NCBI GenBank assembly: GCA_049521775.1
Contig: JBEKOL010000002.1
Location: forward strand, 63,942-127,941
Source of the DNA: Syntrophales bacterium
GTDB taxonomy: Bacteria; Desulfobacterota; Syntrophia; Syntrophales; UBA2185
Direction: 5' to 3'
Length of the DNA stretch: 64,000 bases
Below are positions 1 to 64,000 of this stretch, piece after piece (positions within the stretch are counted from its first letter, which is position 1; every line of letters begins with the position of its first letter). A program made the translations under genes and the position numbers. The notes under the pieces are model-generated. The model saw only the letters and a list, made by a program, of their open reading frames with translations. It did no database searches and was not told where the DNA came from.

Positions 1-704
1 TCGAATCGATTCTTCCTGTGGCCTGCGCTTTAGAGCTCATACATACATATTCTCTTATCCATGACGACCTTCCCGCCATGGACGACGATGACTACAGGAG
101 GGGAAGACGTACAAGCCACAAGGTTTTCGGTGAAAATATGGCCATTCTTGCCGGCGACGCTCTCTTGACGGAGGCTTTTCATCTGATGTCGGACAGGGTC
201 CTGATGGAAAAGCTCGCGCCGGAAAAATTGATTTCCGTGATCCACGACATTGCCGGGGCGGCAGGATACTTCGGCATGGTAGGAGGTCAGGTAGTTGATG
301 TACAGTCGGAGGGAGAAGCGGTTGAAACCGAAGTTCTTAATTTTATCCACACGCGTAAAACGGGAGCAATGATTACCGCCGCCGTTAAGGCAGGTGCCGT
401 ATTGGCAAATGCCGGTGAAGTTGAACTCAATGCCCTCACTGCATATGGCAGACACGTGGGCCTTGCCTTTCAGATAGCCGACGATATCCTGAACGTAGAG
501 GGGGACCAAAAATTAATGGGAAAAGGTACGGGGAGCGACACCAAGCGGGGCAAGGTAACTTACCCTGCCCTCGTGGGTATGGACACGTCCCGGAAAAAGG
601 CGGGAGAGCTTGTGGAAGATGCACTCTTCGCGATAAAGAACTTTAATCACAAGGCAGAGCCATTAAGGATGATTGCCGCGTATATCATAGAGAGAAGAGC
701 ATAA
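1..704 (+). CDS. ispA: (2E,6E)-farnesyl/geranylgeranyl diphosphate synthase, 5'-truncated by window edge
   Basis: The frame is open from nt 3, so the ORF-track Met at 18 is not the true start. Both Asp-rich motifs are present (LIHDDLPAMDDDDYRRG and FQIADDILN). It sits directly upstream of dxs, the common ispA-dxs arrangement. Confidence 0.9.
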   Translation, partial: ESILPVACALELIHTYSLIHDDLPAMDDDDYRRGRRTSHKVFGENMAILAGDALLTEAFHLMSDRVLMEKLAPEKLISVIHDIAGAAGYFGMVGGQVVDVQSEGEAVETEVLNFIHTRKTGAMITAAVKAGAVLANAGEVELNALTAYGRHVGLAFQIADDILNVEGDQKLMGKGTGSDTKRGKVTYPALVGMDTSRKKAGELVEDALFAIKNFNHKAEPLRMIAAYIIERRA

Positions 705-714
705 GGGAAAAATA

Positions 715-2613
715 ATGAGTGGAGAAGACATGAGCAGCATCCTTTCTGCAATCAATTTTCCTGAAGATATCAGGAGGCTCGATCTTGCCCAGTTGAACAG
801 ACTTGCCGGTGAGATAAGGGAAAAGATTATCGACGTCGTCTCCAGAAACGGCGGCCATCTTGCTTCATCTCTGGGCACGGTTGAATTGACGCTTGCTATT
901 CACTACGTATTTAATACACCCAGGGATAAAGTCATCTGGGATGTGGGACATCAGGCCTATGCCCATAAGATCATTACGGGCCGCAAGAACCTGTTCCACA
1001 CCTTAAGGACGAAAGGCGGAATCAGCGGTTTCCCTAGGAGGGAGGAGAGTCTGTATGATGTCTTCAATACGGGGCACAGCAGCACGTCCATATCTGCCGC
1101 GATAGGAATGGCCGAAGCAAGGTGCCTTAACGGGGGAGACTTTAAAATCCTTGCCGTAATCGGCGACGGTTCCATATCAGCAGGGATGGCCTTTGAAGCC
1201 CTGAATTGGGCGGGAGACCGCAGCAAGAATCTCATCATCATATTAAATGACAATGAGCTGTGCATCTCACCCAATGTGGGGGCCATGTCATCCTATCTTA
1301 ATCGCATCATGACGGGTCACACCGTCACAAGGTTCAAGACGGAGCTTAAGAACTTTCTGAAGTCTATTCCCTCCATTGGGGAACAGATGGTGAAGTTTAC
1401 GAAACAGGTGGAGGAATCACTGAAAGGTCTGGTTGTTCCCGGTGTCCTGTTTGAGGAACTGGGGTTCACTTATGTAGGGCCACTGGAAGGGCATCGACTC
1501 GATAATCTCATCAAGAACCTGAAAAACGTGAGAGAGTTGGAAGGCCCCGTCCTCGCGCACGTCATTACAAAAAAGGGACAGGGCTATAAATTTGCCGAAG
1601 ATAATCCGGCAAAGTTCCACGGCATTGCTCCATTTAAGATAGATACAGGCGAACCTGTTGATGAAGGCACTGCGCCTTTATCTTACACAAAAATGTTTGG
1701 CAGGACGATTATAAAACTGGCCCGCGACAATCCCCGGATTGTCGCCATTACAGCCGCCATGAGCGAAGGCACGGGCCTCGACGAGTTTGCCAGAGAATAT
1801 CCCGGGCGTTTCTATGATGTGGGCATGGCTGAACAGCACGGTGTGACCTTCGCTGCCGGACTCGCCACGAATGCCCTGATTCCGGTGGTGGCTATATATT
1901 CGACATTCCTGCAAAGGGCCTATGACCAGATACTCCACGACGTCTGTCTCCAGAAACTGCCGGTGGTGCTCGCTCTTGATCGGGGAGGCTTCGTGGGCGC
2001 CGATGGACCGACTCACCATGGACTCTTTGATTTTTCCTATCTCCGTTCCATTCCTAATATAATCGTGATGGCACCCAAGGACGAAAATGAACTCCAGCAT
2101 ATGCTTAAGACAGCAGTTGAGTGTGGGGGGCCTGTCTCAATAAGATATCCCCGCGGCAGGGGGGCTGGTGTGCCCGTCGATGATATTCCCGTGTCTCTTG
2201 CAGTTGGAAAAGGCGAAACTGTATATGAGGCCGAAAACGCGAATCTTGCCATCGTGGCCATAGGCTCTACTGTTTATCCTGCCATTGCTGCCGCGGCGAA
2301 ACTGCAGGCTGAAGGAATCAATGCGAGGGTCATCAATGCCCGTTTCGTCAAGCCCCTTGATGAAGTGCTGCTTTGCGATACCGCTAAGGCCATAAAGAGG
2401 ATAATCACTGTCGAAGAAAATGTCCTCATGGGCGGGTTCGGAAGCGCCGTTCTGGAATTGTTCGAAGAGAAGGGTATGCATGATATCATCGTGAAGAGAC
2501 TCGGCATCAAGGATAAATTCGTCGAACATGCCACACAGAAGGAATTGAGAAGGATGTGCGGCATTGACGAGGAGGGCATCATGGAAGCGGCGCGGTCTGT
2601 GATGGAGCCGTAA
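715..2613 (+). CDS. dxs: 1-deoxy-D-xylulose-5-phosphate synthase
   Basis: 632 aa. Has GHSSTSISAA, the TPP-binding motif GDGSISAGMAFEALN, and a transketolase-like pyrimidine-binding and C-terminal domain (MAEQHGVTFAAGLA). Confidence 0.95.
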   Translation: MSGEDMSSILSAINFPEDIRRLDLAQLNRLAGEIREKIIDVVSRNGGHLASSLGTVELTLAIHYVFNTPRDKVIWDVGHQAYAHKIITGRKNLFHTLRTKGGISGFPRREESLYDVFNTGHSSTSISAAIGMAEARCLNGGDFKILAVIGDGSISAGMAFEALNWAGDRSKNLIIILNDNELCISPNVGAMSSYLNRIMTGHTVTRFKTELKNFLKSIPSIGEQMVKFTKQVEESLKGLVVPGVLFEELGFTYVGPLEGHRLDNLIKNLKNVRELEGPVLAHVITKKGQGYKFAEDNPAKFHGIAPFKIDTGEPVDEGTAPLSYTKMFGRTIIKLARDNPRIVAITAAMSEGTGLDEFAREYPGRFYDVGMAEQHGVTFAAGLATNALIPVVAIYSTFLQRAYDQILHDVCLQKLPVVLALDRGGFVGADGPTHHGLFDFSYLRSIPNIIVMAPKDENELQHMLKTAVECGGPVSIRYPRGRGAGVPVDDIPVSLAVGKGETVYEAENANLAIVAIGSTVYPAIAAAAKLQAEGINARVINARFVKPLDEVLLCDTAKAIKRIITVEENVLMGGFGSAVLELFEEKGMHDIIVKRLGIKDKFVEHATQKELRRMCGIDEEGIMEAARSVMEP

Positions 2614-2625
2614 ACTTTTCAGCGC

Positions 2626-3372
2626 ATGAACAAGAAAATCAAGAAAATCAGATTGGACCTGCTGTTGGTGGATAGAGGTGTCTGCCAGACCCGCGAGAGA
2701 GCGAGGGCGCTGATTATGGCAGGCGCCGTGCTAGTGGGAGAGACCAAAACGGACAAGGCGGGCGCCCTCGTTTCCCCGGATGCAGAAATCAGGATAGAAG
2801 GGGAAGATAATCCATACGTCAGCAGGGGCGGATTGAAATTAAAAGGCGCCCTTACGGCGTTTGATATAAGTGTGAGAGACCTAGTTGCCCTTGATGTAGG
2901 CGCTTCCACCGGCGGATTCACTGATTGCCTTCTTCAGGAAGGGGCGCGAAAGGTATATGCCATTGATGTCGGTTATGGTCAGTTGGCGTGGAAGCTGCGG
3001 ACGGATGAACGGATAGCCAACCTCGAAAGGACGAACATAAGATATTTCGAAGGTTCGGAAATAAAGGACGGCATTGATCTGGCCACGATAGATGCGTCCT
3101 TCATTTCGCTCAGGATTGTCATCCCTGCCGTGCTCAGGCTGGTGAAGAAGAACGACGCAATCATGCTTGCCCTTATTAAACCTCAGTTTGAGGCAGGGCG
3201 CGATGAGATTGAAAAGCATGGCGTCATAAGAAATCCTGAGGTGCATGAAATGGTAATTGAGGGAATAAAGAAATTCTGCGCAGAATTAGGGCTGACAGTT
3301 ATGGGCGTCTGCGAATCCCCTCTCATAGGCCCCAAAGGCAACAGGGAGTTTTTTATTTATCTGAAAACGTAA
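2626..3372 (+). CDS. tlyA: TlyA-family rRNA 2'-O-methyltransferase (hemolysin A-like)
   Basis: S4-like N-terminus (IRLDLLLVDRG) followed by an FtsJ-type SAM-binding motif (LDVGASTGGFTDCLL). The 248 aa length is typical of the family. Confidence 0.9.
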   Translation: MNKKIKKIRLDLLLVDRGVCQTRERARALIMAGAVLVGETKTDKAGALVSPDAEIRIEGEDNPYVSRGGLKLKGALTAFDISVRDLVALDVGASTGGFTDCLLQEGARKVYAIDVGYGQLAWKLRTDERIANLERTNIRYFEGSEIKDGIDLATIDASFISLRIVIPAVLRLVKKNDAIMLALIKPQFEAGRDEIEKHGVIRNPEVHEMVIEGIKKFCAELGLTVMGVCESPLIGPKGNREFFIYLKT

Positions 3373-3469
3373 GAGAGCCATTAATGAGAGACATCTGAAA
3401 ATCATCTTCAGAAGTGCTCAAAATCTTTTTTCGGCCGAAATGTTAGTGGAGTAAGGTCTTGCAAGACAT

Positions 3470-5215
3470 ATGGGTGTTAAACTGGCCAAGACAGCGGGAT
3501 TTTGCATGGGTGTGAGAAGGGCGGTCGATCTCGTTCTTGATATTGCCCAGCGCAAAGGAAAAGAAGACATCTATACGTATGGCCCCCTTATTCACAATCC
3601 CCAGACTGTTGAACTACTGAGGACGAAGGGGATTATTCCGGTAAGTGATATCGACGATATTGATGCATCCGGTAAAAGCGCCACGATCATAATCAGGGCC
3701 CACGGCATATCACCGGAGGAGAGAAATAAGATCAGGGAGAGAGGAATCAAGATCGTTGATGCCACCTGTCCTAAAGTGGCTCATGTCCAGGCTATTATCA
3801 AGAAGCACGCATCATCGAACTATGCGGTTCTCATCATCGGTGACAGGGAACACCCGGAGGTCAATGGTCTTCTGGGGTATGCCTGCGGCAATGGCTTCGT
3901 TATCGGCAGCGCGGCAGAGGTTGTTAATCTTCCGCTCCTGGATAAGGTGTGTGTAGTTGCTCAGACCACGCAGAATACGGACGACTTTATTAACATTGTG
4001 GAGAAGATCAAGACGAGGTTTCCAGACGCTGTGATTTTCGATACTATTTGCGATTCCACGGAAAAGAGGCAGTCGGAAGTTAAGGCTCTGGCCGCAGATA
4101 TGGATGCCGTATTTATAGTCGGTGGCAGGAACAGTGCAAACACCAAACGGCTGGTCAGAATTTCACAGCTTGAGTGCAAGCCGACGTTTCACATCGAGAC
4201 TGCAGGTGAATTAATTAATATACCTTCAAACCAGTATGAGAAGATAGGTATTTCCGCAGGCGCATCGACGCCCAACTGGATAATTAACCAGGTTTTTGAC
4301 GCTGTTTCAAGCCATCAGGATGAGAAACAGAGGCAGGTAAAAAGGCTGTTCAACTTCTGGGTATTCGCAGTCAAGACGGAAATCTATTCTGCTATGGGAG
4401 CAGGATGTCTGTCTTTTGCAAGCATGCTCTTGCAGAGACTCCCTGTGAATATATTGAATATTCTGACAACGTCCCTTTATGTATATGCCATGCATACACT
4501 CAATCGCCTCATCAACAGAAAAACGAGCACCATCATCGGATCATTCCGGGAGGAATCTTATCTCAAACACGAAAAGGCTTATATATCGACAGCAGCAGTG
4601 TCTCTGGTTCTGGCCCTGACCATTTCCTTCATTGCAGGCTTGAATGCCTTTATATTGCTTTTCTTGATTTCCATTTTTGGCGTGCTTTATAATACGAAAA
4701 TACTGCCAGGGAACCTGCGTTTCAAGAGTCTTAAAGACCTGCCTGGTTCCAAGAACATTTTCATGGCCATGGCCTGGGCAGCCGTTGTGGCAGTGCTGCC
4801 GCAGTTCGAAATCAGTCTCTCCGCTACTGCCGGCATGGTTGTGGCTTTCCTCTTCACCTTCGGCATTGTCTTCGTCCGTTCAGCCATATCCGATATCCTG
4901 GATATCCAGAGCGACAGGCTCATCGGTCGCGAGACGATACCTGTTCTGATAGGCAAGAAATCCACACAGGTTCTGTTGCAAGGGATACTCGTTTTGCTGG
5001 TCATTTTGCTCAGCGTATCCCATACCTTAGGGTGGACTCCATCACTGAGCTTTGCACTCCTGGTGTGCGTATTTTTTATGTGGATTTATTTCAGGTTTTA
5101 TGTTAGAAGGGCGGCATTTTCCGGCGTTGTTCAAGAGGGTATTCTCGAAACCAGCTATATCATAGCTGGCATAAGTTCCCTGGCTTGGCTTTGCCTGACA
5201 AGGTATCTGGGCTGA
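3470..5215 (+). CDS. ispH: 4-hydroxy-3-methylbut-2-enyl diphosphate reductase (IspH/LytB) fused to a C-terminal ~9-TM UbiA-superfamily prenyltransferase-like domain
   Basis: A single 581-codon ORF. The N-terminal ~285 aa is a full IspH with its three Cys ligand contexts (GFCMGV, DATCPKV, DTICDST) plus SANTKRL. The C-terminal ~290 aa is hydrophobic and carries DILDIQSDRLIGRETIPVLIG, the second UbiA Asp-rich signature. Confidence 0.85.
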   Translation: MGVKLAKTAGFCMGVRRAVDLVLDIAQRKGKEDIYTYGPLIHNPQTVELLRTKGIIPVSDIDDIDASGKSATIIIRAHGISPEERNKIRERGIKIVDATCPKVAHVQAIIKKHASSNYAVLIIGDREHPEVNGLLGYACGNGFVIGSAAEVVNLPLLDKVCVVAQTTQNTDDFINIVEKIKTRFPDAVIFDTICDSTEKRQSEVKALAADMDAVFIVGGRNSANTKRLVRISQLECKPTFHIETAGELINIPSNQYEKIGISAGASTPNWIINQVFDAVSSHQDEKQRQVKRLFNFWVFAVKTEIYSAMGAGCLSFASMLLQRLPVNILNILTTSLYVYAMHTLNRLINRKTSTIIGSFREESYLKHEKAYISTAAVSLVLALTISFIAGLNAFILLFLISIFGVLYNTKILPGNLRFKSLKDLPGSKNIFMAMAWAAVVAVLPQFEISLSATAGMVVAFLFTFGIVFVRSAISDILDIQSDRLIGRETIPVLIGKKSTQVLLQGILVLLVILLSVSHTLGWTPSLSFALLVCVFFMWIYFRFYVRRAAFSGVVQEGILETSYIIAGISSLAWLCLTRYLG

Positions 5216-5238
5216 ATAATGACGCAGGGGCGGATATT

Positions 5239-5829
5239 GTGACGAGAAAGACATTTCTTTTGCCTGTAACGATGCTTCTGCTGCTTGCGCTTATCGGCTG
5301 CGCAGGAATCCGCTATTCCCAGGTCTCCCCGGAAGCAAAGGATTTCAATCCCAAGAGAATCGGAGTATTTCCGGTCGATGTGGGGACATATGAAGAGGCA
5401 AGGGGCGTAATTGACCAGATCATCGCTGGTGTGCTCATTGATACAAAGTGGTTTACTGATGTTGTTGCTGCAGATGTAATAAGCAAGCAGATGCAATCCA
5501 ACGAGGAGCTTCGGAAAGTGGTCCTCGATTATATGTCCAAACTGAAAGCAGTCAGCTATTCCGATCCTGATCTCAGTCGCAAGCTCGGCGAAATGATAAA
5601 AGTCGATGCCTTCCTGTTGGCCAACGTCGACTACTGGAATTACACCAAAGAAAACGATGACAAGGTGGCCCAAATAGTCATGGGCGTCAAAATGATCGAT
5701 GCAGCTTCCGGCAAAACAATGTGGATTGCCGGGCATCATGAAGTGGAGGCCTATATACTTATGAAACCTGCCCTTCCTGATGTTGCAAAGAGCCTCGTCA
5801 AAAGGATGATAAAAGAGATGCCCCATTAG
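5239..5829 (+). CDS. putative lipoprotein
   Basis: I prefer the GTG at 5239 over the ORF-track start at 5185, which overlaps ispH by 31 nt. The N-terminus VTRKTFLLPVTMLLLLALIGC reads as a signal peptide with a lipobox (LIGC). No family was recognised. Confidence 0.6.
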   Translation: MTRKTFLLPVTMLLLLALIGCAGIRYSQVSPEAKDFNPKRIGVFPVDVGTYEEARGVIDQIIAGVLIDTKWFTDVVAADVISKQMQSNEELRKVVLDYMSKLKAVSYSDPDLSRKLGEMIKVDAFLLANVDYWNYTKENDDKVAQIVMGVKMIDAASGKTMWIAGHHEVEAYILMKPALPDVAKSLVKRMIKEMPH

Positions 5830-5920
5830 GTTCCCGGGGCGCCCATAAAGAGACCAGGGGCAAACTTTTTTTACCGTCTACAGCTTGCCCTTGATGCTGT
5901 TAGTGAATGGAGGTTATGTA

Positions 5921-6145
5921 ATGAAAGAAGAAGTGCGCAGTGCAATAGAGCGTATCCGGCCCAATCTGCAGGCAGACGGCGGTGATGTTGAGCTTGTCGA
6001 TGTGGATGATGAAGGTATTGTTAAAGTGAAACTTCTGGGAGCATGCCGCGGCTGTCCCATGTCGCAAATGACCCTGAAAATGGGGATACAGAAATATTTG
6101 CAGAAGGAAGTTCCGGGAGTAAAAGACGTCGTTTCCGTGACGTAA
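5921..6145 (+). CDS. NifU/Nfu-type Fe-S cluster assembly domain protein
   Basis: LQADGGDVELVDVDDEGIVKVKLLGACRGCPMSQMTL is the classic NifU C-terminal CxxC domain. The ATG at 5921 follows a GGAGG RBS; the ORF-track TTG at 5885 is less likely. Confidence 0.85.
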   Translation: MKEEVRSAIERIRPNLQADGGDVELVDVDDEGIVKVKLLGACRGCPMSQMTLKMGIQKYLQKEVPGVKDVVSVT

Positions 6146-6170
6146 ATTTTAAGAAAAGGCCTTTATCTAA

Positions 6171-6383
<213 letters not shown>

Positions 6384-6411
6384 AGCCAAACCCAGCATCG
6401 GAGATCGAAAG

Positions 6412-6464
6412 GGGAAGCCATCCGCCTTGGTCAAGGGCGGATGGCTTCCCTTTGTCTGTTTTTA
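6412..6464 (+). terminator. rho-independent terminator after fdx
   Basis: A perfect 15-bp stem, GGGAAGCCATCCGCC (6412-6426) pairing with GGCGGATGGCTTCCC (6436-6450). The loop is 9 nt and is followed by TTTGTCTGTTTTT. Confidence 0.9.
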
Positions 6465-6494
6465 CTGATGCCCTTCCATTGAACGACTTCCGCT

Positions 6495-6576
6495 TGTCAT
6501 TTCGACCGAAAGTAGAAATCCTGCAACCCATTTACAGCCGGCAGTATTTCTCGTCGCTTTTCTCCTCGGATTGACA
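6495..6576. repeat. degenerate copy of the TTGTCATTTCG...CGAAATGACA nested-hairpin element
   Basis: The left arm CTTGTCATTTCGACCGAAAGTAGAAATC closely matches the left arm of the 50370 copy. The right arm is decayed (ATTTCT...TCGGATTGACA). The overlapping ORF-track entries 6344..6574 and 6462..6653 are translations of this repeat. Confidence 0.55.
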
Positions 6577-6624
6577 TAAAATACATGCTTCTGCATTGAA
6601 AATTCTCCGGTTGAGAGTGTCACT

Positions 6625-7314
6625 ATGGAACGATTTATTACCTTTGAAGGCATCGAAGGTTGTGGGAAATCAACTCAGATTAAGTTCGCCGGAGGATATC
6701 TCAAACAGCTCCGTATACCTTTTATCATTACAGAAGAGCCGGGAGGAACACCCATCGGGATAAAGATCAGAGAGATGCTCCTGAATAATGTCCCGCGTGA
6801 TACAGCGAACATGTCCTCCGAGACCGAACTTCTTCTCTTCACCGCGGCCAGGGCACAACATATTAGAGAGGTAATTGGGCCCGCCATGAAGGAAGGAAGA
6901 GTGGTCTTGTGTGACAGGTTTTCTGATGCAACGATTGCCTACCAGGGTTTCGGCAGAGGTTTGGATATCGACTTTATCAGACGCATCAATGACTTTTCCT
7001 CGGCTGGTCTGAAACCGCACTTCACACTTCTTTTTGATCTGCCGGTTGAGACGGGTCTAAGAAGGGCCATGGAAAGAATATCCAGCAATAAGGGGATGCC
7101 GGCGGAAGATCGATTTGAAAGAGAGGCGCTGGAGTTTCACAGTAGAGTAAGGGAGGGCTATTTATCCCTTGCGGGAAACGAACCTGAGCGATTTCGAATC
7201 ATTGATGCTTCAAAAGATATCGAATCTGTCCATCGGGAAGTCTGCGTCCATCTACTGCAATTCATAAATGAGAAACTCTGTGCGCAAGATTCCAAAACAA
7301 CACTAAAATTCTAA
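6625..7314 (+). CDS. tmk: thymidylate kinase
   Basis: P-loop FITFEGIEGCGKSTQ, a DRFSDATIAYQG segment, and typical length. Confidence 0.92.
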   Translation: MERFITFEGIEGCGKSTQIKFAGGYLKQLRIPFIITEEPGGTPIGIKIREMLLNNVPRDTANMSSETELLLFTAARAQHIREVIGPAMKEGRVVLCDRFSDATIAYQGFGRGLDIDFIRRINDFSSAGLKPHFTLLFDLPVETGLRRAMERISSNKGMPAEDRFEREALEFHSRVREGYLSLAGNEPERFRIIDASKDIESVHREVCVHLLQFINEKLCAQDSKTTLKF

Positions 7315-7383
7315 TGGTTAAACCTATTGGATTTTTAATATGAGAATTTCTGTATTCTTCAGGTTTAAGAAAAGGTTGGCTGC

Positions 7384-8373
7384 ATGTCTTTCAAAGACGT
7401 TTATGGTCATGAAAAACAGATAAAGGTCCTTCAAACGGCGATGGCACGGAATCGTATTCCCCATGCATATCTTTTTTACGGCGCGGAAGGTGTCGGAAAA
7501 AGGACCGTGGCGGAGGTATTTGCCAAGGCGCTGAATTGTACTTCCGGGAGGAACAGCCTCGATGCGTGCGATGCATGTTCTTCCTGCCTGAAGATAGATC
7601 ACGGAAATCACCCCGATGTCATTACGATAAGAGCTCAAGGACAATCAATAAGAATACAGGAAATCAGAGAACTCCAGGAGCAGATGAAATTCAGCCCCCT
7701 TGAAGGAGGAAAGCGAATTTTTATCATCGTAGATGCTGACAGGATGAATATCGCTTCTGCTAATGCAATCCTGAAAACACTCGAAGAGCCCTCGGCATCA
7801 AATATATTGGTGTTGCTCACTTCACGCCCCCATCAGCTTCCTGCCACCGTTCTATCCAGGTGCCAGCACTTGAGGTTTAATCCACTCAGGCGGGAAACCG
7901 TTGCTTCGTTCTTAGAGGAAAAATCATCACTCGACCATAAATCGGCCCAACTGATTGCCTTATCGTCGGGCGGAAGCATCGGGAGGGCCCGGGCAATGAA
8001 TGATGAGTCGTATCTGACAACGAGGGCGACAGTCCTTGATGTAATTGCACGGATCAAAACGAAAGAGCCCCTCAAAATTTTGTCCGCTCTCAACGATTTT
8101 GGACAGGAAAGAAAGGATATTATGGAAAGGCTCGGCATCTTAATGACCGGTTATAGGGATGCTTTGGTGTATAAGGAAACCGGCGATCGAGACAGTCTTA
8201 TCAATCAGGATTATATTGATATCATAAAGTCTGTTGCCGAGAGTGAATCGGGCCGCAATATTGTGAGCTGCATAAGAGCTGTGGATAGGGCATTACATAC
8301 ACTAAACCAGAATGCCAATAAACAATTGACTTTAGAGGTCATGATGTTTACACTTGGCAGGTATCGTGAATAA
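7384..8373 (+). CDS. holB: DNA polymerase III subunit delta'
   Basis: HAYLFYGAEGVGKRTVA (AAA+ Walker A-like), a Zn module CDACSSCLKIDHGNHPDV, and SRC (LSRCQHLRF). Sits after tmk, the usual synteny. Confidence 0.9.
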   Translation: MSFKDVYGHEKQIKVLQTAMARNRIPHAYLFYGAEGVGKRTVAEVFAKALNCTSGRNSLDACDACSSCLKIDHGNHPDVITIRAQGQSIRIQEIRELQEQMKFSPLEGGKRIFIIVDADRMNIASANAILKTLEEPSASNILVLLTSRPHQLPATVLSRCQHLRFNPLRRETVASFLEEKSSLDHKSAQLIALSSGGSIGRARAMNDESYLTTRATVLDVIARIKTKEPLKILSALNDFGQERKDIMERLGILMTGYRDALVYKETGDRDSLINQDYIDIIKSVAESESGRNIVSCIRAVDRALHTLNQNANKQLTLEVMMFTLGRYRE

Positions 8374-8476
8374 TTGCTTTTTCTGCCGTTACACAGGCGG
8401 CAGCATCCAACCGGGAGACAAATGGGTAATAGCTGATTAAGGCCAGTTCGAGCATCGGGAAAAGGAGCAAGTAAAT

Positions 8477-9265
8477 CTGAAAAATATCGTCGGCATAAAG
8501 TTTCGCAAAGATGGAAAGATATTCAACTTTGAAGCTGCTGATCTCCAACTTGCAAAAAACGATCAGGTTATCGTCAATACGGAAAACGGCATGTCTTGGG
8601 GTACAGTTATTACTCCAGTGACGCCTGTGCCGATTAATAAACTACCGAATGGTCTCAAGAGCGTCGTCCGCAAGGTTACAGAGGAAGATTTCAGAATCAA
8701 GAAAGAGAATGAAACCCTGGAACAGGAGTCCCGCCAATTCTGCCTGGAGAAAATTAAGGCACGGGATCTTCCCATGAAGCTGATTGACGTGGAATGTCTC
8801 TTCGATAAGAGCCAGGTAGTATTTTATTTCACAGCGGAAAGCCGGGTTGATTTCCGTGAATTGGTAAAGGATCTGGTTCAACAGTTCAAGATGAGGATTG
8901 AGTTAAGGCAGATTGGCGCCCGTCATGAAGCCCGGATGATAAAGGGTCTGGGGATTTGCGGCAGGGAAGTATGTTGCGCGAATTCGATCCCCAATCTGGA
9001 CCGGGTATCCGTCAAGATGGCCAAAGAACAAAGTGTGTCCCTGAATCCGGAAAAAATTTCAGGACTCTGTGGGAGATTGATGTGTTGTCTGGCCTTTGAA
9101 TTTGAAGGGTATCAGGATATGAAAAGACACGTACCAAAGTGCGGCAAGGTCATAAATGCTCCTGAAGGGCGCGGCAAGATCATAAGGCAAAATATCCTTA
9201 AAGGTGAAATAGTTATCGAGCTGGAAAGCGGTAAAGAGATTACAGTGAATATAAAAGACTTGTAG
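8477..9265 (+). CDS. PSP1 domain protein (YaaT/RicT-like)
   Basis: A PSP1 C-terminal domain is recognisable (KMRIELRQIGARHEARMIKGLGICGREVCC). The frame is open from 8441, and the conserved N-terminus (IVGIKFRKDGKIFNFEA) lies upstream of the first ATG at 8591. The proposed start is CTG 8477, 9 nt after AAAGGAG; the start itself is uncertain. Confidence 0.8.
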   Translation: MKNIVGIKFRKDGKIFNFEAADLQLAKNDQVIVNTENGMSWGTVITPVTPVPINKLPNGLKSVVRKVTEEDFRIKKENETLEQESRQFCLEKIKARDLPMKLIDVECLFDKSQVVFYFTAESRVDFRELVKDLVQQFKMRIELRQIGARHEARMIKGLGICGREVCCANSIPNLDRVSVKMAKEQSVSLNPEKISGLCGRLMCCLAFEFEGYQDMKRHVPKCGKVINAPEGRGKIIRQNILKGEIVIELESGKEITVNIKDL

Positions 9266-9321
9266 CTCTCGGATTTTACAGATCTCTGTTGATGCCGGCG
9301 GCTATTTAAAAGAGAGACGTA

Positions 9322-11232
9322 TTGTTTGTGGAGAAAGTTTATTACATTACAACGCCGATATATTATGTCAATGCCTCGCCGCATATAGGCCATGCCTATA
9401 CGACTATTGTTGCCGATGTTCTTGCAAGGTATCATCGCCTTTCTGGATACAGGGTATTTTTTCTGACCGGTACGGATGAGCATGGTGACAAGATCGTCGA
9501 AGCCGCCCGGCACGCCAGCACGACCCCTAAGGAATATGCAGACCGCATCAGCGCCCAGTTCCGGAGCCTATGGCCGCAGCTTGCCGTCACCAATGACTAT
9601 TTCATCAGGACCACCGATACAAACCACGTCGACACGGTCAGACTGATTCTCAAGAAGGTCTATGACGCCGGAGACATCTACTTCGGAAAATACGAGGGAT
9701 ACTACTGCGTAGGCTGTGAACGATTTTACACGGAGAAAGAGCTGGTGAACGGGCTCTGTCCCGATCATAAAACAGCCCCGGAGCATCGGGAAGAGAGTAA
9801 TTACTTTTTCAGGATGAGCAAGTATAAGGACTGGCTGATAGAGTATATCAAAGATCACCCTAATTTCATCAGGCCGGAGCGTTACAAGAATGAGGTCCTC
9901 GCCTTCTTGAGGGAGCCGCTCGAAGATTTATGCATATCAAGGCCGAAGAGCAGGTTGGATTGGGGAATAACTCTGCCCTTTGACGAAGACTACGTGACGT
10001 ATGTCTGGTTTGACGCCCTCATCAATTATATTACGGGACCGGGTTATCCTGACGGCGAAAAATTCAGGGTGTTCTGGCCTAATGCCCAGCATCTTATCGC
10101 GAAGGATATCCTCAAGCCGCACGGCATTTACTGGCCCACCATGCTGAAAGCCGCAGGGATTGAGCCTTACCAGCATCTCAACGTCCATGGCTACTGGATC
10201 GTCGACCAGAGCAAGATGTCTAAAAGCCTCGGCAATGTGATCAAGCCCTTGGATTTGAAAGATACATATGGCCTCGATCCCTTCCGTTACTTTCTTCTTC
10301 GGGAGATGGTTTTTGGTCTTGATTCCAGTTTTAGTGAAGAGAGCTTCGTCCAGAGGATCAACTCGGATCTGGCCAATGACCTTGGCAATCTGGTGAGTAG
10401 GACCGTGACGATGGCTATGAAATACTGCGCCGGAAAAGTGCCTGAAGCTCATGCTCAAACCGAAGAAGACAGGCTGCTTGAGGCGGCTGCAGGCAAGGCC
10501 GTTGCTGAGGTGGAGAACTGTTTCCGGGAACTTACGCTCCACAGGGCATTGATTGCAATCTGGGATTTTATCAACGTGACGAATAGATATATCGTCGAGC
10601 AGGAGCCGTGGAGGCTCAGTCAGGATGCGGCAAATAAGAGCCGGCTTGCGACTGTTATCTACAATCTCCTCGAATCGCTTCGGATCATTGCAATCCTGGT
10701 CTCTCCTTTTATGCCAGGCTCAGCCGGGAAGATTACGGATCAGTTGGGTATCACGAACGCAGCTGCGCAGGATTTTGACAGTATCCGAAGATGGGGAGGG
10801 ATCACGCACGGAAACAGCCTCAAGAGATCCGAGGCACTCTTCCCGCGGGTCAAATTTGAAAAGGAAAGGGAGAAACCGGAAGTGACAGAAAAAGAGATGC
10901 AACCCGTAAAGCCGTTGATAGATTATGCGGATTTCGAGAAGGTGGACCTGCGTGTTGCCAAGGTCCTCGGGGCGGAAGCCATTCCCAAGTCCAACAAGCT
11001 CCTGAAGCTCACGATCGATATGGGCGAAAACAGGACTGTTGTGGCGGGTATAGCAAAGGATTACAAGCCGGAAGACATCATCGGGAAGAAAATCGTCGTT
11101 GTGGCAAACTTGAAACCGACAAAGATGATGGGTATAGAATCCCAGGCTATGCTTCTCGCTGCCGATACGGAAGACGGCCTGACGCTCCTGTGTTTCGATA
11201 AAGAACCCGTCACGGGAGCAAGCATCCGATAA
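9322..11232 (+). CDS. metG: methionine--tRNA ligase with C-terminal tRNA-binding (Trbp111/EMAP-like) domain
   Basis: HIGH motif (SPHIGHAYT), KMSKS (SKMSKSLGN), a Zn knuckle CVGCERFY...CPDH, and a C-terminal VDLRVAKVLGAEAIPKSNKLLKLTIDMG. Confidence 0.95.
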   Translation: MFVEKVYYITTPIYYVNASPHIGHAYTTIVADVLARYHRLSGYRVFFLTGTDEHGDKIVEAARHASTTPKEYADRISAQFRSLWPQLAVTNDYFIRTTDTNHVDTVRLILKKVYDAGDIYFGKYEGYYCVGCERFYTEKELVNGLCPDHKTAPEHREESNYFFRMSKYKDWLIEYIKDHPNFIRPERYKNEVLAFLREPLEDLCISRPKSRLDWGITLPFDEDYVTYVWFDALINYITGPGYPDGEKFRVFWPNAQHLIAKDILKPHGIYWPTMLKAAGIEPYQHLNVHGYWIVDQSKMSKSLGNVIKPLDLKDTYGLDPFRYFLLREMVFGLDSSFSEESFVQRINSDLANDLGNLVSRTVTMAMKYCAGKVPEAHAQTEEDRLLEAAAGKAVAEVENCFRELTLHRALIAIWDFINVTNRYIVEQEPWRLSQDAANKSRLATVIYNLLESLRIIAILVSPFMPGSAGKITDQLGITNAAAQDFDSIRRWGGITHGNSLKRSEALFPRVKFEKEREKPEVTEKEMQPVKPLIDYADFEKVDLRVAKVLGAEAIPKSNKLLKLTIDMGENRTVVAGIAKDYKPEDIIGKKIVVVANLKPTKMMGIESQAMLLAADTEDGLTLLCFDKEPVTGASIR

Positions 11233-11286
11233 ACGGGTGATTCCTCATAGCCAGAATGAATCAGAGACATCCTTATCTCAACAGCA

Positions 11287-12156
11287 ATGAATGAAAAACC
11301 TCATCCGGAAGATATTGCCGGCGGTCAGGCTATTATAGAAGGCGTGATGATGCGGCATGGGAACAAGATCGCAGCCGCCGTGAGAAAGCCTGACAAGGAA
11401 ATAGCCATCCAGGAACAGTATTATATTCCGCTCACTAAGAGATATAAGTGTCTGGGGCTGCCGTTTATACGCGGATCCGTTACTCTTTTGGAAATGATGG
11501 TGATTGGCATGAAATGCCTCATGTATTCTGCCGAGCTGGCCTTGACGGAAAATGATGTGAAGCCGAAAAAATGGGAAATGAAGATTTCAGTCGTGATCGG
11601 TTTTGGCACGGCCATATTTTTTTTCGTTGTCGTTCCCGCTTACTGCTTTTCGGTATTGAAAGGCTACATATCAAACACAATTCTCTTGAATATAGTGGAG
11701 GGTTTCATCCGTCTCGGGATTTTCCTGTGTTTCCTGGGTACCACCCTTTTGATGGAAGACATGAGGCGGGTATTCATGTATCATGGGGCGGAGCATAAGA
11801 CAGTATTCGCCTGGGAAAATGGTCAGGAATTGACCGTGGAAAATATCAGGAAATTCTCTACCCGCCATCCGCGCTGTGGGACAAGTTTTGTCCTTGTCGT
11901 TATGATCACGGCAATCCTGGTATTTTCGCTCCTCGGGAGGCCCGACTTTGTGCACAGGGTTTTCTATAAACTCCTGCTGCTTCCTGTTATTGCTGGAATC
12001 TCATATGAGATTATCCGCTTTACCGGAAGAAAGAGAGACTTGAAATGGGTGCAAATCTTGAGCTGGCCGGGATTACTGTTGCAGAAGATTACCACTAAGG
12101 AGCCAACGGACGATCAAATCGAAACGGCCGTTGCCGCAATGAAAAAGGTCATTTAG
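11287..12156 (+). CDS. DUF1385-family membrane protein (YqhQ-like)
   Basis: IGGQAIIEGVMMR N-terminus, HGAEHK and HPRCGTSF motifs, and several TM helices. This pattern is characteristic of DUF1385. Confidence 0.8.
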   Translation: MNEKPHPEDIAGGQAIIEGVMMRHGNKIAAAVRKPDKEIAIQEQYYIPLTKRYKCLGLPFIRGSVTLLEMMVIGMKCLMYSAELALTENDVKPKKWEMKISVVIGFGTAIFFFVVVPAYCFSVLKGYISNTILLNIVEGFIRLGIFLCFLGTTLLMEDMRRVFMYHGAEHKTVFAWENGQELTVENIRKFSTRHPRCGTSFVLVVMITAILVFSLLGRPDFVHRVFYKLLLLPVIAGISYEIIRFTGRKRDLKWVQILSWPGLLLQKITTKEPTDDQIETAVAAMKKVI

Positions 12157-12165
12157 GAGCTGAGA

Positions 12166-12669
12166 ATGAAAGTAAAACAGTTGCCCAAAGAGAATTTTTT
12201 TATTCTTGCAATTTTAGTCCTGTCCTTCATAGCCTTATCAACTCTTACAGTCCGCCCTCTCCATGCGGGTATGTGGGATGATATGAAAGAGCGCTATATT
12301 CTTAATGCTCTTCCGGGGAAGGGGCAATTCGTGCCGTCTCCCTCCCGCGCTGATATGAAAAATCCTAACTTTCCCCTGGAGGTCGTAAACGACGGCTATA
12401 AGATGCTCCACGTCTATCAGGATTTAATGGAAAATGAGCTGGTGGAATGGGCATGGTTGGTGACTTTACGAAACAGGACGGCGCGTGACGTTACTTTTTC
12501 TCTTGAGTACAAGCTTCAGGACGACGATTCTTTTTTGCTCGCATCCAGCCGGGAACAGTTCAAGAAGATAGCTCCGGGAGAAACCCTGACATTAGAAAGA
12601 AAAGATTCCATGCCTTACGCAAGCGCCAAGCAGGTAACGGTCAGCAAGGTGGATATTCAGCTTCAGTAA
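12166..12669 (+). CDS. hypothetical secreted protein
   Basis: AGGAG RBS and an N-terminal signal-like helix (FFILAILVLSFIALSTLTVRPLHA). No family was recognised. Confidence 0.55.
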   Translation: MKVKQLPKENFFILAILVLSFIALSTLTVRPLHAGMWDDMKERYILNALPGKGQFVPSPSRADMKNPNFPLEVVNDGYKMLHVYQDLMENELVEWAWLVTLRNRTARDVTFSLEYKLQDDDSFLLASSREQFKKIAPGETLTLERKDSMPYASAKQVTVSKVDIQLQ

Positions 12670-12755
12670 TAGATATTCACGCTTGAAACGGCTTGATTTG
12701 AGCGGCGTTCGGCCCGCAGATGTCGGTCATAGAGAGTTTGACCGCAGGAGTTTTT

Positions 12756-13109
12756 ATGATTCAAGAAAGGAGAAGACGCACGCGCGTTCCCGTACAGATT
12801 GATGTTGACGTTTTACTGAAGGGCGAAGTTATAGAGCTCAAGTCCTTCAACATCAGCCTCGTCGGGATTCTCTGCACGTCCAATCCCGTCTTTCAAATGG
12901 ATGAGCCTTGTAAAGTAATTATTACTCTAAGCGAGGATTCACAGATATCCATTGATGCAAAGATTGTAAGAGTCGGAGAAAAGGAAGTTGCTATCAAATT
13001 CATCTCCATGGATGACGAAAGCTTCGTTCACCTAAAGAAGTTGGTACAGTTCAACATAGGTGATGCGGAACGTATCGATGCCGAGCTGCAGCGTCCTGCC
13101 TTCAGCTGA
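12756..13109 (+). CDS. PilZ domain protein (putative c-di-GMP receptor)
   Basis: RRRRTRV (RxxxR) and NISLVG (D/NxSxxG) motifs at the correct spacing. The ATG at 12756 follows an AGGAG RBS; the ORF-track start at 12720 is less likely. Confidence 0.8.
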   Translation: MIQERRRRTRVPVQIDVDVLLKGEVIELKSFNISLVGILCTSNPVFQMDEPCKVIITLSEDSQISIDAKIVRVGEKEVAIKFISMDDESFVHLKKLVQFNIGDAERIDAELQRPAFS

Positions 13110-13153
13110 TATGGAGCGGTGTATCTTTAAGATACTGGACAGATAGCCTTAAT

Positions 13154-13336
13154 ATGTCCGAATCTGAAGATCCAAAAATAAGAAAAGCAAATATCCGCCT
13201 GGCGGACAGGTCCCATGTGAAAGGTCATATCAATATCAAGGACCATGATAATCTTTCCGACCTGCTCAATTTCGGCGAAGACCCTTCTATCGTCTCATTT
13301 AATGCCATAATCGCGGCGGTATCGATGGAAAGGTAA
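13154..13336 (+). CDS. small hypothetical protein (60 aa), possibly disrupted
   Basis: ORF only, with no clear RBS. A coherent continuation exists in the -1 frame (see findings). Confidence 0.3.
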   Translation: MSESEDPKIRKANIRLADRSHVKGHINIKDHDNLSDLLNFGEDPSIVSFNAIIAAVSMER

Positions 13337-13468
13337 TTTTCGTCAGCAAGAGTCAGATTCTGTAGATCTACCCCGAAGACTGAATATAAACACTACCCGT
13401 GAATCTTTTTTGACCAACTCCCAGGATTCACAAAATCGATCATACTTCGGCAAGATCAGCATGCGGGT

Positions 13469-14266
13469 CTATGTCTTTTGAAAGATATACGAAGAGCATT
13501 TAAATGGTGAAAGTGTATGTGTCTGAAAGGGCAGCCTCTCGTGGCTTCCGATAATGAAAAATCCACCTTCATCAAGGCTATCCAAGACATTAAGAAAGAC
13601 GGATGAGATACTTTCCTCGCGGTAATAGGTGAACAGGCTATTTCTTAAGAATATGATCTGAAACACCTCTGCAGGAGGCTGCTCTCTCATCAGATCATGT
13701 ACCTCCCACACGATATACTTCTTTAGATGATCCGCCGTGCAGTAGTTCTCCTGGGCTTCGCATGCGTCGAAGTGGATCGATTTAATCCAGTCGGGCAATC
13801 CTTTCAGACTGCTTCTGCTATAGATCCCTGTCCTGGCTTTACTCAAGTAATCAGGATTAATGTCTGTAGGCCGGATATGAAGTTCAGGTAGAGCGGAGCG
13901 CTTTTTTTTAAGCATGTCCCACTTAATTGCAAAGCTGTAGGTTTCCTGTCCCAGTGCACAACCAGCCGACCAGACTTCAATTTTCTCATTGTGTCTGGCG
14001 ATGATATCCGGGAGGATTTCCTCTTCGAGGGTGCGCCACAGGTTTCGATCACGGAAGAATCTGCTTATGGAAATGCTCATCAGCATTTCGACATCCTTCA
14101 AAATCTCAGGGTCGATCATGGCTTGAAGATAGTCATCCATTGTCAGGAGGCCAAGCTCCTGCATGTGACGTCCAATGCGTTTCTTGACGCCCTTTCTTAC
14201 CTTGGCGTAACCCTGCCAGGAGAGACCGAGCCGGGTAAGGAGCTGCCTGAAGGAATTATCGTCCAT
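13469..14266 (-). CDS. CheR-type SAM-dependent protein-glutamate O-methyltransferase
   Basis: ISRFFRDRNLW and EVWSAGCALGQETYS motifs of the CheR family. There are no other che genes nearby, so it is an orphan CheR. Confidence 0.8.
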   Translation of the reverse strand: MDDNSFRQLLTRLGLSWQGYAKVRKGVKKRIGRHMQELGLLTMDDYLQAMIDPEILKDVEMLMSISISRFFRDRNLWRTLEEEILPDIIARHNEKIEVWSAGCALGQETYSFAIKWDMLKKKRSALPELHIRPTDINPDYLSKARTGIYSRSSLKGLPDWIKSIHFDACEAQENYCTADHLKKYIVWEVHDLMREQPPAEVFQIIFLRNSLFTYYREESISSVFLNVLDSLDEGGFFIIGSHERLPFQTHTLSPFKCSSYIFQKT

Positions 14267-14462
14267 AAACGATGCTAGTAAATAAAATAGTGATTGTTAT
14301 GCTCTTACCACGACAAATGGCGAAGCACAATGCTGCAGGAGTGTCCCTGTGCAGGCGGAGTGTCTTTGCACGAAGCCGTAAGAATATACAGGCTTGACAA
14401 GAAACATCCATTTCTCCATAATGCCGAAAATCGGAGCATCCAATCAAAACAGGAGGTGTGAC

Positions 14463-15116
14463 ATGGACAGTCCTGTCGATAAGTTCTGGCAGATCAGGCT
14501 TGCGGCAATTAAACAATCCCTAGAGGCAAATAACTTCGATGTCTTTATGGCTCAAAATGCCGCCGAAGCAAAAGATGTTGTGCTTAGAGAAATTATTCCC
14601 AACGTCGCCCCCAAGAGCATCTCCTGGGGCGGATCTATGACATTCGTCGCTACCGGGCTTTATGATGAATTCACGAACAACAAGAAGATAAAGGTGATTG
14701 ACACTTTCGACAAGACCATCTCGCGCGAGGACGGCTGGGAACGGCGTCGGCAGGCTCTCCTGGTTGACCTCTTCATTACCGGAACGAATGCCGTGACTGA
14801 ATCGGGAATGTTGGTGAACCTTGATATGCTGGGCAATCGTGTCGCGGCTATCACCTTCGGGCCGAAAAATGTGATTATTCTCGTCGGGAGAAATAAAATC
14901 GTCGCGGATCTAGAAGATGCGATGATGCGAATCAAGAATTATGTGGCACCGGCAAATGTCCTGCGGCTGGGCATGAAAACTCCCTGCGCCAAAACAGCGT
15001 ACTGCGAAGAATGCAAGAGCAGCGGGCGCCTTTGCAACAGTTGGGCGATCACAGAAAAATCCTTCCCAAAAGGCAGGGTGAAGGTCATCCTGATAAACGA
15101 AGATTTGGGATTATAA
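14463..15116 (+). CDS. LUD (lactate-utilisation, DUF162/YkgG-LutC-like) domain protein
   Basis: ITGTNAVTESGMLVNLDMLGNRVAAITFGPKNVIILVGRNKIV is typical of LUD domains. The ATG at 14463 follows AGGAGG; the ORF-track start at 14394 is less likely. Confidence 0.7.
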   Translation: MDSPVDKFWQIRLAAIKQSLEANNFDVFMAQNAAEAKDVVLREIIPNVAPKSISWGGSMTFVATGLYDEFTNNKKIKVIDTFDKTISREDGWERRRQALLVDLFITGTNAVTESGMLVNLDMLGNRVAAITFGPKNVIILVGRNKIVADLEDAMMRIKNYVAPANVLRLGMKTPCAKTAYCEECKSSGRLCNSWAITEKSFPKGRVKVILINEDLGL

Positions 15117-15134
15117 TAGTATAAGGATTGGCTA

Positions 15135-16109
15135 ATGCAAATACAGGATGTTTTCCGCACTTATGGGGATGACTTAAAACGCGTTGAAGAACAGATGGAA
15201 ACGCATCTCCGTTCCGGAGTGCACCTGATCCCCGAAATCATCCATCATCTCATCGGCAGCGGCGGAAAAAGATTCAGGCCTCTTTTGCTTTTGTCCACCT
15301 CCTCACTTTGCGGCTACAAAGGCGAGAAAAAGTATGCCCTGTCCGCAGTGATTGAATTCATCCATACAGCTACGCTGCTCCACGATGACGTAATTGATGA
15401 GGCAACGACCCGGAGGGGCAAAATTTCCGCAAACAATGTGTGGGGGAATGCGGCGAGCGTGCTTGTGGGCGATTTTCTCTACTCCAAATCTTTCAAGCTT
15501 ATGACTGAGCACGGCAATTTAGCGATCATCAAACTCCTCTCCACGACGACAAACACCATGTCGGAAGGGGAAGTTCTTCAACTTGTCAAATGCGGCGACA
15601 CCAATATAACGGAAAAAGAATACCTGACAATCATCGAGAAAAAGACGGCGACCCTTATATCCGCAGCATGCGCTGTAGGAGGAATTCTGGGAAATGCATC
15701 AGACGATCAGGTTGGGGCCCTCACCCGGTTCGGAATGCGCCTCGGATCCGCGTTTCAGATCACCGACGATACCCTCGACTATGTGGCAGAGGAAGACGTA
15801 TTCGGAAAGGCTATCGGAAAAGATCTGGAAGAGGGGAAAATAACCCTCCCTCTTATCCATGCCTTGAAGAAATGTACTTCGGAAGAGAAAAAACTGATCA
15901 AAAGGGCAGTTGAGGAAAAAGAACAGGATGAAAAGGCTATCTCGGAAATCATCTCTGTGATCCACCGTCATGACGGCATTAATTATTCTCTCAATAAGGC
16001 AAAGACATACATTGGCGAGGCAAAAGGGTATCTTGAATCATTTGAAAACTCTAAGCCAAAGACATCGCTGCTTGCCATATCCGACTACATTATTGAAAGA
16101 AATATATAG
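15135..16109 (+). CDS. long-chain polyprenyl diphosphate synthase (IspB/HepT-like)
   Basis: Asp-rich motifs LLHDDVIDEATTRRG and FQITDDTLDY. It is 324 aa. The chain-length class was not determined. Confidence 0.85.
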   Translation: MQIQDVFRTYGDDLKRVEEQMETHLRSGVHLIPEIIHHLIGSGGKRFRPLLLLSTSSLCGYKGEKKYALSAVIEFIHTATLLHDDVIDEATTRRGKISANNVWGNAASVLVGDFLYSKSFKLMTEHGNLAIIKLLSTTTNTMSEGEVLQLVKCGDTNITEKEYLTIIEKKTATLISAACAVGGILGNASDDQVGALTRFGMRLGSAFQITDDTLDYVAEEDVFGKAIGKDLEEGKITLPLIHALKKCTSEEKKLIKRAVEEKEQDEKAISEIISVIHRHDGINYSLNKAKTYIGEAKGYLESFENSKPKTSLLAISDYIIERNI

Positions 16110-16121
16110 ACCTCCCCGATT

Positions 16122-17696
16122 TCACACCACATTAGGCCCTTCGTATATGTCTCTGAAATCGTCGAGGGGGCCTTCTCTGTCGTATCTCATGGCAAGAGGA
16201 AGATAATCAAGAATATCCTGGGCCGTTATGCCATCCTCGCCTTTGTCCGCCGCCGCAAGGTCTCCGGAAAATCCATGGATAAAGACACCCTTTTTCACCG
16301 CATCCTCCAATGATAGGCCGAGGCCGAACATGGCTGCGATGGTCCCCGTCAGGACATCGCCTGAGCCCGCCGTGGCCATTCCCGGATTGCCGCTGAGATT
16401 GACAAAAACCCTTTCGTCCGGGTAACCAATCAATGTATGGGCTCCTTTCAGGACGATTATGGCATGCAGCGACATGGCCGTTAGCTGCAATATGTCTATC
16501 TTTTGCTTGTTTATTTCGCCTGCACTCTTCTTTGCTATGCGGGCCATCTCCCCAAGATGCGGGGTGAGGATGGTCTCTCCCTTTCTTTGTCTGATCATTT
16601 CCAGTTGATCTACAATGGCCGTAATTCCGTCCCCGTCGATGAGAATGGGTTTCTTTATAATACGCACGAGCTCCCTGACAAGTTGTTGTGTCTCATCGTC
16701 CAGAGAAAGGCCGGGTCCGATCACTACCATATCCATCTTTTCCGAGAGTTCGATCAGACGGTCTCGATTTTCCAGGGCGATGCTCCCCGCCCGTGTCTCC
16801 TTCTGGGGAACAAAAACAATCTCACTTCCTTTAGTCGCGATAAACGGCGTCATCGATACGGGCGCAGCGAGACGGGCATACCCTCCTCCTGCTTTGAGAA
16901 AGGATAATGCGGAAAAATAGGGCGCACCGAAATACGATGAAGCACCGGCAATAAAAAGAACCTCTCCCATGCGTCCTTTGTAGACATCCCTCTCGCGGGG
17001 TGGAAGCTTCATATAATCGTTTATCTGGACCTTGAGGGCATCGCTGTTATAGAGGGAAGGCGGAAAAGAAATGTGCGCAACGTAAAGTTTTCCGCTCAGG
17101 TCATATCCGGGATAGAACATGTTCCCGATCTTGGGGAGACCAAATGCAACTGTATAATCTGCCTTAACCGCCACGCCTAGGACCTCTCCCGTGTCTCCAT
17201 CCACGCCGGAAGGGATATCAAGGCTGAGAACCTTTTTGCCGCTCAAGTTGATCAACTGAATCACATCTTTATGAAGCCCCATCGCTTCCCGATCCAGGCC
17301 CGTACCGAAAAGGGCGTCCACAATCCCGTGACAGTGGAGGACATCGCTTCCAATCTCTTCCACAGATTCAATCCTCCGGGCTTCGATGGGAAGTTTCGAA
17401 ATTATATTCCAATTGGCTTTGGCCGCCCCTTTAAACTTATTCATGTCTCCTGCAACAAATACCTTGACCAATCCGCCGTTGCTGTGAATTTTCCGCGCTA
17501 CGACAAGGCCGTCACCGCCATTGTTGCCGATGCCGCAGAACACAACAAACTTCTTATCCCTTATGCCAATTTCCTGTGCTAAGACATATGTCGAGGCCTG
17601 CCCGGCGTTTTCCATGAGAATCTCTTCCGGTATATCGAGTTTTTCAACAGCATACCGGTCCATGAACCGCATTTCGCTGGTCTTGCTGATTTTCAT
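16122..17696 (-). CDS. nnr: bifunctional NAD(P)H-hydrate repair enzyme (epimerase + ADP-dependent dehydratase)
   Basis: YjeF_N motif FCGIGNNGGDGLVVAR plus a C-terminal carbohydrate-kinase domain with GSGDVLTGTIAAM. It is 524 aa. Confidence 0.9.
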   Translation of the reverse strand: MKISKTSEMRFMDRYAVEKLDIPEEILMENAGQASTYVLAQEIGIRDKKFVVFCGIGNNGGDGLVVARKIHSNGGLVKVFVAGDMNKFKGAAKANWNIISKLPIEARRIESVEEIGSDVLHCHGIVDALFGTGLDREAMGLHKDVIQLINLSGKKVLSLDIPSGVDGDTGEVLGVAVKADYTVAFGLPKIGNMFYPGYDLSGKLYVAHISFPPSLYNSDALKVQINDYMKLPPRERDVYKGRMGEVLFIAGASSYFGAPYFSALSFLKAGGGYARLAAPVSMTPFIATKGSEIVFVPQKETRAGSIALENRDRLIELSEKMDMVVIGPGLSLDDETQQLVRELVRIIKKPILIDGDGITAIVDQLEMIRQRKGETILTPHLGEMARIAKKSAGEINKQKIDILQLTAMSLHAIIVLKGAHTLIGYPDERVFVNLSGNPGMATAGSGDVLTGTIAAMFGLGLSLEDAVKKGVFIHGFSGDLAAADKGEDGITAQDILDYLPLAMRYDREGPLDDFRDIYEGPNVV

Positions 17697-17808
17697 TTCT
17701 CATCCCTCTTTGATCAATGACATTGACCGTTTAATGATTGCGCCATTCCTGTTGATATAGTTTATTTGTCGCTCTTTATCAAGCGAAAGCATTTCACCCC
17801 AAAAATTC

Positions 17809-17837
17809 TTGACATCATTTTTCTTTCACAGCATAAT
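17809..17837 (+). promoter_or_regulatory. sigma-70-type promoter candidate
   Basis: TTGACA (17809-17814), a 17-nt spacer, then CATAAT (17832-17837). It lies about 85 nt upstream of the 17924 ORF in an AT-rich divergent intergenic region. Confidence 0.5.
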
Positions 17838-17923
17838 TTAAAAAAAGTCATCATAAATATCATGAATATAATAATTATTTTGTGTTTCAGAACTCGCGGG
17901 ATTTCACTGTTGCGAAGTGATTA

Positions 17924-18274
17924 ATGTTTGGGCGGAAACATGAAAAACTGGCGCCGTTATCAGTTTTTGTAAGAAGGATGGCAAACTCCGTCGCTGCGGG
18001 GGGTCTCCTGATATTAACTGCTTTGTCTATTGGCGTATCAGGATACCACTGGATAGCCGGATTCAGCTGGGTTTATTCTCTGCTGGAGGCATTCATGATT
18101 CTCGGGGGGATGGGGTCTGTGAATCAGCTCACAACGACGGGAGCGAAGATATTTGCTTCAGCATATGCATTGTTCAGCGGACTTATGTTTATGGGCGTGA
18201 TGGGGATAGTTCTTACCCTGGTTGCACATCGGCTGCTGCACAAATTTCATATTGATAAGGGAATGAAGAAGTAA
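17924..18274 (+). CDS. small 2-TM membrane protein, ion-channel (Ion_trans_2)-like with non-canonical filter
   Basis: M1 helix (GGLLILTALSIGVSGYHWI), a pore-helix-like SLLEAFMILGGMGSV, and an M2 helix GAKIFASAYALFSGLMFMGVMGIVL resembling the K+-channel inner helix. Assignment is by eye only. Confidence 0.45.
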   Translation: MFGRKHEKLAPLSVFVRRMANSVAAGGLLILTALSIGVSGYHWIAGFSWVYSLLEAFMILGGMGSVNQLTTTGAKIFASAYALFSGLMFMGVMGIVLTLVAHRLLHKFHIDKGMKK

Positions 18275-18312
18275 TTCCTGTAGCGTCGCATATCATAGAA
18301 AGGGGAGATGTC

Positions 18313-18618
18313 ATGATAAGTGTTATTGCATCGGTAAGGGTTAAAGTTAACAGGGTCCCGGAGTTTATTGAAATATTTAAGTCTAATCTTCCAAAGGTCA
18401 GAAGAGAGGAAGGATGCATCGAGTACTTTCCTGCAATCGATATCGATTCGGGTGTGCCTGTGCAGAAGCTTGATAAGAATGTCGTCACTATCATTGAAAA
18501 GTGGAAAAGCGTGGAAGCCTTGAGAGCGCATCTGAAAACTCCCCACATGCTGACCTATAGAGAAAAGGTCAAGGACATAGTTGAGGAGCTTTCTATCAAG
18601 GTACTCAAGGAGGCGTGA
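18313..18618 (+). CDS. antibiotic-biosynthesis-monooxygenase (ABM) domain protein
   Basis: 101 aa, with a ferredoxin-like ABM pattern (EKWKSVEALRAHLKTPHM). GGGGAG RBS. Confidence 0.7.
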   Translation: MISVIASVRVKVNRVPEFIEIFKSNLPKVRREEGCIEYFPAIDIDSGVPVQKLDKNVVTIIEKWKSVEALRAHLKTPHMLTYREKVKDIVEELSIKVLKEA

Positions 18619-18633
18619 CAAGAGAGAATTGGC

Positions 18634-19548
18634 ATGGGGAAAAACAGAAAGATCCGCAGAGTTATTAAGAGCAAGCCGACCATCGAAGGAGCCGGCGTCC
18701 ACCTGAAACGCGCCTTCGGCTTCAGTGAGACGCCACAGTTCGATCCGTTTCTGCTCCTCGATGATTTTCGCTCAGACGATCCCAGATATTACGTTAAAGG
18801 TTTTCCCTGGCATCCGCATCGCGGAATCGAGACCATCACTTATGTCCTTCGCGGAGATATGGAACACGGCGACAGCATGGGGAATAAAGGCGTCATTGCA
18901 TCCGGAGACGTCCAGTGGATGACAGCGGGCAGCGGCATCATCCATCAAGAGATGCCCAAAGGCGATGAGAAGGGGGTGATGTGGGGTTTCCAGCTATGGG
19001 CCAATCTCCCGGCCTCGCAAAAGATGATGGAGCCGCGGTATCGAGACGTGAAGGATAACCAGATACCCGAAGTCTCTGCCGGTAAGGGCGTTAAAATAAG
19101 GATCATCTGCGGAGAAGTCAAAGGGACAAGAGGTCCCGTCCGGGACATCGTGGTTGATCCGGAATACCTTGATTGCACTGTTTCCGCAGGAGCGGAGTTC
19201 ATTCACGCAACCAAGCCGGGGCACAAAGTCTTCGCATATATCATCGGAGGGAAGGCTTCTTTCTGTGAGGAGAAGAACCCTTTTAGCTATGAGATGGAAG
19301 GAGCAAACTATTTCGACTTCCGGAGGGATGCCTTTGTATATAATGAAGGCATTGTACTCTTCGACGACGGGGAACAGATAGTCGTCTCTACGGAAGATGA
19401 GCCTGTCCGCTTTCTTCTGATTTCGGGAAAACCGTTGGGGGAACCTGTCGCGTGGTACGGCCCCATAGTCATGAATACGCAGAAAGAATTGCAGATCGCC
19501 TTTGAAGAGTATCGGAGCGGCGGATTCATCAAACATAAGAGTGCATGA
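18634..19548 (+). CDS. pirin family protein
   Basis: The metal-binding cupin motif HPHRGIETITYVLRGDMEHGDS, and a bicupin length of 304 aa. Confidence 0.9.
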   Translation: MGKNRKIRRVIKSKPTIEGAGVHLKRAFGFSETPQFDPFLLLDDFRSDDPRYYVKGFPWHPHRGIETITYVLRGDMEHGDSMGNKGVIASGDVQWMTAGSGIIHQEMPKGDEKGVMWGFQLWANLPASQKMMEPRYRDVKDNQIPEVSAGKGVKIRIICGEVKGTRGPVRDIVVDPEYLDCTVSAGAEFIHATKPGHKVFAYIIGGKASFCEEKNPFSYEMEGANYFDFRRDAFVYNEGIVLFDDGEQIVVSTEDEPVRFLLISGKPLGEPVAWYGPIVMNTQKELQIAFEEYRSGGFIKHKSA

Positions 19549-19617
19549 GTCATTATATGGACTCAAGGACATGGCATTCCATTCATTACGACAGGACTGA
19601 GAAGGAGGTGCAAGACG

Positions 19618-20688
19618 ATGCCGAGAGTCATGATCCACCCTGCTAACTATGAGGATGTCCGAGAAGCCGTGGACCGGTCGTTTGAACTCTTCCCTCTAAA
19701 ATTGATGGGGAAGCGTGTCTTGATAAAACCCAACGTGCTTCGGGCGTCGGAGGCAAGAGAAGGAATTGTAACGAATCCTGCGGTGCTTCGTGCGGTCGTG
19801 GACAAGGTGGAAGCCATGAAGCCGGCCGCAATCGTCGTGGGCGACAATCCCGGTCTCTTCGACTACGGAGCAAACGAGACAAGCTTCAGGAAGACTGGTC
19901 TCATGGAAGCGGCCAGAGGCTACTATCAGAACATCGGCGGAGATTCACAAAAGGTTGATTTCAATCCTGCATTCATGCCCGCCGTCAACGTCTCCAGGGC
20001 TGTCCTCGATGCCGATATCATCATAAGCCTGCCGAAATTCAAAACCCACGGTCTGACGGTTATTACGGGGGCGATCAAAAACAGTTACGGCATCCTTCCC
20101 GGCGCCCAGAAGGCACAGCTCCACAAGGCGGCGGGTAACGCCGAACGTTTCCAGGAAATGCTGGTGGATGTATTTCGTCTCCGCATACCTGACTTCTTTA
20201 TAATGGACGCCGTGGTCGGCATGGAGGGGAACGGCCCGGCATCTGCTGACCTAAGGGACATAGGCATGATCATGGCGTCTGACAATGCCGTGGCCATGGA
20301 CTCTATCGTGGCGGTGATGATGGGATGTGAACCGGGACGTCTGCGATTCCTTCAGAAGGCGAAGGAGGTCGGTCTGGGGGATTATGACCCGAAGAAAATT
20401 GAAGTCATTGGTAAGCTGAAACCAATACCAGATTTCAAGCTTCCTCCGTTCGGCGGCCAGGTGATGCTCCAGAATGACGCGATACAGACGCTGATCAAGA
20501 ACAGGACACTGATGCGACCGCAGGCAGACCGTAACCTGTGCACGGGCTGCGGCACCTGCATCGATCAATGTACTGTATCTGCCCTGTCCATGGGCGACGA
20601 CAACCTGCCCATCGTGGATGCCGATACCTGTATCAGCTGTTTCTGCTGCCAGGAGCTCTGTCCTGAGAAGGCGATTGCCCTAAGATAG
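19618..20688 (+). CDS. DUF362 domain protein with C-terminal 2x[4Fe-4S] ferredoxin domain
   Basis: A DUF362-like core (KPNVL..., GNGP) and a C-terminal CTGCGTCIDQC...CISCFCCQELCP. AAGGAGG RBS. Confidence 0.75.
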   Translation: MPRVMIHPANYEDVREAVDRSFELFPLKLMGKRVLIKPNVLRASEAREGIVTNPAVLRAVVDKVEAMKPAAIVVGDNPGLFDYGANETSFRKTGLMEAARGYYQNIGGDSQKVDFNPAFMPAVNVSRAVLDADIIISLPKFKTHGLTVITGAIKNSYGILPGAQKAQLHKAAGNAERFQEMLVDVFRLRIPDFFIMDAVVGMEGNGPASADLRDIGMIMASDNAVAMDSIVAVMMGCEPGRLRFLQKAKEVGLGDYDPKKIEVIGKLKPIPDFKLPPFGGQVMLQNDAIQTLIKNRTLMRPQADRNLCTGCGTCIDQCTVSALSMGDDNLPIVDADTCISCFCCQELCPEKAIALR

Positions 20689-20749
20689 ATCCCGATTTCC
20701 CGGCATCAGCCGCCTACAGTAGAGATTGAACCAATCAGGAGGTGGAGTC

Positions 20750-21322
20750 ATGGAAAAGATTAAGCTCGACAGGAATTCCTTCCTATATCCCATGCCGATG
20801 GTTCTCGTCGGCGCGGTTGTCGCCGGACGAGCCAATTTCATGGCCGTGGGCTGGGTGTCTCGGGTGAATTTCAATCCTCCCCTGATGGCAGTGGCCCTCG
20901 GGAAATCTCATTACACAAACGCAGGCATTCACAAGAACAAGGCCTTCAGCGTGAATGTTCCGGGCATCGACCTCCTGGAGAAGGTTGATTACTGCGGAAT
21001 CGTATCGGGTGAGAAGACCGACAAATCGAAGATGTTCGATGTTTTTTACGGTGAACTTCCCGGCGCCCCCATGATCAGGGAGTGTCCGCTCTCCCTCGAA
21101 TGCAGGCTCGTCAATACTATGGATCTGCCGACAAACCGCCTCTTCATCGGTGAGATCGTGGGGGCATACACTGAGGAGCGTTATCTGACGGAGGGCAAGC
21201 CTGACATCAAGAAAATCAGTCCCTTCACATTGACCATGCCCGACAACAACTACTGGAAGATTGGCGAAAACGCGGGCAAGGCGTGGAGTGCTGGGAAAGA
21301 CTTCGGAAAGGGAACTTCATAG
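20750..21322 (+). CDS. flavin reductase-like FMN-binding protein
   Basis: Flavin_Reduct-type split-barrel pattern (PMPMVLVGAVV...NFMAVGW). The ATG at 20750 follows AGGAGG. Confidence 0.7.
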   Translation: MEKIKLDRNSFLYPMPMVLVGAVVAGRANFMAVGWVSRVNFNPPLMAVALGKSHYTNAGIHKNKAFSVNVPGIDLLEKVDYCGIVSGEKTDKSKMFDVFYGELPGAPMIRECPLSLECRLVNTMDLPTNRLFIGEIVGAYTEERYLTEGKPDIKKISPFTLTMPDNNYWKIGENAGKAWSAGKDFGKGTS

Positions 21323-21372
21323 TATAGGGAATAGGGTACAGGGCAGAAGGCAGAACAGTTGAAGGCTTCGGC

Positions 21373-22059
21373 TTATCGGTAGAAGCGGACGAGGCTTTCC
21401 GGTTTGACGCCGCACAGGTAAAGGGAAAGAAGAATCCAGTTCCTGACGGTCGTGTATACGATGCCCTCTTTCTCCCACCGCCGTGGGGAAGTCCTGACGG
21501 CCTTTCTCAGGATGCATATCTTTCCCTTCCGTTTCTTGATCCGCTGCATGATCTCCACATCTTCCATGATGGGGATATCCCTGAAGCCACCCAGGTCCTG
21601 GAAATTTCTCTTCCTCATGAAGATTGCCTGATCCCCATACGGTATCCTCGTCAGGCGTGACCGGATGGATGCCGCCTTCTCAATCAATCTGAATACGGGC
21701 CACTCTGAATCGATTGCTAAATCGAATGCCCCGGCAACACAGGAGCTATCATCCATTGCCGTTTGTATGAGCTCCAGGGCATCAGGGGGAAGGAGGGTAT
21801 CGGCATGCAGAAAAATCAGGATCTCACCGTCAGCAAGGGCCGCCCCGAGATTTATCTGCTTCCCACGCCCCTTTCCCGAGATTGCAGTTTTCACACCCGT
21901 ATGACGGACAACCTTGATCGTTATTCCCGCCGGGTCTCCATCTACAACAATTATTTCCGCGTTGCCTGAAACGCCGAGAGTCCGGATATGCTCTATCGTG
22001 CGGCAGATGATCGCTTCTTCGTTCCAGACGGGGATGATGAAAGAAAATTTCGGCATCAT
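21373..22059 (-). CDS. family-2 glycosyltransferase-like protein (TIGR04283-like, 'rSAM/selenodomain-associated transferase 2')
   Basis: FSFIIPVWNEE, EIIVVDG, LIFLHADTLLP, IPYGDQAIF, IMEDVEIMQR and TSPRRW, in the order typical of this GT2 subfamily. Subfamily assignment is from memory. Confidence 0.75.
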   Translation of the reverse strand: MMPKFSFIIPVWNEEAIICRTIEHIRTLGVSGNAEIIVVDGDPAGITIKVVRHTGVKTAISGKGRGKQINLGAALADGEILIFLHADTLLPPDALELIQTAMDDSSCVAGAFDLAIDSEWPVFRLIEKAASIRSRLTRIPYGDQAIFMRKRNFQDLGGFRDIPIMEDVEIMQRIKKRKGKICILRKAVRTSPRRWEKEGIVYTTVRNWILLSLYLCGVKPESLVRFYR

Positions 22060-22065
22060 GAGATA

Positions 22066-22746
22066 TTATGCAAGGCCTATAGCCTTGAGATACAGCATAG
22101 TCTTAGAGTTTGTAAATCCTGTGTACTTACTGTTCTTGATGAGGGCCGCTATGTCTTCGTATTTGTCTATGTCCCACCATACGGGTAGCACATGCACCAG
22201 GGCGCCAGCCATTTGGAAAATATTCATTGTATCGTGGAAAACCGTCTCCGCACCCCAAGGAAGCCCCATAAAGGCATCTCCGCAAAAAGAGTCCTCCTTG
22301 AATCCGAGCAGATAATAGCCACCATCGACAGCAGGGCCGATTACAGCATCATATTTGTCGAGGGCGCGAAAGGCCTCGTCGACGATCCGTGCCGGTAAAT
22401 CGGGGACATCGCTCCCAATTAAAACAACGGATCGAGCCCCTTCGGAGAAGCACTGCAAAAAGGAGAGTCTCATTCTCTCACCGAGATCCTCTCCCGTCTG
22501 CGGGATGTAAGAAAATTCCTCGCCCAGCATTTCTCTCATTTCGCGTCCTTTCTCAGCGGGATAGAATGCTATGTGGAACCTGTAAGATTCTCTGGAAAAC
22601 TTCTCCAATAAATCTTCCACAAAACAGCGGTAGAGATTTGCCGCCGCCTCCTCACCAAGGTCTTTTGCAAGCCGCGATTTTACCTGACCATGTTCCGGGA
22701 ATCTGACAAACATGACGAGGCATCTGTCTTCTGCTCTCACACTCAT
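22066..22746 (-). CDS. DUF2064 protein (TIGR04282-like, 'rSAM/selenodomain-associated transferase 1', CofC/MobA-like fold)
   Basis: The MFVRFPEHGQVKSRLAKDLGEEAAANLYRCFVEDLL N-terminus is typical of DUF2064. The ATG at 22746 overlaps the upstream gene's TGA (ATGA); the ORF-track start at 22821 is less likely. Confidence 0.75.
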   Translation of the reverse strand: MSVRAEDRCLVMFVRFPEHGQVKSRLAKDLGEEAAANLYRCFVEDLLEKFSRESYRFHIAFYPAEKGREMREMLGEEFSYIPQTGEDLGERMRLSFLQCFSEGARSVVLIGSDVPDLPARIVDEAFRALDKYDAVIGPAVDGGYYLLGFKEDSFCGDAFMGLPWGAETVFHDTMNIFQMAGALVHVLPVWWDIDKYEDIAALIKNSKYTGFTNSKTMLYLKAIGLA

Positions 22747-23609
22747 GAATTTTTCTCTTGCCTCACAGGGTTGATGAGATTCCTTATCTTCTTTCTTGAG
22801 AACGGCAAGATGAGGAGCCACAGAAGCGTGAGCTTCTTTTCATCCCTGAAATAACCGAGACCGATCGTCATCCCTTCATGCCCTGCCGATGGCTGGTCCT
22901 GATAGGTGCCCATAATGTGGTCCCACCAGGACAGGTTGAATCCGAAGTTGGTATTCGTTTCACGCATAATGACGGAGTGATGCACGCGGTGCATATCAGG
23001 GGTCACAAAAAATACCCTGAGCGCCTTATCCACGGCGCCGGGAATGTAGACATTGCTGTGAGTGAAAATAGAGCCGCCGTTCAGGGCCACTTCGAATATT
23101 AAGACCGCAAGAGGAGGCGCTCCCAATATGACGATGGCGGCCATTTTGATGAACATGGAGAGAACTAATTCCACGGGATGGAAACGCACCCCCGTCGTCA
23201 TGTCAATGTCCAGGTCTGTATGGTGTACCATGTGCAGGCGCCAGCACAAGGGCACAGTGTGAAATGCGACGTGTTGAAGATAGATAACGAAATCGAGGCA
23301 GACGGCGCCGATAATGATCGCGGACCATGGGGGCAGGTGATAGAGATTGATGAGCCCCCAACACTTCTCCCCGGCAAGAATGGCCACCGTTATCGGGATG
23401 ACCGGGAAGATGCCCCTGATCACGACGGTGTTTAGAATATGGATGGAAAGATTACTGAACCACCGAAGCATCTTCGACGTAATCAGCTTGCGGCGCGGCG
23501 AGAGAAGCTCAAAGACGAACATGAAGATGAAAATAGCCGCAAAAGATACGACCCTAACGGGGATTTCATAACTGAATGCGTCTATGGATAAACTCTCTGT
23601 GGGTAGCAA
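22743..23609 (-). CDS. fatty acid hydroxylase / sterol desaturase superfamily membrane di-iron enzyme
   Basis: His boxes HVAFH, HMVHHTD and HRVHHS in a 4-5 TM protein. TTG start as in the ORF track. Confidence 0.8.
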   Translation of the reverse strand: MLPTESLSIDAFSYEIPVRVVSFAAIFIFMFVFELLSPRRKLITSKMLRWFSNLSIHILNTVVIRGIFPVIPITVAILAGEKCWGLINLYHLPPWSAIIIGAVCLDFVIYLQHVAFHTVPLCWRLHMVHHTDLDIDMTTGVRFHPVELVLSMFIKMAAIVILGAPPLAVLIFEVALNGGSIFTHSNVYIPGAVDKALRVFFVTPDMHRVHHSVIMRETNTNFGFNLSWWDHIMGTYQDQPSAGHEGMTIGLGYFRDEKKLTLLWLLILPFSRKKIRNLINPVRQEKNS

Positions 23610-23776
23610 GTGCTTACTCCATCAAATATAACGGTATTTAGAGCCCGCTTCGGATATCTTAATTGAAAAAAAATAATAATAAAACAGAAAAAAATATATC
23701 AACTCCGATAGGCCGGTATGCCTCTTATGAGCGGAATACAGTTGCTTGCTCCAGATGAGTCGCTGGTGGTGGCATG

Positions 23777-23810
23777 AAAGTGGATGCTGCTACAAGCATC
23801 CACTTTTGCC
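23777..23810. terminator. orphan (possibly bidirectional) intrinsic terminator-like hairpin
   Basis: AAAGTGGATGCT (23777-23788) pairs perfectly with AGCATCCACTTT (23795-23806) around a 6-nt loop. There is an A-tract 5' and TTTT 3'. It lies between two divergently transcribed genes. Confidence 0.5.
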
Positions 23811-23948
23811 GGCCTTATTATAGAGATTCTGGTGTGACCGGCATTAAATACGCCCATGTCACGAAGACTGATTGTTATAATATTTATGTCGTGATATAAT
23901 TTTAACTAGTTGGCAAAGTTGCAGCAATAGGACGCTGAGGAATACACG

Positions 23949-25955
23949 ATGAAATTTGTCGACAGGCTAATGAGTCAACTCTTCAAGTTGGATCTGCGCC
24001 GCCGCCTGATAGTGGGATTCCTGATTGCCACATGTCTCACCGGGTTCATAGCCACCGTCATCGGCATATGGACGATTAATAAGAGTACAATAGACGAAGT
24101 ACAAAACCGGGTCAGACAGGATATCAATACGGCAAAACTAATCTATAGAGAAACTCTGGAAAAGATAACTTCCCAGATTCAATTTACGGCAGAAGCAGTG
24201 GACCTGCACATAGCGATAGCCAACCATGACATATCTAAAATGGAGAACTTGAGGGGCCTAATCCGGCATCGGCGCGGTACTCAGGCAGAAGACGGCGATG
24301 TGTTCCTTGATATGCTCTTAGTGGTCGACGCCAAAGGGCGTGTCCTCTACAGGGCGGCGAACGCGAAAATCAGGGGGGACAGCATGCTCTGGACATCGGT
24401 CGTGAAAAACTGCATAGAAAAGAAGTCCACACAGGCATCTACTGAACTCATGCCCATTGATGACATTCTCAGGGAGAATCCCGATCTTGCCGGGCTGGTC
24501 AAGATAGAAATCATAAAAACTCCTCTCTCCTTCGAATCGAGTGAGAAGCAACTCTCCCAAGGCATGGTAATGATGGCAGCATATCCAATCCTTGATGAGA
24601 GAAAGCGATTAATCGGCGCCGTAGTCGGAGGGGTTCTCCTTAACAGAGACTATGCCATCGTGGATAAAATAAAGGAAACCGTATACCAGGGCGAAAAGTA
24701 TAAGGGCCGTGAAATGGGTGTGGCAACCATATTTCAGGGCGGTGTGAGAATAGCCACCAATGTCATGACGAAAGACGGCGAGAGGGCTGTCGGCACTATG
24801 TTGTCCAAGGAAGTCTATGACAGGGTTATAGTGGAAGGAAAAGACTGGGTCGGCAGGGCCTTCGTGGTAAATGACTGGTACATAACCACCTATACCCCCA
24901 TCTACGATATAAGCAGGAAGCTCATAGGGGCGCTCTATGTGGGCATTCTGGAGGCAAAGTACAGAGACATAAAATGGAATACCATATGGATCAACCTGGG
25001 CATTACATCTCTCGGCATGATCATCGCCTTTATTATCTCATTTAGACTGGGGGACACCATAATAAAGCGCATACGCATGCTGAAGGAGGCCGCAGAGTCT
25101 ATAGCCGCCGGCAATCTCGATTATAAATTATCGCCCGATAAAATATCCGGATTTGATATGCTGGATGAGGCCTTCAATTATATGTCGAAATCCCTGAAGA
25201 ACCACAATGAAATGCTCCACAGGGCTCACCAGCAACTGGCCAGAACGGAGAAGCTAACGGCATTGGGTGAAATGGCGGCGGGTGTGGCCCATGAGATAAA
25301 CAACCCGCTGGGGGGCATACTCCTTTACAGCAACCTTGTTCTCGAAGATATCCCTGAAAATTCTCCTGCAAGGGAAAATATGCAGAAGATAATCTACCAG
25401 ACAAACAGGTCAAAGAGGATCGTCCAGAGCCTGCTTGACTTCGCCAGGACGCCGACGGGCGAGATGCTGCCTTTGAATATAAACGGCGTCATTGAGAGTT
25501 CCCTCAGTCTGGTAAAGGACCAGGCAATGTTCCACGGTATAGAAATAAACACCCGTCTTGCAGAAGACCTTCCTGAAGTGATCGGTGACAAGTCCAGGCT
25601 GGAAGACGTATTTCTGAATCTGTTCATCAATGCCGCCGATGCCATGAAAGGCGGCGGAACGTTAACGATTACCACCATGCAGGGTGCCGATAATTCAGTG
25701 AAGATCCTGATCTCAGACACCGGCAAAGGAATAGAAGAAAAAGATTTGCCTCATATATTCGAGCCTTTCTTTACAACAAAAGAACCCGGCCAAGGGACCG
25801 GCCTCGGACTTCCCATAGTTTACGGTATCATCAGGAAGCATAATGGCTTTATCGATGCGGAAAGCAGGTCCGGAAAGGGAGCGACTTTCACTATCTCCCT
25901 TCCCGCACATTTGGGCAGATACAGCGGCATGGACGAAGACGTGTTTTACAGTTAA
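23949..25955 (+). CDS. sensor histidine kinase with large periplasmic Cache-like domain, HAMP, HisKA and HATPase_c
   Basis: An N-terminal TM helix, a ~300-aa extracytoplasmic region, a second TM helix followed by HAMP, an H-box EMAAGVAHEINNPL, and N/G boxes (NLFINAADAM, DTGKGI, GTGLGL). Confidence 0.9.
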   Translation: MKFVDRLMSQLFKLDLRRRLIVGFLIATCLTGFIATVIGIWTINKSTIDEVQNRVRQDINTAKLIYRETLEKITSQIQFTAEAVDLHIAIANHDISKMENLRGLIRHRRGTQAEDGDVFLDMLLVVDAKGRVLYRAANAKIRGDSMLWTSVVKNCIEKKSTQASTELMPIDDILRENPDLAGLVKIEIIKTPLSFESSEKQLSQGMVMMAAYPILDERKRLIGAVVGGVLLNRDYAIVDKIKETVYQGEKYKGREMGVATIFQGGVRIATNVMTKDGERAVGTMLSKEVYDRVIVEGKDWVGRAFVVNDWYITTYTPIYDISRKLIGALYVGILEAKYRDIKWNTIWINLGITSLGMIIAFIISFRLGDTIIKRIRMLKEAAESIAAGNLDYKLSPDKISGFDMLDEAFNYMSKSLKNHNEMLHRAHQQLARTEKLTALGEMAAGVAHEINNPLGGILLYSNLVLEDIPENSPARENMQKIIYQTNRSKRIVQSLLDFARTPTGEMLPLNINGVIESSLSLVKDQAMFHGIEINTRLAEDLPEVIGDKSRLEDVFLNLFINAADAMKGGGTLTITTMQGADNSVKILISDTGKGIEEKDLPHIFEPFFTTKEPGQGTGLGLPIVYGIIRKHNGFIDAESRSGKGATFTISLPAHLGRYSGMDEDVFYS

Positions 25956-25984
25956 TCTTATGAAATGAGAAGGGTGACTAAACA

Positions 25985-27328
25985 GTGACTTCGAAAGATA
26001 AAAAGATTCTGATTGTCGATGACGAGGAGTCCATGCGTGACGCATGCACACAAGTGCTGTCCCGCAAAGGGTACCAGGTAGAATGCACGGGAGACGCGCT
26101 TCGGGGGCTTGAGATGGCTCGAAAGGATATCTATGACGTGATCCTGTTGGATATCCGGATGCCCAAGATGGATGGATTAGAGATTCTCGTAAAGCTGAAA
26201 GTCGAAAGAAACATCTCTGCAAAAATCATTGTTATCACCGGCTATGCCAGCATCCCTATTGCCGTTGAGGCAATGAGGCAGGGCGCATTTAATTTCCTGA
26301 CGAAACCTTATTCCGCAGCCGATCTGAAAGGAGCGGTCGAGGATGCCCTCAAGCGGGACGAGAGCAACGCGGAAAAAGGACTTTCCCTGCTCAACGGCAC
26401 GAGCGACTATATGAAAGAGCTAAAGGAATCCATCAACCGGATAGCACAGACCGACAGCACCGTTCTGATTACGGGGGAGAGCGGGACAGGAAAAGAACTT
26501 GTGGCGCGCACCATCCACAATCTCAGCAGGAGGGCCAATCAACCATTCATCCCCGTAGACTGTTCCTCGCTGGTTGAGACCCTCATGGAAAGCGAACTGT
26601 TCGGACATGTCAAAGGGGCATTCAGCGGCGCGACGGAGTCGCGTGAGGGCCGTTTCCAGATGGCAGATAAGGGAACATTATTTCTTGACGAGATTTCCAA
26701 CATCAATCTCAACATTCAGGCCAAACTGCTTAGGGTAATCCAGGAACAGGAGGTACCCAAGGTTGGCAGATCATCGCCGGAACGGATAGATGTCAGGCTG
26801 ATTGCTGCAACGAATAGAGATATCCGCACAGAAATTGAAGCAGGAAGGTTCAGGGAGGATTTGTTCTACAGGCTTTCCGTTGTGCCTCTCCCCATAAAAC
26901 CATTGAGGGAACATAAAGCCGACATCCTGCCCATTGCTCAGCATTACCTTGATATATTCATAACGAAGTACGACAGCAAGGTGCGGTCATTTTCAGAAGA
27001 GGCAAAGAAGTCGCTCGTATCATACAGGTGGCCCGGCAATGTCAGGGAACTAAAGAACATCGTCGAGCGTCTATGCGTGCTGTGCGACCATGATGTCGTT
27101 AATCTATCTGATATATTTTATTATGGTCAGGACGATCAGGCAAAGGCCCCTGTGGTGGATTCTTCTACCGGCAGGATGACTCTAATAGATGTAGAAAAGG
27201 AACACATCGTAAAGGCTCTGAACCACTTTCACTTCCAGATCAATAAGACGGCAAAATTCCTCGGTATAGACAGGAAGACCCTCCGGATAAAGATGCGTAA
27301 TTATGGTATAAAGATGGAGCATCGTTAG
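25985..27328 (+). CDS. sigma-54-dependent response regulator (NtrC family: REC + AAA+ + Fis-type HTH)
   Basis: REC domain (ILIVDDE...LLDIRMP), Walker A GESGTGKE, the sigma-54 contact loop GAFSGA, and a C-terminal HTH ([19 protein letters not shown]). GTG start. Confidence 0.92.
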
Positions 27329-27345
27329 AAAAAACGTTGCCGCAA

Positions 27346-27382
27346 GGGGGTTATCCGCCTCAGAGACGGGGAGTTTTACCCC
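27346..27382. promoter_or_regulatory. candidate upstream activator sites (G4...C4 boxes)
   Basis: GGGGGTTATCCGCC (27346-27359) and GGGGAGTTTTACCCC (27368-27382), starting about 22 bp apart and 65-100 bp upstream of the sigma-54 -24 element. They loosely resemble the palindromes at 39756-39793. Confidence 0.3.
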
Positions 27383-27445
27383 TCAAAGTTTCCCTTTTCC
27401 TACCACTCTCTATATTTTTTCTTTATAAATCAATAAGTTACAATC

Positions 27446-27461
27446 TGGCATCATCCTTGCT
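27446..27461 (+). promoter_or_regulatory. sigma-54 (-24/-12) promoter
   Basis: TGGCAT-CATCC-TTGCT with exact GG-N10-GC spacing. It lies 40 nt upstream of the ATG at 27501 and immediately downstream of the enhancer-binding-protein gene. Confidence 0.75.
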
Positions 27462-27500
27462 CATATTAATTATAAAAATCAAAAATGGAGGTAATGAACG

Positions 27501-27887
27501 ATGACAAAGAAAAAAATTCTCTTAATAGACGATGACAAAGATTTTCTATTCGCAACCAAACTAATTCTCGAAAAGGGCGGGTATGAGGTGTTCCTGGCAG
27601 AAGACGGCAAGAGCGGAGTTGAGATGTGGAAATCCGTGACCCCTGACCTTGCTATCATCGATATGATGATGGAGACATGGGGTGAAGGGTTCTCAGTATT
27701 GAAAAAAATCCGCGCCACAGACACCGGGAAGGATACGCCTCTTTTCATGTTGAGCGCCGTAGACTTGCAGGGTCCGTACCAGTCGTTTGAACCGCCGGCA
27801 GAATTTCCCAAGGTGAACAGGGTATTGCACAAACCGGTGAAGGCTGATGATCTCCTCGGATATATTGCCCAGGCGCTGGGAAAATAA
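27501..27887 (+). CDS. single-domain response regulator (CheY-like receiver)
   Basis: KILLIDDD...DLAIIDMMM...HKP, a standard REC layout of 128 aa. GGAGG RBS. Confidence 0.88.
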   Translation: MTKKKILLIDDDKDFLFATKLILEKGGYEVFLAEDGKSGVEMWKSVTPDLAIIDMMMETWGEGFSVLKKIRATDTGKDTPLFMLSAVDLQGPYQSFEPPAEFPKVNRVLHKPVKADDLLGYIAQALGK

Positions 27888-27892
27888 TCGGC

Positions 27893-29026
27893 ATGATGAA
27901 TGTTCAAAAACCTCTCATTTTGATCATTGATGATGAGGAATCCCTACGGGATGGATGCAGGCAGACGCTGGAAAGGTCGGGGTATGTCGTCTTGACTGCG
28001 GGGGAGGGGGTCGACGGCATCAAGATCGCGAGGGAGAATAAACCGGACATAGCCTTTGTAGATCTTAAAATGCCAGGTATATCGGGTATGGAAATCATTG
28101 AAATCCTCTCCAGAGATATACCTGATATTATCCTTATCATGATTACCGGCTACGCAACCATAGTCTCCGCTGTGGAAGCCATACAGAAAGGGGCCTATGA
28201 CTACCTTCCGAAACCGTTCAGCCCCGACCAGTTGCGGGCTGTCGCCAGGCGAGGACTTGAGCATCGTAACCTCAGGATAGAAACGAGAATTTTGAGGGAA
28301 GAAAAGGAGCGGATGGAGAGAGATTTCATTACGTTTGTAAGCCACGAAATGCGTTCCCCTCTGGTCGTCATCAGGCAATGCATGGAATCTCTCAAAGCAA
28401 TCGCCGGCAATCGCTTCGATAAAGACGTCACAGACCTTATTGAGAGATGCAGTACGCGTGTCGAGAATCTTGAGGGATTGATTGAACACTGGCTGGATCT
28501 CAGCCGAATAGAAAACGGCACCTTTGCACAAAAGAAAGAGTCCTTGAGGTTATCAGACGTCATTTCGCTCAGCGCCGAGGAATTGATGCCTATATGCAAC
28601 GAAAGAGGAATTGCACTTGAGGTAAATGTGCCGGAAAATTTATTCCAAATTGTCGGGGATGAGGAAAGCCTAGTCAGAGTATTTATCAATATCATAGGCA
28701 ATGCAACAAAATATACGCCGGATGGCGGCAGAATATGTGTCTCTGCCCGGAACGGCGAGTACTATGTTACTGTGAACATTTCGGATACAGGGATTGGCAT
28801 TCCCCAGGACAAGCTCCCCTTTATCTTTGAGCCGTTTTTCAGAGCAGGGGGCAAGGAAGAACGCCACAGAGGGTCCGGTCTCGGATTGACTTTTTGCAAG
28901 AAGATCATGGATTCTCACGGCGGGGAAATAGGCGCCACATCGAAGGAAGGTGAAGGCACAACCTGTATATTGAAATTTCCCGTTCCCCATACCAGAGCTG
29001 ATAAAGTTTCTGAGGCCCCGGCATAG
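27893..29026 (+). CDS. hybrid response regulator / histidine kinase (REC + HisKA + HATPase_c)
   Basis: REC domain (ILIIDDE...FVDLKMP...KPF), an H-box FVSHEMRSPL, and N/G boxes (NIIGNATKYT, DTGIGI, GSGLGL). Confidence 0.9.
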   Translation: MMNVQKPLILIIDDEESLRDGCRQTLERSGYVVLTAGEGVDGIKIARENKPDIAFVDLKMPGISGMEIIEILSRDIPDIILIMITGYATIVSAVEAIQKGAYDYLPKPFSPDQLRAVARRGLEHRNLRIETRILREEKERMERDFITFVSHEMRSPLVVIRQCMESLKAIAGNRFDKDVTDLIERCSTRVENLEGLIEHWLDLSRIENGTFAQKKESLRLSDVISLSAEELMPICNERGIALEVNVPENLFQIVGDEESLVRVFINIIGNATKYTPDGGRICVSARNGEYYVTVNISDTGIGIPQDKLPFIFEPFFRAGGKEERHRGSGLGLTFCKKIMDSHGGEIGATSKEGEGTTCILKFPVPHTRADKVSEAPA

Positions 29027-29079
29027 GGCGTCTTAAGAAGCTTTTCTCTTTCAATGGACCATTACCGGACAAACGACGC

Positions 29080-29301
29080 ATGCCCATAACATACGACGAC
29101 GCAAAAGATTACCAGTTTCATGAGAAAGACATGCCGGGCCGATGTTTTGTCTGTCATAAATACACGGACGTACTGCTGATATTCCGACAAATCAAAAGCA
29201 TGTTGCTTGTCCATCTCTGCCGGGACTGCATATATGAAAACATCGCAGATTATCTCCTGGACAATACGAGACCCTGGCTCAGCGAAAAAAACACTATTTA
29301 G
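29080..29301 (+). CDS. hypothetical small Cys-rich (zinc-ribbon-like) protein
   Basis: 73 aa with CFVC-N21-CRDC. It shares an LCR(D/Q)C.YE motif with the 29811 ORF. There is no convincing RBS, and a competing antisense ORF spans 29062..29493. Confidence 0.3.
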   Translation: MPITYDDAKDYQFHEKDMPGRCFVCHKYTDVLLIFRQIKSMLLVHLCRDCIYENIADYLLDNTRPWLSEKNTI

Positions 29302-29607
29302 CAAAGCGACGGTTGGTGGGTCCTGTGGCTTAAGAAGGGTGTTTGATCTTACCAGCCGGAGACGCAGCTCCCGCAATCCTGTCCCTAGCCGGATCGAGTA
29401 CAATTCCCTAAATTGTGAAATATATTTAAGTCTTCTACCGCTATGCTTGCTGACGTCTATCGTATTCGATAAAACGGCAGAGAGGGTTATCATCTGTTTG
29501 TTTGCATGTTCTCCACGGGAGATGTTACGATAAAGGCTGTAATATATCTCCCCTATCCATCCCGGACCTCAAAGGAAGATTTGATCAAAAAAAATTTCTT
29601 GTAGAGT

Positions 29608-29648
29608 TCAGAAAATAGTTGACATAATGAATCATATTTTGGTAGAGA
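29608..29648 (+). promoter_or_regulatory. sigma-70-type promoter with conserved upstream block (CoA-transferase operon 1)
   Basis: TCAGAAAATAGTTGACAT (29608-29625) is identical to 60522-60539. TTGACA is followed by an 18-nt spacer and then an extended -10, TGgTAGAGA. Confidence 0.55.
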
Positions 29649-29810
29649 GAACCCTCTATTGATAGGGGTCTTTCGAAGACCGGATAAATCTGGCGTACGA
29701 GATGCTCTATTTCTCGACCTTAAGCGGTTTTTTCTACTGCCCACTTTGCCTTGTTGCGATACCATTGCTTGCTTTAAGGAAAAAACAAAAAGATCACGGG
29801 ACGAAAGACC

Positions 29811-30017
29811 ATGTCCATCTTTCCCCATGATTGCGATGAATGCGGCCAGCCTGAGGAGAGCTTCAGGTTTTGCGAGAGCAGGTGCATGCTGCAGAGTTGT
29901 CCCGAATGCAGTTTTCTTTTACAACTTTATGGAACTGGTTGCGGAAATATCCGCGTTTATTATCTATGCCGTCAATGTTATGAGAGGCGCATTGAGCGGG
30001 GGTTTGTGGAGCCCTAG
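29811..30017 (+). CDS. hypothetical small Cys-rich protein in the operon leader
   Basis: 68 aa with 9 Cys (CDEC, C..C, CPEC, CRQC). Located between the promoter block and the CoA-transferase start. The RBS is weak. Confidence 0.35.
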   Translation: MSIFPHDCDECGQPEESFRFCESRCMLQSCPECSFLLQLYGTGCGNIRVYYLCRQCYERRIERGFVEP

Positions 30018-30097
30018 GAAGGAGGTATGAGCTGCTTTCCGTTAATTGTTGGCATTACTAACTCTATTTTATTATTTAATAGGAAAAGGAGGATTAC

Positions 30098-31135
30098 ATG
30101 GCAGATATCGACAAAAGGATGACGCTCAAAGAAGCGGTAGCAAAATTCATCCATGATGGCGATGTAGTATACTATGGGGGCTTCCAGATCATGGTCCCCA
30201 TGGCCCTGACTCACGAAATCATCAGGCAGAAGAAGAGGCACCTTACTACCATCGAATCTTCGACGGACGTGGGTGGTCTGGACCTTATGGTGGGTGCCGG
30301 CTGTGTGTCGGAAATTCACTCTGCCTGGATCATGAACTGGTACGTGAAGGCCCCCTATGCCGTTCGCCGGGCATTCAATCAAGGTCACCTCAAGAGGTAT
30401 GACATCTCTAACTTCGGCGCCACCACCGCGATGATGGCAGGTTTTATGGGCATTCCCTTCATGCCCATCCTGGGAAATATCGGGTCGGATATGCAAAAAC
30501 ACAACATAAACGATCTCAGGGTAATAGAAGATCCTTTCACCGGCAAGAAGGTAAATGTTGTGCGCGCCTGGCGTGCCGATGTGGGGATCATCCACGCACA
30601 GAAGGCCGACCGTCTTGGCAATGTGATATCTTATGGAACCCGGGGTGTCACCGACGAATTCGGCGCCAACGGAACAACGCGTGGTGTCATCGTTACGGCC
30701 GAGGAGATTGTGGAGCCGGAGGTAACCAGATCTGATCCGGACCGCGTGATTGTTCCCTACTTCAAGACCCTGGCCGTTGTCCACTGCCCGTATGGTGCCC
30801 ATCCCTCGGCATGCCGCGGCTACTACGGCCTGGACATCCGCTTCTCTCAGTATCAGGGGAGATATGAGCGGTACGCAGACCTCCTGCCCGCCTTCCTCGA
30901 TGAATGGGTATACGGCTGCAAAGACCACGCCGCGTACATAGAAAAATATAAATCGAAATTCGGCCAGAAAGGCCTGGACCTGCTGAAACCCAAGCTCGGC
31001 TTTACGCCGAGCCCAAAACTGGGTGTCGATTACGGTTACCATGATCCGACATGCTGGAAGGGTGTGCCCATGTACACGGATGACCGGCTGAAGGCTTACG
31101 AAGAAGCGCTCGCCGCGAAGAAAGGGGGTAAGTAA
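30098..31135 (+). CDS. class I CoA-transferase subunit A (glutaconate CoA-transferase GctA-like)
   Basis: KRMTLKEAVAKFIHDGDVVYYGGF N-terminus and GIPFMP; 345 aa. AAGGAGG RBS. Followed 2 nt later by the B subunit. Confidence 0.85.
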   Translation: MADIDKRMTLKEAVAKFIHDGDVVYYGGFQIMVPMALTHEIIRQKKRHLTTIESSTDVGGLDLMVGAGCVSEIHSAWIMNWYVKAPYAVRRAFNQGHLKRYDISNFGATTAMMAGFMGIPFMPILGNIGSDMQKHNINDLRVIEDPFTGKKVNVVRAWRADVGIIHAQKADRLGNVISYGTRGVTDEFGANGTTRGVIVTAEEIVEPEVTRSDPDRVIVPYFKTLAVVHCPYGAHPSACRGYYGLDIRFSQYQGRYERYADLLPAFLDEWVYGCKDHAAYIEKYKSKFGQKGLDLLKPKLGFTPSPKLGVDYGYHDPTCWKGVPMYTDDRLKAYEEALAAKKGGK

Positions 31136-31137
31136 TT

Positions 31138-31905
31138 ATGGCTGATTATAAACTGACAGAACTTATGACAATCCGCGCTGCCAAAGAAATTACAGACGGA
31201 GAGGTTGTCTTCATAGGAGTGGGACTGCCAATTATGGTGGCCGCATATGCCTTTGCCACCCACGCCCCCAACATGATTATGTTCACCGAGGGCGGCGCCA
31301 TTCGGGCGACACCTCCTCAGGCCCTTGCGATCACCGTGGATGACCCTGCTGCTTTCCTCGGGGGCGATGCAACGTTCGGTATGCTGGCCACCATGGCCGC
31401 GCTGCAGCGCGGCGAGGTCGACCTTGCCTTCCTCGGCGGCGCCCAGATCGACAAGTACGGCAACATCAACTCGACGGGAGCAGGGGACTGGTCCAAGAAG
31501 GAAAGCTTCACCTACTTTGCCGGAAGCGGTGGCGCGAACGATATGGCGACTTCAGGCAAAAGGACCGTTGCCATTATGCCCCAGGATAAAAAGAAGTTCG
31601 TCGAAAAATGTGAATACATTACCACTCCCGGCTACCTCGGTGGCCCGGGAGAACGCGAGAAACTCGGCATGATCGGTGGGGGGCCGAACTGTGTGATCAG
31701 CACCATGGGCGTCTACAGGTTCGATGAAGACACCAAGGAGATGTACCTGGCCGAGTTCTTTCCCGGCCAGTCCGTGGAGAAGGTCAAGGCCGCCTGCGCA
31801 TGGGATCTCAAGGTATCGCCCAATGTCGTGGAGACCACTCAGCCGACCGAGAAAGATATTAAGATCCTCAGAGATCTTGACCCGACCGGTTTCTATCTTG
31901 GATAG
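31138..31905 (+). CDS. class I CoA-transferase subunit B (GctB-like)
   Basis: VVFIGVGLP, the catalytic-Glu context MFTEGGAI, and GGAQIDKYGNINST. It is 255 aa. Confidence 0.85.
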   Translation: MADYKLTELMTIRAAKEITDGEVVFIGVGLPIMVAAYAFATHAPNMIMFTEGGAIRATPPQALAITVDDPAAFLGGDATFGMLATMAALQRGEVDLAFLGGAQIDKYGNINSTGAGDWSKKESFTYFAGSGGANDMATSGKRTVAIMPQDKKKFVEKCEYITTPGYLGGPGEREKLGMIGGGPNCVISTMGVYRFDEDTKEMYLAEFFPGQSVEKVKAACAWDLKVSPNVVETTQPTEKDIKILRDLDPTGFYLG

Positions 31906-31938
31906 TTATTAGGAAAGAGAAACCATACAAATAACGTA

Positions 31939-31973
31939 AGAGAGCGGTGTTTTTCTCTGCACCGCTCTCTTTT
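31939..31973 (+). terminator. rho-independent terminator after CoA-transferase operon 1
   Basis: AGAGAGCGGTG (31939-31949) pairs with CACCGCTCTCT (31960-31970) around a 10-nt loop, followed by TTT. Confidence 0.7.
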
Positions 31974-32195
31974 AGGGATATTTACCTGATAAGAATCTGA
32001 TTGAGGTCCTCACAAAGAGGCCATTTCAGCATCGGCAATTATTCCCTCTCATTAAAAAGCGTTCCGGCGACTTGCGCGCAGTTGCAGGAAATGCGTGCGC
32101 AAGACACGAGAAGTGTGGATTGGGCTGCAACAACCGGTCTCTAGACTCGTGACTGACGATGCCGGCCACGCACCGTCGGATATCCTGCAGGTGGT

Positions 32196-32765
32196 ATGAT
32201 GCAACAAAAGATCATAGAGGCAAACTTGCAAAATAACAGCCGCAATAAAATGGAGGAAAGATACCTCAAGTATCGGCACTATTATGCAGGGATTGACATT
32301 TCCGGCTTCGGCGGATATGGAAAGGCCGTCTATTCACCTCTCTTGCCTGTGTTTGATCGCTGTTATAAAAGGAAGTCTCTCCATGATGTCCCCCCCAATA
32401 TCACCTTTCTGGAAGACAGGGCATATCTTGTCGAGCATTCGGATTACAAAAAGGAAAGGGGAGGTGCGATCAGCTTTCATATAAAAGTGATGGCCCTCAG
32501 CATGATTGGGCTCATTATGAATCACAACAGTGATGTGATCTCGAGACAACTCCTGGAGGCCATAGTGATTGATATTTCTAGGCACACCAAATCCTACGAT
32601 TACGCCTCGTGCTTTTGCTTTTCGATAACCGTCAAGATGTTTATCGATATGCTGAAGGAGGAATTTTCTCATTTCGGAAGTCCGGTGACGGATCTATCGT
32701 TTTATGATTTTGCCAACGAGGAAACGGTAGCGCCAAAACCAGAGCCGGTCATCAGCGTCCTCTAA
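32196..32765 (+). CDS. hypothetical protein (orphan)
   Basis: A 189-aa ORF with no recognisable motif, weak RBS, and apparently AT-richer surroundings. Confidence 0.4.
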   Translation: MMQQKIIEANLQNNSRNKMEERYLKYRHYYAGIDISGFGGYGKAVYSPLLPVFDRCYKRKSLHDVPPNITFLEDRAYLVEHSDYKKERGGAISFHIKVMALSMIGLIMNHNSDVISRQLLEAIVIDISRHTKSYDYASCFCFSITVKMFIDMLKEEFSHFGSPVTDLSFYDFANEETVAPKPEPVISVL

Positions 32766-32850
32766 TGGACGTGCCCATCTCTCCATCATAAAATCTCTCA
32801 CCTTCTATCAAAAAGGTACACTACAAATAACAATGTTCTCAATAGGTTCC

Positions 32851-32879
32851 TTGACGATAAAGAAGCAAAAATGTTAAAT
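32851..32879 (+). promoter_or_regulatory. sigma-70-type promoter candidate
   Basis: TTGACG, a 17-nt spacer, then TTAAAT, about 20 nt upstream of the MBL-hydrolase start. Confidence 0.45.
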
Positions 32880-32899
32880 GATCTTAAGGAGTGCCAAGT

Positions 32900-33529
32900 A
32901 TGTATCTGCACCAAGTTGAGGTTGGTCATATGGCCGTATTCGCCTATATTGTGGGCGACCCGGAAACAGGCGAAGGCCTGGTAATAGATCCGGCAGCAGC
33001 CGTGGACGGCATCATTAAAGCCGCGAAAGAGAACAATATCAGGATCAAATACATCGTTAATACACACGGGCATGTGGACCATATGACAGGGAATGCGGAG
33101 ATGAAAACCAAGACGGGCGCGCAGATTATCGTCCACAAGGATGATGCCGAACTGCTCATGTTCACACCAGCCGCTGTCTTCAGACTGCACGGCGCCGAGC
33201 GATCACCGTATCCGGATATCATCGTGAATGACGGCGATGACATCAGGGTGGGAAACATTTCCCTCAAAGTCATCCATACACCGGGACATACGCAGGGCGG
33301 CATATCTCTTTATACAGAAGGGTATGTCTTCACAGGGGATGCCCTTTTTGTGGAGGCTGTGGGAAGGACCGATTTTCCTGGAGGGTCTTGGCTGGTTCTG
33401 CGCCATTCAATAATGGAAAAGCTCTTCACATTGCCTGATGACACAAAGGTGATGCCAGGCCACAACTACGGGAGGATGCCGTCGTCCACCATAGGGCACG
33501 AGAAGATGTATAATCCATACCTGAGATAG
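32900..33529 (+). CDS. MBL-fold metallo-hydrolase (glyoxalase II-like)
   Basis: HGHVDHMTG (HxHxDH), HTPGHTQG and GDALF. The ATG at 32900 follows AAGGAG; the ORF-track GTG at 32891 is less likely. Confidence 0.85.
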   Translation: MYLHQVEVGHMAVFAYIVGDPETGEGLVIDPAAAVDGIIKAAKENNIRIKYIVNTHGHVDHMTGNAEMKTKTGAQIIVHKDDAELLMFTPAAVFRLHGAERSPYPDIIVNDGDDIRVGNISLKVIHTPGHTQGGISLYTEGYVFTGDALFVEAVGRTDFPGGSWLVLRHSIMEKLFTLPDDTKVMPGHNYGRMPSSTIGHEKMYNPYLR

Positions 33530-33542
33530 GTACCAACCCTCC

Positions 33543-34031
33543 TTATACTGGCAGAGAGGCCGACAGTAAAGGCAGGATCGCCATCATGTCGCCGATGATC
33601 TCTTCGGCTATGGCGGGGAGCTTTTCATTGAGATCTATCGATAGACTCTCATCGAAGGTTACTTCACTACCTATTTCGACACCGTAGACTGCGGCAAGGC
33701 GAGGCATCTCAAAGCCGCATTGCACGCCGAGTTCCATAAGCTCAAAGATATTTAAGCCGTGCGAGGTAAAGAGATGCAGCGTGCCGCAGCGGTCATCTGC
33801 GCCGATCTTCTTGAGTTCTCCCATCTTTCCTTCTTTCGTGGTCATGGCATCGATGATGAAGATAGTATCGTAGCCCATGATTAAGTCGAAGAGGGAAAGG
33901 CCGATCATGGCGCTTGCTGCGACATCCGCCCCGCGGATTTTGTTCCGGAGCATTTCGGCGAGCGCCAGACCCACTCCGTCATCCGACAGGATGGGATTGC
34001 CCATGCCAAGGATAAGAGTCTTCATTGTCAA
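33543..34031 (-). CDS. hydrogenase maturation endopeptidase (HyaD/FrhD family)
   Basis: LILGMGNPILSDDGVGL N-terminus, an FIIDA segment, and 162 aa length. It is the last gene of the hydrogenase operon. Confidence 0.88.
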   Translation of the reverse strand: MTMKTLILGMGNPILSDDGVGLALAEMLRNKIRGADVAASAMIGLSLFDLIMGYDTIFIIDAMTTKEGKMGELKKIGADDRCGTLHLFTSHGLNIFELMELGVQCGFEMPRLAAVYGVEIGSEVTFDESLSIDLNEKLPAIAEEIIGDMMAILPLLSASLPV

Positions 34032-34098
34032 TTCAGTCCTCCGACATCCCTCGTTTCATAAAGAAACGAAATATGCATCTTTCAATACCTCCCATCTA

Positions 34099-35559
34099 TC
34101 ATCGGCTTATTTCCCTGATCACTCTTCCTTCGTGATCTCTAATCTTTACCTGGAGCGGCATTGTGCCGGGCAGTGAGTGGGTGGCGCAGGAGAGACAGGG
34201 ATCGTAGGCCCGAAACGCCATTTCCACCATGTTCAGGAAGCCCTCCTTTACGTCCGGGCCGTGGACAAATTCCTGGGCGGCCTTCTTTACGGACAGGCAG
34301 ATGGGGGCGGCATTATTTTGCGTAGCCACGATGAGGTTGACTTTCGTGAGTATGCCTTCGTCATCGGTTTCGTAGTGGTGGAAGAGTGTTCCCCGGGGCG
34401 CCTCCACACATCCCACGCCCTTGTTTTTGAGCTTGAGATTCATGTTTCTGATATCTTTGCTGGTGAGCCGTGGTTCATCCGCGATGATCACATTATTCTC
34501 CGCGGCCTGAAGCGCGCAGATGAGCCGTGCCCAGTGCGTGGCGAGCGTGTGATGAGCGGGCTTGCCTCCCAGGGTATCGAACATGATCTCCGCTTCTTTT
34601 TGCGCAAGCGGGGTCTGCATGGCGCTGGCTACGTTGAGCCTGGCGAGCGGCGCGACACGGTATAGCGACGTACCGTTGCCTTCCGTGAGCCCCTGCCAGC
34701 CAAGCTGTCTTAAGTGGTTGAGTCTGATGTATGTCCACGGCTCCACCCATTCACCGATATGCTGGTCATAGTCGCGGGGATGGAATCTCACGTATTCTTT
34801 GCCTTCAGGGTCGATGACCTTGACCGTCCCGTCATAAAAGACAGCCCTGTCGTTCTCATCCACCAGGGCCATGTAATAAGTCTTCAGCTTATAGGCATCG
34901 TTCAGGATCAGATCCACGTAGGACTTGTTTGTGAGAACTACATCCTTGAAGAGCTGAATGGCGAATTTGGCGAAGTCGAGAGAAAATACGGCGGTGTCTT
35001 TGACCCATTTCCGGTCCTGCTCGGTAAATCCCCTCGGTACGCCACCGGGCAACCCGCCTTCCGGGTGCGGCGCCTTGGTGAAGATATGCCGGATGATGTC
35101 CCGGTTTCTCTTTCTGACCTCAATGACCTTGATGCCTATTTCCTTGCCCACCTTGCCGATAACGCCGAGGATGTTTCGCTCTTTCGGATCGGCGTGTGGA
35201 CCAACGACAAAATCGGGCGCCGCGAGGAAGAAGAAGTGTATGTAATGGTCCTCAATATAGAAGGCATTGAATTCGAGTTCCCTGATCAGCCTTGCCGCCG
35301 GGGTGGGCTCAACACTGTAAAGGTCGTCGAGTGCTTTGGTGGCAGCCATGTGGTGCGCTGAAGGGCAGACGCCGCATATATTCGGTACGATTCTCGGCAT
35401 CTCCTCTGCGGGTCTGCCGAGGCAGAAACGCTCAAACCCCCGCAGTTCGGCCACCTGCCAATAGGCATCCTTTACGTCGCCTTTCTCATCGAGAAGCAAT
35501 TCTATCTTCCCGTGTCCTTCAAGCCTGGTGATCGGGTCTATGGTTATTTTTCGCGCCAT
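34099..35559 (-). CDS. [NiFe] hydrogenase large subunit, MvhA-like (group 3)
   Basis: ITIDPITRLEGHGKI N-terminus, the L1 motif ICGVCPSAH, and a C-terminal DPCLSCATH Ni-ligand motif (Cys, not Sec). It is 486 aa. Confidence 0.92.
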   Translation of the reverse strand: MARKITIDPITRLEGHGKIELLLDEKGDVKDAYWQVAELRGFERFCLGRPAEEMPRIVPNICGVCPSAHHMAATKALDDLYSVEPTPAARLIRELEFNAFYIEDHYIHFFFLAAPDFVVGPHADPKERNILGVIGKVGKEIGIKVIEVRKRNRDIIRHIFTKAPHPEGGLPGGVPRGFTEQDRKWVKDTAVFSLDFAKFAIQLFKDVVLTNKSYVDLILNDAYKLKTYYMALVDENDRAVFYDGTVKVIDPEGKEYVRFHPRDYDQHIGEWVEPWTYIRLNHLRQLGWQGLTEGNGTSLYRVAPLARLNVASAMQTPLAQKEAEIMFDTLGGKPAHHTLATHWARLICALQAAENNVIIADEPRLTSKDIRNMNLKLKNKGVGCVEAPRGTLFHHYETDDEGILTKVNLIVATQNNAAPICLSVKKAAQEFVHGPDVKEGFLNMVEMAFRAYDPCLSCATHSLPGTMPLQVKIRDHEGRVIREISR

Positions 35560-35561
35560 GA

Positions 35562-36539
35562 TTATTTCTCCTTTTTGTTGCTCTTTCGTTTCAGCGACGC
35601 CGAAGGGAGACTGAAGCGGTAACAGTAGCCTGCCAGGTCGGCAATACCTTCGATGACTTTTCCGGCCTCCGCCTCACTTTCTGCGCCGATGAGCGAGGCC
35701 AGTCCGGAGATTAACTTCGCACCCGCGTCATCCACACCGTCAACAGGACCGAAGCAACCTCTGCAGGGAATATTGGTTCTGATGCATGTTTCGCCGCACC
35801 CTGAGCGGATCGCGGGCCCTGCGCAGAGAACGCCCTGTGCCAGGAAACACTGGTCGTCTTTCGCTTCAATCTCGTGTATCCTTTTAAACTCCGAAATTTC
35901 CATCCTCAGCGGCTTGGATTTGTTCCGTGGACAGGCGTCGCACAAGGGCTTAGTCGGTGCGAGCGTCGCGCCTCTGGGAGGCAGCTTGTCTTCCAGGACG
36001 GCAAAGACCGCGTTTGCTATGAGTTCCGGCGGCGGCGGACATCCCGGCAGATAGTAGTCCACGTGGATAATATCGTGGAGCGGATATACGCGGTCAAAGA
36101 ATTCCGGCAGCGTCAACTTGTTTCCGTTGACTTTAGTTTCAGTCTGGGGCCTGTTTTTATTCGGGTTCACCACTGTCGGCGCATCCTGGTAGACCCAGTT
36201 GAAAATTTCCTCTTTTGAAATAAAATTCGCCAACCCCGCGGTTCCTCCAAAGCAGGCGCAGGCGCCAAAGGCCAGTACAAGCTGGGATTTTTCCCGGAGG
36301 AGCTTGGCCATCTCTTCCTGTTCTGAATTACGCACGGACCCATGAAGGATGGAGAGGGCTATCTCACCCTTCTTCATCTTGCGGATGCTTTCGTACTTGA
36401 AGTCTAAGGCGACAGGCCACAGCACGATATCCACGGCATCGGCGACCGTTAGAATCACTTCGTTCAGATCCACTATGGCCTCATCGCAGCCGGCGCAGGA
36501 TGCGAGCCAGTAAATTGCTACCTTGGGTTTCTCTGCCAT
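35562..36539 (-). CDS. [NiFe] hydrogenase small subunit, MvhG-like
   Basis: KVAIYWLASCAGCDEAIVDL, FGACACFGG, and distal-cluster cysteines. The ATG at 36539 follows GGAGG; the ORF-track start at 36623 is less likely. Confidence 0.9.
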   Translation of the reverse strand: MAEKPKVAIYWLASCAGCDEAIVDLNEVILTVADAVDIVLWPVALDFKYESIRKMKKGEIALSILHGSVRNSEQEEMAKLLREKSQLVLAFGACACFGGTAGLANFISKEEIFNWVYQDAPTVVNPNKNRPQTETKVNGNKLTLPEFFDRVYPLHDIIHVDYYLPGCPPPPELIANAVFAVLEDKLPPRGATLAPTKPLCDACPRNKSKPLRMEISEFKRIHEIEAKDDQCFLAQGVLCAGPAIRSGCGETCIRTNIPCRGCFGPVDGVDDAGAKLISGLASLIGAESEAEAGKVIEGIADLAGYCYRFSLPSASLKRKSNKKEK

Positions 36540-36588
36540 ATTTTCCTCCAATCTTCCCTTTTGCTCCTTATACGTAAACTTACCCAAA

Positions 36589-36984
36589 TCACACTGCAAC
36601 CGAAAGGGGCCCCAAACTCTCAATCTCTTTTTTCATTTCTTCGATGAAGACAGGGATTTTCGTGCCTTCCGGGTCAAGGCTCAGCGCAATCTTGAGACGT
36701 CTGGGCTCGATGCCGAATTCTTTGAGCGTCTTGCGTAATAGAAGCACCCTCTTTCTTGCCTGGTAGTTGCCAGTCTGAAAATGGCATTCCTTATCGGGGC
36801 AGCCTAATATAAGCACTCCGTCTGCCCCTTCCTTGAAGGCATCTATGATATGCGTGGCGTCCACCTTGCCGCTGCAGGCCACCGGAATAAGGTTTATCAG
36901 CTTCTTGGCATAGCCGTTACCGCTCAGATAGCCCCACCCGAATTTACAGGAGAAGCATACAAGTTTGGGGGTGAACTCCTTCAT
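36589..36984 (-). CDS. methyl-viologen-reducing hydrogenase delta subunit-like protein (MvhD/FlpD)
   Basis: LVCFSCKFGWGY...IPVACSGKVDATHIIDAFKEGADGVLILGCPDKECHF is the MvhD signature. The ATG at 36984 follows GGAGG. Confidence 0.88.
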   Translation of the reverse strand: MKEFTPKLVCFSCKFGWGYLSGNGYAKKLINLIPVACSGKVDATHIIDAFKEGADGVLILGCPDKECHFQTGNYQARKRVLLLRKTLKEFGIEPRRLKIALSLDPEGTKIPVFIEEMKKEIESLGPLSVAV

Positions 36985-37056
36985 ATTATCCTCCTCGTGA
37001 CTATTTTCGTAAAACCCATTCATCAGAATAGTTGCATTTCCCTTGAGATTATCATG

Positions 37057-37683
37057 TCACAGTATGCTGCCTGTGAACAAATGTGGTGGGCATCCTTCCG
37101 GCGCCCACTGGGCAATAAGTTCTGCGTCTAATTGAACGCCTGCTTCATCCCCAAAGAAGATAATCCCATCCGACTGCTGATTTAGATAATCGACGAATAA
37201 TCTTCTTTTTACCGAAGCTGCCTTCTCATACTTCTTACGGGCCAATTTCACAGGGGTGTCGATCGCGTGAAGCCAGTTAATCAGCTGAGTGCGTCCTATA
37301 ACGATCCCATGTCTCTCTTTCAGGTACCTTCTGACCAGGGGATTGTCCCAGCGCGACTGCATGTATCCTTGATTCATCGGTGACTGAATTAATGTCTTTT
37401 TCAGATCTTCTGCGATATCAGCCGTTAGCTGGCATGGGCGGCCGAGATGCTGGTCCTCGAGCCCCTTTGTGCCTTCCGTGTTTATCCTTTTTACAAGATT
37501 ATAGATACCCTGCCGGGACATCTTGCGCCGGCGACTTAGGTGATCTATAGGCACTTTATCAATGACACCCTGCAAAATAGCTATCCTCAATCCCACACGA
37601 CCATGGCATTGTCGCGATAAATATTCATCCAAAGAAGCATGTGTAATCTCAGGATGCGTAATCATAAGTTTAGATGTTGCCAT
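37057..37683 (-). mobile_element. IS630-family transposase remnant (N-terminal 208 aa only)
   Basis: Two winged-HTH modules (MSRQGIYNLVKRI; RWDNPLVRRYLKERHGIVIGRTQLINWL) and the start of the DDE_3 domain (IIFFGDEAG). It then stops, with only about 70 nt left before mvhD. No terminal inverted repeats were identified. Confidence 0.7.
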
Positions 37684-37724
37684 ATTCTCAACTCCGTCTC
37701 ATTTGAATTCTGAAATAATGATCC

Positions 37725-39524
37725 TTAAAACGAAGCATAGACTTCGGCGATACGTTCTTCCATATCGGAGCCTATCAGTTCTCTTGCGCCGGCCGGGCAG
37801 GATGATACGCACATGCCGCAGGCCTTGCATCTGAATATGTCGGTGGCGGATACCAGGTGGCCGCCCTGCTCCTTGAGATAGGCCGCTCCGTAATGGCAGG
37901 ATGATAGACATATCCCGCACCCGCTGCACAGGTGCTCGTGAACAACAACGGAGGGCAGTTCGTCCTGCATACCGATGGATATGCAGGCCTTGCACGAGAC
38001 GCAGGGGCCGCAGCAGAGACAGCGCCTTGCCTCCTCGATGGCCTCTTTGAGGGTAAACCCTTTCTCGAACATCTGGAAGTGTACGCGCTTCTCTGCCGGT
38101 ATCCATACCACCTCGGGCTCAGACCTGTAATCTTCATCCTTGAGCTGTGGTATCTCGAATGCCTCAAATTCTTTTTTTCTGCCGGCCCTGACATCAATTC
38201 CCTTGAGATAACGCTCAATGGACTCCGCCGCCTCCTGGCCTTCCCGCATGGCATCCACCATAAAGCCGACCCTTCGCACGTCGCCACCTATAAAGACCCA
38301 GTCTTTGTTGCTGCTCTGAAGCGTGAGAGGATCCACAGCCAGCCGTCCATTTTCATCCAAGAGGCCTTCTCCCTGGAGAAACTCTCTATCCGGTCCCTGA
38401 CCGACGGTGATGATAAGGGCATCGCCGTCTATAGTGACGGTTTTTCCGGTGTCGAATTCCGGATTGAACCTGCCATCTTTATCGAAGACGCTCGTGCATT
38501 TAGGGGATACTATGCCTGTGAATCTTCCTTCCTCGCCCAATATCTTGCTTACGCCGCGGGAGTATATGGTCCTTATGCCTTCTTCCCAGGCGCCCCGGAT
38601 TTCCTCATGATCCGCGGGAATACCGTCTTTCGAGGACTTGTCCTCTGATTCGAGGGCCACCAGGGTGACGTCTCCACCGAGTCTCTTAGCTGATCGCGCC
38701 GCATCAAAGGCCACATTGCCGCCGCCTATGACGATAACCTTTTTGCCGCCCAAGTAGTCTTTCACAAGGATGCCGCGACTTACCTCATACAGGAACGTCT
38801 GCCCATACATGACGCCGTCCAGATCCTGGTTCTCCACCATTTCCCGACCAAAGGTAAGAACTCTCGGCGTGGGCGTTCCTTTGGCGATAAACACTGCCTT
38901 GTACCCGTCCTTCCTCAGTTTATCGAGGGTGAGATTCCCCTCTCCGATCCTGGAATTGTATCTTACTTCTACGCCAGCGACCCTCAGCATGTTTTCTATG
39001 ACTCTCTGAAGCACAATTTTTGGCAGGCGATAGTGGGGAATCAGCCAGAGCGCCCCTCCCAGTCTGCCTGAAGACTCGAAGATAGTTACTCTGTAGCCTT
39101 TTCTGCCGAGGTGAAAGGCGCACATCAACCCGCCCGGGCCTCCGCCTATGACAGCTACGTTTCCCTTGTCCTTAACGATGTCGTATTCTTTTTTTTCATC
39201 GAGGTGGTCTAAGAAATAGTCGGATACAAACCGCTTCAAGAGTCTCCTTCTGATGGAACCTCCCTTGCTCTGGTAATTACAACCCAACTCGCATATACCG
39301 CAGACATAGCCGCACACAGGGAAAAGCGGATTGTTCTCAAAAAGATAGTCCCCGATCTGGATCAAACCTTCTTTGGCCTGCTTGATATCTTCCGGCAGCA
39401 GAGAGATGAGAACGTTTGTGCGCTGGATATCCTCATTGATGGGACATCGCTCCTGACAAGGTGCGAGACACTGCTTGATGGCAGGCTCTACAGACGCCTC
39501 TCCCTGGATGGTGGTCTTCCACAT
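37725..39524 (-). CDS. GltD/NfnB-like FAD/NAD(P)H oxidoreductase with N-terminal Fe-S and C-terminal 2x[4Fe-4S] ferredoxin domains
   Basis: CLAPCQERCPINEDI, VAVIGGGPGGLMCAFHLGRKGYRVTIFESSGRLGGAL, a second Rossmann motif VIGGGNVAFD, and a C-terminal CLCCGPCVSCKAC...CSGCGICLSSC...CKACGMCVSSCP. Confidence 0.85.
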   Translation of the reverse strand: MWKTTIQGEASVEPAIKQCLAPCQERCPINEDIQRTNVLISLLPEDIKQAKEGLIQIGDYLFENNPLFPVCGYVCGICELGCNYQSKGGSIRRRLLKRFVSDYFLDHLDEKKEYDIVKDKGNVAVIGGGPGGLMCAFHLGRKGYRVTIFESSGRLGGALWLIPHYRLPKIVLQRVIENMLRVAGVEVRYNSRIGEGNLTLDKLRKDGYKAVFIAKGTPTPRVLTFGREMVENQDLDGVMYGQTFLYEVSRGILVKDYLGGKKVIVIGGGNVAFDAARSAKRLGGDVTLVALESEDKSSKDGIPADHEEIRGAWEEGIRTIYSRGVSKILGEEGRFTGIVSPKCTSVFDKDGRFNPEFDTGKTVTIDGDALIITVGQGPDREFLQGEGLLDENGRLAVDPLTLQSSNKDWVFIGGDVRRVGFMVDAMREGQEAAESIERYLKGIDVRAGRKKEFEAFEIPQLKDEDYRSEPEVVWIPAEKRVHFQMFEKGFTLKEAIEEARRCLCCGPCVSCKACISIGMQDELPSVVVHEHLCSGCGICLSSCHYGAAYLKEQGGHLVSATDIFRCKACGMCVSSCPAGARELIGSDMEERIAEVYASF

Positions 39525-39587
39525 GGTGATCCCTCCTCAAAAATTTTTCCGCACCTGTAGACCGCTTCCGTAAGTTATCTACCATTC

Positions 39588-39614
39588 TGTCATTTCGAGT
39601 GAAATGAAATGACA
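39588..39614. repeat. short copy of the TGTCATTTC/GAAATGACA hairpin element (in the hydrogenase operon leader)
   Basis: TGTCATTTC-GAGTGAAAT-GAAATGACA: a 9-bp perfect stem with a 9-nt loop. Confidence 0.6.
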
Positions 39615-39676
39615 TCCTTTAGGACGACATGGTATGAAGGATGCGATCTGCCAATCAGAATGTATACTTAACAATT

Positions 39677-39692
39677 AGCAATACCGATGCCA
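39677..39692 (-). promoter_or_regulatory. sigma-54 (-24/-12) promoter for the oxidoreductase-hydrogenase operon
   Basis: The minus strand reads TGGCAT-CGGTA-TTGCT with exact GG-N10-GC spacing, about 150 nt upstream of the ATG at 39524. Confidence 0.7.
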
Positions 39693-39755
39693 TATGTTTT
39701 TGTTAAATGATTTTAAATAGATATGAAGCTTGAGATGCATCTTTGCCCTTGTTCA

Positions 39756-39793
39756 GGGGTAATATTACCCCCACCTGGGGGTCTTATTACCCG
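39756..39793. promoter_or_regulatory. tandem palindromic operator/UAS sites
   Basis: GGGGTAATATTACCCC (39756-39771) is a perfect 16-nt palindrome. GGGGTCTTATTACCCG (39778-39793) is a near copy with a 22-bp centre-to-centre distance. They lie 65-115 bp upstream of the sigma-54 -24 element. Confidence 0.6.
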
Positions 39794-39916
39794 CCAGAAA
39801 CTGTGTCGTAATGCCTACTTGTCATTGCCATGGCTACTGACAAAGGTAGGGCGCTGAAACCGTAATATTGATGCGTGAGGCTAGGCCGTAATCGTCAAGA
39901 TAATAAATGAACTCCT

Positions 39917-39945
39917 TGACAAGAAATTTCGAATTTGTTTAACTG
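39917..39945 (+). promoter_or_regulatory. sigma-70-type promoter candidate for the dynamin-like gene
   Basis: TTGACA, a 17-nt spacer, then TTAACT, about 85 nt upstream of the ATG at 40031. Confidence 0.4.
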
Positions 39946-40030
39946 CCGAGCAGGTGATGGAGTTCGCCTGTAAATAAACCGCCTTTAAGGCTGATAACTC
40001 CTTCCGGCTTCTTCCTGGGGGAGTTTTTTT

Positions 40031-41710
40031 ATGTCTGATACAATCAACCATGATTCAGTGAGCCGAGTACAGGACGTTTCACAACAATCGCTGAAAAACG
40101 TTCGTGACCTCTGCTCCAGATTCTCCATTCTTTCCCTGAACCGCCAGATAGAGGCCTGCGAGAAACTGGTTATCCAGAGCCCGCCCATTGATGTGGCAAT
40201 TCTCGGCCAGTTCAAGGCAGGCAAGAGTTCCTTCATCAATAGTCTTATCGGCAAATCCGTTCTTCCCGTTGGCGTAATACCGGTTACCACGGTTATTACC
40301 CGCCTTCAATTTGGGGAAAGAGAACAAGCCGTTGTCAGGTATTTCGACGGTAGCGCATCGGAGATCGGCATTAACGATATTGAAGCTTTTACCTCGGAAG
40401 CCGAAAATCCATCCAATAAGAAAAACGTAGAGGTTGTGGATATTGAACTTCCGTCTCTCAGGGATTACGCAGGTCTGCGATTGGTGGATACCCCCGGCTT
40501 GGGAAGTGTATTCAAATATCATGTGGAAACCTCTGAAAATTGGCTTCCCCAAGTGGGGACCGCCATACTTGCCGTCAGCTCCGACCGCCCCCTTTCAGGT
40601 AACGACGTGCAATTGATTCGGGAGCTCATGCAGCACACGCCGAATATAGTCATACTCCTGACAAAAGCTGACCTTCTCTCACGGGAACAGCAGAACGAAG
40701 TCATAGAATTTTTTGAGCGAACGCTTCAGCGTGAATTAAATAAGCGGTTGCCGATCTATATATACTCGACCCGTGTGAAGACAGAGAAATACAAGGATCG
40801 ATTGGAAGAAAGCCTTCTTTTCAAGCTATCGCTAAACCGTGATTTCGAGTTCAGGAAAATCCTCCAGTACAAGATGCAGTCCCTGATAAGAGGTTGTCTC
40901 GGCTATCTCGATATCGCCCTGAAGATGTCTTTGCGGGCTGACCTTGACCGTGAGAATCTTCATAAACAGATCTTCGATGAAAAAGTTAATTTCGACCTCA
41001 TCCGTGAGGAACTTACCATCATTGCCCGCGAGAACCAGAGACAAACGCGAACCCTAATGATGAACTACCTTGATAATTTTCAGAGACCTCTCAGGAAGAA
41101 ACTCTCTCTGGATTTGGAAAAGGAGCTTTCCACGTGGAAAGTGAATCTCTGGAAACTCACCCGGAGATATGAAGAATGGCTCGCAGACCGCATGACGGAA
41201 GAGATGATGCATATCTCCAAAACAGAGCATAGACATTTCTATGGCACTCTCAACAAGGCTCACGCCAGTTTATCCAGATCAATTGAATCCTTCAGGAATC
41301 TTTTGGATAAAAATATCGAAAAGGTTCTTGGTGTGAGACTGGCTGAAGCGGACTGGAGAATTGAGGTATCAGAACCCGATCACCCTGACATCAAGACGAT
41401 AAGATCATTTGACTTCCATTTCGATCTCATCTGGTTTCTTATCCCCATGTTTATCTTCGGGGGACTTTTTGAGAAGCATTTTGTCAGCGAGATTCCCCGT
41501 GAAGTGGAAGCCAATATTTCCCGTCTTGCCGCCCAGTGGGAGGACCGCATCAACAGGGCAATCGAAGAAATGCGAAAACAGGCGATTGATTACGTAAAAG
41601 AGGAACTCTCCACCATAGACGCCTTGTTATCGAAGACGCATGGTCAAACAGATGAGATCAACGAGACCATTCAAAAACTCAATGAAGGATTGCAGGACTT
41701 AATAGCTTAA
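40031..41710 (+). CDS. bacterial dynamin-like GTPase
   Basis: G1 motif GQFKAGKSSFINSLIG, G3 motif DTPGLGS, G4 motif TKADLL, a long helical stalk, and a hydrophobic paddle-like segment FHFDLIWFLIPMFIFGGLF. It is 559 aa. Confidence 0.85.
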   Translation: MSDTINHDSVSRVQDVSQQSLKNVRDLCSRFSILSLNRQIEACEKLVIQSPPIDVAILGQFKAGKSSFINSLIGKSVLPVGVIPVTTVITRLQFGEREQAVVRYFDGSASEIGINDIEAFTSEAENPSNKKNVEVVDIELPSLRDYAGLRLVDTPGLGSVFKYHVETSENWLPQVGTAILAVSSDRPLSGNDVQLIRELMQHTPNIVILLTKADLLSREQQNEVIEFFERTLQRELNKRLPIYIYSTRVKTEKYKDRLEESLLFKLSLNRDFEFRKILQYKMQSLIRGCLGYLDIALKMSLRADLDRENLHKQIFDEKVNFDLIREELTIIARENQRQTRTLMMNYLDNFQRPLRKKLSLDLEKELSTWKVNLWKLTRRYEEWLADRMTEEMMHISKTEHRHFYGTLNKAHASLSRSIESFRNLLDKNIEKVLGVRLAEADWRIEVSEPDHPDIKTIRSFDFHFDLIWFLIPMFIFGGLFEKHFVSEIPREVEANISRLAAQWEDRINRAIEEMRKQAIDYVKEELSTIDALLSKTHGQTDEINETIQKLNEGLQDLIA

Positions 41711-41738
41711 CCTGGCAATAGGTCATTGAGGGTTTAGG

Positions 41739-41765
41739 CGGAACCATGTCGTGCCGGGATTTTTT
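41739..41765 (+). terminator. weak intrinsic terminator candidate
   Basis: CGGAAC-CATGTC-GTGCCG (6-bp stem with one mismatch) followed by GGATTTTTT. Confidence 0.35.
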
Positions 41766-41792
41766 GATAATTCATTGAAAAGGGGAATATAG

Positions 41793-42230
41793 ATGGAAAA
41801 GGAGAAGGGCTGTGTATTTTGCGACATCGTAGCGGGCAAGGCCGAAGCATATAAGATTTATGAAGACGAGCATTCCATCTGCATACTGGATATCCACCCT
41901 TTCACAAAGGGTCACTGCCTGGTAATTGCAAAGCGGCATGTCCAGTGGTGGCACGAACTCTCCGATGAAGAAAACACAAGCCTTTTTAAGGTGGCGAAGG
42001 TTGTCGCCAACCGGATGATGGACAAATTCCATCCCGACTTCATCTTTCTCTATGCGCGTGGCAGAAGAATTCCGCATACCCATCTTTTTTTGATCCCGAC
42101 TTACAGCGGTGATGTACTCGACCGTTTTTTCAACGCCCTGGAAAATTTTCAGGAATCACCACAGGAGCTGGCAAGACTCAAGGAGCCGCAAGCCATGGCT
42201 GAAGCAGCGAAAGTAATAGGACAAGGTTAG
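41793..42230 (+). CDS. HIT (histidine triad) family protein
   Basis: CVFCDIV N-terminal Zn-like motif, HPFTKGHCLVIAKRH, and a triad region IPHTHLFLIP in which the third His is replaced by Phe. Confidence 0.8.
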   Translation: MEKEKGCVFCDIVAGKAEAYKIYEDEHSICILDIHPFTKGHCLVIAKRHVQWWHELSDEENTSLFKVAKVVANRMMDKFHPDFIFLYARGRRIPHTHLFLIPTYSGDVLDRFFNALENFQESPQELARLKEPQAMAEAAKVIGQG

Positions 42231-42340
42231 AAGGAACTGCGAGCAGATTGCACTCTTTATAATCGATGCAGGCATTTAACTATATCTTGCACCGCAAGTA
42301 TTATGAGTTAAAGCTGAGATAGCAAAATGTGCCAAACAAA

Positions 42341-43540
42341 TCAGAGCGAGAGATACCCGTCAGGGGCAAGGCTGGTTGCCAGCATCACCATGTTTATGTC
42401 ACGATGCTCAGTCCAGGTCTCTGCCTGTCTGTTTGTAACGTCAAGCCAATACGCCTCAATCATGTTACTGAGCGGTGTGTAGCGCATCAGATTTTCCGTC
42501 TGCGAGTGCAGGCGATTTAGCATGATGAAACTGCGCGGAGCCTGCTTAATCCGTCCCGGCAATTTCTCAATTGCATGTAATCCGATAGACAATCCCAGCT
42601 CCCGAAATGCAAGGCGGTAATCGGCAGGAAGCCTCAATGAATTCCTTCTTTCATAGGATCGCAGGCCGATCAGAGAAGAATCCAGGAGGTCATTCAGAAG
42701 CTCTGCCTGCCCGATATCTTCGGTCATTATCAGTTGGGCCAGTTTGTACGTGGCACTTAAGAGTTCGCCCATGCCGAGAGGATCGTCCGTTGCCCAATTC
42801 TTTCCTTCACAGATATCGGCCATATCTGCGATCTCCCTGCTGAGGTCGAAGTCTGCCGAATTCCTGGAATCTTTTGCCGCCATATGCTGAAGCTCCAGGT
42901 ATGTGATGAGTCCGTCGAGAGGATCGTGATGCCCCATCGACGGCACAAGCGGACGCGAGAGGTCAATGCTCATTTTCCAGAACATGCGTTTCGGGTCACC
43001 GGACGATGGAAGATAAGTAAACCCTACGTGTACCCTTTTTGCAAGCTCAAGCGCCCATCTATTGTAGATTGAATCTCCGGTAACCCGGCTTACACGATTG
43101 AGGGCGTGCATCCATTTCGTCAGGTAATGATAGTATTGCCCGTCCCTATCCCATTCCAATTGTTCATCATAAGGTTCATCAGCTCTGCGTTCGTGCATGC
43201 CCTTGCCGATTCTCAGCCCGTTTTTTGTGGGGTGCGCTCTGCCCTCTTGTTCCTCGAGACCACTGATCCAGCCGGTTCTCGGGTCATCGTCACGGTGTCG
43301 TCCCAGTATATCATGAACCTGATCGACGAGTTGCAAAGCGAGGCGCCTGTATTGCTCATCATTCGTTTGCCGATAAAGTTCAAGGAAGTTGCAGACGGCG
43401 AAAGCATCCGTCCATAAGTAGCGCCGCGCCGCTTCCCTGGACGATGACAGTCCGGTAAGATGGGCAAATTCCATCATGATTTCCCGGACCACAGCCCCGC
43501 CTGTATTTTGCTCCATCTCTTCACCATACCCATCTATCAT
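42341..43540 (-). CDS. hypothetical protein, possibly (alpha/alpha)6-toroid fold
   Basis: A 399-aa ORF with repeated helical W/Y-rich segments (RYLWTDAFAVCNFLELY, YYHYLTKWMHAL). No motif was assigned with confidence. Confidence 0.5.
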   Translation of the reverse strand: MIDGYGEEMEQNTGGAVVREIMMEFAHLTGLSSSREAARRYLWTDAFAVCNFLELYRQTNDEQYRRLALQLVDQVHDILGRHRDDDPRTGWISGLEEQEGRAHPTKNGLRIGKGMHERRADEPYDEQLEWDRDGQYYHYLTKWMHALNRVSRVTGDSIYNRWALELAKRVHVGFTYLPSSGDPKRMFWKMSIDLSRPLVPSMGHHDPLDGLITYLELQHMAAKDSRNSADFDLSREIADMADICEGKNWATDDPLGMGELLSATYKLAQLIMTEDIGQAELLNDLLDSSLIGLRSYERRNSLRLPADYRLAFRELGLSIGLHAIEKLPGRIKQAPRSFIMLNRLHSQTENLMRYTPLSNMIEAYWLDVTNRQAETWTEHRDINMVMLATSLAPDGYLSL

Positions 43541-43685
43541 TCTCGCGCAGAGCCTGCCTCTCTTCGTGACTCATTTCCCTTGCTCAGGGTCAATCATTCT
43601 AATTTTTTTCTTTCTCTTTGCCTTGAAAAGGGACAAGTCTCATTGAGTCAAGAAACTATTCCCTTAGAACTCTGAGTCAAGATTT

Positions 43686-44582
43686 TCACTCAAACATGAA
43701 ATGATCCTTGTTTGCATCTTCGGGCTTGCTCTCGAGTTCTGCAATAACCTGGGCGCCTAACAGAAGTATTATCGCTGCCGCTTCTATACCGAGAAGGAAC
43801 ACAACCGTCGATGCCAGAGAACCGTAAATTATATTTACGAAGGATATGGACGTGTAATACCAGACGACGACGCGACGGGTTATCTCCCAGAGAATCGTGG
43901 CTGCCAATCCTCCGATCAGCGCGTGATGAAATGTTATCCGCCCCACAGGCATGACGAGATACAGAGAGGTGAACATAAGAACTTCACCAATTAACCCCGA
44001 CCAATAGAATGCAATTCTGGACGTGCCTTCAAAGCTCCAATTCCAGCCTAAGAGCATGAAGTGCCTGTTTTCGATGGCCTCTAATGCTCCCGCAAATAAT
44101 GACACAAAGAATATGCCAAGGCCAATCAATAAAATATACACAAAAGGAATAATGGCTGAAATCATAAAGTTGCGGCGCTGGATTCTAATGCGGTGGTGAA
44201 ATATGACCGAGATTGCATTCTCAAGCACCGTGAAGGCTATGGAGCTGAAAAACAGCATGATCAGTATGCCGATAACACCGATTACATTGCGGTGCACAAT
44301 GAATACCCGCACCTGTTCGGTCAAAGTCGATGCATATCCCGGCATCGCCATTTCCAGGTATGTAGATAGGGTGAGAAACAGCTGTTCCTGTTCTATAAAG
44401 TGCGACAGGACAATCAAAGTGAGTATCGACAGAGGAACGATCGACAGAAGAGTGTAATAGGCAATGGCACCGGAAAGCAGTATGCCCTGGTTCTGTCTGA
44501 AACTGCGTAATACTTTAAACACGAAGCTCGCAAACTGCGGCAATGCCCTTATTGATTTTTGAAATTTGTTGACCATGGACAA
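43686..44582 (-). CDS. YihY/BrkB (virulence factor BrkB / former RNase BN) family membrane protein
   Basis: LLSGAIAYYTLLSIVPL signature and 6 TM helices. Confidence 0.85.
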   Translation of the reverse strand: MSMVNKFQKSIRALPQFASFVFKVLRSFRQNQGILLSGAIAYYTLLSIVPLSILTLIVLSHFIEQEQLFLTLSTYLEMAMPGYASTLTEQVRVFIVHRNVIGVIGILIMLFFSSIAFTVLENAISVIFHHRIRIQRRNFMISAIIPFVYILLIGLGIFFVSLFAGALEAIENRHFMLLGWNWSFEGTSRIAFYWSGLIGEVLMFTSLYLVMPVGRITFHHALIGGLAATILWEITRRVVVWYYTSISFVNIIYGSLASTVVFLLGIEAAAIILLLGAQVIAELESKPEDANKDHFMFE

Positions 44583-44638
44583 GATGTTACGTGAAGAATA
44601 TATTTACCTTTTAATCTCCATCCGGCTTCATAAAAACA

Positions 44639-45037
44639 TTACGGGAGGGCGCCGCAAATCACGGAAATCTCAATTGACGCATCCCTTGGCAATTGGTCCA
44701 CTTGAACTGTTTCCCGGGCAGGGAGGATATCGTCAAAATATCTGCCATAGATCTCATTGAATTTTCCAAAGAGACAGAGGTCTTTAAGGAAGACTGATGC
44801 TTTCAGAACATTCTTCAGGCTCATGCCGCTTGCTTCAACCACAGCCTTGAGATTTTCCAGAACGAGTATCACCTCGGCCTCGAAGTTCCCCGTTAATAAT
44901 TCACCCGTCTTGGGATCAATGGGGATCATCCCGGAAACGAACAGCAGATCGCCGTACCTTACTGCTTGCGCATAAGGGCCGATTGCCTTTGGGGCATCGG
45001 GAGTGCTTATTATTTTTTTCTCTGATGCGGTATTCAT
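44639..45037 (-). CDS. ridA: RidA/YjgF/UK114 family reactive-intermediate deaminase
   Basis: APKAIGPYAQAV and a C-terminal ARETVQVDQLPRDASIEI. The ATG at 45037 follows GGAGG. Confidence 0.88.
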   Translation of the reverse strand: MNTASEKKIISTPDAPKAIGPYAQAVRYGDLLFVSGMIPIDPKTGELLTGNFEAEVILVLENLKAVVEASGMSLKNVLKASVFLKDLCLFGKFNEIYGRYFDDILPARETVQVDQLPRDASIEISVICGALP

Positions 45038-45079
45038 ATCCGGCCTCCGTCCATACAAGACGATTATAATATCTCGACA

Positions 45080-47197
45080 TCATCCCTTCTGAACATCTAA
45101 CAGCCTGAGCATCTCGGTCATATCTGTCGTCTGGTTGTGACAGGCGAAATTCGTGCAGACATAAGCTGTGGCCATATTATTCACATGTTCGAGGTCTTTC
45201 GTAAAAGGCGCTATGTTGACTATATCAGAGGATTCATCCTCCGGAGGGCGAAGAAGAATAACTGCGTTGGGAATAAAATGCTCTCTTAGCCCACGTAACA
45301 TTCGCTCCGTATCATCTTCTTTGGGCCTGCCAGCAACCACGATTTCATAAGATGGATATAGCAAAAAGCCCAGGGCCATCATGAACTGGGTATGGCCCAA
45401 AGGCACTCGGCCGACATAACCCGCAAGGGCGCGGCTGATATCCGCGGCCCGTGCTTCCAGTTCTGTGTTCCCCGTAAGTCTGGAAAGACGGACGAGATTT
45501 AACATGGCAACGGAATTTCCCGAGGGAATGGCGCCGTCATAGCTCTCCTTCTCGCGGATAATCAAATCTTCGCCGTCATCTGGCGTGAAATAGTAGCCGC
45601 CGTGTTCCTTATCCCAGAAGTGTTTCGTTAAATCCGCTTGTAGCCTCAATGCCGTCTTCAGAAATGAAGCATCAAATGACGCCTCGTAACACTCTATCAG
45701 TCCCCAGATCAAAAAGGCATAGTCATCGAGATTGGCCATGATGGCAGACTCTCTCTCGCGGTGCCTGTGATAAAGTCTTCCATCGACCTCACGCATATTA
45801 TCCATGATGAATTTTAAGGAGTTCTGCGCTGCTTTGAGGTAAACCTTGTCACTGAAAACCTGCGCCCCTTTCGCCAGAGCAGCGATCATGAGGCCGTTCC
45901 AGTCCGTCAGGATCTTATCATCTTTGTAGGGACGGACACGTTTGTCACGGGCAGAAAACAGCGAAAGCCGTGCCGCAGAGAGCCTGTGACGGAGCGACTC
46001 TTCTGAAATTCCCAGAGATGGAGCAAGTTCATGGGCGGGCTTCTTGATGTGAAGAATGTTGTGGCCGATCATTTCTCCCGTTAACTGATCGACAAAATTT
46101 CCCGCCTTTTCCACCTGAAACACCTTCATTATCAGCTCCGCTTCGGATGGTCCCAGCAACTCTCTGATCTCGTCTTGTGTCCAGAAGTAGAATTTCCCCT
46201 CTTCACCTTCGCTGTCCGCATCCTCAGCTGAGTAGAAAGCGCCTGACCGCGACTTCATATCTCTAAGTACATAGGCAAATATTTCACAGGCTGTTCTTTT
46301 GAAGAATTCGACTGCCGTCGCCTGATACGCCTCCGTATAGGCCATGGCCAGCAATGCCTGGTCATAAAGCATCTTTTCAAAATGAGGCACCAGCCACCTC
46401 TCATCAGTGCTATACCGATGGAAGCCGAAGCCAACGTGATCATAAATGCCGCCGCAGCGCATGGCACTGAGTGTCCGTACAACCATCTCCAGTGCCTTTG
46501 TCTCACCGTTCCACTTCCAGTAACGCAAGAGAAAGAGCAATTGGTGGGGAGTGGGAAATTTAGGAGCCTGCCCGAATCCCCCATATTTTTCATCATAGAG
46601 TCCCGCGAGCCCTTCGTATGCTTCCCGGATAATATCTTTCGTCAGAGCCTCGCCCCTAATTTCTGACGTCTTCTGGCGCATGGAGAATACTATTTCATCG
46701 GCTGATTTCAAAATGTCATGATAACGTTCTTTCCATATCTCCTTGATTCTGGGCGTCATATCCAGCAGGCCGATTCTGCCGAAGCGGCTTTCCTTGGGAA
46801 TATACGTAGCAGCGAAGAAGGGTTGCCTGTCAGGCGTCATCACAATGGTGAGCGGCCATCCTCCAGCCCCTGTCATCATCTGGCAGGCGTTCATGTAAAC
46901 CTTGTCGATATCGGGCCGCTCTTCACGATCAACCTTGATGCAGACGAAAACATCATTGAGGAGTCTCCCGATTTCCTGATCTTCAAAGGATTCATGGGCC
47001 ATGACGTGGCACCAGTGGCATGTCGAATACCCTATGGAGAGAAAAACTGGCTTATTCTCAGTACGGGCTTTATCAAATGCCTCCCCGCACCATGGGTACC
47101 AGTCAACGGGATTATAGGCGTGCTGGAGCAGATATGGGCTCTTTTCATGGATCAGGCGGTTTGGAATATTGCCGATCGCTTTTTCCGAGGTGCTCAT
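45080..47197 (-). CDS. thioredoxin-domain protein, DUF255/YyaL (SSP411-like) family
   Basis: [22 protein letters not shown]...[16 protein letters not shown]-terminus plus a long (alpha/alpha)6 C-terminal region. It is 705 aa. Confidence 0.88.
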
Positions 47198-47211
47198 AAA
47201 TGATATTCCTA

Positions 47212-48087
47212 TTATTCCGTGGGTGAAGGAGCTTTCTCCGCATCTTGGTGAATGCGAATGACTTCTGTTGAGACCTTACCGTCCTTCACTCTGACGACAA
47301 TGAAATGATAAGAATGCTCACCAAAAGGAACATTAATATGGAGCGGAGCAGCAGCGCCCCCTGTGATTATATATTTCACGCCCTTTACTTCATCCTGAGC
47401 ATAGAGATGCAGGTGGCTGAAAAAAGCCACGGATACTTTCTGTTCCGACACGATCTGCTTGAGCCTGTCTGCCCCCTTCGTGAAGCAGTGTTTGTGTTGC
47501 CATCTCTGGGTTTCCGGCGGTATATGCATAATTACAAATTTATATTTCCTTTTTGCCGTCAGTTGTTCCTCCAGGTATTGCAGCTGCGTCGGAGTCAACT
47601 CATACAGAGAGTTGTCAAGGGCGACAATCCGCATGCTGAGTTTCTTCAAATCCAAAACATAATTTAGCGGGCCTATCTTTTCCTGAAATATTTGTTTGCC
47701 ATGCGGACTCTTGACATTGTTCGTCAGTTCATGATTGCCAATGACCACAAAGATCGGCGTGTCGGGCAAAGAGCTTTCCGCTATATCGAGAAAGTGGTTA
47801 AATTTTTTCTCCCTGCCTGTAAAGACTGTGTCCCCGCCGTGCAGGATGAAAAGAGGCCTCAGTTTGCCCGCCGCAGAAAGTATTTTCTTGAATATTTCAT
47901 CATTGTCCCTGCTATCGCCCAGAACGACAAACATAAAATCATCGGGCAACGTAGTCTGAAGATTGCTTTCAAGTTTCTGTAGCGATCGTTCGTAGAGGGT
48001 CGATGAATAACTCGCCAAGGGCCAAGCGATGCCAAGCACAATAAGGGGCAATACTAATAGGAAAATCAAATGGCAGCGGCGTGGCAT
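47212..48087 (-). CDS. secreted calcineurin-like metallophosphoesterase
   Basis: Signal peptide, [15 protein letters not shown] and GNHE motifs. Confidence 0.8.
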
Positions 48088-48220
48088 TATTATTGTTCAA
48101 ACCTCGCAAATACCGATATAGAAATAAGGACAGCGCCCATAGTTGTATCCGTACATCTGGTCCAGAAGGGGTATCCCGGAGCGCGGCTGGACCCGCAGAC
48201 AAGGAATCGTGTGGAAGATT

Positions 48221-50272
48221 TTACTTCATCAATGCCTCTGCAGCCTGAACTACATGTTCTGCGGTAACGCCGAATTTTTCATAGAGAACTTTATAAGGTG
48301 CGCTGGCGCCGAAGCTGTCCATTCCCACAACTGCTCCATCGAGTCCCACATAGTGCTCCCAGCCAAGTTTTATTCCTGCCTCCACGGCAACTCTGACTTT
48401 GACGTCCGGAGGCAGTACATGATTGCGATATTCGGATGGTTGACTATCAAAGATTCTCCAGCTCGGAAGAGATACAACCCTTACACGAAAGTCAGACGAC
48501 AGACGTTTCCCCGCTTCCAGGGTGATCGATACTTCTGACCCGGTTCCGATCAGGATCATATCGGGCTTGCCGGGAGCTGATTCCCAGAGGATGTACCCGC
48601 CGCGCCGGAGACCGCCAGCAGGTGCAAGCTCGGTCCGGCTCAGGACTGGCAGATTCTGACGGGTAAAGATCAGCGCAGTAGGGCCATCATGTTTAAGGAG
48701 CGCGGCCTTCCAGGCCTCTACAGACTCGCCGGCATCTGCGGGCCGGATCACTGTTAGATTTGGCACCGCCCGCAAATTCATAATCTGCTCAATAGGTTGA
48801 TGTGTCGGTCCATCTTCACCGAGACCGATGCTGTCATGCGTAAAAACATAAATGACCCTAAGACCCATGAGGGCTGCCAGACGCATGGGCGGACGCATGT
48901 AATCGGAGAAGGTTAAGAACGTAGCCGTATATGGGATAAACCCTCCATGGATGGCCATGCCGGATGCGATAGCACCCATGGCATGTTCACGCACGCCGAA
49001 ATGGATATTGCGACCTGTGTAACCCCAACCACCGCCGACAGCTCCCTGTGTATCTCCCTGCGGTGTATCGGGTTTTTGAAAATCACCAAACCCTTTAAGC
49101 CATGTGAAGGTGGATGGGTTGAGGTCTGCCGAGCCGCCCATAAGTTCCGGCAACAGGGGAGCGAGGCTCTGCATGATAGTCTCAGATGCCTTGCGGGTCG
49201 CTATATCCGTGCATCCCTCCGGATACACAGGAAGCTTTAATTCCCACCCGTCGGGAAGATTTCCTTTCATGACGCGTAGGAATTCCGCGGCTAAATCGGG
49301 AAAATCATCGCTGTAACGTTTGAGGGCCCTCTCCCATTTGGCCTCCCATGTGCGGCCCCGTTTGATGGATTTATGAAACTGGGAAAGAACATCATCAGGA
49401 ATGTAAAAGGCGGGTTCCGCTGGCCAGCCGAGGGATTTCTTTGCTGCCAATAACTCTTCTGCGCCGAGTGGCGAACCGTGGGCTTCAAACGTCCCCTGTT
49501 TATGGGGCGCCCCATAACCTATGATGGTCCGAACGAAAACAATCGAAGGACGCGACTTTTGAGCCCTTGCCTTTCTTACGGCACGATCAATTGAGGGAAC
49601 GTCATTCCCGTTCTCCACATGTCCCACGTGCCAACCATACGCCTTGAACCGCTTTCCGGCATCTTCGGTAAAAGTCAGTGACGTCGCTCCGGCAAGAGAA
49701 ATGCGATTGTCGTCATACAGGACTATAAGCTTGCCGAGACCGAGGTGCCCAGCGAGGGAACATGCTTCGGAAGTGACGCCTTCCATCAGATCGCCGTCGC
49801 TGGCAAAAACGTACGTGAAGTGGTCGATAATCTTATGACCGGGTCGATTGTATCTAGCTTCAAGGTGTGCTTCCGCAATAGCCATACCAACTGCGTTGCT
49901 AAGGCCCTGGCCGAGAGGTCCTGTGGTTACTTCAACGCCGGGCGCGCAGTGGCGTTCCGGGTGACCGGGCGTTCTGCTTTCCCATTGACGAAACGACTCC
50001 AAATCGGAAAGAGACAAGTCATAGCCGGTAAGATGGAGCATGGCATAGAGGAGCATTGACGCATGTCCTGCAGAGAGAACAAAGCGGTCCCGGTCGCTCC
50101 ACATGGGATTTGCCGGATTGTGTTTCAAGTGTCGCATCCAGAGTGTATAAGCCATTGCCGCTGCAGCCATGGGCATGCCTGGATGCCCTGAGTTGGCCTT
50201 CTCCACAGCATCGGCGGCCAGAAAGCGTATGGTGTTTATGCATTTTTCCTCGAATGATCTATCGTCGGCCAT
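48221..50272 (-). CDS. tkt: transketolase
   Basis: [19 protein letters not shown], the TPP motif SDGDLMEGV, and [16 protein letters not shown]. It is 683 aa. Confidence 0.95.
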
Positions 50273-50369
50273 TTTATATCTCCTGGTAAATTATTTGCGG
50301 AATAACCCTTTGCCTTTTGCTTAGGGCAAACTCAGTAATAGCAGCATATGAAGATCAGTTAGTTTGATT

Positions 50370-50442
50370 GTCATTTCGGGCAACACGAGAAATCATTGGC
50401 TAATGATTTGCTATAAAGATTTCTCCCTGCAGTCGAAATGAC
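50370..50442. repeat. nested-hairpin palindromic element (REP/MITE-like), best-preserved copy
   Basis: The outer helix is GTCATTTCG (50370-50378) with CGAAATGAC (50434-50442). The inner helix is GAGAAATC (50387-50394) with GATTTCTC (50418-50425). An internal loop separates the two helices. Confidence 0.65.
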
Positions 50443-50689
50443 ACCAATCGGTTGCGATGACAAAAAATTTTATAACGCCTTGTTGGTCATCAAGATTATT
50501 TCAAGCAACAAATAAGGAAATAAATTCTTCAGCTTCTGAGTTTATATACTAACATAAACGGCAAGACAAGAAGATTAGAAGCACAAAAACTTGACAAAGC
50601 CGTCCTTTTTCAATAAAAAATGGTTCAGACGGTATGATAGGCTAAGAACAGAAAATGACAAATTCCCTCAGCGGGTTGCATATCCTCGC

Positions 50690-51409
50690 ATGTCCATAAC
50701 AATTAAAAATTTATCCAAATTTTACGGAAAGACGGAAGCCCTTTCGGAGATCAATCTGAACATCCGGTCCGGTGAATCTGTCGGCCTCGTAGGTCTTAAT
50801 GACGCAGGGAAAACTACGCTGCTGAAAATAATTGTCGGGCTTATTGTCAACTTCGATGGAGACGTTCTGATAAATGACCTGGCAGCCACTAACAGGGTGG
50901 CAAGACTAAACACATCTTTTCTACCTGAGGATTTTTCTCCGCCGCTTTATCTCACCGGGTATGACTTCGTTTCTTACATGCTACGCCTCTGCGGCGGGCG
51001 TTTGAATCAAAGCGAGGTCGACGAATTCGCCAACATACTTGAACTGCAAGTGAATGTGTTGTCACAACCGATAAGAACCTATTCAAAGAGTGTGCGTCAA
51101 AAACTCGGCTTGCTGACAGCCATACTGCCTCATACGGAAATCATCATTCTTGACGAACCTTTGAGCGGACTTGATCCAGGAGCGCGGGCAGCCGTTAAGG
51201 ACGCATTCAGCACGCTCCGGAAAAAAGGAAAGACACTCTTGTTCTCTTCACACATATTAACAGACCTTGAAGAAATAGCGGACAGATTGGTTATCATCCA
51301 CGAAGGGAGGGAGATCTTCGACGGCAATCCGGAAAAACTGAGGTCACACGGCGGATGCACCCTCGATGATGCATTTCTTCTCGCGATCCGTTCAATCCGG
51401 ACGCCGTAG
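50690..51409 (+). CDS. ABC transporter ATP-binding protein
   Basis: Walker A GLNDAGKTT, Walker B IIILDEP, an H-loop SSH, and a degenerate signature motif (YSKSVRQ). I prefer the ATG at 50690 (MSITIKNLSKFYG) over the ORF-track TTG at 50591. Confidence 0.85.
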   Translation: MSITIKNLSKFYGKTEALSEINLNIRSGESVGLVGLNDAGKTTLLKIIVGLIVNFDGDVLINDLAATNRVARLNTSFLPEDFSPPLYLTGYDFVSYMLRLCGGRLNQSEVDEFANILELQVNVLSQPIRTYSKSVRQKLGLLTAILPHTEIIILDEPLSGLDPGARAAVKDAFSTLRKKGKTLLFSSHILTDLEEIADRLVIIHEGREIFDGNPEKLRSHGGCTLDDAFLLAIRSIRTP

Positions 51410-51412
51410 AAA

Positions 51413-52180
51413 ATGAGCGTGTTATCTATGAACAGGATCGGCATCGTATCCATTTACACTCTTCAAGAGGTGAGGAGGGACAGATTATTCTGGGGATTTG
51501 TACCACTAATGCTCTTTGTAGTTGCCCTTACCTTCTGTATGAGAGGAACCAGTATAGTTGCCGGCGCGGAAGCCTTCAACCGTTCATACATTGCTCTGAG
51601 CGCTTTGGCCGCCACTATTTATATTGTTCTTCTCGTTGTAAGTTCAATGCATCGGGAGATTGATTCAAAGTCAATTTACATGGTGATTACGAAACCATTA
51701 GCCAGGCATGAATATATTCTCGGTAAATTCATGGCCTTTTCCCTGATTTCCGCAGGGATAATCATTATATTTTTTGCAGGCGCTCTCGTATTTGAAGTGG
51801 GGCCGTTAAAACCCCTTGCCGTTCATTACATTCTATGCTTCTTCGAACAAATAGTAATTATTATGGCTGCCCTGGCGATTACGCTTGGATTGCGATCCCT
51901 TCCGTTTTCCCTTCTCGCGGTCGCCGGTTTTTATATTATAGGACACAGTACAAAAAAGATGGTTGATATCGGCATGAATATGGTTTCCGCATGGGTTCCT
52001 GCCCTCAAGATTTTCTATTATCTCTTTCCTTCTCTGAGCCTCTTTAGCGCCCAGGCGGCTGTGCTGGAACAGGGGCCTGTCTCTTGGACAGATGTCCTTT
52101 TCCCTACGGGTTACGCCGTTGTTTACCTTGCCATTCTCTTTCTCATAATTGTCATCGATATCAGGAAGAGAGATTTTTAA
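51413..52180 (+). CDS. ABC-2-type transporter permease
   Basis: A 6-TM, 255-aa protein starting 3 nt after the ATPase gene. Confidence 0.7.
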   Translation: MSVLSMNRIGIVSIYTLQEVRRDRLFWGFVPLMLFVVALTFCMRGTSIVAGAEAFNRSYIALSALAATIYIVLLVVSSMHREIDSKSIYMVITKPLARHEYILGKFMAFSLISAGIIIIFFAGALVFEVGPLKPLAVHYILCFFEQIVIIMAALAITLGLRSLPFSLLAVAGFYIIGHSTKKMVDIGMNMVSAWVPALKIFYYLFPSLSLFSAQAAVLEQGPVSWTDVLFPTGYAVVYLAILFLIIVIDIRKRDF

Positions 52181-52861
52181 ATGCCCGCAAAAAAGGACAT
52201 TTTCAAGAAGGTTCTTTTGCCGTGTGCGCTCCTGATCCTCCTAGCTCTTCATGCCCTTCTTGTGGATGTGGGATGGAAGGGCAGCGCAACAAAAAATCAA
52301 TACAAGGCGGTTCCCAAACTGAATCTTTCCTGGATGAAGCTTATATCCCTTGACCAGGATAGATTTGCGAGCCTGCTCCTTTCGCTCTACCTTCTTTCTG
52401 CCGTTCCTGCTGATTGTTATGAGTGGGACTATAAGGGCATGTTGTCTTACATGCGTGTGATCACGAGGCTCGACCCATACAACAAAGGTCCCTTTTTCTT
52501 TGCCGTATATTATATGAGTTACAGGACAGATTCTGATGGACGATTAATTCTTAATTATTTGGAGGAAGCGCAGGATAAATTCCCCGATGACTGGAAGCTC
52601 CCCTGGCAGGTCTCTTACTTGGCGAAAATCAGATTTAAAGATAACGATCTTGCGTATCACTACGCCCTGAAAGCTGCACATTCGCCCTATGCCCCGCCTA
52701 TCATAAAGATAATGCCTGCAATTCTGAAACGGAATCTTGGAGATAAGAAATCAGCTTTTGCTTATCTGACTATTTTACGAGACCATTCAAAGGATCCCAA
52801 AGAGATAGAGGCAATAGACGAAGAACTTCAAAGGTTAAGCTCAGGAAGCCTCCGCAAATAA
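52181..52861 (+). CDS. membrane-anchored helical-repeat (TPR-like) protein
   Basis: Its ATG directly abuts the permease stop (TAAATG). An N-terminal TM anchor is followed by helical repeats. No family was assigned. Confidence 0.55.
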   Translation: MPAKKDIFKKVLLPCALLILLALHALLVDVGWKGSATKNQYKAVPKLNLSWMKLISLDQDRFASLLLSLYLLSAVPADCYEWDYKGMLSYMRVITRLDPYNKGPFFFAVYYMSYRTDSDGRLILNYLEEAQDKFPDDWKLPWQVSYLAKIRFKDNDLAYHYALKAAHSPYAPPIIKIMPAILKRNLGDKKSAFAYLTILRDHSKDPKEIEAIDEELQRLSSGSLRK

Positions 52862-53024
52862 GCCGCGACTCATTGTACACGTCCCGCCGTTTATCCGCAC
52901 CTTTGAAAAACTCTGGACATCCTATGAAAAGTGTGAGCATATATAGCAAGCTATTGCTTCTATTCCTTACTACGGCAAGAGATTCTGAATAGAATTGTTT
53001 TAACCAAAATAGGAGGCCAAGACC

Positions 53025-53225
53025 ATGTTAGAAGGTCTTTTTCAGCCAATGCATCTTCTGGTGATATTGGTAATTGTTCTGATTATCTTCGGACCGGGAA
53101 AACTTCCTGAACTGGGAAACTCAATCGGCAAGGCCATAAAAGGTTTCAAGAAGGCTATGGCGGAGCCGGACGAGAAGCCGGGCGATACTTCAGAAGGCAA
53201 GAAGATCGAAGATAAGAAGGAATGA
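53025..53225 (+). CDS. tatA: twin-arginine translocase TatA/E family protein
   Basis: LLVILVIVLIIFGPGKLPELGNSIGKAIKGFKKAM is the TatA TM plus amphipathic-helix signature. GGAGG RBS. Confidence 0.9.
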   Translation: MLEGLFQPMHLLVILVIVLIIFGPGKLPELGNSIGKAIKGFKKAMAEPDEKPGDTSEGKKIEDKKE

Positions 53226-53244
53226 ACAATATAACCGGGTCTCC

Positions 53245-53961
53245 TTGATGAACGGACGCCTAGCCTTCAGAACTTTAATCCTTCTCGTATTTATTATTCT
53301 CTCGACCTATCTCTTCATCCACTATGATCTTTATGTTTACTTCGCCAGTCAGCGGAGGGCTATCACCCTCATTGACTCCTTTCATCCGTATGATGAACTC
53401 GTCTTCATTGGCCTCCAGATCCTGCAGGTGGTAGCAGCTCCGATACCCGGCGAAGTAACTGGTCTTATCGGCGGATATATTTACGGCGCCTGCATGGGTA
53501 CGGTTTATTCCACCATTGGCCTTACTATCGGTTCCTGGATCGCCTTTGCACTTGCAAGGTTCTTTGGTCTGCCCCTTGTGGAAAAAGCCGTAAAGCCCGC
53601 GATTATTAAAAAGTACGATTACTTTCTGGAACACCGCGGTCTCTTCGTTTCTTTCCTTTTATTTCTTATCCCCGGTTTTCCGAAGGACTATCTATGCTAC
53701 ATGATGGGTGTGAGCCATATGAAGACGTGGCATTTCCTGGGCATTTCAACAGCTGGGCGTTTGCTCGGGACCATCTTGCTCTCCGTGAGCGGCAGTTGCG
53801 CCCGCAACAATCAATACATAGAACTCCTGTTAATTGCCGGTGTCAGCTGCCTTCTGCTCGTGATCGCATACTTTTACCGTGACAAACTGCTGGAAACATT
53901 GAAAAGCAAGCAAGTAACATCAGAAACACCCGAGAAACCGGACGATAATCAGCACCAGTAA
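53245..53961 (+). CDS. TVP38/TMEM64 (DedA-related) family membrane protein
   Basis: Motifs PIPGEVTGLIGGYIYG and LIPGFPKDYLCYMMG. The start could be the ATG at 53248. Confidence 0.8.
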   Translation: MMNGRLAFRTLILLVFIILSTYLFIHYDLYVYFASQRRAITLIDSFHPYDELVFIGLQILQVVAAPIPGEVTGLIGGYIYGACMGTVYSTIGLTIGSWIAFALARFFGLPLVEKAVKPAIIKKYDYFLEHRGLFVSFLLFLIPGFPKDYLCYMMGVSHMKTWHFLGISTAGRLLGTILLSVSGSCARNNQYIELLLIAGVSCLLLVIAYFYRDKLLETLKSKQVTSETPEKPDDNQHQ

Positions 53962-54018
53962 AAAAATCAGAAAAAACCAAAGAAACTTAGTCACCAGTCA
54001 AGGAAATATCCTTAATAC

Positions 54019-54047
54019 TTGACACGCAGTCTTTCTTCCCCTATCCT
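54019..54047 (+). promoter_or_regulatory. sigma-70-type promoter candidate
   Basis: TTGACA, a 17-nt spacer, then TATCCT, about 45 nt upstream of the small basic ORF. Confidence 0.45.
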
Positions 54048-54090
54048 CACCACGATCGCAAGTTCATCCCAATAAAGACAAGGAGGCATT

Positions 54091-54216
54091 ATGGGCGGAC
54101 ACAAGAAGATCGAGCGTAAGAAAGAACTAGACCGAAGGCGGCGAAGACGAAAGAAGAGTCTGAAGCTTAGAGCAAAAGAACAGGCGCAGTCGAAACCGGC
54201 GCATAAAGCGAAATAA
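54091..54216 (+). CDS. small highly basic protein (41 aa, below the ORF-track cutoff)
   Basis: My own translation is MGGHKKIERKKELDRRRRRRKKSLKLRAKEQAQSKPAHKAK. AAGGAGG RBS 5 nt upstream, and a promoter-like element further upstream. Confidence 0.5.
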   Translation: MGGHKKIERKKELDRRRRRRKKSLKLRAKEQAQSKPAHKAK

Positions 54217-54226
54217 AATACAGATC

Positions 54227-54453
54227 ATGGGATTATCTAAAAGACACATCGGCCTTGCACTCAGAGGCGGTGGGGCCCATGGGCTGTAGAAACTGTAAGG
54301 GAATGCGAAAGACTTCTGTTTGATGGTGGCGTCATCAGCATGATACCCGTTAAGATTGCGAGGAAAGAAGGGACCGGCATTGTAACAGCCGCGGCGATTT
54401 ATCGTGGCATGCAAAGCTACGAAGGATTAAAGACAGTAAAAGATATATTCTAG
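54227..54453 (+). pseudogene. patatin-like phospholipase remnant (internal deletion and frame change)
   Basis: Frame A (54227-54289) reads MGLSKRHIGLALRGGGAHGL*, which carries the oxyanion GGGxxG motif. Frame B (to the TAG at 54451-54453) reads LFDGGVISMIPVKIARKEGTGIVTAAAIY, the catalytic DGG block. The GxSxG nucleophile region between them is missing. Confidence 0.6.
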
Positions 54454-54673
54454 AACTTCTGAGATAACTTCCGCTGAATTGGAAAAGATGGGTGCGGATA
54501 TTGTTAAGGATCCTTCGTAAAACAGGTACACTGGGCAAGTTTTCATCTGATAAGGGAAAGCGAAAAAGCAGCCTCAGCAATGCTTTCCCGTGTCCAATAG
54601 ACGATCATTTTTTAAAACGCGGATCAACTTGATTAAGACTGTTAGGAACTCTCAGGCAATACGAAGATTAGTA

Positions 54674-54907
54674 TTAAGACCAACTGCTCTGGTTACTTTT
54701 ATGCAGAGATACGCAGTCTTCCCTCCACAAGCATGAAAGTTCCTGACAATATTCCACCCTGACCGTGCCGAAGCATTCGATATTATTTTCCGCCCTCTGA
54801 ATTGCCAGGATCATATCATGTTTCTTCATCTGATACGTATTGATCCCCATTTTTTTTGCCATTTTTTGGATTTCGCTGTACTTCAACTTTATTGTCCCTC
54901 CTCTCAT
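54674..54907 (-). CDS. small Rho_N/SAP-like domain protein with C-terminal Cys cluster
   Basis: YSEIQKMAKKMGINTYQMKKHDMILAIQRAE resembles the Rho-N/SAP helix-extended-helix. The C-terminal region has a cysteine cluster: ECFG...YCQELSCLWREDC. The start is uncertain (ATG 54907 or an internal TTG after GGAGGG). Confidence 0.55.
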   Translation of the reverse strand: MRGGTIKLKYSEIQKMAKKMGINTYQMKKHDMILAIQRAENNIECFGTVRVEYCQELSCLWREDCVSLHKSNQSSWS

Positions 54908-54974
54908 TACCGCAAGCGATACAACTGGAGAATTCACTCTGCAAGTCTGTTGCATCAAAGTCTAGCGGCGAATC

Positions 54975-55622
54975 TCATGGTACCGCAACAACAATGATAT
55001 GGTAAACAGAGGACCAGGTCAGAGGCTTGGCGATGGTCTTGCCTCCCAGCTGGGCCGCCAAACGCTGCGCTTCTTTCTTATAGTCTGAAGCAAAATAGAT
55101 CGTATTCACTGTATAATCCGTCCGCGTTGCCGTCCCTATGTCTGCAACTCTGTAACCCATCCCGATAAGCTTCTTTGACACTTGTCTTGCAGTGGGTAAT
55201 TTGCCATTGCCGCTTAAAACCTTTATCTTAAGATTTTTGAGACTCGTCTCTTTTCCTTCCACAGCCTGTTTTTCATCTGCTGATTTCTTCATTTCATCTC
55301 TCTTGGAGATATCGACTTCCTTGACCTGCTCTTTTTTGCCATTGTCGGAAACAGTGGTCTCTTTCTCTTTGGAGGAGCCCGTCTCGCCTGCCACGGAACT
55401 ATCTTTCGTGGCAGTTTCCGCCTCTTTCATCTTTTGCACCTCTGACTTCAACAAAGTCAGTTCCTTATTTACAGCTGCCATCTGCTCGTTGAGCTGGGCT
55501 ATGGATGCCTTGGACCTTTGCAATTCCTCCGTGGAATTTCTACCGGAAATATCTAATGCTGTGCAGCCTGAAGTCGCCAAACAAAATACCAGGGTGAACA
55601 TACATAACATTCTCAAATACAT
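54975..55622 (-). CDS. LytR_C (LytR/CpsA/Psr C-terminal) domain lipoprotein with coiled-coil linker
   Basis: Lipobox LATSGC, a K/E-rich coiled coil, and a C-terminal IKVLSGNGKLPTARQVSKKLIGMGYRVADIG...YFASDY. Its ATG overlaps the glk stop (TAATG). Confidence 0.75.
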   Translation of the reverse strand: MYLRMLCMFTLVFCLATSGCTALDISGRNSTEELQRSKASIAQLNEQMAAVNKELTLLKSEVQKMKEAETATKDSSVAGETGSSKEKETTVSDNGKKEQVKEVDISKRDEMKKSADEKQAVEGKETSLKNLKIKVLSGNGKLPTARQVSKKLIGMGYRVADIGTATRTDYTVNTIYFASDYKKEAQRLAAQLGGKTIAKPLTWSSVYHIIVVAVP

Positions 55623-56656
55623 TATTCACCTCCCGCATGTAATATTGGGGCTTGATAGTGTTCAAAACCGTAACCTGCTGCACCCAGAAGGGCAATTCGC
55701 GGATTGAGAATGACGAAAACCGGTATCTGTGAAACCAGCTCAGACATGCGTCCTTTGTAGCGAAAGGATTTCATAAACCGTCCATTTTCCAGAAATGGCA
55801 GTATGCGGCGAGGAATACCTCCCCCCAAATAAACACTGGTTGTAGCCATCACTTTGAGGGCCAAATTCCCTGCTTCTGCTCCGAGGATGGAAACAAATAT
55901 GTTAAGAGTCATCACACAGAGATCACAGCGATTAACGCGATCTAAAGCGCACTCTATGATGACCGGCACAGGGTCATTTTCCCCCGCCATCCTCATAGAC
56001 AGCCAAGATGGTTCCTCAGCATAGCACTTCTCACGCAGAAAACAATATATATTTAATATTCCCGGCCCTGAACAAACGCTTTCATAACTGACATGGCCGA
56101 GCTTCTCCTGAAGGTAAGTTAACAGTTCCCTTTCCAGATCATCGCTCGGAGCAAAATCCACATGGCCTCCCTCTGAGGGGCGCCCGCGGTAATGTGTTCC
56201 GTCCCACGTCAGAAATGCCTCGCCAAGACCGGTGCCCGGGGCAACAACAGCCGCGCTTCCTCCGGAAACGGGACTGCCTTCGTTCAGGGTATGGAGATCC
56301 GATGGCTCCAGAAGGGGCACCGCGAAGGCAATGGCCTCAAGATCATTCAGCAGTCTGACGAATGGCAGGTTCAGTTCCCTGCCGAGTTTGTTTTCATCGA
56401 TGATCCATGGCAGGTTGGTAATCTTGGCGGTGCCTTTCATGACCGGGCCCGCCACACCGAAGCAGGCAGCATCCGTTCTAATATTAATGCCTTTGAGAAA
56501 TTCCCGCACGATGGTCATGAAATCAGGAAACTGTCTGCTCCGAAAGTCCGCCTCTATTAGAGGAGAACGCAACCCCTTTTCTTTTGAGAAGATTCCGAGG
56601 CGAGTATTTGTTCCGCCGATGTCGCCTGCTAGTAATATGGCCATTTTCTTTATCAC
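55622..56656 (-). CDS. glk: glucokinase
   Basis: LLAGDIGGTNTRLGIF ATP-binding N-terminus and 344 aa length; Glk family layout. Confidence 0.85.
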   Translation of the reverse strand: MIKKMAILLAGDIGGTNTRLGIFSKEKGLRSPLIEADFRSRQFPDFMTIVREFLKGINIRTDAACFGVAGPVMKGTAKITNLPWIIDENKLGRELNLPFVRLLNDLEAIAFAVPLLEPSDLHTLNEGSPVSGGSAAVVAPGTGLGEAFLTWDGTHYRGRPSEGGHVDFAPSDDLERELLTYLQEKLGHVSYESVCSGPGILNIYCFLREKCYAEEPSWLSMRMAGENDPVPVIIECALDRVNRCDLCVMTLNIFVSILGAEAGNLALKVMATTSVYLGGGIPRRILPFLENGRFMKSFRYKGRMSELVSQIPVFVILNPRIALLGAAGYGFEHYQAPILHAGGE

Positions 56657-56704
56657 ACAAATTTTTTGAGCTGTATCATGTAACAGCCGTTTCCATGTGG
56701 CCGT

Positions 56705-57049
56705 TCAGGTGACTTCGCTTTCAAGCCACTCCAGATAGTCACGGTTTCCTGTGACAATTGGTATAGCGATGATTTCGGGCACTTCATAAGGATGAACAGA
56801 TTTGATTGCTTTTTCAATTTCTTTGTAAAGGGCCTCTTTGCTTTTTATCCAGCATTGCCACTCTTGGGCTTTTTCGATTTTCCCCTTCCATCGGTAGAGA
56901 CTGGTTACGGGCCCCGCTATCTGCACACAGGCAGCGAGTCTCTTCTCAACCAGGCACGCGGCAATTCTTTCTGCGTCTTCTTTCTTTTCCGTCGTTGTCA
57001 CTACTTGAATGTAGGATTCCACTTCATCCACCTCTATTCCCTGCATCAT
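56705..57049 (-). CDS. cutA: divalent-cation tolerance protein CutA
   Basis: RLAACVQI...SLYRWKGKIE...E..HPYEVPEII signature. The ATG at 57049 overlaps the upstream TGA (ATGA). Confidence 0.88.
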   Translation of the reverse strand: MMQGIEVDEVESYIQVVTTTEKKEDAERIAACLVEKRLAACVQIAGPVTSLYRWKGKIEKAQEWQCWIKSKEALYKEIEKAIKSVHPYEVPEIIAIPIVTGNRDYLEWLESEVT

Positions 57050-57837
57050 GCATTCTGTTTGGCGCATGCATACATCATGATTGCCGCTGCCTGAGGCAGG
57101 CTGAGGGAATCTCCTCTCCCCGCACTGGGGATGTGCCACAGCTCATCAGCCAAACGCATCATGGCTTCCGGCAATCCGTGACTTTCACTGCCCAAGAGGA
57201 GGGCCGTTCTTTGTTTACACGCATGCGGCTCTATACCCTTTCCTATGTGAGAGCCTACGAGAAAAAAACGTTCTTTTATTGTCGGCAGGGTTTCAGAAAA
57301 ATTGATATCCTGTATAATTCTCATTTGGAAAAGCGTTCCCATGGCGGATCGTACGACTTTGGGATTTGTAAAATCTGTGGAACCGGTGCTAAGTATTATT
57401 GTTTCTATACCGAACCAATGTGCGGCTCTTACCACGGCGCCAAGATTATTGGGATTGCCTATCTGATACAGCAGGAGAATATGACCCGAATCGTGCTCCA
57501 GCAGTGCGCTGATGTCAGAGCGCGCAGGCGTGGCTGCGACCGCCATGACACCCTCTGGTTCTTTATCCTGACTTAGTGCATCCCATTCCCTTTCCGATAG
57601 TCCGTAGACGTCAATTCCTTGCGGAATTGTGGAAAGAAAAGCATGCCAATCAGAACTTTTTTTCTTCATCACCAGAATTGCCCCGGTTTTCCATTTGCTG
57701 TTGAGCAATCCCTGGACGACTTTATATCCTTCAGCAAGAAAAAGGCCTTCCTCGCGGCGATACTTGGCCTGGTATAGCTTTTTCCATAATTTTAATTGTG
57801 ATCTCAGGGGACTGCGCAAAGTAATTTCATATGCCAT
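57046..57837 (-). CDS. TrmH/SpoU-family RNA 2'-O-methyltransferase
   Basis: A substrate-binding N-domain (YRREEGLFLAEGYKVV) plus SpoU motifs (GNPNNLGAVVRAA, LLLGSESHGL, IPSAGRGDSLSL). I prefer the ATG at 57837 over 57906, which would overlap lgt by 40 nt. Confidence 0.82.
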   Translation of the reverse strand: MAYEITLRSPLRSQLKLWKKLYQAKYRREEGLFLAEGYKVVQGLLNSKWKTGAILVMKKKSSDWHAFLSTIPQGIDVYGLSEREWDALSQDKEPEGVMAVAATPARSDISALLEHDSGHILLLYQIGNPNNLGAVVRAAHWFGIETIILSTGSTDFTNPKVVRSAMGTLFQMRIIQDINFSETLPTIKERFFLVGSHIGKGIEPHACKQRTALLLGSESHGLPEAMMRLADELWHIPSAGRGDSLSLPQAAAIMMYACAKQNA

Positions 57838-57866
57838 TAGCGAGAGTTCCGTCAAAAGGTGTCCTG

Positions 57867-58718
57867 TCACGCCGGTCTTAAACGCGCACCTGTCTTTCGT
57901 TTCCATCCGAAAAAATAGATACAGACGCCGGCAATCATCATTAGGATACAGAGCATCTGTCCCATGCTCAGGATTCCCCCAAAGAGACCCAGTTGCGAAT
58001 CCGGCTCGCGGAAAAACTCGATGATAAAGCGAACCAACCCGTAACCGAAAGTATACAGGGCAAAGATGAAGCCATCAAACGGACTTTTCTTTCTCACACT
58101 CCAGAGGACGATGAAGAGAAATATCCCCTCGAAAAGCGCCTCGTAGAGCTGGGAAGGGTGACGCAGCTGGTGGGTCAAATCCAGCGGGAAATACATGCCC
58201 CACGGCATGGCGGTAATCCTGCCGTAAAGCTCGCCATTAATGAAATTACCGATTCTTCCAAAGGTATATCCAAGAGGGATGGCAGGGCAAAATAGATCAG
58301 CAAACCGCCAGAAGTCTATCTTGTGTTTACGGCAAAAAATAACCGATGCTATGAGGACGCCGATAGCGCCCCCATGGTAGGACATGCCGCTGATGCCAAC
58401 GTACTGCATACCGTGAGCGAAATCGAAAGGGAGGATAATCTCAAGTGGATTTTTTACGTAATGGCCAAAATTATAAAAAAGGACATAACCGAACCTTGCG
58501 CCGACTATAAGCCCCGTGATGGCCCAGATAAAAAAGTCCTGAATTGTTTCTGTCGAATACGTATAATCCTCACGTTTTATCCGATAAGAGACGAGGATAT
58601 AGGTCAACAGAAAAGCGATTATGTACATGAGACTGTAATAGCGAATCTGAAAGGAACCGATCTCAAAGATAATCGGACTCACGCGCTCGGGAAGATGCTG
58701 CCAGCTAATAAGATTCAC
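57867..58718 (-). CDS. lgt: prolipoprotein diacylglyceryl transferase
   Basis: GRIGNFINGELYG, PWGMYFP and HPSQLYEA motifs. It is 283 aa. Confidence 0.92.
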   Translation of the reverse strand: MNLISWQHLPERVSPIIFEIGSFQIRYYSLMYIIAFLLTYILVSYRIKREDYTYSTETIQDFFIWAITGLIVGARFGYVLFYNFGHYVKNPLEIILPFDFAHGMQYVGISGMSYHGGAIGVLIASVIFCRKHKIDFWRFADLFCPAIPLGYTFGRIGNFINGELYGRITAMPWGMYFPLDLTHQLRHPSQLYEALFEGIFLFIVLWSVRKKSPFDGFIFALYTFGYGLVRFIIEFFREPDSQLGLFGGILSMGQMLCILMMIAGVCIYFFGWKRKTGARLRPA

Positions 58719-59673
58719 CCTTCAACTCCTCTACATAGTGCTGCGCGGAAGCTGCCGCCGTTGCTCCATCTCCACATGCTGTAATTACCTGGCGAAGACC
58801 TTTTCTTATACAGTCACCTCCGGCAAATATACCCTTCACCGAAGTCTTCATATCTGCGTCCACAATAATATATCCGCCGTCGTCGAGATCCACGATGCCG
58901 CGAACCATATCGGTCTTTGGAGTCAGGCCGATGAATATAAATACCCCCTGGGCGGGTATCTCCCTTCCCATATCCGGTGACTGAACGTCTCTGATCTTCA
59001 CCTTTTCGACAACATTTCCTCCTGATATTTCCTCAACCACAGAATTCCAGGCGAAATAAATTTTGCTGTTAGCAAAGGCCCTCTTCTCAAGGGCCTTTAT
59101 CGCCCGCAGTCGGTTACGGCGATGAACGATGGTGACCTTGTTTGCAAACTTGGTGAGAAAGACGGCCTCCTTAACGGCAGCGTCTCCACCTCCTACAACA
59201 ACAACTTCCCTGTTCTTGTAAATGGGACCGTCGCAGGTCGCACAGTACGAGACCCCCTTGCCTACAAAAACATCTTCCCCCCGGACACCCAGTTTTCGCC
59301 AGTATGCCCCCGTTGCTACAATAACGGCAAGCGCCTCATAGTCTCTGTCTGCTGATGTCACCTTCCACCCTTCCGTATTGCCCCAGCGGGTCTTTGAAAT
59401 GCCAGTGACGTCCTCTGAGGCTATCTCCAGCCCGAATTGGAGAACCTGTTTCTTAAATCGCTCAATAAGTTCAAACCCGCCGATGCCTTCTGGCATACCC
59501 GGATAGTTCTCTATTATATCCGTAACGGTAATCTGGCTTACGGAAGAAGCGCCTTCTATCAGCAAAGTCCTGAGATTGGCCCTCGATGCATAAATACCCG
59601 CCGTCAAACCGGCGGGCCCTCCGCCAATAATCACAATATCATATACATGATCGGGAATAGTCGCTTTATCCAA
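58705..59673 (-). CDS. trxB: thioredoxin-disulfide reductase
   Basis: IIGGGPAGLTAGIYA, the redox-active CATCDG, and VVGGGDAAVKEA. It is 322 aa. Confidence 0.92.
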   Translation of the reverse strand: MDKATIPDHVYDIVIIGGGPAGLTAGIYASRANLRTLLIEGASSVSQITVTDIIENYPGMPEGIGGFELIERFKKQVLQFGLEIASEDVTGISKTRWGNTEGWKVTSADRDYEALAVIVATGAYWRKLGVRGEDVFVGKGVSYCATCDGPIYKNREVVVVGGGDAAVKEAVFLTKFANKVTIVHRRNRLRAIKALEKRAFANSKIYFAWNSVVEEISGGNVVEKVKIRDVQSPDMGREIPAQGVFIFIGLTPKTDMVRGIVDLDDGGYIIVDADMKTSVKGIFAGGDCIRKGLRQVITACGDGATAAASAQHYVEELKGESY

Positions 59674-59841
59674 AGATTATCACTCCATTCATTTTTTGAT
59701 TATATATGGTGCGCGGAGTCCATACATAAAGGAACTCGGCAGTGCCTTGTTGTGTAGCGGGGTTGCAGGGTAGCACCGTATTTTTATTATTAAACAGAAA
59801 AAATATCATCTTGTAAAGTTCGAATACAGCGCAAAGTTGCA

Positions 59842-60300
59842 TCAAATTGTTCTTTGATGGGAATAGCTGTCCTTTTTTGTTTTTTCCATATAGTTTCTCA
59901 ATGCCTTTTGGAAAAGAAGAGCCGCCAGTAGGGCACAGTGGCTATGGTCGTGAGGCAGACCTCCCAGATGCTCCAAAATCGAACTCCTGTTGATCTTGAG
60001 ACATTCACGGATTGTTCTTCCTCTGGACATCTCCGCCGCTGCATTGCAGGCGGCAACGGTAAATATGCACCCTTCCGCAGTGAATCTTGACTCCTCGACT
60101 TTCCCGTGTCGAACGCGAAGAAACATCTTTATCTCCTTGCCGCAATCGTCGGACTTTTCCGCATAGCCGTCAGGACTGTCTATGGCGCCATAATTTTCAG
60201 GATTCGTTCCGTAATCAAATACTTTTTCCGGATAAATTTCCCTGGCCTTTTCGCGCAGGATGGCTATCATATTTTGTAAAATTTTATTTTCATCCTCCAT
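59842..60300 (-). CDS. NifU N-terminal/IscU-like Fe-S scaffold domain protein
   Basis: Three scaffold Cys contexts (DDCGKEI, EGCIFTVAACN, HCALLA) in 152 aa. Confidence 0.7.
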   Translation of the reverse strand: MEDENKILQNMIAILREKAREIYPEKVFDYGTNPENYGAIDSPDGYAEKSDDCGKEIKMFLRVRHGKVEESRFTAEGCIFTVAACNAAAEMSRGRTIRECLKINRSSILEHLGGLPHDHSHCALLAALLFQKALRNYMEKTKKDSYSHQRTI

Positions 60301-60521
60301 CGGTCGGATAAAACCTCTTCAACGCGTTCTCTTTTTTACTTAATCGGTTTTTGCATATATTACAATAATAAAATTGTTAGCTTTGTAAAAGGTTACCCCG
60401 TAAGCACACAGGCGAGATACATTCGTATTGCGCCGTATCCCTCTTATACAAGATTGCCGCATGCTATGCAGCGTATGCCTTGCATGGTCATCGGGCATGC
60501 CAGAGAATTTCAAGAACAATG

Positions 60522-60561
60522 TCAGAAAATAGTTGACATCGGCCTTTTGAAATGGTAAAAC
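60522..60561 (+). promoter_or_regulatory. sigma-70-type promoter with conserved upstream block (CoA-transferase operon 2)
   Basis: TCAGAAAATAGTTGACAT (60522-60539) is identical to 29608-29625. TTGACA is followed by a 17-nt spacer and then an extended -10, TGgTAAAAC. Confidence 0.55.
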
Positions 60562-60883
60562 TTCCACACTTTAATGTATTCCACCATTATTGACAATATC
60601 AGTTGCCAATATCTCTAATGCACTATCTAATCAAGTTCCGAACTTTTTTATGATGATATTGCAATCACAACTCGAAAAGAAAAAAATCCCCATAAATGTC
60701 TACAGTTTATTTGGAAAAGATATTTGGTCTTTACGGGAGGTGCCGGCTAAGTAAGCTGTTGTCGACATTTCCGACATGAAACACAAAAAATAAAGACGTC
60801 ACGTCCAAAAAGAGCGACATAGAGCACGACTTGCGGAATAATAAAATTGAAGCCGGAGGCGAACTCAAGAGGAGGCAGAAGAA

Positions 60884-61948
60884 ATGTTAGGTCCGGTAAG
60901 TTCGAAAATTAAATCCGTTTCCAAGCTGAAATACGATGAGAAGCCTTTCGAGCACTGGGGTCTGACCTCCAACGAGGTAAGGAAGATAACAGAAAAGAAA
61001 GACCACGGCCTTTACGACAAGAGGATGACGTTAAAGGAAGCGGTGGCCAAATTCATCAAGGACGGCATAAACCTTGGAGTCGGCGGTTTTGTAAATACGA
61101 GGGTGCCGGCAGCAATCATTCATGAAATTATCAGAAAAGGAGTAAAAGACCTTACCCTTTCTTTCCAGTCAAACTCTATCTGTCTGGAATGGCTTGCAGG
61201 CGCCATGATTGTCGCCCCGGAAAAAGTATCTATAAAGCGTGTAGAATTAGCCTGGTGGGGTTACGAACTCATTGGCATAGCTCCCCTGTGGAGGTATTTG
61301 GTCACTAATAAACTTGTGGAAACCGACGACTACACCAATTACGGCATGTCGGTAAGATTCAAGGCAGGGGCCATGGGCATTCCCTTCATCCCCGTACGGG
61401 ACCACGGCGGATCGGACATGGAACTGGTAAACAGGGGAAAGATGATCGTGTGTCCCTTCACAGGACAGAACATTTATCTCCTCCCGGCCTGTAATCCCGA
61501 TGTAGGCATCGTACATACTACTGCGGCAGATATGTATGGGAATGCGAGAATCTTCGGGGCCCTATGTACGTGTCCGGAAATTGCAATGGCGTCGGCATAC
61601 ACCATCATGACGACTGATAAGGTCATCCCCACTGAAACAATCAGAAGGTATCCGAACCTGACGGAAATTCCCTACGTTTGCGTGGATGCGGTTGTCGAGC
61701 AGCCTTTCGGATGCTACCCCGGCGCCTGCTACGGCTACTACTGGTTTGATATGGATCATCTCAGAATGTACAGGGGAATATGTGATGATTTCAGAAAGAC
61801 TGGAAATAAAGACGGTCTGAAGAGATATTTCAATGATTATATCTTCGGCTGTGAGACATTTGACGATTTTCTGGAAAAGGCGGCTGGTTACAAGAAGCTT
61901 CGATACCTGAAAGAGATGGACGGCGGTCAGCCTATTTATACACTGTAA
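60884..61948 (+). CDS. class I CoA-transferase subunit A (paralogue 2)
   Basis: KRMTLKEAVAKFIKDGINLGVGGF and GIPFIP. It is 354 aa with an N-terminal extension relative to paralogue 1. GAGGAGG RBS. Confidence 0.85.
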   Translation: MLGPVSSKIKSVSKLKYDEKPFEHWGLTSNEVRKITEKKDHGLYDKRMTLKEAVAKFIKDGINLGVGGFVNTRVPAAIIHEIIRKGVKDLTLSFQSNSICLEWLAGAMIVAPEKVSIKRVELAWWGYELIGIAPLWRYLVTNKLVETDDYTNYGMSVRFKAGAMGIPFIPVRDHGGSDMELVNRGKMIVCPFTGQNIYLLPACNPDVGIVHTTAADMYGNARIFGALCTCPEIAMASAYTIMTTDKVIPTETIRRYPNLTEIPYVCVDAVVEQPFGCYPGACYGYYWFDMDHLRMYRGICDDFRKTGNKDGLKRYFNDYIFGCETFDDFLEKAAGYKKLRYLKEMDGGQPIYTL

Positions 61949-61982
61949 TGAGACGGCAATATGGCAAGAGGAGGAAAGTGAT

Positions 61983-62768
61983 ATGCCAGAATACAGTGCT
62001 TTTGAAATGATTGCTTATACGGGATCAAGACAGTTGGAAGATAGGAAGATCGTCTTTGTGGGTACAGGGCTCCCTATTATTGCAGCCATGCATGCACAGC
62101 TTACCCATGCCCCCAATCTTTATATGATTTATGAAGCCGGCTCCCTGGCCCCCATCCTGGAGATCGGAATGCCCCTCTCCGTGGGTGATACCAGGGCGGG
62201 ACGCAAAGCCTGTTTCCTGAAGGGTCTCTGCGCAGTTTTTGAAATGACGCAGAGAGGCTTTGCCGACTACGCCTTCATCGGAGGCGCCCAGATCGATATG
62301 TACGGTAATATCAGTTCCACCATCGAAGGAAGTTACTACAACAAGCCCGACATCCGGTTTCCAGGGAGCGGCGGCGCCGGAGCGATGGCGGCCAACTGCG
62401 GAAAGACCATTGCCATCATGGCTCTGGAAAAGAGAAGGTTTGCCAAACAGGTGGATTTTATCACGAGCATCGGATTTGGTGATGGCTCTCCCGACTATAG
62501 GGAAAAAGCGGGTGTTATGGGTTCCGGCCCATACAGAGTCATCACGCAGCAGGCCATGTTCGGCTTCGATGAGAAGACCAGAAGAATGAAGCTTTTGGAA
62601 GTCAGGCCGGGATTTACGCCGCAGCAGATTCAGGATATGATCGAATTCGAATTGATCATTCCTCCCAAAGTGCCGGAAATGGCAGAACCGACGGAAGAGG
62701 ACTTGCATCTTCTTCGGGACGTAATTGATGCGGAAGGCTACTTCTTAAAGAGGGTTGTCAAAAAATAA
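61983..62768 (+). CDS. class I CoA-transferase subunit B (paralogue 2)
   Basis: IVFVGTGLP, the catalytic-Glu context MIYEAGSL, and GGAQIDMYGNISST. It is 261 aa. Confidence 0.85.
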   Translation: MPEYSAFEMIAYTGSRQLEDRKIVFVGTGLPIIAAMHAQLTHAPNLYMIYEAGSLAPILEIGMPLSVGDTRAGRKACFLKGLCAVFEMTQRGFADYAFIGGAQIDMYGNISSTIEGSYYNKPDIRFPGSGGAGAMAANCGKTIAIMALEKRRFAKQVDFITSIGFGDGSPDYREKAGVMGSGPYRVITQQAMFGFDEKTRRMKLLEVRPGFTPQQIQDMIEFELIIPPKVPEMAEPTEEDLHLLRDVIDAEGYFLKRVVKK

Positions 62769-62850
62769 TTTATTTTCTAAAATCCGTAAGGAAAGGAGGG
62801 TAGGAGAGGACATTTAAAAATAGGGCATTTTTTATAAACGGTGAAAGAAA

Positions 62851-62902
62851 TCATTGCGAAACGAAGTGGCAAACTATAAAAATAACCCATCGTTTGCGAT
62901 GA
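62851..62902. repeat. hairpin, variant of the intergenic palindromic element family
   Basis: TCATTGCGAAACGA (62851-62864) pairs with TCGTTTGCGATGA (62890-62902), with one bulge and one G-U pair. The tail CGTTTGCGATGACAAGAAAT resembles CGGTTGCGATGACAAAAAAT at 50450-50469. Confidence 0.45.
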
Positions 62903-62973
62903 CAAGAAATCGGGAGTCATTATTCAACTTTTTTTATTCATATCTTTTATTTGTTGAAAGGAGGGTTTAGATA

Positions 62974-64000
62974 ATGGCGGAAGAAGTAAAAGCTACTCAG
63001 CCGAGATGGGTGCCTCTTTTATTAGGATTATTGAGCAGTACGACATGCGGCGCCCTTTTGTATGCATGGAGCGTGTTCATTAAGCCATTGAACGCGGAAT
63101 TCGGTTGGACCCGTGCCGAGATCGCCATGGCCTTTGCGATCTGCTGTCTGGTGTTCGGTTTGATGACGTTTCCCGCAGGGCGTATAAGTGACAAGTATGG
63201 TCCAAGGCCTGTAGTTATGGCGGGCGGTATCATTTTAGGTATCGGATTTGTTCTGTCCGGATTCATCCAGGCAAAGTGGCAACTTTATATTACATACGGT
63301 CTTATTTCGGGATTTGGTGGCGGTATTATCTACCTGCCACCCATAGCCACGGCTCCCAAGTGGTGGCCTGACAGACGGGCGTTAGCCACGGGGTTTGCGG
63401 TCGTCGGTCTGGGACTCGGTTCGTTCATCATGGGTCCCTTGGCAACATACATTATTCAGGCCCCAGAGATGGGATGGCGTTATGTGTTCTGGTACTGCGG
63501 TATCGCCATGGGTCTTATGGCTCTTATCGCCGGTGCGTTCTTGAAGCCCCCACCGGCAGGTTGGAAGCCAGCCGGATGGTCGCCTCCAGCGCCGGCCACA
63601 GGTGCGGGTGCACCGAAGGTTACCCGTGACCATACGCACGAAGAAGCCTGCAAGTGCCCCAAGTTTTGGTTTATGTACCTTGCCTATTTCTGCGGTTCCT
63701 TTGCCGGTTTGATGGTGATCGGTCACCTTGCAGGTCATGGTCGAGACCAGGGTCTTACAGCCATGGCTGCTGCAGGAGCCGTGAGCTCTCTCGCCTTTTT
63801 TAATGCGGCGACAAGAATCCTTTCCGGCTGGTTTGTGGACATGATCGGCATTCGTGGTTATTTTGCCGGGTGCTTTGCTCTCCAGACGGCGGTGATGCTT
63901 CTGTTATATCCTCTCGGCGGCAACTACTGGGCGTTGTGGGCTATTGCTGCCATCATCGGTTGGAACTACGGCGCCATGTTTACGCTGTTCCCCGCCACGT
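62974..64000 (+). CDS. MFS transporter, oxalate/formate antiporter (OFA) family-like, 3'-truncated by window edge
   Basis: Not in the ORF track because there is no stop in the window. My own translation is [45 protein letters not shown]...[17 protein letters not shown]. It has multiple TM helices and stays open to nt 64000. AAGGAGGG RBS. Confidence 0.85.

Follow-up and report, generated by a model that had tools for sequence, protein, structure and literature searches.

A putative H2:NAD(H) oxidoreductase operon in a Syntrophales bacterium, combining an Mvh-type [NiFe] hydrogenase with an NfnB/DsrL-like flavoprotein

Among the described systems, the MvhADG-HdrABC and VhuADG-Hdr complexes of hydrogenotrophic methanogens ([NiFe] group 3c; PDB 5ODC, 9SW2 and 9SFI) possess the same hydrogenase module as the Syntrophales operon analysed here, composed of MvhA, a three-cluster MvhG and the [2Fe-2S] adaptor MvhD. 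However, the thioredoxin-reductase-like flavin domain of HdrA, as well as HdrB and HdrC, are missing from our locus, where the hydrogenase is paired with a flavoprotein of GltD/NfnB fold that has a pyridine-nucleotide site, and heterodisulfide chemistry is not expected. [quoted passage not shown] Two clusters with FAD/NAD-binding subunits, ‘Mvh1’ (Sfum_3535-37) and ‘Mvh2’ (Sfum_3954-57), are listed in the literature for S. fumaroxidans; they were barely detected in proteomes and enzyme assays are not reported in those papers. By gene count and description they resemble our cassette, their three and four genes fitting its fused and unfused forms, respectively. No biochemical study of the flavoprotein-mvhDGA cassette was found in the literature.

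The flavoprotein itself has several relatives. Its best full-length matches in sequence and fold, from residue 19 to 577, are NfnA of NfnABC (PDB 9N5U and 9BOV, chain 9bov_A) and StnC, the GltD-like module of the Stn transhydrogenase (PDB 8OH5, chain 8oh5_C), followed by NfnL, DPD and GltD (PDB profile search and Foldseek). In StnC and NfnA, electrons from a GltD-fold FAD/NAD(P)H site enter a [4Fe-4S] chain that runs on to a further catalytic module. Fused into a NuoG-like subunit, the GltD-like module of those enzymes supplies a HydBC-type FMN bifurcation module, whereas here it is a free-standing subunit that would feed a [NiFe] hydrogenase through MvhD; moreover, StnC and NfnA bind NADPH, and NfnA retains the YRR motif that the present family lacks. 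Residues 20-440 share the fold of NfnB/NfnL of NfnAB (PDB 4YLF and 5JCA) and of the GltD/DPD domain (Foldseek TM by target ~0.7, ~30% identity), including the FAD and dinucleotide motifs and five common N-terminal cluster ligands, but the operon has no NfnA/NfnS partner gene, the protein carries an extra linker and C-terminal ferredoxin domain and no YRR, and it scores far below the cut-offs of the NCBIfam GltD/gltA models. DsrL, which serves the Dsr system as NAD(P)H:acceptor oxidoreductase (PMC7596348), appears to share the domain order (N-terminal Fe-S domain, FAD fold with embedded NAD(P) fold, linker of ~85-100 aa and C-terminal 2x[4Fe-4S] ferredoxin) and, likewise, to lack the N-terminal ‘RCLxC’ cysteines of NfnB. 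It differs in its partner, which is DsrAB and not MvhD plus hydrogenase.

The operon occupies positions 39524 to 33543 on the minus strand of the window, the whole 64,000-nucleotide stretch of DNA analysed, and all six open reading frames listed for it in an earlier note were recovered. The first gene (37725..39524) encodes the 599-aa NfnB/GltD/DsrL-like Fe-S flavoprotein (Pfam, NCBIfam, PDB profile search, AF2 and Foldseek) and is followed by the gene of a 208-aa protein of IS630-family transposase origin that has only the HTH and no DDE domain (37057..37683; HTH_32 and NCBIfam). Next comes the MvhD-like [2Fe-2S] subunit of 131 aa (36589..36984; PF02662, FlpD/MvhD, 110 bits), in which Cys13, Cys37, Cys62 and Cys67 are invariant in an alignment of 32 orthologues. 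Its open reading frame was first called at 36589-37023, but the start is most likely the ATG at 36984, which is preceded by a ribosome-binding site and fits the N-termini of the orthologues. Likewise, mvhG was first called at 35562-36623 and most likely starts at 36539, giving a small subunit of 325 aa (35562..36539; PF01058, Oxidored_q6) that scores 204 bits with the NCBIfam VhuG model against 67 bits for the next family, and whose 14 cysteines are enough for three [4Fe-4S] clusters. The large subunit MvhA, 486 aa in length (34099..35559; PF00374, NiFeSe_Hases), reaches 366 bits with the VhuA model and 327-335 bits with solved MvhA/VhuA chains (PDB neighbours 7t2r_D, 9sw2_F and 5odc_F); it carries the motifs CGVC at residue 62 and DPCLSCATH at residue 453, and a C-terminal extension of 25 aa for proteolytic maturation. 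All three scores with the curated VhuA, VhuG and VhuD models of NCBIfam are under the cut-off. A hydrogenase maturation endopeptidase of 162 aa (33543..34031; TIGR00072 at 77 bits, cut-off 47) completes the operon.

A candidate sigma-54 -24/-12-like element, TGGCAT-N5-TTGCT with one mismatch to TGGCAC-N5-TTGCW, lies on the minus strand at 39677..39692, ~150 nt upstream of the flavoprotein start. Matches to this pattern are no more frequent than chance in the whole window, so that position alone speaks for the predicted element. The palindrome GGGGGTAATATTACCCC is located farther upstream (sequence read directly).

In the flavoprotein, Pfam recognises Fer4_20, Pyr_redox_2 and a C-terminal Fer4 dicluster, in agreement with the double Rossmann signature and C-terminal 2x[4Fe-4S] module noted earlier. 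The cysteines of the N-terminal Fe-S domain are at 23, 27, 71, 75, 78 and 82, the FAD Rossmann fold has GGGPGG at 127 and the NAD(P) Rossmann fold GGGNVA at 267, five linker cysteines follow (502, 505, 508, 511 and 514), and the C-terminal 2x[4Fe-4S] domain comprises Cys533-543 and Cys566-576. The six N-terminal cysteines compare with seven in NfnB, whose Cys39 and Cys42 have no counterpart here, and hence the cluster content of this domain is uncertain. The glycine motifs of the two Rossmann folds are intact, and they do not vary among the 32 orthologues, which span several phyla.

Where NfnB and NfnL have YRR, the family has ALE(S/C)EDK, including a Glu292 that hardly varies. NAD-binding folds classically carry an acidic residue after beta-2, and loss of the NADPH-phosphate motif makes NAD(H) likelier than NADPH; judged from these residues, NAD(H) is most likely the preferred nucleotide. 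The use of NADP(H) is possible, given an invariant lysine, Lys296, that falls close to the RR of YRR in the alignment. In characterised DsrL enzymes the presence or absence of YRR tracks the use of NADP(H) or NAD(H) (PMC7596348). The ‘soluble NAD(P)H-linked hydrogenase’ of the earlier note therefore keeps its pyridine-nucleotide link as the best reading, with NADH favoured over NADPH. Alternatively, the protein could be an Fe-S/FAD hub that does without pyridine nucleotides and hands hydrogenase electrons to a different acceptor, for example DsrC or the Dsr system, a substrate of the polysulfide or disulfide type, or some unknown protein. The lost YRR and an acidic insertion of five residues in the second Rossmann domain (PDB profile alignment) would fit such a role, as would scores under the cut-off for every NCBIfam family (the best being PRK12771, ‘NAD(P)-binding protein’, 322 bits against 516), but GxGxxA and the surrounding residues of that same fold are invariant in the 32 orthologues and the acidic residue after beta-2 points to NAD. 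DsrL-like proteins of the same architecture do work with a protein partner, DsrAB (PMC7596348), and dsrAB is present in this genome; the genes are nevertheless on a different contig from the flavoprotein gene, and no additional conserved gene accompanies the cassette across phyla in the loci inspected. We consider this alternative unlikely.

Gene order and fusions tie the flavoprotein to the hydrogenase. Among 79 loci fetched by flavoprotein family, the order flavoprotein-mvhD-mvhG-mvhA was found in every locus of at least 55% identity with enough downstream DNA, while a Dehalococcoidales clade at ~52% identity has mvhG-mvhA-flavoprotein-protease-mvhD; gene order is conserved over about 60 loci belonging to several phyla. 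In several lineages (loci L075-L078, L082, L092 and L102, and also P0129) flavoprotein and MvhD form a single open reading frame of 722-733 aa, with the FlpD domain at residues 627-720, and four more genomes of the phylum have open frames of 729-739 aa. A model of the flavoprotein with MvhD gave an ipSAE of 0.72, against 0.00 for the best of three controls; at the mark applied, 58 of 80 solved complexes and 2 of 110 mismatched pairs pass, a calibration that holds only roughly here as our own alignments were supplied. At least 89% of contacts agree between runs, and partner pLDDT is at least 85. The modelled interface comprises residues 567-575 (the loop of the Cys566/569/572 cluster) and the helix 583-599 of the flavoprotein, and residues 30-42 and 65-72 of MvhD (the Cys37 and Cys67 loops), and thus the [2Fe-2S] loops of MvhD would dock on the C-terminal 2x[4Fe-4S] domain. 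This domain is a homologue of the ferredoxin domain at the C-terminus of HdrA: it matches the part of HdrA2 that comes before the fused MvhD domain (NCBIfam positions 571-631 of 777), as well as 5odc_A 577-633 and 9sfi_A, and the model may for that reason borrow from solved HdrA-MvhD complexes.

Together, the conserved gene order, the fusions and the controlled complex model support the flavoprotein, rather than HdrABC, as the dedicated partner of this hydrogenase, as the earlier note had proposed. Its observation that the window holds no hdrABC also stands, with no CCG-domain match on the window's contig. Elsewhere in the genome, HdrA-like, HdrBC-like and HdrL-like proteins are encoded on other contigs (C51, C37, C40 and C3), none of them adjoining this hydrogenase. 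MvhADG could accordingly keep its canonical role and dock on one of these HdrABC, in line with the description of group 3c as Hdr-linked in HydDB (PMC5037454), leaving the flavoprotein as an unrelated neighbour or a minor, alternative partner. Yet each of the Hdr-like loci has its own MvhD and lies beside POR or Fdh genes (on C51, a 1124-aa HdrL is followed by MvhD), no hdr gene adjoins the cassette in any locus inspected, and the fusions and strict synteny across phyla make this explanation very improbable.

The HTH gene between the flavoprotein gene and mvhD is confined to this Syntrophales lineage and missing from every other locus compared. Described earlier as an IS630 remnant, it is indeed IS630-derived (74 bits with the IS630 model, cut-off 100, covering only the HTH positions 2-172 of 299), but it is no decaying stump: an intact open reading frame occupies the same site in three relatives (L033, L034 and L024), and a dN/dS of 0.14-0.26 in four relatives denotes purifying selection. 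The HTH gene could uncouple expression in this lineage. A stronger version holds that the 700-nt insert has broken the operon and that the flavoprotein no longer cooperates with MvhDGA, and weak sigma-70-like matches do exist just upstream of mvhD (37077-37048 and 37013-36985). Such promoter-like matches are, however, no commoner than in shuffled sequence, the insert is co-oriented with the rest of the operon, terminator-like sites are not predicted on the minus strand from 39524 to 36984, and the intact flanking genes are under strong purifying selection in the four insert-carrying genomes (dN/dS 0.02-0.08). A broken operon therefore seems highly unlikely.

With the gene content, conserved linkage, fusions, fold and intact cofactor motifs described above, we favour the reading that the operon encodes a soluble heterotetramer of MvhA, MvhG, MvhD and the flavoprotein acting as a linear, non-bifurcating and reversible H2:NAD(H) oxidoreductase (probability roughly 0.55), in which the NfnB/DsrL-like flavoprotein would fill the place of the methanogen HdrA. 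H2 would be split at the Ni-Fe site of MvhA, and the three clusters of MvhG would carry the electrons to the [2Fe-2S] cluster of MvhD, received in turn by the HdrA-like C-terminal domain of the flavoprotein. From there, electrons would pass by the linker to the N-terminal clusters and FAD, which would reduce a pyridine nucleotide, NAD+ being the likeliest. Alternatively, the entire chain may run in reverse. Both the linearity of this wire, from which a non-bifurcating and reversible enzyme would follow, and the direction of catalysis in vivo are what we infer.

The suggestion of the earlier note that the enzyme is bifurcating or confurcating is possible, and is the less likely reading. The NfnB-type FAD would then be a bifurcating flavin receiving hydride from NAD(P)H and sending one electron to the hydrogenase over the C-terminal domain and MvhD, and a second to ferredoxin over the N-terminal clusters; in the reverse direction H2, reduced ferredoxin and NAD(P)+ would be coupled. 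Bifurcation would require the C-terminal clusters to have their own route to FAD, whereas in a linear wire they would stand in series with the N-terminal ones. The nearest single-domain relatives, NfnL and NfnB, do hold bifurcating FAD, but the full-length structural matches, StnC and NfnA of NfnABC, use the module as a linear, non-bifurcating input, established for StnC as an NADPH-to-wire input (PMC10482914). Arg166 of the YRLP motif is invariant in the 32 orthologues and, in our own reading of the alignment, falls at the flavin-N5-contacting Arg whose role in NfnB has been described, although the same Arg is conserved in non-bifurcating StnC (PMC10482914). Two separate Fe-S modules and a hydride site are present, as a bifurcating centre needs, and the low-energy anaerobic lifestyle of the host also speaks for this reading. 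Against it, the operon has no NfnA/NfnS-like second flavoprotein, the potentials of H+/H2 and NAD+/NADH are too close for an obvious high/low-potential pair, and the modelled MvhD also contacts residues 42-49 of the N-terminal Fe-S domain, suggesting that the C-terminal domain may fill the site of a free ferredoxin. Bifurcation is therefore doubtful, and the linear H2:NAD(H) wire is retained.

The subunit composition, called unusual in the earlier note, turns out to be common, as a pattern scan places the flavoprotein family in at least 556 species-level genomes, and the possibly equivalent Mvh1 and Mvh2 of S. fumaroxidans were already on record. Hosts of the cassette include Syntrophales, Syntrophobacteraceae, Desulfobacterales, Geobacteraceae, Dehalococcoidia, Acidobacteriota and one Halobacteriota MAG. 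The cassette is thus widespread in uncultured anaerobes, in which it would most probably link H2 to NAD(H).

The Pfam and NCBIfam searches confirmed the operon described in the earlier note, with six co-oriented ORFs on the minus strand between positions 39524 and 33543 of the window. The first (37725-39524, minus strand) encodes a flavoprotein of 599 aa, in which a DPD/GltD-type N-terminal Fe-S domain (Fer4_20) is combined with Pyr_redox_2 and a C-terminal 4Fe-4S dicluster; among NCBIfam models it scores highest with PRK12771, 'NAD(P)-binding protein' (322 bits, under the cut-off). It is followed by an HTH_32 protein of 208 aa (37057-37683, minus strand), MvhD (PF02662, 110 bits), an MvhG-type small subunit (VhuG model, 204 bits versus 67 bits for the next family), the [NiFe] large subunit and, last, a maturation endopeptidase, all on the same strand. 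The true starts of mvhD and mvhG are likely at 36984 and 36539, respectively. MvhD possesses the four invariant Cys of a [2Fe-2S] subunit, the small subunit has 14 Cys, enough for three Fe-S clusters, and the large subunit ends in a 25-residue C-terminal tail for the protease. A putative sigma-54-type -24/-12 element is found about 150 nt upstream of the flavoprotein gene. No minus-strand terminator-like site was predicted inside the operon ahead of mvhD, but the scan is uninformative about co-transcription because its sigma-70 promoter and terminator counts do not exceed those of shuffled sequence. Genes for a sigma-54 activator, a receiver and a REC-histidine kinase (23949-29026) accompany the hydrogenase operon; they are situated upstream of it in Syntrophobacteraceae (locus L026) and downstream in the Syntrophales lineage at L024/L025.

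The HTH_32 ORF had been read as an IS630 remnant, and this reading was not borne out, as the ORF is intact in four related genomes at dN/dS 0.14-0.26. It is confined to one Syntrophales lineage, comprising the window and the loci L033, L034 and L024/L025, where orthologues occupy the same site (L033:7842-8468, L034:7826-8464 and L024:9842-10480) and measure 208-212 aa, except for the L025 gene call of 158 aa. The ORF ends about 70 nt ahead of mvhD. It aligns with positions 2-172 of the 299 in the IS630 transposase model (74 bits versus a cut-off of 100) and shows neither a DDE catalytic domain nor a full-length match, so that an IS630 transposase was rejected. The pairwise dN/dS was obtained at dS 0.6-1.8 and compares with 0.02-0.08 for the flanking genes; a decaying pseudogene was rejected on these grounds, and the ORF is kept by selection, although under looser constraint than the genes around it. 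A domesticated HTH DNA-binding protein is a better description of it than a stump or remnant.

The large subunit possesses both Ni-Fe ligand motifs, the N-terminal CxxC (CGVC at 62) and the C-terminal DPCxxCxxH (DPCLSCATH at 453). Its top NCBIfam model is VhuA (366 bits versus 173 for the next, short of the equivalog cut-off of 800), and the PDB scores are 364 bits for 7t2r_D, 327-335 for Vhu/MvhA and 302 for the NAD-reducing 5xf9_D. To judge from these NCBIfam and PDB similarities, standing in for HydDB, the subunit falls in the 3c/3d neighbourhood. Group 3c is Hdr-linked by the HydDB definition, and the 'GltD-linked' class of that database exists only for [FeFe] hydrogenases (PMC5037454). 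The Hdr association expected of group 3c was not found: the absence of hdrABC from the window, as noted earlier, extends to an absence of any hdr gene from the whole contig, and it is the flavoprotein that adjoins the hydrogenase genes here and in about 60 other loci.

The genome (3.8 Mb, 99.9% complete) is nevertheless not Hdr-free, since a search beyond the window revealed Hdr-type loci on other contigs. One of these, on contig C51 (8445-18613; L031), has the arrangement POR (three genes)-HdrL (1124 aa)-MvhD-fused HdrBC (410 aa)-HdrA. Its HdrA is split into two ORFs, one of 202 aa and a second of 610 aa with an MvhD domain at its end, and the break could represent a selenocysteine codon or a frameshift. 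Another, on C37 (5556-10783; L032), encodes an HdrA-like protein of 570 aa, MvhD, a protein of 283 aa that fits no known family and a molybdopterin protein of 683 aa resembling FdhA; it is a possible Hdr-linked formate dehydrogenase module. More CCG-domain proteins occur on C40, C3, C1, C68 and C81. The Hdr-type modules each have their own MvhD, and none adjoins a hydrogenase. A second [NiFe] hydrogenase is present at C3:127591-131408 (L030:7592-11409), composed of a large subunit of 476 aa (45% identical to MvhA), a short HoxY-like small subunit of 187 aa and a NuoG-like subunit of 604 aa; a CoA-transferase gene lies upstream and no NuoE or NuoF gene adjoins it. We also found dsrA (559 bits, above the cut-off) with an adjacent dsrB-like gene at C1:178592-180761, about 4 kb from a CCG-domain protein, indicating that this Syntrophales MAG has a dissimilatory sulfite reductase.

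The flavoprotein family profile matched, among PDB entries, NfnA of NfnABC (9n5u, 2e-62), NfnL (5jca_L), Xfn, Thermotoga maritima NfnB, StnC (8oh5_C, spanning residues 19-577), DPD and GltD, and the fold ranking of an AF2 model (pLDDT 76.7) repeats this order; kinship to NfnB, GltD, SudA and HdrA was judged by relative bit scores. From the N-terminus, the protein consists of an Fe-S domain, an FAD fold in which a dinucleotide fold is embedded, some 85 residues of linker and a terminal 2x[4Fe-4S] module, which is the domain order of DsrL (PMC7596348). However, dsrAB is located on C1 whereas the flavoprotein gene is on C2 in a hydrogenase operon, and DsrL was therefore rejected by context. Set against NfnB/NfnL, the flavoprotein shows the GltD fold and both Rossmann motifs, together with an N-terminal Cys set of only 6; the YRR motif is absent, and no ORF of the operon resembles the NfnA/NfnS partner (PyrK-like, [2Fe-2S] plus FAD). 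GltD was rejected on scores far under the cut-offs (TIGR01317, 126 versus 448 bits; TIGR01318, 169 versus 483), with no GltB-like ORF nearby. HdrA, which is marked by a thioredoxin-reductase-like FAD domain with the HdrA cluster set, was likewise rejected: matches are restricted to the C-terminal ferredoxin domain, at residues 516-591 for the HdrA models and 517-595 for HdrA among the PDB entries.

Related arrangements have been described. [quoted passage not shown] The cytoplasmic 'Mvh1' (three genes, including an FAD/NAD-binding subunit) and 'Mvh2' (four genes) listed for S. fumaroxidans, which may correspond to the present cassette, were barely detected in proteomes, and the papers contain no enzyme assays for either (PMC5947623, PMC8691401 and PMC10787695). 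Our full-text literature searches turned up no description or assay of a free-standing NfnB-like flavoprotein with MvhDGA, and no biochemical or structural work on this combination.

Both glycine motifs of the flavoprotein, GGGPGG at 127 and GGGNVA at 267, are invariant, which disposes of the lack of a nucleotide site that the earlier note had named as a possible refutation. In NfnB the NADPH 2'-phosphate is held by a YRR motif; among the DsrL enzymes that have been assayed, NADP(H) use goes with this motif and NAD(H) use with its absence (PMC7596348). Alignments to 9n5u_A and 5jca_L show ALE(S/C)EDK in the place of YRR, with Glu292 near-invariant, from which use of NAD(H) is predicted; our confidence is only moderate because an invariant Lys296 is nearby. 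Of the soluble NAD(P)H-linked hydrogenase proposed earlier, the soluble, nucleotide-linked part thus stands while the NADPH part falls with the YRR motif. The N-terminal domain has 6 conserved Cys, compared with the 7 Cys and 1 Glu that hold two [4Fe-4S] clusters in NfnB/NfnL. The 'RCLxC' cysteines of NfnB/NfnL are missing from the N-terminus, but a similar pair occurs at 502-505 in the element EARRCLCCGPC (495-508), which follows the FAD domain and is aligned by HMMER to the NfnL N-terminus. This element may provide the ligands that the N-terminus lacks or hold an additional cluster, and it is plausible that the region 480-514 represents a circular permutation of the NfnL N-terminal 'EAxRCLxC' (domain 1 in the 5jca_L alignment).

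Close homologues of the flavoprotein number in the thousands under generic names ('FAD-dependent oxidoreductase' or 'glutamate synthase beta subunit-like'). A scan of two family-specific peptides against one genome per prokaryotic species gave at least 556 confirmed relatives, and the cassette is too widespread for the subunit composition to be called unusual, as it had been. The order flavoprotein-mvhD-mvhG-mvhA is kept on contigs with homologues at 91% (Syntrophales), 82% (Syntrophobacteraceae) and 65% identity (Dehalococcoidia), and, by tblastn in the 79 loci that we kept, in every one with at least 55% identity and sufficient downstream DNA. A Dehalococcoidales clade (about 52% identity) has the order mvhG-mvhA-flavoprotein-protease-mvhD, and a few family members among these loci have no hydrogenase nearby. 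The distribution is patchy: within the window's phylum, 10 of 301 sampled genomes, its own included, have a match of at least 55% identity. Moreover, the flavoprotein and MvhD form a single polypeptide of 722-733 aa in seven loci and in the representative homologue P0129, with FlpD at residues 627-720 (Pfam), and open frames of the fused length occur in 4 of those 10 genomes. The order kept across phyla and the repeated fusion are strong comparative evidence that the two proteins function as one unit.

Other combinations were also observed. A further family member, P0125 (724 aa), which shares 54% identity with the flavoprotein, has a C-terminal response-regulator receiver (PF00072 at 609-719) in place of MvhD. 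In many Dehalococcoidia a second hydrogenase cluster adjoins the cassette (L028/L029:1-7454; second matches in L041, L043, L044, L054, L055, L061 and L069). In L028/L029 this cluster encodes NuoE, NuoF fused to GltD (1029 aa), a NuoG-like subunit and the two [NiFe] subunits, small and large, and two GltD-module hydrogenases are hence neighbours.

A complex of the flavoprotein and MvhD was modelled with 32-row orthologue alignments for each and three controls, and the result was rated 'supports binding', with an ipSAE of 0.72 versus 0.00 for the best control. Of 80 solved complexes 58 attained this ipSAE mark, as did 2 of 110 mismatched pairs, counts that are only rough here because the alignments were self-supplied. 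The runs agreed in at least 89% of contacts, with partner pLDDT of at least 85. Confident contacts join flavoprotein residues 567-575 (around Cys566, 569 and 572) and the C-terminal helix 583-599 to the Cys37 and Cys67 loops of MvhD, a modelled geometry at the last cluster-binding loop such as electron transfer would need. The flavoprotein C-terminal domain is homologous to the HdrA ferredoxin domain, which in HdrA2 lies ahead of a fused MvhD, and because HdrA-MvhD complexes have been solved, the docking result may in part reflect those structures. MvhD also contacts residues 42-49 of the N-terminal Fe-S domain in the model, suggesting that the tethered ferredoxin domain occupies the place where free ferredoxin would bind.

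The cassette is thus real and widespread, its enzyme combines the known parts of an Mvh-type hydrogenase and an NfnB/DsrL-like NAD(H) flavoprotein, and we consider that it is somewhat more probably than otherwise (about 0.55) a linear H2:NAD(H) hydrogenase. In StnC and in NfnA of NfnABC the GltD-type module is an input that passes two electrons singly along a chain of clusters, and in StnC the flavin is non-bifurcating (PMC10482914); by analogy, these full-length relatives point to a linear wire. The flavoprotein does contain ingredients of a bifurcating site, namely a hydride site, two Fe-S modules and the conserved Arg166 of YRLP, and its NfnB-type FAD could instead couple H2 formation to the oxidation of NADH and to ferredoxin, or work in the opposite direction, which would represent a new class of bifurcating or confurcating [NiFe] hydrogenase. 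We regard this as unlikely in view of the input role of StnC and NfnA, an operon with no second flavoprotein of the NfnA/NfnS type and a free-ferredoxin site that, in the modelled contact with 42-49, is seemingly taken by the tethered domain. The evidence favours the linear reading, short of proof. At 1-10 Pa H2, the range typical of methanogenic peat, the H+/H2 couple lies near -270 to -300 mV, and NADH could thus drive H2 formation with no need for ferredoxin.

Being compact (four genes, or three if fused), the cassette is tractable for expression and cryo-EM. Genome and metagenome surveys tag every MvhA-like sequence as 'group 3c, heterodisulfide-reductase-linked, bifurcating' (HydDB table, PMC5037454). 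If the flavoprotein-bearing bacterial members are simple H2:NAD(H) enzymes, models of H2 cycling assign them the wrong reaction and energetics, which would affect Dehalococcoidia, Syntrophales, Syntrophobacteraceae and Desulfobacterales in peat, sediments, aquifers and digesters. The bifurcating reading, if true, would give syntrophs and Dehalococcoidia a balancing of NADH, ferredoxin and H2 that is independent of Hdr and HydABC. On the linear reading, an NADH-linked hydrogenase working only at low H2 partial pressure would be a syntroph's direct route for re-oxidising the NADH of beta-oxidation.

Follow-up and report, generated by a model that had tools for sequence, protein, structure and literature searches.

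The [NiFe] hydrogenase operon described here is predicted to be transcribed from a sigma-54 promoter, P_hyd, that is driven through two upstream sites (UAS). The activator is most probably an NtrC-family enhancer-binding protein (EBP) encoded in the same stretch of DNA, working with an sCache sensor kinase. The probability of this overall reading is put at about 0.8. The stretch that was analysed is 64,000 nucleotides long and is called the window below. What the compared sequences show directly is the promoter element, the sites with their geometry and conservation, and the linkage of the genes.

In the proposed mechanism, RNA polymerase with sigma-54 would form a closed complex on TGGCAT-N5-TTGCT. 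Dimers of the NtrC-family regulator would bind two GGGG-N7(8)-CCCC sites, which lie on one face of the helix near -97 and -119. Once phosphorylated, the EBP would oligomerise, reach the polymerase by DNA looping and open the promoter using ATP.

The EBP of the window and the sCache kinase encoded beside it would be the most probable activator pair. The same EBP may also activate a second promoter, P_RR, which lies just 3' of its own gene and would drive genes for a hybrid kinase and a CheY-like receiver. Formate dehydrogenase and ETF operons may be further targets of this EBP in related genomes. As a guess from its domain family alone, the signal of the sCache kinase might be an organic acid.

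Hydrogenase promoter and its upstream sites

The operon (33543-39524, minus strand) consists of six genes for an Mvh-type [NiFe] hydrogenase, assigned with Pfam and NCBIfam models, and its gene order is the same in relatives. The first gene encodes a GltD/NfnB-like FAD/FeS oxidoreductase of 599 amino acids (39524-37725). It is followed by genes for a 208-residue protein that resembles the N-terminal HTH part of IS630 transposase (37683-37057), for MvhD (37023-36589), and for the small subunit (36623-35562) and large subunit (35559-34099) of the hydrogenase. The nearest model to the large subunit is VhuA, which it matches below the cut-off. The last gene encodes a maturation protease (34031-33543). 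The host is an uncultured Syntrophales bacterium of peat metagenomes.

The predicted promoter, TGGCATCGGTATTGCT, lies at 39692-39677 on the minus strand. It has no mismatch to the consensus TGGCAY-N5-TTGCW, is correctly oriented for the operon, and is found about 142 nt 5' of the ATG at 39524. Its GG doublet (39691-39690) and GC doublet (39679-39678) are exactly 10 bp apart. From the position of the promoter, transcription is predicted to start near 39666, and a 5' leader of about 142 nt (39525-39666) can be deduced.

P_hyd is located in a divergent intergenic region of 506 bp, between the ATG of the operon and the start of a plus-strand gene at 40031. No sigma-70-like promoter was found in 39450-40100. 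A search for the RpoN box (RRT[VI][ATS]KYR), which covered the window and the fetched loci, gave no match; Syntrophobacter fumaroxidans, a relative, has one rpoN (PMC3570798). The IHF consensus WATCAANNNNTTR has no match at P_hyd with fewer than two mismatches; instead there is an A/T-rich tract, which is partly conserved.

Two sites lie further upstream. The proximal site, GGGGTAATATTACCCC (39756-39771), is a perfect palindrome of 16 nt, has an orthologous site in most relatives, and is the sole GGGG-N8-CCCC element of the window. The distal site, GGGGTCTTATTACCCG (39778-39793), is an imperfect palindrome with orthologous sites in relatives. Read on the minus strand (39792-39778), it forms the conserved 15-mer GGGTAATAAGACCCC. 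When the C of the GC doublet is taken as -12, the centres of the two sites fall near -97 and -119 relative to the predicted start, 21-22 bp apart. They form a tandem pair with dyad symmetry, on the same helical face and within the range of 80-150 bp upstream.

The spacer of the proximal site is 8 nt in the window, and 7 in the deeper consensus. The site can be read either as a 15-mer, GGGG-N7-ACCC, or as a 16-mer, GGGG-N8-CCCC. By comparison with relatives, the deeply conserved unit is the 15-bp GGGG-N7-CCCC, and the perfect 16-mer is a variant of the window's own clade. The interior of the 15-mer is A/T-rich and asymmetric, with the oriented consensus GGGG-Y/A-A-A-W-A-N-T-CCCC.

Conservation was assessed in a graded series of orthologues and in a species-level scan, for which the 599-residue protein was the query and each species was represented by a single genome. 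Genes of the operon, and of the regulatory cassette described below, were mapped in relatives by tblastn. Ten contigs that encode an identical protein (L001-L010) also have identical intergenic DNA, and are uninformative for this comparison.

In the informative set, the first operon gene is represented by 25 orthologues at species level, each 71% or more identical in protein sequence and each from a MAG (Syntrophales, Smithella, Syntrophaceae, Desulfomonilia and Syntrophobacterales). The -24/-12 element of P_hyd is kept in 25 of 25, with 0-2 mismatches. Every one of them likewise has sites of the GGGG-N7(8)-CCC(C) type, whose starts are about 100 and 79 bp 5' of the T in TGGCA.

There are usually two sites, 20-22 bp apart, and in a few genomes one of the pair is degenerate. 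In most of the 25, the proximal site has an offset from TGGCA of -78 to -83 (or -70); in three it is degenerate. The distal site, of the GGGGnATAAGACCCC type, lies 20-22 bp upstream of the proximal one. Between and around these islands, the sequence diverges among the more distant members.

Two genomes have site offsets of about 91 and 70, one helical turn nearer the promoter. The distance from proximal site to promoter falls into classes of 69-70, 76-83 and 86-87 bp. These classes are about 10 bp apart, which is consistent with a constraint on helical phase.

The arrangement of promoter and sites was found in none of 21 orthologues with 67% identity or less, which come from Acidobacteriota, Geobacteraceae, Syntrophorhabdales and others. 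Among these distant orthologues there is a single -24/-12-like match within 300 bp of the gene, with one mismatch and no upstream sites.

An initial annotation of the window had reported the promoter and both upstream sequences at these positions. It described the proximal site as a perfect 16-nt palindrome with its centre 22 bp from that of the distal site, and interpreted the whole as a sigma-54 promoter with tandem, phased UAS. The sequence agrees with this description in each point. The interpretation also gains from the comparison, in which the promoter persists in all 25 orthologues and the two sites, 20-22 bp apart, coincide with conserved islands near -97 and -119. It is very likely that a functional sigma-54 promoter with its enhancer lies upstream of the hydrogenase operon.

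A 9-bp hairpin of a local repeat family had also been noted in the leader, at 39588-39614. This remark is borne out in part. The hairpin exists, and its arms are kept in loci L016 and L050. They recur in two further intergenic regions of the window, where the arm TGTCATTTCG is found again at 6495 and 50369, with CGAAATGACA at 50434. The fold of the leader RNA that includes the hairpin is not significant relative to shuffled sequence (z = -0.75). A riboregulator reading of the leader was dropped because the fold is no better than that of shuffled sequence.

Candidate activator and its linkage to the operon

The candidate activator is a response regulator of the NtrC family with the domain order REC-AAA+-HTH_8, encoded at 25985-27328 on the plus strand. 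Its domains match the Pfam models PF00072, PF00158 (Sigma54_activat, E = 1e-68) and PF02954. As had been stated earlier, it is the only EBP in the window. A Walker A motif, GESGTGKE, is found at residue 164, and the HTH is nearly invariant across the orthologue group.

The loop that contacts sigma-54 reads GAFSGA, versus the canonical GAFTGA. This loop is a family trait: all 29 EBP orthologues have GAFSGA, GSFSGA or GAFSGS, and unrelated EBPs of the same loci have GAFTGA. GAFSGA is among the variants expected to keep activity, and has been recorded in two EBPs of D. vulgaris (Kazakov et al., PMC4641369).

The presumed partner of the EBP is a sensor histidine kinase (23949-25955, plus strand), to which Pfam assigns the architecture sCache_3_3-HAMP-HisKA-HATPase. 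In relatives, orthologues of this kinase flank either the hydrogenase operon or the EBP.

Directly 3' of the EBP gene is P_RR, TGGCATCATCCTTGCT (27446-27461, plus strand), a predicted sigma-54 promoter that also matches the consensus exactly. A perfect match to the IHF consensus, AATCAATAAGTTA, precedes it at 27428-27440 on the same strand. Two UAS lie upstream of P_RR. The distal one, GGGGTTATCCGCCTC (27347-27361), is centred at about -118; the proximal one, GGGGAGTTTTACCCC (27368-27382), has its centre near -97, at a distance of 78 bp from P_RR. The two are 21 bp apart, and the second, upstream site was seen in the window clade. Within the window, P_RR and P_hyd have their sites at matching centres, about -97 and -118/-119.

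The genes that P_RR is predicted to drive span 27501-29301 on the plus strand. Pfam identifies a CheY-like receiver (27501-27887) and a receiver-HisKA-HATPase hybrid kinase (27893-29026), and gene calls on a near-identical contig add a small Cys-rich protein (29080-29301). In three Smithella-like genomes (L020, L023 and L039), a single ORF contains both EtfB and a homologue of this small protein.

P_RR is a regular feature of the cassette formed by the kinase, the EBP, the CheY-like receiver and the hybrid kinase. A first scan found the promoter in 13 of 14 cassettes, and a later scan found it in the fourteenth (L020). A GGGG-N7-CCCC site is present at -76 to -79 from the TGGCA of P_RR in all 13 cassettes with the promoter located (13/13).

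When the window was scanned with a PWM of the sites, the best match was the proximal site of P_RR and the second-best was the proximal site of P_hyd. The same scan gave no convincing further target in the window. The next matches, at 55970 and 28922, are not accompanied by a promoter, and the one at 28922 falls inside a gene.

Evidence for a relation between the EBP and the hydrogenase is provided by the position of their genes. In the window, the cassette lies about 4.5 kb from the hydrogenase operon, with other genes between them. At least 11 other genomes have an orthologous cassette, with an EBP 64-91% identical, no more than 10 kb away from the hydrogenase operon. In some it stands upstream of the operon, on the same strand or divergent, and in others downstream and convergent, three arrangements in all. 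Smithella-like genomes have the sCache kinase on the opposite side of the operon. Wherever the cassette was seen beside an operon, that operon has the sigma-54 promoter.

The initial annotation had proposed the EBP of the window as a candidate. Linkage in three orientations, together with the matching site at P_RR, supports that proposal, and the EBP is probably the activator of P_hyd.

The alternative that survives best accepts the promoter and the sites as real, and supposes that a paralogous EBP encoded elsewhere activates P_hyd, while the EBP of the window activates only its own downstream promoter. This is considered unlikely. The paralogue is kept as a rival mainly because GGGG-N7-CCCC is not exclusive to the orthologue group of the window's EBP. 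Several scan matches of this type are at promoters adjoining EBPs that are only 38-42% identical and have a DRKTL-type recognition helix.

Relatives also have dozens of EBPs; Syntrophobacter fumaroxidans, for instance, has 31 (PMC3570798). Moreover, 9-10 genomes keep P_hyd and its sites yet have no cassette within 10 kb.

The inner bases of the sites bear on the same question. Those at P_RR (AGTTTTA) differ from those at P_hyd (TAATATT and AATAAGA), but the P_RR sites read on the opposite strand (GGGGYAAAAYnCCCC) are within the range of the P_hyd sites. The offsets at the two promoters are identical. Linkage of cassette and operon is repeated in independent arrangements and three orientations, and none of these operons has a gene for a second EBP in its neighbourhood. 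These observations favour the EBP of the window over a paralogue.

Wider targets and other readings of the palindromes

Further targets were found outside the window. In the fetched loci, 35 of 115 sigma-54-like matches have a site upstream, and nearly all of these are P_hyd or P_RR. One extra target is an operon that encodes cNMP-binding proteins and an RsbRD_N-like protein, genes that some relatives have between P_hyd and the hydrogenase genes. Another is a gene whose product joins a Cys-rich domain to EtfB.

The initial annotation had suggested a genome-wide motif search to define a regulon. A metagenome collection was searched here with a composite of two N7 sites and a sigma-54 promoter and no protein seed. 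The composite matched 54 loci, which were sorted by their first downstream gene. P_hyd accounts for about 13 loci and P_RR for 13, and two more have the IS630-like HTH gene first. EtfB is the first gene in one locus. Formate dehydrogenase operons of the type NuoE-NuoF-receiver-FdhA (selenocysteine) make up four loci, and operons for a FAD/NAD-binding protein, an FdhA-like protein and a Fer4_22 protein make up two. In one locus with an FdhA-like operon (L110), an orthologous kinase-EBP-CheY-hybrid-kinase cassette is located directly 3'.

By gene content, about 35 of the 54 loci belong to one coherent set, composed of hydrogenase, formate dehydrogenase, ETF and the cassette itself. The other class has about 19 loci, of which several adjoin the EBPs of 38-42% identity mentioned above and others come from G+C-rich DNA.

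A bolder reading can be offered only tentatively, and is rated somewhat below an even chance. The cassette might act throughout a lineage, the syntrophic Syntrophia with relatives in Syntrophales, Smithella, Syntrophobacterales and Desulfomonilia, as the master switch of electron disposal. One extracellular signal, received by the sCache kinase, would then switch on three sets of genes together through GGGG-N7-CCCC: those for ETF, for NAD-linked formate dehydrogenases and for the Mvh-type hydrogenase. The DRKTLR helix would read the sites, and the GAFSGA loop would contact sigma-54.

The palindromes could also be given a role that involves no EBP. They might be operators of another kind of factor, or might serve the divergent dynamin gene, which is preceded by a fluoride riboswitch (39944-40010). 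The intergenic region is indeed divergent, and the sites are about 150-190 bp upstream of the riboswitch. However, most relatives have another upstream neighbour while the distance from site to promoter is still fixed, and equal sites are found at P_RR, where there is no divergent gene. Such a role is very improbable. Because the neighbour differs between genomes, the sites are taken to belong to the hydrogenase promoter, and a role for the riboswitch gene was rejected.

A match to the sigma-54 pattern alone proves nothing, because a scan for TGGCAY-N5-TTGCW with up to one mismatch gives 5 matches in the window versus 4.3 expected from shuffled sequence, which is no enrichment. Exact matches are rarer. 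There are two in the window versus 0.27 expected, and 4 of 100 shuffles reach two; TGGCATCGGTATTGCT is one of the two matches. The GGGG-N8-CCCC element at 39756 and the single GGGG-N7-CCCC element at 27368 pair one-to-one with these exact matches, each 78-79 bp upstream and in the correct orientation. In the fetched loci and the window together (1.445 Mb), the GGGG/CCCC element occurs 130 times, with about 50 occurrences in the P_hyd and P_RR promoter classes.

Matches by chance, or a dispersed repeat unlinked to promoters, which the initial annotation had named as a possible refutation, can be set aside as next to impossible in spite of the unenriched one-mismatch pattern, because all 25 orthologous loci keep the arrangement while their flanks diverge; in the metagenome collection, too, the composite pattern leads back to the same gene classes, and a REP- or MITE-like repeat was rejected since the window has only two elements in 64 kb, both at sigma-54 promoters and at equal offset from them.

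Comparison with known systems

The architecture is an ordinary one, that of textbook sigma-54 activation. The advance is one of annotation and regulon, and no new principle is involved. What is new is the assignment of regulator, motif and regulon to one another, conserved across a syntrophic lineage. Syntrophic degraders live near the thermodynamic limit, and little is known about how they control the production of H2 and formate. With the module, there is a concrete regulon to seek in metatranscriptomes of peat and digesters. The module also gives an experimental handle, either in cultivable relatives or by DAP-seq. Finally, a DNA motif paired with a recognition helix is useful for studies of EBP specificity.

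A familiar comparison is the HoxA system of Cupriavidus necator (Ralstonia eutropha), in which an NtrC-family regulator, with HoxJ and the regulatory hydrogenase HoxBC, acts on sigma-54 [NiFe] hydrogenase promoters through upstream sites. The likeness lies in a response regulator of this family that activates such promoters. In the HoxA system, H2 is sensed by the regulatory hydrogenase, whereas here the sensor would be a membrane sCache kinase and no regulatory hydrogenase is encoded nearby. HoxA acts on hydrogenases of groups 1 and 3d; the enzyme here is Mvh/Vhu-like and has a GltD-like partner. DNA motif and lineage are different, too.

FhlA of E. coli, which acts on hyc, hyp and fdhF, is a sigma-54 EBP whose sites, about 100 bp upstream, serve the joint regulation of a hydrogenase and a formate dehydrogenase. 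Its regulon is similar to the extended target set described here, which likewise joins operons for both enzymes. However, FhlA is a one-component protein that binds formate through a GAF domain, whereas the EBP of the window is a response regulator.

The regulators NtrC, AtoC and ZraR have the same REC-AAA+-HTH_8 type, with tandem dyads about two turns apart and about 100 bp upstream of -24/-12. The nearest solved structures to the EBP of the window are the Aquifex NtrC-family proteins 4l4u (E = 1e-95) and 1ny5. Its scores are below the curated NCBIfam cut-offs for AtoC (400 of 714 bits), NtrC (380 of 559), ZraR (358 of 760) and FhlA (262 of 830), and on present sequence models it is not an equivalog of any of the four. 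It differs from NtrC, AtoC and ZraR in its family-specific GAFSGA loop, its DNA motif and its targets.

A search of the literature for a regulator or motif of these syntroph hydrogenases found no description, only general papers on sigma-54 regulons. Control of hydrogenases by sigma-54 and EBPs has been noted for Proteobacteria (PMC12316311). In Desulfovibrio vulgaris, sigma-54/EBP regulons have been reconstructed computationally, for instance that of DVU2394, which is assigned to the energy-metabolism operon DVU2405-2399 (PMC4641369). That study contains no hydrogenase regulon, and the word "hydrogenase" is absent from it. Its regulons resemble the present one in that an EBP co-localises with a conserved -24/-12 element and a conserved palindrome, in that the targets are energy genes, and in that the organism belongs to the same phylum. 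They differ in order, which here is Syntrophales, and in the EBP orthologue group, the motif and the targets.

A GAFSGA loop and a shared half-site

The candidate activator of the hydrogenase operon, an NtrC-family enhancer-binding protein (EBP; window 25985-27328, +), carries GAFSGA at residues 211-216 rather than the canonical GAFTGA. The same replacement is found in 29/29 of its orthologues, as GAFSGA, GSFSGA or GAFSGS, and unrelated EBPs from the same loci have GAFTGA. Judged from these sequences, GAFSGA and its variants look like a lineage signature in the loop through which this EBP family contacts sigma-54.

Tandem GGGG-N7-CCCC sites can also be found at sigma-54 promoters of unrelated genes, including those for a URO-D-like methyltransferase, DhaK and an acyltransferase, in metagenome loci L097, L101, L105, L109, L114 and L134/L145. 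The EBPs adjoining these genes are only 38-42% identical to the window EBP, and several of them share a DRKTL-type recognition helix. Taken together, these sequence features hint at a broader EBP subfamily that uses this half-site.

In L130 (9191-14031) and L110 (522-4422), tandem sites and a sigma-54 promoter, as at the hydrogenase operon, lie upstream of formate dehydrogenase operons. A receiver-domain gene stands inside the operon, and an in-frame stop, presumed to be a selenocysteine TGA, divides FdhA. The last member of the EBP's own cassette is a small Cys-rich protein of about 73 aa without a Pfam match (window 29080-29301, +). It shows 49% identity with an N-terminal extension of the electron-transfer flavoprotein gene EtfB in the Smithella-like genomes L020, L023 and L039. 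The extended gene of L023 (19345-20489) has a sigma-54 promoter and a site of its own.

A transposase-like gene and small repeats

Within the hydrogenase operon, between the oxidoreductase gene and the MvhD gene, lies a 208-aa open reading frame (window 37057-37683, -) whose similarity is to the N-terminal helix-turn-helix part (HTH_32) of an IS630 transposase only, scoring 74 bits in NCBIfam against a cut-off of 100. It is retained at 60-87% identity across the closest clade, and is missing from orthologous hydrogenase operons at ≤82% identity. L116 and L137 have this gene in first position behind the hydrogenase-type promoter. A domesticated DNA-binding protein is one possible reading of its product.

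Copies of the 10-mer TGTCATTTCG and of its complement CGAAATGACA are spread over three intergenic regions. In the hydrogenase leader (window 39588-39614) the two make up a hairpin whose loop is 9 nt long, at 50369-50444 they stand as inverted arms 56 nt apart, and at 6495 there is one copy. Counted over both strands, the 9-mer TGTCATTTC is present 5 times, where an uncomputed estimate would expect about 0.5. These repeats may serve as an operator or make up a small repeat family.

A fluoride riboswitch beside the enhancer

Immediately upstream of the distal enhancer site, the sequence contains an imperfect inverted repeat, CCTACTTGTCA...TGACAAAGGTAGG (window 39816-39850, +), with the enhancer on one side and the riboswitch promoter on the other. 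The pentamer GTAAT recurs five times within 39756-39895.

The riboswitch is of the fluoride type (RF01734; window 39944-40010, +; 49.7 bits, E = 9e-11). Accompanied by a terminator-like hairpin at 40001-40021, it lies directly 5' of a dynamin-family GTPase gene (40031-41710, +), and a HIT gene (41793-42230, +) belongs to the same locus. The relatives L050 and L137 retain the pairing, with a riboswitch of 57 bits in each. A literature search found no paper naming the fluoride riboswitch and dynamin together, and a fluoride-responsive gene of the dynamin-like GTPase type would be out of the ordinary.
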